Virus record (IMG/VR): IMGVR_UViG_3300041405_000133
Span: 109,948 to 129,947 of that record
Origin: an uncultured virus (IMG/VR IMGVR_UViG_3300041405_000133)
Taxonomy: Duplodnaviria > Heunggongvirae > Uroviricota > Caudoviricetes
DNA: 20,000 nucleotides
Reading direction: 5' to 3' (one strand)
Shown here: piece by piece, positions 1 to 20,000 of the stretch
Layout of the letters: the number at the start of each line of letters is the position of its first letter
Position numbering within the stretch: the stretch's first letter is position 1
Notes under the pieces: generated by a model
What the model was told of the DNA's origin: nothing
What the model saw: only the letters and a program-made list of their open reading frames with translations
Databases searched by the model: none
Made by a program: the position numbers and the translations under genes

Positions 1-48
1 GACGAAGGCAAGCAAGATCCACTCAGCCCGATTGGTAACACACTGTAA
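1..48 (+). CDS. 3' end of an upstream gene (partial, ...DEGKQDPLSPIGNTL*)
   Basis: Frame 1 is open from base 1 to TAA at 46-48 and is followed directly by a terminator-like hairpin. Confidence 0.45.
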   Translation, partial: DEGKQDPLSPIGNTL

Positions 49-50
49 AA

Positions 51-92
51 CGTAGAGCCCGGTGAAAGCCGGGCTTTATGCCCTTTATTTTT
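51..92 (+). terminator. Hairpin element (CGTAGAGCCCGGT-GAAA-GCCGGGCTTTATG) with T-rich tail
   Basis: 13-bp stem including G-U pairs, GAAA tetraloop, followed by CCCTTTATTTTT. Confidence 0.75.
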
Positions 93-109
93 GCCAGGAG
101 TAACGATAC

Positions 110-646
110 ATGTTTCTAGTTAAAGGGATACTCCCTACGGCGCGTGATAAGAACAGCGCATTCACGGAGATACTTCTCGAAGGTTCAAACTTCGATACGC
201 GTGAGGATATCCTTCCAGAGCTCGGCATTGCCCTCAGTACAACTGATGCACCGATTACTTGGGAAGATGCCCACGGGTACGTAAGTGTCTTACGTGGATA
301 CGGTAAAGAACTCATCGTGTACTACGTCACCTTTAAGTTCGATACCCATGAATTCGGTGCAGAAGAGTTTGCGTTACTCGATGGACATCGGGTAGCCGAA
401 AGGATTGGAATGATAGTTGCAGGGCAGGTAGAGGACGACGACCGGCCAGCAGCTATTTACTTCATGGAGGGGGTGATTCAAGAACTAAACTTTAAACCGC
501 ATATTGAAGGGGTATGGCGTGACCGATGCTTCGGTGCAGCTTTCTTCATACCCGGTGCAAGACGTGGAAGACCTTTGAAACAACCACCTAATGATCCAGG
601 AGCTGAACATGTCGAAACACGTAGGGGAATACACGACCCGCTGTGA
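110..646 (+). CDS. Hypothetical phage protein (178 aa)
   Basis: AGGAG Shine-Dalgarno at about 96-100 precedes the ATG at 110. No recognisable motif. Confidence 0.75.
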   Translation: MFLVKGILPTARDKNSAFTEILLEGSNFDTREDILPELGIALSTTDAPITWEDAHGYVSVLRGYGKELIVYYVTFKFDTHEFGAEEFALLDGHRVAERIGMIVAGQVEDDDRPAAIYFMEGVIQELNFKPHIEGVWRDRCFGAAFFIPGARRGRPLKQPPNDPGAEHVETRRGIHDPL

Positions 647-827
647 AATCGCTTTAGCTATCCTTAGCATGGAAGAGGATAACGCTCTAACCCATGAGCA
701 AGGGGATGTCCTCGTTGTAGCCACAATGGAAGCCCCAGATGACGCCGTGCTGAATATCTCGTTAGCCGATACAGGTTACCTAGTCACATTCAAGTCCGGT
801 AAGACAACAATAACCGTAGAGCCGTAA
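609..827 (+). CDS. Small hypothetical protein (72 aa, MSKHVGEY...)
   Basis: The ORF track gives 591..827. ATG 609 has AGGAG at 598-602 and is the preferred start. It overlaps the end of the previous ORF and stops just before a terminator. Confidence 0.65.
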   Translation: MSKHVGEYTTRCEIALAILSMEEDNALTHEQGDVLVVATMEAPDDAVLNISLADTGYLVTFKSGKTTITVEP

Positions 828-831
828 GCAG

Positions 832-880
832 CATAAACACGGGGAGCTTCGGCTCCCTGCTGTCCTACTTCTTTTTTTTT
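832..880 (+). terminator. Intrinsic terminator-like hairpin GGGAGC-TTCG-GCTCCC with CTACTT and T-run
   Basis: CATAAAA, then a stem with a cUUCGg tetraloop (842-857), then CCTACTTC and T9. Confidence 0.8.
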
Positions 881-919
881 GTCCAAATAGGATGTCCGAT
901 TCTATTAGGCAGATCCGCT

Positions 920-1345
920 ATGGCCATTAAAGTAGCAACTCTAGGTAAGGCTGGTTGTGTCGAAGATATTGATCTCAAGATCGATTACATGATGTGCTGT
1001 TACTTCTTTTCGAAATACAGCCAGACAACCTACTTCAAAGACAACGTACACTCGCTTACAAAGGTCATACAGCAATACGGCAACGATCCCTTCGCCATTG
1101 CCGAGAAGTTGAAGTCAGACCTCTACAGCTTCCTCTCAGAAGGTTTCAGCAGCGTTACTCTGGAAGTTACTTTGGACACCACAACGGTGGGTCCAGGTAT
1201 TTCTTTACTAATCGAGGGAATAGTAAGCGACGGAGACAGCATCGATGTAGAATCACGAAGCATCGGATACGCTCTCACCGCCAAAGATTCCATGTTGAAA
1301 ACAATCCTCAACACCAACAGTGGTACAACACTGTACTCCTCCTAA
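920..1345 (+). CDS. Conserved chimallivirus protein (phiKZ gp62-like), possibly a gp25-like structural fold
   Basis: 141-aa ORF located upstream of the gp64/SbcD genes as in phiKZ. The fold assignment is inference only. Confidence 0.55.
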   Translation: MAIKVATLGKAGCVEDIDLKIDYMMCCYFFSKYSQTTYFKDNVHSLTKVIQQYGNDPFAIAEKLKSDLYSFLSEGFSSVTLEVTLDTTTVGPGISLLIEGIVSDGDSIDVESRSIGYALTAKDSMLKTILNTNSGTTLYSS

Positions 1346-1354
1346 GGAAGACCC

Positions 1355-1894
1355 ATGTCGTCTGAAATCTCGAAACAAAACGAAGCCACCGAAGCCGCAG
1401 CTCCTGAAGCAGCAGCTCCACAACCAGTCTTCATGCCAGAAACCCCTGAGCAACTGAAAGCGTTCGTCGCGGCCAGCGTTACCGACCTGCTGAACATCCC
1501 GGAAAACGCTACCCACTTCGCTCGCGTTGTTCTGTCCGGCGCTCTGAGCGCTCTGAACAACCAGGCTCAACTGGCATCCCAACTGGCACTGCGTCCGGTC
1601 CTGACCCGCACTCCATACGCTGGTTGCCTGCGTGCCGTCATCAGCGCCAACACCGAAGCTGGCGACGAGCCTCTGACCGTCGACATCACCACCCGCGCTG
1701 CTGGCAGCGAAGAGTGGATCGACTCCGGCATGCCGAACGAAGCTCTGCAAAAGATCGCCAAGCTGGTTCTGTCGCAATCCACCGCGCCGGGCGATGTCTG
1801 GTACATCACCAGCAACCGCGCTGTTGACGCGCAACTGGACGCCGCTGCTGAAGCCCTGCTGAACCAGGCTCAGAACGACGCCGCTCCGGTTTAA
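1355..1894 (+). CDS. Hypothetical Ala-rich protein (179 aa)
   Basis: AAGGAAG SD overlaps the previous stop codon. Strong CTG/GCT/ACC codon bias suggests high expression. Confidence 0.85.
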   Translation: MSSEISKQNEATEAAAPEAAAPQPVFMPETPEQLKAFVAASVTDLLNIPENATHFARVVLSGALSALNNQAQLASQLALRPVLTRTPYAGCLRAVISANTEAGDEPLTVDITTRAAGSEEWIDSGMPNEALQKIAKLVLSQSTAPGDVWYITSNRAVDAQLDAAAEALLNQAQNDAAPV

Positions 1895-1904
1895 TTGCCG
1901 GCCT

Positions 1905-1942
1905 GACAGGGAGCTTCGGCTCCCTTGTCTCTAGGAGTTTTT
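1905..1942 (+). terminator. Hairpin GACAGGGAGC-TTCG-GCTCCCTTGTC
   Basis: The 17-nt core GGGAGCTTCGGCTCCCT is identical to 842-858. It is followed by AGGAG (SD of the next gene) and T6. Confidence 0.7.
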
Positions 1943-1943
1943 T

Positions 1944-2642
1944 ATGTCCCGTACTGGTCCTCGTGAAAGAAAGCCTGTAATCCGCAACAAGCCCCGTGAG
2001 GATCTTGAGGATAAAGGCTCTGAAGCTTACCGGGCTTATGTTCAGGAAGGTCTTGAGCGAATGGCTAAAGCAGCCACAGAGATCAATGACTCCACGGCTG
2101 AGCGTAAGCGTAAGGTCCCTGAGCAATACTTCGTCAACATCCTTCTGCCGGTTCTGCGTAAGTGGATTCGTCGGGAAGAAGTTGAAATCGGCCACTACCT
2201 GAACGTAGCCGATGGTCTCAACAATGAGATCGAGGTTGTCGATCAGGAAGGCGTGAAACTGTACGATGTACCACCATTGTTTGTAGACGTACCCACTCGA
2301 GTGGCGCGCCATGAACCTGGTGTCAATATCCCAACTATCCACAAGTTGGTTCAGATTCAGGGGATGCACGTTGATAACAACGACATGCGTCAAGTCTTCA
2401 CGATCGAGAACGATCTGGTTGACATCTTGGCTCCGCGTGCAGAAGACGCATCCAAGACCCGGTGTCTGGTGATGTTGTGCTACATCTACGATCGCTACGA
2501 GCTGCCTCTTGAGGAACTCGTGGGTGAGAAACTCGCTCCCGTTATTGCAGCGGCCTTGAGGGCTGCTAAAAAGCCCGGTACTAACGCCATTGCAGAGAGC
2601 GGTAATAATGCAAGATCCGACGACGACTTTATCATCGACTAA
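1944..2642 (+). CDS. Conserved chimallivirus hypothetical protein (phiKZ gp64-like)
   Basis: 232-aa ORF with an AGGAG SD. It lies directly upstream of, and overlaps, the SbcD gene. Acidic end DDDFIID. Orthology is by synteny. Confidence 0.7.
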   Translation: MSRTGPRERKPVIRNKPREDLEDKGSEAYRAYVQEGLERMAKAATEINDSTAERKRKVPEQYFVNILLPVLRKWIRREEVEIGHYLNVADGLNNEIEVVDQEGVKLYDVPPLFVDVPTRVARHEPGVNIPTIHKLVQIQGMHVDNNDMRQVFTIENDLVDILAPRAEDASKTRCLVMLCYIYDRYELPLEELVGEKLAPVIAAALRAAKKPGTNAIAESGNNARSDDDFIID

Positions 2643-3795
2643 AGGCACCGTCATCAAGGTGGGGCTTAGCCGCCTCACCTACGCTGTCAGACAAGCGGGT
2701 GACCTGCTGATCGCTGTTATCAGCGACGTACACCTCGGACATAACCGGGTTAAGTCTGGAAAGATTGTAGATGTACTGGAGAAGACCTTCCATGAAGAGC
2801 GGATGAAAGTTCTGGATGTGATCATTATCTCCGGTGATCTGTTTGACAAACGTCTCGCTTATGACAGCGATGACGCGTTCGTGATTACACGGTGGATGGA
2901 ACGTTTCCTGAAACTGGCTGCAAAGCACAACGTAGCTATCCGAATCCTTGAAGGTACGCCTAGCCACGATAACAGACAGTCCCGCTGGATGATTCAGTAC
3001 AACGAAATGATTGAGGCCAATGCCGACATCAAGTACTACGAGAACATCGTCATCGATGAACTCATCCCCGGTGGTCCGACTGTCCTGTATATTCAGGATG
3101 AAGTGAACCACGACGCTAACAAGACCTGGAAGATGGTTCAGGACTTGATGCGGGAGCAAGGCATAGACAAGGTAGACTTTGCCGTTATGCACGGCATGTT
3201 CACCTATCAGGAGCCTGTACGCAGTATCTCGAGTCATCTTGAGGAACGGTACGAATCAATCGTAGTTCATTTGATCATCATTGGTCACAATCACCACCAC
3301 ACGACCAGTGGTAAGATTCGTGTGCCGTCCTCTACTGAAAGACTTAGGTTTAATGAAGAGGATGACAAAGGACATCTACAATTCTGCTTCTCCCCAACGG
3401 AAGGCGTCTACGATGAGTTCTTTGTGGTCAATGAAGAAGCGACCATCTTCACGACTATCGAGGTAGTGGGCAAGACACTGAACCAAGTGATTGCTACCCT
3501 CAAGAAATACAACGGCAGTCCAGACGGTAGTTACTTCCGTTTGAAGCTAAGCCGAAACGATGAGGCTTACACAGCCTTAACCCGAATAACCGTAGAATTC
3601 CCGCAGTTTAACATCTCTACCAAAGTAGTGGATGGCGCTGGTGACCTTGACACCGAAGATACTGGACTGATAGTTGAGACCGTGACCCTGACATCAATCA
3701 GGCCAGACACGCTCATGCAGCTACTCCTTCCACGTCTAGAGGGTACGCCTGATGACATCATGAAGGAGATCGTGAAGGTGCTGGAGAAAGGCTAA
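2608..3795 (+). CDS. sbcD: SbcD/Mre11-like metallophosphoesterase nuclease (phiKZ gp65-like)
   Basis: Calcineurin-like motifs ISDVHLG, SGDLFD, EGTPSHD, MHG and GHNH. ATG 2608 overlaps the upstream gene; the ORF track extends to a TTG at 2590. Confidence 0.9.
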   Translation: MQDPTTTLSSTKGTVIKVGLSRLTYAVRQAGDLLIAVISDVHLGHNRVKSGKIVDVLEKTFHEERMKVLDVIIISGDLFDKRLAYDSDDAFVITRWMERFLKLAAKHNVAIRILEGTPSHDNRQSRWMIQYNEMIEANADIKYYENIVIDELIPGGPTVLYIQDEVNHDANKTWKMVQDLMREQGIDKVDFAVMHGMFTYQEPVRSISSHLEERYESIVVHLIIIGHNHHHTTSGKIRVPSSTERLRFNEEDDKGHLQFCFSPTEGVYDEFFVVNEEATIFTTIEVVGKTLNQVIATLKKYNGSPDGSYFRLKLSRNDEAYTALTRITVEFPQFNISTKVVDGAGDLDTEDTGLIVETVTLTSIRPDTLMQLLLPRLEGTPDDIMKEIVKVLEKG

Positions 3796-3808
3796 CAGGA
3801 ATAGATAC

Positions 3809-4666
3809 ATGACCGTTGAGAATATTTCACGAGAGAAGCTGTCCGAAAGAGCCATGGGTCAGTTTCCAATCTCCATTGCTACAAGTCTGGCAATCGAGTC
3901 TCTGGTCGGTATCCTTCCTGAGGCTCCTACGGACTCGCCTGAGATCTTCAAGCGGGACCTGCTACTGATCAACATCCGCACGTTGATTCGTAACCTGTTG
4001 GGCTCTGTAGATAAGGAGGCGCGCGCTTTACTCGAAGAGTACACGATGGCTGAAGCCGTCAGTAACGAGATGCGCGTTATTGAGGAGATCATCTCAGAGA
4101 CGTCAGATGGTCGATGTGAAGTAAAGTTCTATCACTGCACGTATGGCGATGTTCCGCGCAAGTACAAGCAAGCTCTGTTGAAAGCTCCGACCACAACAGC
4201 ACAACACATGTACTGGGCTCAGAAGAATCTGGTGATCAAGAATCTCCTGACTCAATTTGAGAGCGGTTCTCCTATCGAGCAGTACACAACCGACTTCCCT
4301 GACTTCAATTACAAGACAGTGCTTCTGACGCATTATCCGATCGACCTGCTACAAAGGTATCGGTTTACCTCGTTAGCGCTCTTAGAATCGCACACAGGGG
4401 CTATAAAGACACCTCTTATGTGGAACACGAAGTTACTTGGCGGGAAGGAGAATCCGAACCTGCCTTTTGACAAGATGACCTTGCAGATGTTTGGTGATGG
4501 GATTCTATTCAGCCCGATGCCTATCAAGATCCGCAAACGTGTTCTGGAGCTAGCTGAGACCTACAAATGGACTCCGGCTACCACTAAGGCTTTGATCATT
4601 GACTCTGCGGCGGCTCGTAAAGATCCAGCCTTGGAGATGCTGATCAAGGATCTCTATAGTGCGTAA
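3809..4666 (+). CDS. Conserved chimallivirus hypothetical protein (phiKZ gp66-like)
   Basis: 285-aa ORF with an AGGA SD, between SbcD and the ChmC-like gene. Orthology is by synteny. Confidence 0.7.
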   Translation: MTVENISREKLSERAMGQFPISIATSLAIESLVGILPEAPTDSPEIFKRDLLLINIRTLIRNLLGSVDKEARALLEEYTMAEAVSNEMRVIEEIISETSDGRCEVKFYHCTYGDVPRKYKQALLKAPTTTAQHMYWAQKNLVIKNLLTQFESGSPIEQYTTDFPDFNYKTVLLTHYPIDLLQRYRFTSLALLESHTGAIKTPLMWNTKLLGGKENPNLPFDKMTLQMFGDGILFSPMPIKIRKRVLELAETYKWTPATTKALIIDSAAARKDPALEMLIKDLYSA

Positions 4667-4730
4667 ATAGTTATGAATAGGGACAATGGAATGTCCAGAA
4701 ACCACATTCATCCTCACTCAGGTGATTTAC

Positions 4731-5528
4731 ATGTCGCAACAACCCGAAAAGAAACGCCGCGAACCGGAAGCCATCGACGACGGTAAACTCCGTCTGTACG
4801 GCGCTCCTCAGAAGGAAGGCGCCCGTCAGACAATGATCCGGGTGAAGCTGGATTCGAACAACAACAACCCGATCATCGAGGTCGACTTCGGTTACAAGAC
4901 CGAACCGAAAGCCGGCAAGTCTGAAGGCTTCCCGGTCAAGATCGATACGCCGATGGCGCCGATCCCTTTCCGTACCCTGATGAACCTGATCATCCGTGTT
5001 GCGAACTACAACGGCGAAGTGTCGTTCGAAGTCGACAATTGGGGCTTCCCATTCATGTGGGATGCGGATCAGCGTAAGAGTGTTCGTGCCAAAGAGAAGA
5101 TGATCATCTCTCGCTTCCAAGTGGCCAAACGTGAAGACGGTGTTGTAACCTTCGGCATCACTGCCAAAGGCAAGCCAGACATGGTTCACGAGTTCAAATC
5201 TGACGAATACCACATGATCATGCAAAATGGTCAGCCGGTTGACGTGAAGATCTCTAGCCGTGAAGCAGCGATTGCAACTGCTGAAGCCTGGCTGGAAGTG
5301 TACTACGAGCGCTTCACCAACAAGTGGGAAGAACCTGAGTACCAGAAGAAGCGTCGTCTGGAAAACATGCAGAAAGCCCAAAATGGCGGCGGCGGTTACC
5401 AGCAACGTAACAACAATGGTGGCGGCGGTGGTAACAACTACCAGCAACGTCCTCCTCAGCAACAGCAACAGCAGCCATCAGCGCCTCTTGGCGACGGTAA
5501 CGGCTTCGACGACGATATCCCTTTCTAG
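4731..5528 (+). CDS. chmC: Probable ChmC/Imp6 phage-nucleus-associated nucleic-acid-binding protein (phiKZ gp67 / PhiPA3 gp61-like)
   Basis: AGGTGA SD before ATG 4731; the ORF track start at 4686 is likely too far upstream. Beta-rich core plus a G/N/Q-rich disordered tail ending FDDDIPF. It lies immediately upstream of the gp68-like gene, where chmC is found in chimalliviruses. Confidence 0.7.
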   Translation: MSQQPEKKRREPEAIDDGKLRLYGAPQKEGARQTMIRVKLDSNNNNPIIEVDFGYKTEPKAGKSEGFPVKIDTPMAPIPFRTLMNLIIRVANYNGEVSFEVDNWGFPFMWDADQRKSVRAKEKMIISRFQVAKREDGVVTFGITAKGKPDMVHEFKSDEYHMIMQNGQPVDVKISSREAAIATAEAWLEVYYERFTNKWEEPEYQKKRRLENMQKAQNGGGGYQQRNNNGGGGGNNYQQRPPQQQQQQPSAPLGDGNGFDDDIPF

Positions 5529-5537
5529 GGTCTGAGA

Positions 5538-5592
5538 GCATTTAGCGTTTGTGATACAGGGTCTAAAGCCTTGTATCACGGGCTTTATGCCG
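5538..5592 (+). terminator. Long extended hairpin ending in TTTATGCC
   Basis: GTGATACAGGG (5551-5561) pairs with CCTTGTATCAC (5569-5579). The outer GCAT..AGC pairs with GCT..ATGC. Confidence 0.7.
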
Positions 5593-5600
5593 CCTTAACG

Positions 5601-5624
5601 TAAAAATACACAGCCATACATTAC
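5601..5624 (+). promoter_or_regulatory. Putative phage early (virion RNAP) promoter TAAAA-N10-ATACATTAC
   Basis: TACATTAC is one mismatch from the phiKZ early consensus TATATTAC. The same motif and spacing recur at 10606-10629. Confidence 0.7.
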
Positions 5625-5667
5625 AGTATAGAGTAAGCACCATATAGTGACCAAGCGGAGTGTATTG

Positions 5668-7257
5668 ATGGAATTCAGCATCACTGGATTTACCAAACGA
5701 AGTTTCTCAGCTGTCGCTGTGTCCCACCCTGGTGAAAACGATATCATCATTAATGCTGCGGGTTACGCTAACGCTAAACCGGGTGCAGTAAAGAACGATG
5801 ACGAGTTCGGGATGCGCGTCGAGCTGTTCAGCGAGATCAATGATCTCATCAGCCGTTACAGTAAGGGGGATCAACAAAAGCTGTACGATTGCTACGCCCG
5901 CCTTGACACGGTGCTGGACTCGTACGGTACAGATGTAAAAGCCAGTGAATTCATGGAGTTGCTGCAAGATATCGTTAAAGGTATCTTCGACATCGTGAAG
6001 TTCGAAGATCTGCGTGATTACCTGACCAGTAATAAGAACATCAAGTTCCCCGCAGAACTGGCCGACACTTACGTTACAGCGGATAAGATCACTCCGATCT
6101 ACATGGAGCGTACTTATCTGAAACGGGAATACATCGATCTGGCAGCAGTGGCATTGGGCCTGCGGTGCATGATTCCTGTTTGGGGAGCCTTCCTTCCAAT
6201 CGCTATAAAGGAAGAAGGTCCGAAGAAGAAGGAGTACGTTGCGTACAAACTTCTGGAAACCTGCCTGCTCAAAGAGTGTCCTGCATTCGATCGTCTGGAA
6301 ACTTACGTTCGGGCAAACACTACAGAGATGGAACACGAGATGGCTATCATCTTCGAGTTCCTGTCATCCGAGGAGATCCCTGTCTTCCTGATGGCACTGG
6401 CATTGATCCGTAAGGTTTCGATCGCCCCGTTGTCCGCAGAGACGGATAAGGATCACTTGATGAAGGTGGTCTTCAACTACGTCTGCGGTAACAACAACAG
6501 ACTTCCGGCGGCATTCGGCGGTAACATCCGGTCGAAGATCGATGTGGAAGCAGCAACAGACGACAACAGTTCGGTCTGGTGCTATTACAAAATGAAGGAG
6601 CAGATCAGTACTGGCGACCTCTGCATCTTCCAGCTGTACATCACCGATTACCTCGAGGCAGCTCGGGCAATCGATCAAGAGATCACTGACGAACAAACCG
6701 AGATGTGCGTAGCCCGCGCGCAGAAGTTGGCACGGTTTGATCCGAACGATGCACAAGTAGCTCTCTGCATCTGGGTTATGTCTACAGTGGTAGCAGGTTG
6801 TGCGATCGAGATGTTCGACCGTAACACTCTGTTCACGGCAATGGGTATTTCCCAGACCGTCCTGTGGAAGTGGGGTTTCCATCAATTGGCAATCCTACAA
6901 ACAGCAGCTCCCGTCCAGATGGCAGACGACGAGATGATGACCCCGGTTCCTAGAACCAAGATCAGCGACGAGAACATGAAACAGCTGGAATACATCTATC
7001 CTTACACAATGCCGGAGAGCAAGAAGGATAGTGGTCAATCACCAAACGTTGGGGTACGTGGGGTGGAAGACGCGGCAAATGTATTCTTTAAGAACGAGTG
7101 GGAACCTCAGTGCCCGCGCCAATTGGCAGCGAAGTACGAGCGGACAGACGTTACCCGGCGTCTGCAAGTTTCCAGTGACTTCCGTGATGAGCTGGCTGAG
7201 TTGTTTATCAAGCTGGACGGTTACGTACGTCACATCCCTATCCCGGTAATGGACTGA
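5668..7257 (+). CDS. Probable non-virion RNA polymerase sigma-like specificity subunit (phiKZ gp68-like)
   Basis: About 530 aa, predicted helical, in the gp67-gp68-gp69-gp70-gp71 position. GGAG SD precedes ATG 5668; alternative start GTG 5647. Confidence 0.75.
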   Translation: MEFSITGFTKRSFSAVAVSHPGENDIIINAAGYANAKPGAVKNDDEFGMRVELFSEINDLISRYSKGDQQKLYDCYARLDTVLDSYGTDVKASEFMELLQDIVKGIFDIVKFEDLRDYLTSNKNIKFPAELADTYVTADKITPIYMERTYLKREYIDLAAVALGLRCMIPVWGAFLPIAIKEEGPKKKEYVAYKLLETCLLKECPAFDRLETYVRANTTEMEHEMAIIFEFLSSEEIPVFLMALALIRKVSIAPLSAETDKDHLMKVVFNYVCGNNNRLPAAFGGNIRSKIDVEAATDDNSSVWCYYKMKEQISTGDLCIFQLYITDYLEAARAIDQEITDEQTEMCVARAQKLARFDPNDAQVALCIWVMSTVVAGCAIEMFDRNTLFTAMGISQTVLWKWGFHQLAILQTAAPVQMADDEMMTPVPRTKISDENMKQLEYIYPYTMPESKKDSGQSPNVGVRGVEDAANVFFKNEWEPQCPRQLAAKYERTDVTRRLQVSSDFRDELAELFIKLDGYVRHIPIPVMD

Positions 7258-7297
7258 AAAGTTCAATCCCCTAGAGTATTAAGCACAGGAGTAATTC

Positions 7298-8890
7298 ATG
7301 GAACTTGTTAAACTTATCTTCGTGGAAACTGAAGGCAGCGACACTCCAGTCATTCGTCCTTACGAAACCACGCTGAAGAAAGACGACCTCGATCTCTTCG
7401 CCAAGGCTACCGATGACGGCTCGAACCTGAGCACCATTCGTCTGGCCAAGGTAGTTGCGCCACTCCTCGGTCCATCGAACCGTCGTCAACACAAGTCCCA
7501 CATCAGCAATGGTTGGGATACCACTCGGATCATGTTCGGGATGGTTGTTAAGGTGATGAACCGTGACAACGCCAGCACCTACGAATATATCGTGGGTTAT
7601 ACCGATCACAGCGAACACGCCCGTCGTGGCGATAACGCGAAGTTCGATGCTGGCATGAAGATGTACTTCAACAACATCACGCGGGTCCACATGCAGGAAT
7701 CCCGTCACCGCGATAGCAATATCTGGGTGCCGAAGATCCAAGCGCATGACCAGATCCTGCTTCGCTCCAGCCTGACTGGTTCTGATCGTGGCACTACCCG
7801 TGGCGGCGATCGTCCAGTTACTCTGCGCCCTACCGACTTGTTCAAACGTGGTGGTGCAGATGCGGCATTCGGTTCGTTCATGCGTGATAACGACAGCAAT
7901 GTCAACAACACCGTTGGTTCGTTCAGCTCGGCAATCCGTGCATCGAACGTTGTCAACAATAGCCAGACCGCTTACGCGGCCCGTAACCTGAATGCGTGGA
8001 TGCAGGCGAGCAACTCGCCTAACGATGCGTACGTCGGTGACGGTAATGATGAAGACACCATCCAGGCAACTTCTGATCGGTTGGCAGAGAACTCTCTGGA
8101 ACTCGATCCGTATCTGGAGCGTATCAAGCGCGACACCAACATTCTCCGTGAAGGTTGCATTACTTTCGGCGAACTGATGGACATGAACGAAGACTTCGAT
8201 GAAGATCGTCAGTTGATGTTCGTTCCGTTGGACAAACGTAAGCGCGGTGGTTTCATCAACAACTCCGCTTGGGGTGAAGATACCAACGAGGCGATTGCAG
8301 CGACCATCATCGCAAACTCCCTGCCTGGCATTCTGATCAACTCGATGTATTCGTCGGTGTCTGGTCTGGTGCTGAACAGTCGTGCCCGCTTCGGCGAGTA
8401 CAAAGTGGTTTGCTCTGAGCCAACTCCGTTTGCTCCAGGCATGTCGGTTAAGGCGAACTGGCCGTACTTCGAAAGTCAGATCGAACACGTTCTGATGGAA
8501 GAAGTTGGTTGCGGTGGTGCGTTTGAGTTCGAAGCGTACATCGACGCGAACATCGACCAGTTCATCAAGATCCGTATCCGGATGGACGGCGGTGAAGAAG
8601 CATCGTTCAACTTCCCAGCGTATGCGTCCAGCCTTCTGGCGCCTACTCAGGATAAAGACTTCAAGTCGCTCGATCGGATGTCGAAAGGCGTTATCGATCT
8701 GGCCTCTGGTCTGTCGAACATGCGGATGTCGCGCTCTGGCGTTGGGGCTCGTGAAGACGGCCTGAACACTGGCAGTGAAAGTCGCATCAATCTGGCTCCA
8801 AGCAGTAAAGAGTCGCGTCCTCGGGATAACGATTACAGAGCCGCTCCAGCAGCAGCATCTGGCGAACGTAAAGGTGGTAAGGGCTGGTAA
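7298..8890 (+). CDS. picA: Probable phage-nucleus protein import factor PicA/Imp1 (phiKZ gp69-like)
   Basis: 530 aa with a strong AGGAG SD. It lies between the gp68-like and gp70-like genes, upstream of nvRNAP beta. Called from synteny and size, not from a motif. Confidence 0.7.
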   Translation: MELVKLIFVETEGSDTPVIRPYETTLKKDDLDLFAKATDDGSNLSTIRLAKVVAPLLGPSNRRQHKSHISNGWDTTRIMFGMVVKVMNRDNASTYEYIVGYTDHSEHARRGDNAKFDAGMKMYFNNITRVHMQESRHRDSNIWVPKIQAHDQILLRSSLTGSDRGTTRGGDRPVTLRPTDLFKRGGADAAFGSFMRDNDSNVNNTVGSFSSAIRASNVVNNSQTAYAARNLNAWMQASNSPNDAYVGDGNDEDTIQATSDRLAENSLELDPYLERIKRDTNILREGCITFGELMDMNEDFDEDRQLMFVPLDKRKRGGFINNSAWGEDTNEAIAATIIANSLPGILINSMYSSVSGLVLNSRARFGEYKVVCSEPTPFAPGMSVKANWPYFESQIEHVLMEEVGCGGAFEFEAYIDANIDQFIKIRIRMDGGEEASFNFPAYASSLLAPTQDKDFKSLDRMSKGVIDLASGLSNMRMSRSGVGAREDGLNTGSESRINLAPSSKESRPRDNDYRAAPAAASGERKGGKGW

Positions 8891-8930
8891 AGCCCTTTTC
8901 ACAAACCCCTATTAATGACCACGGGAATTA

Positions 8931-10196
8931 GTGATGAGTGGAAGTAAGCTCGATCGAATGAATGACTTCAACCGAAAGGTCCTACTTGACGTAGGGGTTT
9001 TCGAAGAAGAAGTAGATGACGGCCATCTGTCCTACCTTAAGGACGGTAAGCCATCTCCAGTGACCCTGAACAAGACCCGTCTGTGCATCACTGTACAGAA
9101 GATCTTGAAAGAAGGCCTGGGCGAAGAACGTACTGGGTTCCATCCCCTTGCTGAACAGATCACCGAAGGTCCAAGTCCTGTACTGAATGCCTTCAAGAAC
9201 TACGTCGGTGAGCGCATCAAGGCAACGGTTCGCCATATCGGCCTGTCGTTGATGGAACTGGCATCCGACTCCAAGCGCCACAAAGGCATGTCTGCCAAGG
9301 CTTCCAAGTATCTGACCGCTCTGGCAGGTATTGGTGAAGTCGATGAAAAGACTGTCGATACCATGCGCAAGGTGTTCGATGCTGTCAGTCAGGTTCCTGA
9401 GAAGCACCTGATTACCATTATCCTGAAAGCCAAGACCGACGACGGCAGTCTGCGTCAATCGGTTGTAACCTTCCCGATCATGGATGAAGCCGATAGCGAA
9501 GAAACCGAAACCTTCTTTGGCGTGAAGATGCCACGGAAGACCAAGGACAAAGCGCTGATTGTATCGGTTCTCGAATACATCCTTGGCGACGAGCCAGCTC
9601 GCAAGATGTACACCTCCGGCAGTAAGAACGGCAACTCGCCGTACTTCCACAGCCTGTTGCTGTCCTTCCACAAGCTGGCGACTCGATTGAACGACATCCT
9701 CACCGTACATGCGCCTAAGTGCCCATCGTTCGAAGAGCTGAAGTTCAATCTGGACTGGAGCGATGAACTCGATAACTTCGACGACTTCGCCAAGGTTTGC
9801 AGCCGAGCAGTTCCTGCTCTGCCGGGTAACACCGGTAAGGAAATCGAAGAAGAACGTTCTGCGTTCGAAGCAAGTGCGAGTGATGTTGGTGCCGATGATG
9901 ATCTGCCGTGGAATGAACCTAAAGCCAAACTCACCATCGGTAGCGATGACGAGAAGCGTCCGGCTGCTGGTTCGAGTTTCCGCGACACTGTCAGCAGCTC
10001 TCGTTCGAGCCGTGATCGTGATGATGATCGCTCGGATAGCCGTTCGAATCATGGAAGCTTCCGTGACTTGATGGGCGGTAAGGGTCGTGACCGCGATCGT
10101 GACGATCGTGATAGCCGTCGTGAAAGCCCAAGCTGGCGTTCAGGGCGTGATCGTGATGATCGTGACCGTGGTGGTCGCGGTGGCCGCGGCTGGTAA
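8931..10196 (+). CDS. Conserved chimallivirus protein (phiKZ gp70-like) with R/D/S/G low-complexity C-terminus
   Basis: 421-aa ORF (GTG 8931 or ATG 8934) in the gp70 position. The C-terminus has RDRDDD and RGGRGGRGW repeats. Confidence 0.75.
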   Translation: MMSGSKLDRMNDFNRKVLLDVGVFEEEVDDGHLSYLKDGKPSPVTLNKTRLCITVQKILKEGLGEERTGFHPLAEQITEGPSPVLNAFKNYVGERIKATVRHIGLSLMELASDSKRHKGMSAKASKYLTALAGIGEVDEKTVDTMRKVFDAVSQVPEKHLITIILKAKTDDGSLRQSVVTFPIMDEADSEETETFFGVKMPRKTKDKALIVSVLEYILGDEPARKMYTSGSKNGNSPYFHSLLLSFHKLATRLNDILTVHAPKCPSFEELKFNLDWSDELDNFDDFAKVCSRAVPALPGNTGKEIEEERSAFEASASDVGADDDLPWNEPKAKLTIGSDDEKRPAAGSSFRDTVSSSRSSRDRDDDRSDSRSNHGSFRDLMGGKGRDRDRDDRDSRRESPSWRSGRDRDDRDRGGRGGRGW

Positions 10197-10200
10197 TTAG

Positions 10201-10250
10201 CGGCATAGAGAGGCGGGGACTTCCCCGCCTATTCTACTTTTCTTTTTGTT
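10201..10250. terminator. Bidirectional terminator-like hairpin AGGCGGGG-ACTT-CCCCGCCT between convergent genes
   Basis: Perfect 8-bp stem at 10211-10230, preceded by GGCATAGA and followed by TTCTACTTTTCTTTTT. Confidence 0.8.
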
Positions 10251-10252
10251 CC

Positions 10253-10594
10253 CTAGCTGACATTTAAGCTAGTTCTGTAGATTTGTTTAAACCGCGCAAC
10301 CAAGGCCATGTCAGGCACAAGCACATGGTTGATCGTTTCATCAATCTGGTGAATAGAGGAAAACCCGTTAACTCGCATCACCAGATAATGATCCTCAAGT
10401 GGTACGCCGTTCGCTAAAAGGAACTGTGTTAGGTCAAACCTGTAGAGATATCCAGTCTCAGGAGATACCATCACTTGACGAGTGGTCTCAGATTCCCTGA
10501 AGTAGATGATCAGGGAGTCCACGTACGTCTTATATTCTTGAGTGAGTGTGAAGCTTGAGGGAGACGCTACGATCCACTTGGAAATGCCAGTCAT
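10253..10594 (-). CDS. Small protein (113 aa), possible LysM-like baseplate protein (T4 gp53 / P2 gpX-like)
   Basis: It fills the gap between the gp70-like gene and RNAP, with an AGGT SD on the minus strand. The pattern YRFDL..FL...G......Y.VMRVNG.......I..VLVPD resembles a LysM-type fold. Confidence 0.6.
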   Translation of the reverse strand: MTGISKWIVASPSSFTLTQEYKTYVDSLIIYFRESETTRQVMVSPETGYLYRFDLTQFLLANGVPLEDHYLVMRVNGFSSIHQIDETINHVLVPDMALVARFKQIYRTSLNVS

Positions 10595-10605
10595 GTGTTT
10601 ACCTA

Positions 10606-10629
10606 TAAAAGTCTTGAGTTATACATTAC
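10606..10629 (+). promoter_or_regulatory. Putative phage early promoter TAAAA-N10-ATACATTAC for the nvRNAP beta/beta' operon
   Basis: Identical 9-mer and identical spacing to the motif at 5601-5624. Confidence 0.7.
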
Positions 10630-10671
10630 CGAAATAGAATCTCAGCCCAAAGTAATAAGGAGACCGATTGA

Positions 10672-12852
10672 ATGAATCCATTTGATCCAACCGATCATTT
10701 ACCTCAAGAGCGCTACACCATTCCACCGGAGATGGTTCCGATCAGTGGTTTAAACTCTCAGTTCAAATGTGTCTCTGGTGCCCGTCAAGCAATGTTCACC
10801 GGTAACCTGTCCCAAGTATTGATCGTGGATGGACGTACCCGTAAACGCCAGCAGACTGGGTTGGAACGCGAGATTGCCAAAGCTACATTTAACCATCAGT
10901 TTCCTCGTGAAGCTGTGGTGTTGGCGATCATCCCACGATTTACATCCCGTAACTTCGGCGATAAGTTCCAGATCAACCCGTTCGATCTGGTGATCTACGA
11001 GGATTGGGAAACGAAAGAGCTGGACGTGGTCGAGTTGAGCAAGTTTCACGTAATGCACCAGCATTACGGATTCGAGTTCGAATACGATCAGGACGTCTAC
11101 GACGCCATCGTTAAAGGTAAACGTTTCAAGGCAGGTACGGTTATTGCTCGTTCTCCGGCTGTTACGGATGATGGCGACTACATGTACGGCCTGGAAACCA
11201 ACGTCTGCATGATCTCTGATCCGGCAGGTACTGAAGACGGTGTAAAGATCAGTCAGAGTTATGCCAAGCGTATTCGCTCGACAGGCTTTGAAAGTCGGAT
11301 TGCTCGCTTCGGCGGTAGTCATTACCCAATTAACTGGAACGGTAACCTGGAAGAGTACAAACCTATTCCAGACATCGGTGATTTCATCCAGTCAAACGGT
11401 CTGATCTGCGCATCACGGCCTTTCGATCCAAAGTATGATCCAGTCTACATGACTCGGACCAAGCTGCTTAAACCGCAGTATGGGTTGGACACACCGCTGT
11501 ACGGCGTACCGAACGCTCAAGTCGTAGACATCCGAGTCCTTCATAACGATAGGCTGTCTTCCCCGAAACTACCAAAGGAAATGACCAAACAGTTCCTGAA
11601 GTACTACGAGGCCGACCAAGAGTTCTACACCAAGATCGTTAAGACGTGCCTCTGCCGGAAAGGTAACTTCCTGGCTGACGACGTTGCAATGTCTCCACGT
11701 CTGCGCATTCTCCTGTACGAAGCAATCGCACGTAGCGGTGAGCGTCTGCTGGAAGAAGGCATCTGGCCGAAGAGCAAAGCCGACCAACTGCGTGTTCGCA
11801 CGAAGTATCGCGGCGAGATCTTGGATGAGTTCCGTGTGGAAATCATCTACCAGTACAAGACGTCGGTTGGTGAAGGTCCTAAGGTTACTGACCAATCTGG
11901 CGGTAAAGGTGTTACTTCGGCGGTTGCTCCAGACGAAGACATGCCTACAGACGAGAACGGTATTCGAGCCGACGTGGTGATCTTCTCGAACTCCACGGTA
12001 AACCGTCTGAACAACGGTCGTCAACATACCCAGGTAATCGGTGCTGCTGGCCGGGATATCATCAAACGTGTTCGTAAGTCTTACGGCTTGCCAGCCTTCG
12101 GTCCGATTGATCGGGAAGAAGTCAAACGTGCGGTGACGTCTCAGAACAACATGGCTGTAACCATGAAGAACTTTGCGTACATCATCGGCTTCTATAAGCT
12201 GGTGGCGCCTGCAATGTACGAACGTCTGACGCGTAACGATGTCATTCCGCAAGGGATTCACTTGCAGCATGTAATCGAATGCATCATGGACGGCGAAGAT
12301 CCTCACGGTCTGTTCCTGCAACTCGCATCCTCTGACGAAGTCTACATGGACAAAGTCATCAAGGAGATCGAATCAGGTCCGTACATGCCAGATCTGACGC
12401 CAGTGACCTACCGGAACCTGGCTGGCGATATGGTAACCACCAAGACCAGCATCTTGATCGGTCCTGACTACTACCTGCCTTTGGAGAAGACGGCTACCGA
12501 CGGTTCCGGTGTATCGTCCTCCAAGACCAACCACTTCGGCGTTACTGCCCGTCTGACGAATGCTGACAAATATGCCAGCCCTGGCCGTGAAACCGTAACC
12601 AAATCTACCGGTGAGTCCGAAGCGCGTAACCACGCTCACGCTTATGGTGCTGAGCCCCTTGCTCACATCATGGACTTGAACTACAACCCGGTGGTCCACA
12701 AAGAAGCCTGCATGACGATCCTCACCCACGAGACACCGACCAACATCGAATGTCTTGTTGACCGTGAGAAGTTTAAGCTTGGTGGACATCGTCCGCTGGC
12801 TTACGTTCGCCACATGATGGCCGTATCTGGTAAGAATATCTCCAGGGAGTAA
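10672..12852 (+). CDS. Non-virion RNA polymerase beta subunit, C-terminal half (phiKZ gp71-73-like)
   Basis: Matches to RpoB motifs: ARQAMFTGNLSQ (NRALMG.NMQRQ), GTEDGVKIS (NFEDSI.IS), GPKVTDQSGGKGV (GDK.AGRHGNKGV), EDMP.DENG..ADV, NRLNNGR (SRMNIGQ), GESEAR...AYGA (GEME..ALEAYGA). AAGGAG SD. Confidence 0.92.
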   Translation: MNPFDPTDHLPQERYTIPPEMVPISGLNSQFKCVSGARQAMFTGNLSQVLIVDGRTRKRQQTGLEREIAKATFNHQFPREAVVLAIIPRFTSRNFGDKFQINPFDLVIYEDWETKELDVVELSKFHVMHQHYGFEFEYDQDVYDAIVKGKRFKAGTVIARSPAVTDDGDYMYGLETNVCMISDPAGTEDGVKISQSYAKRIRSTGFESRIARFGGSHYPINWNGNLEEYKPIPDIGDFIQSNGLICASRPFDPKYDPVYMTRTKLLKPQYGLDTPLYGVPNAQVVDIRVLHNDRLSSPKLPKEMTKQFLKYYEADQEFYTKIVKTCLCRKGNFLADDVAMSPRLRILLYEAIARSGERLLEEGIWPKSKADQLRVRTKYRGEILDEFRVEIIYQYKTSVGEGPKVTDQSGGKGVTSAVAPDEDMPTDENGIRADVVIFSNSTVNRLNNGRQHTQVIGAAGRDIIKRVRKSYGLPAFGPIDREEVKRAVTSQNNMAVTMKNFAYIIGFYKLVAPAMYERLTRNDVIPQGIHLQHVIECIMDGEDPHGLFLQLASSDEVYMDKVIKEIESGPYMPDLTPVTYRNLAGDMVTTKTSILIGPDYYLPLEKTATDGSGVSSSKTNHFGVTARLTNADKYASPGRETVTKSTGESEARNHAHAYGAEPLAHIMDLNYNPVVHKEACMTILTHETPTNIECLVDREKFKLGGHRPLAYVRHMMAVSGKNISRE

Positions 12853-12886
12853 TCCCTGGCGGTACAACGTAGGAGCGTGTTAATTA

Positions 12887-14866
12887 ATGGCAAGACATCG
12901 TCGGTTCAGAGCCCGTGACCTGTTCGATACGATGGTACATCTTTGGCCTTGCGCTGAGTACGAGGAATTCATCCTCGAGTTCGACGACGGCGACACGATG
13001 ACCACAACAACAATCAATACCCAGATCTCCCGCAAGCTCTGGTTGCCACACGAGGTATACGACAAACTCGGTATCTTCAAGCGCCACCACATCGGTAATG
13101 GTTCGCTGTCCAATGAACGCATCCATGAAGTACAGGGTGCGATCACTGAAGACATGTACAACACGTACGGTGAGTTGGGCTTTAACCGTGAAGAGTTGTG
13201 GCGACACAACTATTACGGCACCAACCGTCTGTACAACGAATCCATCGTCGAATATGCGGCGTATGTTCGCGGCAGTAACTCGTTTGACTTCAGTCATCTG
13301 TACGAGTATCCGCCAATCGCTAAGATCCGTACCGAATGCCAGCCTAACAAGCTGTCTATCGAGAAGGCTTACGATGCGGCGAAGTTGGTTCTGGAACGTG
13401 ATCCTGCGATTGCTCGTAACGTGATCATCTCCGACCTTCGGGCTGGTCTGTTGAAGATGGAGCAGTTGCTTCAGATCCTCATCGTGCGGGGCTACAACAC
13501 CGACATCGATGGGCACGTATATAGCAAACCTATCATGGGCAACTACTTCGCAGGTATTCACGATCCTGCGGAAGCCATGATGGAATCCACACTGGCCGCT
13601 AAGGCTATCATCTTTACCGGAGCGCCGCTCGAACAAACCGAGTATGCGAACCGGAAGATGCAGTTCACTACCCAGCAGGTTGACTTGCTGGTAATGGCTG
13701 ACTGTGGATCGACTGAGTACGGGGAGATTGAGATCACCAAGTTCAGGTTCAAAGCCATGGACGGTCTCAACTATCTCGATCCTGATACCAACCGGTTGAA
13801 ACCATTGCGGATGACTGACACTCACCTGATTGGTGAGACACGCAAGTTCCGTCTGGCATTCAACTGTAAGTACCGGCATCACAACAACGTCTGCAAGATG
13901 TGCTACGGCTTGCTGGCGTATAACGTGCCGTTCGGTGCGAACATCGGTCACATCGCATCTACAATGACCCAATCGGAAGTATCTCAGGCAGTGTTGAAGG
14001 TTAAGCACTCTGAGGCGTCTGCTTCTTCTGATCCGATCATCATTCAAGATGAAGAGCGGCCGTACATCCTCCCAGCATCTGAAGGTCACCAGATTCGTCT
14101 GAACCCAAGACTGGGCGTTAAGGGTATCCCGCTGATGCTTCGCGGTGGTTACTCTCAGGGTGTTCACAACGCATCGAAGCTTCCTGTACTGAAACGTACC
14201 GATCTGCGCGCTGGCGTTAACATCGCCAAGTTCAGTCAGTTCCGTGAAGTCAGCTTTGAGCTGCCTAGCGAGAACAAGCAGTCGAACCGGGTACACGTCA
14301 CGGTATCCCGTGGCGCGCGCATGTCGAACCTGACTCGTGAGTTCCTGGACTACTTCCTGAAGAAAGGCTTCCGAATCGATGATGATGGTTATTATCGGAT
14401 TGATCTGAAGGATTGGAACTTCGACCTGCCAGCCTTTGAAATGCCAAACCGCCACGGTAGCATGAAGGACCACGCAGCAGTAGTGGAAGTAATGATCCGC
14501 TCTACTCGTGACTCCAACCAGCGCCACTTGGGTCGGTTGAAGCAATTGAAGGACTATGCAAACCCAACTGAAGCAATGTTGGATACGCATGAGCTGATCG
14601 CACTGAAGGTTCCTGTTCACTTCACCCACGTCGCTATTGTGTTGCTGTCTATGATGGTATCCAGTACGAAGTCAGGCGATTACAGGATTCCACCTCTGGG
14701 CGAACCTACTCGGTTTGCTAAATACGATCACGTAATCAGTGGTCGCTCGATGGGCGCGTTCTTCGCCTATCAGGGTGGTCGTAACCTGCTCGATACACTT
14801 GAGCAGTACATGATCACTGAACGGGAACAACATCTGCTCGATCCGTTGCTGATGCCCGGCTGGTAA
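12887..14866 (+). CDS. Non-virion RNA polymerase beta' subunit, C-terminal half (phiKZ gp74-like)
   Basis: Matches to RpoC motifs: QILIVRG, bridge helix AKAIIFTG.PL..TEYANRK, DCGST, Zn site C......VCKMCYG, trigger loop GANIGHIAS.....VSQAVLKVKH. AGGAG SD. Confidence 0.92.
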   Translation: MARHRRFRARDLFDTMVHLWPCAEYEEFILEFDDGDTMTTTTINTQISRKLWLPHEVYDKLGIFKRHHIGNGSLSNERIHEVQGAITEDMYNTYGELGFNREELWRHNYYGTNRLYNESIVEYAAYVRGSNSFDFSHLYEYPPIAKIRTECQPNKLSIEKAYDAAKLVLERDPAIARNVIISDLRAGLLKMEQLLQILIVRGYNTDIDGHVYSKPIMGNYFAGIHDPAEAMMESTLAAKAIIFTGAPLEQTEYANRKMQFTTQQVDLLVMADCGSTEYGEIEITKFRFKAMDGLNYLDPDTNRLKPLRMTDTHLIGETRKFRLAFNCKYRHHNNVCKMCYGLLAYNVPFGANIGHIASTMTQSEVSQAVLKVKHSEASASSDPIIIQDEERPYILPASEGHQIRLNPRLGVKGIPLMLRGGYSQGVHNASKLPVLKRTDLRAGVNIAKFSQFREVSFELPSENKQSNRVHVTVSRGARMSNLTREFLDYFLKKGFRIDDDGYYRIDLKDWNFDLPAFEMPNRHGSMKDHAAVVEVMIRSTRDSNQRHLGRLKQLKDYANPTEAMLDTHELIALKVPVHFTHVAIVLLSMMVSSTKSGDYRIPPLGEPTRFAKYDHVISGRSMGAFFAYQGGRNLLDTLEQYMITEREQHLLDPLLMPGW

Positions 14867-14872
14867 CTGACA

Positions 14873-14906
14873 AACATACTGGCGGAGGAAACTCCGCCTT
14901 TATGCC
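14873..14906 (+). terminator. Hairpin GGCGGAG-GAAA-CTCCGCC followed by TTTATGCC
   Basis: 7-bp GC stem with a GAAA loop at 14881-14898. An exact copy lies at 15358-15375. Confidence 0.75.
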
Positions 14907-14930
14907 CCACTTTATAACAAGGAGGCCATA

Positions 14931-15350
14931 ATGGCTAAGCCACAATTTGTATCTATACGGTTTGAAGGGGATAGTGCCTCGACTCTCTTCACCCACGTCG
15001 TCTATAAGAAACTACCTGTGAAAGACGATGCGTTACGTTTCTTACATATCGAACGTAAAGGTAACACTAACTTCCTCTTCGATGCCACGCGCTTCGTAGA
15101 CGAGCTTCCAGACTCTCTGGCTATCACTTGGGATCGTGCAGGCGATAGCGCGACATTCACCATTGCTGAGCGTAAGTACGCTATCAGTATCTACACGGTA
15201 ATTGACGTTGAACGTGACAGTCCGTTCTACTTCCTCGATGAACTTCCTGACGGTACATGGCGACTCTGCCACAGCCTTCACTTTATCCCATGGCACCACG
15301 AACACTTGGATACAATCACTATCGAGAAGGTGTCCGTAGAAGTCCAGTAA
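14931..15350 (+). CDS. Accessory hypothetical protein (139 aa)
   Basis: Strong AAGGAGG SD. It sits between RNAP beta' and the helicase, flanked by identical hairpins. Confidence 0.8.
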   Translation: MAKPQFVSIRFEGDSASTLFTHVVYKKLPVKDDALRFLHIERKGNTNFLFDATRFVDELPDSLAITWDRAGDSATFTIAERKYAISIYTVIDVERDSPFYFLDELPDGTWRLCHSLHFIPWHHEHLDTITIEKVSVEVQ

Positions 15351-15396
15351 CATCCGAGGCGGAGGAAACTCCGCCCTAACTCTTACCTTTCTTTTG
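15349..15396 (+). terminator. Hairpin GGCGGAG-GAAA-CTCCGCC with CTTACCTTTCTTTT tail
   Basis: Exact 18-bp repeat of 14881-14898, immediately after the stop codon, followed by a pyrimidine/T run. Confidence 0.75.
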
Positions 15397-15479
15397 TAGT
15401 AAGAACTAACTATAGACGTATATCTATTATAGGCGAAGTGTGCCGTAAACGCACTAGGTAGATATTTGGGGAGAACGTC

Positions 15480-17000
15480 TTGAAGATCGACGTCTATAGC
15501 CATTCGTTCATGGTCAGTGATTTGAACGAGCGACAGAAGAAAGCCGTCGAACAGTTCTGCAAAACACTCATCCAGCATGAGATGGTTATTGAAGACGGCC
15601 GTAAGGAGATGGTGGCTGCAAGGGTGTTCGCATCCTCTACCGCTGCCAGACAGTACTACCGTTTCCACATCAACATGAAGGTGGAATTCTTCCAGACCCT
15701 GAACTACAACTTCATTAAGTCTGATGAATACACAGTCGTTAAACACGATAACACTCCAACGGATCGCTTCAAGGTTGAACATGAAGTAATCCACTTGTGG
15801 CCACCTCGCCATCCACAGCCGGCTATCATTAACCACGTTGTGAATGAGGAAGGTAGCAACAAGGTCGTAACCCTCCAGACGGGTAAGGGTAAGACGGAGC
15901 TGACGAAGCATTGCATGCACCAGCTGGGGCTGCGTACGGCTATCTTCATGAAGGGTGGTTATCTAGACCGTTGGGTGCCTGACCTTGAGTCATCATTCAA
16001 ACTGAAGCGTGGTCAACTCCTTGTTGTCCGAGGAAGTCCGGCGCTGAAGGGTCTGATGGAAATGGTGTTGGAGAAGCGTGACATCGGTAAGGTCATCCTT
16101 ATCTCCACAAACACCTACGTCAACTACATCAAGGAATTTGAAGCGGAAGGGTACGACTCAGGTTTCCCTATCGCACCGATCGACTTCTTTGAAATGTGCG
16201 GCATCGGTTTCGGTGTACTCGATGAGGGTCACCAGTACCCGCACGCTATCATGAAGTTCTTCGCTTACATGAATATCCACAAGTTCCTGACCTTGTCTGC
16301 AACACTCGACACCAAAGACAAGTTCATGAACAAGATGTACGAGATCATGTACCCGAGGCCTGCTCGATATAACGGGGATTATTACGATGCGTTTATTGAC
16401 GTGTCGGCGATCATCTACCAGTTGAGTAACGCCAAAGCAATTCGATGTAAGGGGTTCGGTGGAGCGTACAGCCACACGGCTTTCGAAGCCTCAATGATGT
16501 TGGCAAAGAACAAGAAGCTTCTTGAGAAGTATCTTGAAATGATTGCGTACTATATCCAGACTGACTTCGTCGATGTGATGGAGAAAGGACAGAAGGCAAT
16601 CGTGTTCTGCGCTACCATTAAGCTTTGTACGATACTGACTAAGTTCTTGCAAAAGAAGTTCCCGAAACTACTCGTGGCTCGCTACGTGTCTGGGGACAAG
16701 ATGTCTGTGTTGGAGCGCTCAGACATTGGCGTTAGTACAGTACTATCGGCAGGTACTGCGGTAGACATCAAGAACCTCCGTTACAACCTGATGACAACAG
16801 CAATCGATTCCCAGCAATCGAACGAACAAACCTTGGGGCGTACACGTCTGCTGAAAGACTGGCCTGACATCACTCCACGGTTCCGTTACTTCGTTTGCAG
16901 CAGCATCGAGAAGCACATGCTCTACCATCGCAATAAGCTTGACTACTTTAAAGGGAAGGTTAAGTCCCACGGTCAAGAGCAGTCACCTTTCTACATTTAA
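15480..17000 (+). CDS. SF2 DExH-box helicase (phiKZ gp75 / UvsW-like)
   Basis: Walker A LQTGKGKT, Walker B VLDEGH, motif III LSAT, motif VI QTLGRTR. TTG start with a GGGGAG SD. Confidence 0.92.
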   Translation: MKIDVYSHSFMVSDLNERQKKAVEQFCKTLIQHEMVIEDGRKEMVAARVFASSTAARQYYRFHINMKVEFFQTLNYNFIKSDEYTVVKHDNTPTDRFKVEHEVIHLWPPRHPQPAIINHVVNEEGSNKVVTLQTGKGKTELTKHCMHQLGLRTAIFMKGGYLDRWVPDLESSFKLKRGQLLVVRGSPALKGLMEMVLEKRDIGKVILISTNTYVNYIKEFEAEGYDSGFPIAPIDFFEMCGIGFGVLDEGHQYPHAIMKFFAYMNIHKFLTLSATLDTKDKFMNKMYEIMYPRPARYNGDYYDAFIDVSAIIYQLSNAKAIRCKGFGGAYSHTAFEASMMLAKNKKLLEKYLEMIAYYIQTDFVDVMEKGQKAIVFCATIKLCTILTKFLQKKFPKLLVARYVSGDKMSVLERSDIGVSTVLSAGTAVDIKNLRYNLMTTAIDSQQSNEQTLGRTRLLKDWPDITPRFRYFVCSSIEKHMLYHRNKLDYFKGKVKSHGQEQSPFYI

Positions 17001-17003
17001 GAA

Positions 17004-17030
17004 GCGGGGAGAAATCCCCGCCTTTATGTT
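17004..17030 (+). terminator. Hairpin GCGGGGA-GAAA-TCCCCGC followed by CTTTATGTT
   Basis: 7-bp stem with a GNRA loop directly after the helicase stop codon. Confidence 0.7.
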
Positions 17031-17047
17031 CCCATTAGGAGGAAAAG

Positions 17048-17248
17048 ATGTCCCTGAATCAACTCACCATGAAAGCAGAATACGTCTTCGCAGCTATCCC
17101 TCATGGGGAGCCTAGTGATGAATCAAAGCTTTATACGATCCACCGCCGAGCTCTAATACGTGGTGACGCCAAGGCTTGGGAAATCGATAACGAGGTTATC
17201 GCCAAGCGCACCACTCTGGCTGAACATTACTCGCTGGAGGATTACTGA
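17048..17248 (+). CDS. Small hypothetical protein (66 aa)
   Basis: AGGAGG SD. The stop overlaps the next start (TGATG). Confidence 0.75.
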   Translation: MSLNQLTMKAEYVFAAIPHGEPSDESKLYTIHRRALIRGDAKAWEIDNEVIAKRTTLAEHYSLEDY

Positions 17249-17631
17249 TGGCGGTTCTACTGACCAACTCTGTCGTAGTCGGTTTAGACGATATCCCGGA
17301 AGAGCTGTACCCTGGAGGTCCTGACTTCAAGGTCCATGTAGCCTTCTATCTGTCGAGTGTAACCATCACGCTGGTTAACCCGATGAACGGAATCATGCAC
17401 CGAGATAAGTTCAGTGAGACGCGAACGAAGCTGTTGCGTGATCATCTTTACCCACTGCGCGAGAATGCCTTACTCACTAAGGCTCAATTCATGTGTGAGG
17501 TGGAACGAATGACAGAGGTCTTCTTCTGTCGACTGCGGGAATACAAAGGTTTCATCGGCATCAACAGAACTGGGATGCATGATACAAACACCTACGAAGA
17601 AGAATCGGAAACAAACGGGGAACGTGTATGA
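17248..17631 (+). CDS. Hypothetical protein (127 aa)
   Basis: GGAGG SD inside the upstream ORF. Translationally coupled at both ends (TGATG, ATGA). Confidence 0.75.
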   Translation: MAVLLTNSVVVGLDDIPEELYPGGPDFKVHVAFYLSSVTITLVNPMNGIMHRDKFSETRTKLLRDHLYPLRENALLTKAQFMCEVERMTEVFFCRLREYKGFIGINRTGMHDTNTYEEESETNGERV

Positions 17632-18131
17632 AGAACGACATGGTTACAATCGAAGTACCTGAAATGTACGAGTACCGTCAGATCGGTGAAGTCATCTCGC
17701 GTGTACTTGGCGTGGAGATTCCTGAGGAAAAGATGCTGGAGCTGATGACTACCCTCGGGTATCACAAGTTCTCCATCCTCAAGATGACTCAGTCTCCACA
17801 GCAGGTTGCGGAGATGGCCCGGTTCTTGCTGGGTAAGAGCAAGCCAGCAGATCAAGCGATTGTATTGAAATCACCAACCCTGGAAGAGCTGAAAACAAAC
17901 CTAATGCAGCAAACACATGCCCGCATTATAGCGGACACAGACAATCTTGATCTCGATGGTGTACTCACGTATACTCAGGTGTTCTGGATAGTTGAACGGT
18001 GTAAGTCCAGCGAAACGTATCTGGACAAGGTCTTAGTTCACGCCCGCAAGCAATTCCCTGAATCGAAAGAACCTTTGGTTGAATGGACTGCCGTTAAAGT
18101 TAATGAAGCATTAACTGCATTTAAAGCTTAA
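17628..18131 (+). CDS. Hypothetical protein (167 aa)
   Basis: ATGA overlap with the upstream ORF, GGGGA SD, ends at a terminator. Confidence 0.75.
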   Translation: MKNDMVTIEVPEMYEYRQIGEVISRVLGVEIPEEKMLELMTTLGYHKFSILKMTQSPQQVAEMARFLLGKSKPADQAIVLKSPTLEELKTNLMQQTHARIIADTDNLDLDGVLTYTQVFWIVERCKSSETYLDKVLVHARKQFPESKEPLVEWTAVKVNEALTAFKA

Positions 18132-18133
18132 CA

Positions 18134-18182
18134 GCATAAAGCCCGGCATTGAGCCGGGCTTTATGTCTACTCTTTTTTTTTT
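18134..18182. terminator. Bidirectional terminator GCATAAAGCCCGGC-ATTGA-GCCGGGCTTTATGT with CTACTC and T-run
   Basis: 14-bp inverted repeat between convergent genes, followed by a long T tract. Confidence 0.85.
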
Positions 18183-18188
18183 GCTGTA

Positions 18189-19925
18189 TTACTGGGCGTC
18201 AGAGTAATACAGGATCACGTTCTGACGCTCTTCTTCATTCGGCACGTAGCGCAGAATGTTGTCGAGCTTGTAGATCTTGGCTTCACGCTGGCGAGTACCA
18301 GGTACGCGGGTGTGGATCAGCAACGACATCAGGTCTTCGAAGGTCAGTGCAGCAGACTTCGAGATACCCAACTGATTGTAACCACGACGTGCGATTTCCG
18401 GCAGGAACAGCAGGGTGTAGTTGGTGTTGACGAAGTCCAGCAGGATGTTCCAGCCTTCGGTGAAGCCGACGCTGTCACGAGCCATTACTTGACGGATTGC
18501 TTTGTACAGCATGACTTGCGCCTTACCGGCGGTATCGTCAGTCAGGTTCTTGCCGTACTTGGACATGGCGTCCTTGTATTCGTCAAGTTTGGATTTCAGC
18601 AGGATGTTGTCCATGGAAGCTTCCGTAGGTGTATCAGCGAGGGTTTCGAGAATGCGTTGGCCGCTGAACTCTGCGGACAGACCCAGGCGCGCCTTCAGGC
18701 TTTCGACCAGGTCTTCCTTCGAGTGTTCGCTTTCGATCTGATCCAGCAGAGCCGAGCGCAGTTCGAGGTGAGTCCACTGAGAAGGAGTCTTACGGTCACG
18801 CATGCGGTCTTCGATCAGAACACCGTGTTCGGTAACAGCAGGCTTCTCGCCGGTCTGTACGAACAGCTTGACAGCTTCGTGAGTCCAGTTGTTAGGCAGG
18901 CGGTAACGTTTGTAGAGCTCGTCGTAGATCAGCTCTTCATCCATGCCTTTCGGAGTCAGGATCAGACCATCAACCCAGTCAGCCAGTTCGCCGCCAGTCC
19001 AGTTGATCATGCTCTGACCACGACGCAGGTCGATAGGCCAGCTACCACGAGCGGTCTTGGTTGGTTGAGCTTTGGTTTCGACGTAGGTCAGCAGGGTATC
19101 GCGGTCCCAGGCAGCCAGAGCATCAGCCGTCAGAACGCCGGTCAGATCAGCACGCAGACCTTCCAGAGAGGTAGGGTCGAGAGGGGTAGCCTCTTCTTCC
19201 TCATCCGGAACAGCTTCGTCTTCTTCGTCAGCCTTGGCGTCTTCGTCGACTTGAGGCTCTTCAGCCGGAGCATCAGGCTCGGCCCCTTCTTCACCTTCAG
19301 GCGGAGTTTGATCTTCCGCTGGAGTTTCAGGAGTCACCGGAAGCTCGACCACTTCAGACAGATCGGTGATTTGAACGGTCACTTCCATTGCCGGTTCAAC
19401 GACTTCAGGAGCTGGCTCTTCAACCACTACCTTTGGTTCAACGATGTCGCCAGCAGCCAGGTGTGCGGCTGCCGCGGCAGCTTCTTCAGCTTCAGTAACT
19501 TCAGGCTCTTCGGCGAGAGCAGCTTGTTCATCTTCTACCGATTCTTCCAGCGGCTGAACTTCATCAGCAGGACCAATCAATTCGGCCATGAGCAGGCGAA
19601 CCATTTCAACCGTGTTGGCATTGCCAGCTTCGTCGAAGAAGAACGAACGCAGACGCTCAGCCCATTCTTCAGGTACGTGATCGGCACCGATGGTATCCTG
19701 ATCAACAGTCCGCAACATCCAATCGATCTGACCAGCCAATTCAGTGTCAGACATATTGGCGAAGCTGGTAGCCATCGCATCTGCGTCTACAGCGGCCACG
19801 GGCTCTTCAGAGCCTTCCTCAGCAACGATCGGAGCTTCTTGCTCCGGTTGTGCCTGTTCCAGCTGCTCTTCCACTACAACGGCTTCAGGAGCTTGCTGTT
19901 CGGTGTTCTCGTTATTCTGTTCCAT
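18189..19925 (-). CDS. Large protein with acidic E/A/P-rich N-terminus, internal tandem repeat and globular C-terminal domain (phiKZ gp77-like position)
   Basis: 578-aa ORF with an AGGA SD and strong codon bias. Orthology is inferred from its position after the helicase. Confidence 0.8.
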   Translation of the reverse strand: MEQNNENTEQQAPEAVVVEEQLEQAQPEQEAPIVAEEGSEEPVAAVDADAMATSFANMSDTELAGQIDWMLRTVDQDTIGADHVPEEWAERLRSFFFDEAGNANTVEMVRLLMAELIGPADEVQPLEESVEDEQAALAEEPEVTEAEEAAAAAAHLAAGDIVEPKVVVEEPAPEVVEPAMEVTVQITDLSEVVELPVTPETPAEDQTPPEGEEGAEPDAPAEEPQVDEDAKADEEDEAVPDEEEEATPLDPTSLEGLRADLTGVLTADALAAWDRDTLLTYVETKAQPTKTARGSWPIDLRRGQSMINWTGGELADWVDGLILTPKGMDEELIYDELYKRYRLPNNWTHEAVKLFVQTGEKPAVTEHGVLIEDRMRDRKTPSQWTHLELRSALLDQIESEHSKEDLVESLKARLGLSAEFSGQRILETLADTPTEASMDNILLKSKLDEYKDAMSKYGKNLTDDTAGKAQVMLYKAIRQVMARDSVGFTEGWNILLDFVNTNYTLLFLPEIARRGYNQLGISKSAALTFEDLMSLLIHTRVPGTRQREAKIYKLDNILRYVPNEEERQNVILYYSDAQ

Positions 19926-20000
19926 GGGGTTTAGTTCCTAAGGAATGTCTCTAAGAAGAGAGGAGTTGTTTTGAGTTCTTTAGCGTGAGCGGAACCCATC

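Follow-up and report, generated by a model that had tools for sequence, protein, structure and literature searches.

Why should a protein of a nucleus-forming giant phage end in the same residues as the single-strand-binding protein (SSB) of a bacterium, and what might such an end do? The question is raised by a gene in the window, a stretch of 20,000 nucleotides from an uncultured virus. The open reading frame (ORF) concerned lies on the plus strand at 4731..5528; a TAG at 5526-5528 closes the frame, which reads ...AQNGGGGYQQRNNNGGGGGNNYQQRPPQQQQQQPSAPLGDGNGFDDDIPF, and the translated end of this ORF finishing at 5528 is ...QNGGGGYQQRNNNGGGGGNNYQQRPPQQQQQQPSAPLGDGNGFDDDIPF. The ATG at 4731 is the likely start, since a ribosome-binding-site-like AGGTG precedes it on the same strand (4720..4724) and homologues begin there. 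The product then counts 265 aa; an alternative ATG at 4686 would give 280 aa.

The virus is a chimallivirus, and the ORF is its chmC/imp6 gene, orthologous to phiKZ gp67, PhiPA3 gp61 and Goslar gp176; it shows every ChmC/Imp6 feature that was checked. The gene is an unexceptional family member, ChmC being already known as essential to giant phages that form a nucleus. The identity, already proposed in the initial annotation, is borne out by several searches. Goslar gp176 is the best named match in tblastn (E 2e-4, 26% identity over residues 12-181), a search of 50,697 phage records that gave matches in Goslar only (2 records). The family phrog_3284 spans the whole protein (E 3.6e-28), phiKZ gp67 is linked to it by phmmer (E 6e-5) together with synteny, and all 14 named orthologues score E 7e-16 or better with a family HMM built without the tail. 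Identity to the studied ChmC members is about 15-26%. Nothing significant was returned by a PDB sequence search with this protein alone, and a viral fold search matched uncharacterised jumbo-phage proteins. An Atlas search, to be taken as a lead only, placed viral clusters at 0.91 and a Whirly-bearing cluster at 0.82.

The gene order points the same way: phiKZ gp50, gp54, gp55, gp59, gp65-gp71, gp74 and gp75 map in order around chmC, and no match was found for gp62-gp64 at the syntenic position. The chimallin ChmA (phiKZ gp54) is matched in the contig (E 5e-9), so that chmC occupies its position in the conserved chimallin/non-virion RNA polymerase (nvRNAP) block; the end of this upstream chimallin reads ...GRGGLFDTIDY. 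Directly before chmC, all on the plus strand, are an SbcD-like nuclease (phiKZ gp65; 2590..3795; phrog_100, E 3e-40) and the orthologue of phiKZ gp66 and Goslar gp177 (3809..4666; 32% identity to gp177, E 1e-39), which has been described as T4 RNase H-related (PMC13648698). It is followed, again on the plus strand, by the nvRNAP subunit gp68 (5668..7257) and by Imp1/PicA (gp69; 7298..8890), a known direct binder of Imp6 for which a PDB sequence search gave nothing significant. Both Imp1/PicA (7298-8890) and gp70 (8931-10196) carry R/D-rich or basic low-complexity tails, with the ends G-K-G-W and R-G-W. Judging from their composition, the basic tails of these proteins adjoining chmC could interact with the acidic tip of ChmC. 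Further downstream, the nvRNAP beta-like subunit (phiKZ gp71-73) at 10672-12852 is a single uninterrupted ORF; its phiKZ counterpart is split by an intron/HNH gene that is absent from the copy in the window. On the minus strand, a 578-aa ORF at 18189-19925, at the position of phiKZ gp77, has a long, acidic, E/A/P-rich N-terminal half and no Pfam match.

Which fold carries the SSB-like end? In the AF2 model (mean pLDDT 82) the core is folded and residues 221-265 fall below pLDDT 50. The folded part, residues about 10-200 (4758..5330, plus strand; pLDDT mostly 82-98), appears to be a Whirly-like nucleic-acid-binding core. In a comparison with 48,161 solved chains, the top structural match was MRP1/MRP2 (Z 8.9, rmsd 6.4, 139 residues aligned), followed by StWhy2 (Z 8.8, rmsd 4.3, 135 aligned), PBF-2 (Z 8.4) and Pur-alpha (Z 7.7), the next match reaching only 5.8. 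The same Whirly class is ranked first by Foldseek, with a best E of 3e-3 and no match reaching E 0.001. These scores are modest, and the Whirly-like assignment of the modelled core is consistent with the published one. A canonical OB-fold core, which the initial annotation had named as the alternative to be distinguished by structure prediction, was not found: the Pfam SSB domain (PF00436) had no match in the protein or in the contig, with a working control, and the structural matches listed contained the Whirly class and no OB-fold. ChmC falls outside the family of OB-fold SSBs, whose layout it nevertheless shares.

Behind the core, residues 217-258 (5379..5504, plus strand) form a G/N/Q-rich linker, which composition and pLDDT mark as disordered, so that the disordered N/G-rich stretch before an acidic end, a feature of ChmC/Imp6, is present. 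The initial annotation was right in seeing here a 12-nt duplication and a stretch of a condensate-promoting type, since the G/N linker of the PhiPA3 orthologue drives condensates (PMC11077065). The repeat, TACCAGCAACGT, lies within the linker at 5397-5408 and again at 5439-5450, and it is the sole exact 12-nt repeat in the window with copies within 80 bp. Its copies encode YQQR twice in a low-complexity linker; as YQQR occurs twice in just 1 of 159 homologues, the repeat is a duplication of local origin that gives no hint of a function. A role as a DNA or RNA element was considered and rejected in favour of a coding duplication; between 4550 and 5750 no terminator-like site was found on the coding strand, and nothing stood clearly above shuffles.

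The protein ends with the acidic-hydrophobic tip FDDDIPF (5505..5525, plus strand), identical to the seven C-terminal residues of E. coli SSB, which finishes in DFDDDIPF (PMC10164576; PDB 1eqq). With the G/N/Q linker before it, this confirms the SSB-type tail that had been noticed in the sequence. The only matches of the family profile among PDB sequences are three SSB tails (E 0.02-0.07, tail only). The tip is not a product of chance: among the contig's 210 ORFs (130 kb, ORFs of at least 80 aa), chmC alone has an end of the type acid-hydrophobic-Pro-hydrophobic, and this end is kept across the family. Full-length searches gave 123 distinct homologues, with exact DDDIPF in 24, an acid-hydrophobic-Pro-hydrophobic end in 94 and a hydrophobic last residue in 117. 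The queries of these searches carried the tail, and for this reason a tail-free alignment of the present protein and 13 cultured orthologues was built and searched anew. Of the 43 homologues from this tail-free profile, 38 have a Pro-aromatic end, against 3 of the 210 contig ORFs. Among the 37 matches that were new, F(-7) is present in 31, P(-2) in 33 and F(-1) in 35, with the spacing of the SSB C-terminus (SSB-Ct). When the earlier homologues were rescored on the core alone, 52 of the 64 that passed had the acid-hydrophobic-Pro-hydrophobic end. The tail as an artefact of the homologue search is rejected by these two results.

The distribution over the family leads to the same picture. A core tree of 173 proteins, from which the fragment P0160 was left out and in which a few near-duplicates were retained, contains 127 acid-hydrophobic-Pro-hydrophobic ends, 35 acidic ends with a hydrophobic last residue and 11 others, and the motif occurs on nearly all branches. 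An end [DE]xx[ILV]PF is present in 82 proteins whose median core identity is 22%. Among 159 proteins, conservation reaches 80% at D(-4) and likewise at P(-2), values biased upward by tail-bearing queries; in the same set only 9 of 193 core columns exceed 80% conservation, and linker positions reach 16-38%. The counts are not independent, as 123 of the 159 proteins stem from a tail-bearing query and many of the tail-free matches belong to one RAY-like clade. The idea that the tail is special to the source phage is rejected by its spread across the tree; what had been taken as a peculiarity of the ChmC-like protein in the window is the norm of the family.

Comparison of the C-termini across orthologues, as had been suggested, thus upholds the Pro-aromatic end as family-wide, but the exact DDDIPF is found in 0 of 14 cultured orthologues, chosen for spread from a Goslar-based search. 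Their tips are FDEDMPSF (phiKZ), FDDEIPNF (PhiPA3), AFDGLAF (Goslar), ELASFDW (201phi2-1), ELPSFDW (Viktualia), DFDDFVM (Noxifer), FADDLPF (RAY), GSEDLPF (FLC9), FDTDIPF (SNUABM_54), SSDDIPW (RP12), FDDISF (RSF1), YDDDVWG (Eowyn), FDTDVPM (AgentSmith) and SGSSTGW (Yong). A Pro-aromatic end is present in 4 of the 14 and a hydrophobic last residue in 13; the penultimate residue is Ser in phiKZ gp67 (PSF) and RSF1 ORF220 (ISF) and Asn in PhiPA3. With the E. coli SSB end as yardstick, the tip was not seen to track the host SSB among these 14 phages. The best-studied members are atypical, with drifted tips (GLAF in Goslar, SFDW in 201phi2-1, STGW in the Vibrio phage Yong), and this may be why the likeness to SSB was missed. 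The ChmC of Erwinia phage pEa_SNUABM_54 (a 470-aa CDS) is about twice the normal length and, by eye, apparently has two tandem ChmC-like cores before a single linker and a DTDIPF tip.

Much is known of this tail from orthologues, in which ChmC forms a tetramer, binds ssRNA with a Kd of 58 nM and ssDNA with a Kd of 184 nM (Hill 2.4), is bound to mRNA in vivo and is required for mRNA export (PMC11077065). Deletion of residues 204-251 in an orthologue abolishes condensates and localisation to the shell and leaves nucleic-acid binding intact; the loss of shell localisation is described for PhiPA3 ChmC, and tail-less Goslar ChmC supports growth of the nucleus but does not rescue the titre, the failure coming later (PMC11077065). 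Phage associates of ChmC are ChmB and gp62, the polymerase subunit Rhc co-purifies with it (PMC13648698), and phiKZ Imp6 binds Imp1 directly, in a 2:1 ratio (bioRxiv 10.1101/2024.03.27.586873). The tetramer, the binding of RNA and ssDNA, the tail-dependent condensates, the need for the tail in vivo and the binding of Imp1 are thus properties shown for orthologues of the present protein. In the accessible text of PMC11077065 the tail is divided into a region rich in N/G and an 'electronegative cluster' of S/D/E; neither the terminal I-P-F nor SSB is mentioned there.

ChmC is laid out on the plan of SSB with another fold, a Whirly-like single-strand-binding core, oligomeric in orthologues, being followed by linker and tip. 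The disordered G/N/Q linker would drive condensates, and the conserved amphipathic tip F-D-x-D-I/L-P-F with its free C-terminus would most likely serve as a short motif for docking. A partner would receive the terminal aromatic side chain and the carboxylate of the tip in a hydrophobic pocket that has basic residues at its rim, and in this way ChmC-coated mRNA or ssDNA would be tied to that partner. For SSB-Ct such a geometry has been described: the last Phe is buried in a hydrophobic pocket and basic residues hold the carboxylate and Asp residues; without the Phe partner binding is lost, and with a penultimate Ser (ssb-113) it is much reduced (PMC10164576). A register that is fixed from the C-terminus across cores of 20% identity would be easier to reconcile with a motif that binds in a pocket than with an acidic patch of diffuse character. 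We give about even chances to the tip being a docking motif for a candidate phage-encoded partner; a partner encoded by the phage (Imp1/PicA, ChmB, the non-virion RNA polymerase or Rhc) seems more likely than one encoded by the host. Against a docking tip stand the drifted tips of the best-studied members and the design of the published deletion, which took linker and tip together, so that loss of condensation alone can explain the phenotype. Furthermore, the description of the Imp1 pull-down names the tagged protein as Imp6-FLAG and also as FLAG-Imp6 (bioRxiv 10.1101/2024.03.27.586873); if the C-terminal tag on Imp6 is real, binding of Imp1 needs no free tip.

The same acidic end could also work in cis, as an electronegative cluster with an aromatic sticker that has no protein partner and either contacts the basic face where RNA binds, by folding back, or modulates condensation. 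SSB tips reportedly bind their own core, and a cis role agrees with the published reading of the S/D/E subregion (PMC11077065). It is nevertheless unlikely, as tail-less ChmC binds RNA and ssDNA about as well as the complete protein and with similar Hill coefficients (PMC11077065), the predicted monomer does not show the tip docked (pLDDT below 50), and the strict I-P-F register exceeds what charge requires.

Could the partner be a host protein after all? The initial annotation had suggested that the tip, by mimicking SSB, could recruit the host partners of SSB. It would then bind RecQ, PriA, ExoI, RNase HI or Pol III chi, either to enlist these proteins or to sequester them from host SSB within the cytoplasm, where part of ChmC is found (PMC11077065). 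The seven-residue identity to E. coli SSB-Ct makes binding in vitro expected, and the exact DDDIPF occurs in 24 of 123 homologues. Recruitment is not supported so far, however. The exact motif is lacking in the whole cultured set, and PhiPA3 carries an Asn, phiKZ and RSF1 a Ser of the ssb-113 type, which is a handicap with E. coli-like partners. In a table of 286 rows from a pull-down with sfGFP-ChmC, term searches did not find RecQ, PriA, ExoI, host RNase HI, uracil glycosylase or Pol III chi; this noisy table does list host SSB (2 peptides), TopA (3), RecA (1), RecBCD subunits and the Pol III beta chain (1). Since the tip of the bait had drifted and contacts of micromolar affinity do not readily survive a pull-down, this is weak evidence with regard to members with a perfect tip, and such members, the ChmC of the window among them, may still bind host partners. 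On balance, mimicry of host SSB is quite unlikely as the main role of the tip.

The least supported reading is that the tip licenses the import of host SSB partners into the phage nucleus, an idea suggested by the link of gp67/Imp6 with import. Direct binding of Imp1 by Imp6 in the 2:1 ratio speaks for it, but Imp6 owes its name to this binding and not to an import-defective mutant: import-escape mutations were found in imp1-imp5 and none in imp6, and TopA, the sole host cargo known to that study, requires Imp1, Imp3, Imp4 and Imp5 (bioRxiv 10.1101/2024.03.27.586873). Moreover, the phage nucleus excludes most host proteins. The proposal is thus not supported, and we regard it as highly improbable.

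A further possibility is that ChmC is itself the functional replication SSB of the chimalliviruses, with a tip that organises the phage replisome. This is what the tails of T7 gp2.5 and T4 gp32 and SSB-Ct do in their own systems. Pfam SSB is absent from all 14 cultured genomes (0/14, with the control matched in 11/14) and from the contig, which is 52%-complete and in which the control worked, and a survey of 2016 found no SSB in phiKZ-like phages, deemed this surprising and raised non-orthologous displacement (PMC4889955). The profiles of gp32, Enc34/gp2.5-like proteins and DUF669 each matched 0 of 5 records, and no control genome was matched either, so that a diverged SSB may exist. ChmC would suit the role by virtue of the tetramer and the ssDNA affinity of the orthologue, its great abundance, the smaller nuclei with less DNA after its knockdown, its co-purification with Rhc, and the SbcD-like and T4-RNase-H-like genes next to it. 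Several facts make a dedicated replication SSB improbable, however: RNA is preferred about threefold, and mRNA binding and export are what ChmC is known for in vivo; the nucleus still grows with tail-less Goslar ChmC; PhiPA3 ChmC is located at the shell; UvsX gave a proximity match in 1 of 3 trials; and the neighbouring gp177 is dispensable (PMC13648698). A broader form is doubtful, though worth stating: ChmC would be the long-missing single-strand-binding hub of phiKZ-like phages, a protein of Whirly fold that has acquired the complete SSB plan of tetramer, condensate linker and DDDIPF-type tip, its tip organising replication, transcription and shell-transport partners on ssDNA and mRNA, and in some lineages also engaging host SSB partners.

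In comparison with known systems, the protein resembles the studied ChmC/Imp6 proteins in homology, position between gp66 and gp68, Whirly-like core, N/G-rich linker and acidic end, but its linker is also Q-rich and its tip is a perfect FDDDIPF in place of EIPNF, DMPSF or DGLAF. With bacterial SSB the family shares the sequence of core, disordered G/Q/N/P linker and DFDDDIPF-type tip, as well as the tetramer and condensates of orthologues; it differs in the Whirly-like core and in the preference of an orthologue for RNA. The likeness to plant Whirly proteins and trypanosome MRP1/MRP2 lies in the predicted fold (Z 8.4-8.9, 131-139 residues aligned, rmsd 3.7-6.4), at 4-11% identity and with no Pfam Whirly match, whereas the prion-like linker and bacterial-type I-P-F tip belong to ChmC. 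An acidic C-terminal tail on a single-strand-binding protein is also shared with DUF669/N4 SSB, T7 gp2.5 and T4 gp32. The cores of gp2.5 and gp32 are of the OB type and their tails acidic. These proteins, DUF669/N4 SSB included, have OB-type cores and a replication role that is shown or proposed, in contrast to ChmC, for which the role shown is mRNA handling. Convergence on an SSB-like end has precedent: plant Whirly proteins have a disordered acidic/aromatic end that was suggested to act like that of SSB (PMC6963530), and SSBs of phages and bacteria typically have acidic tails; DUF669 was called an SSB from its acidic tail and the absence of another SSB (PMC4889955).

The motif alone is no marker of SSB, as it also ends the phiKZ gp196 family, which is unrelated to ChmC. 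This family, phrog_17880, of about 120 aa and unassigned function, is found in 52 phage records with 29-65% identity to phiKZ gp196, and its ends read EDEIPF, ANDIPF, PNKIPF or DDEIPF; members are phiKZ gp196, PhiPA3 gp228, Phabio gp289 and Paraglaciecola Antarctic GD virus 1 gp154. It occurs in phiKZ and PhiPA3, which have drifted ChmC tips, and is absent from the contig of the window. From its end, it may be regarded as a candidate stand-alone mimic of the SSB tip.

The protein itself is already known; its SSB-type tip is real and family-wide. No literature linking ChmC with SSB was found among the open papers searched, and the term 'SSB' is absent from the accessible text of PMC11077065, its preprint, the Imp and Rhc preprints, reviews and further papers. 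With the tip, two functions that were lost at once in the published deletion can be told apart, and the late step that needs the ChmC tail has so far been put down to condensation alone. The tip also bears on which protein replaces SSB in phiKZ-like phages and on the way in which the shell is coupled to mRNA export and to protein import, and it offers a simple handle for finding the partner of the tail.
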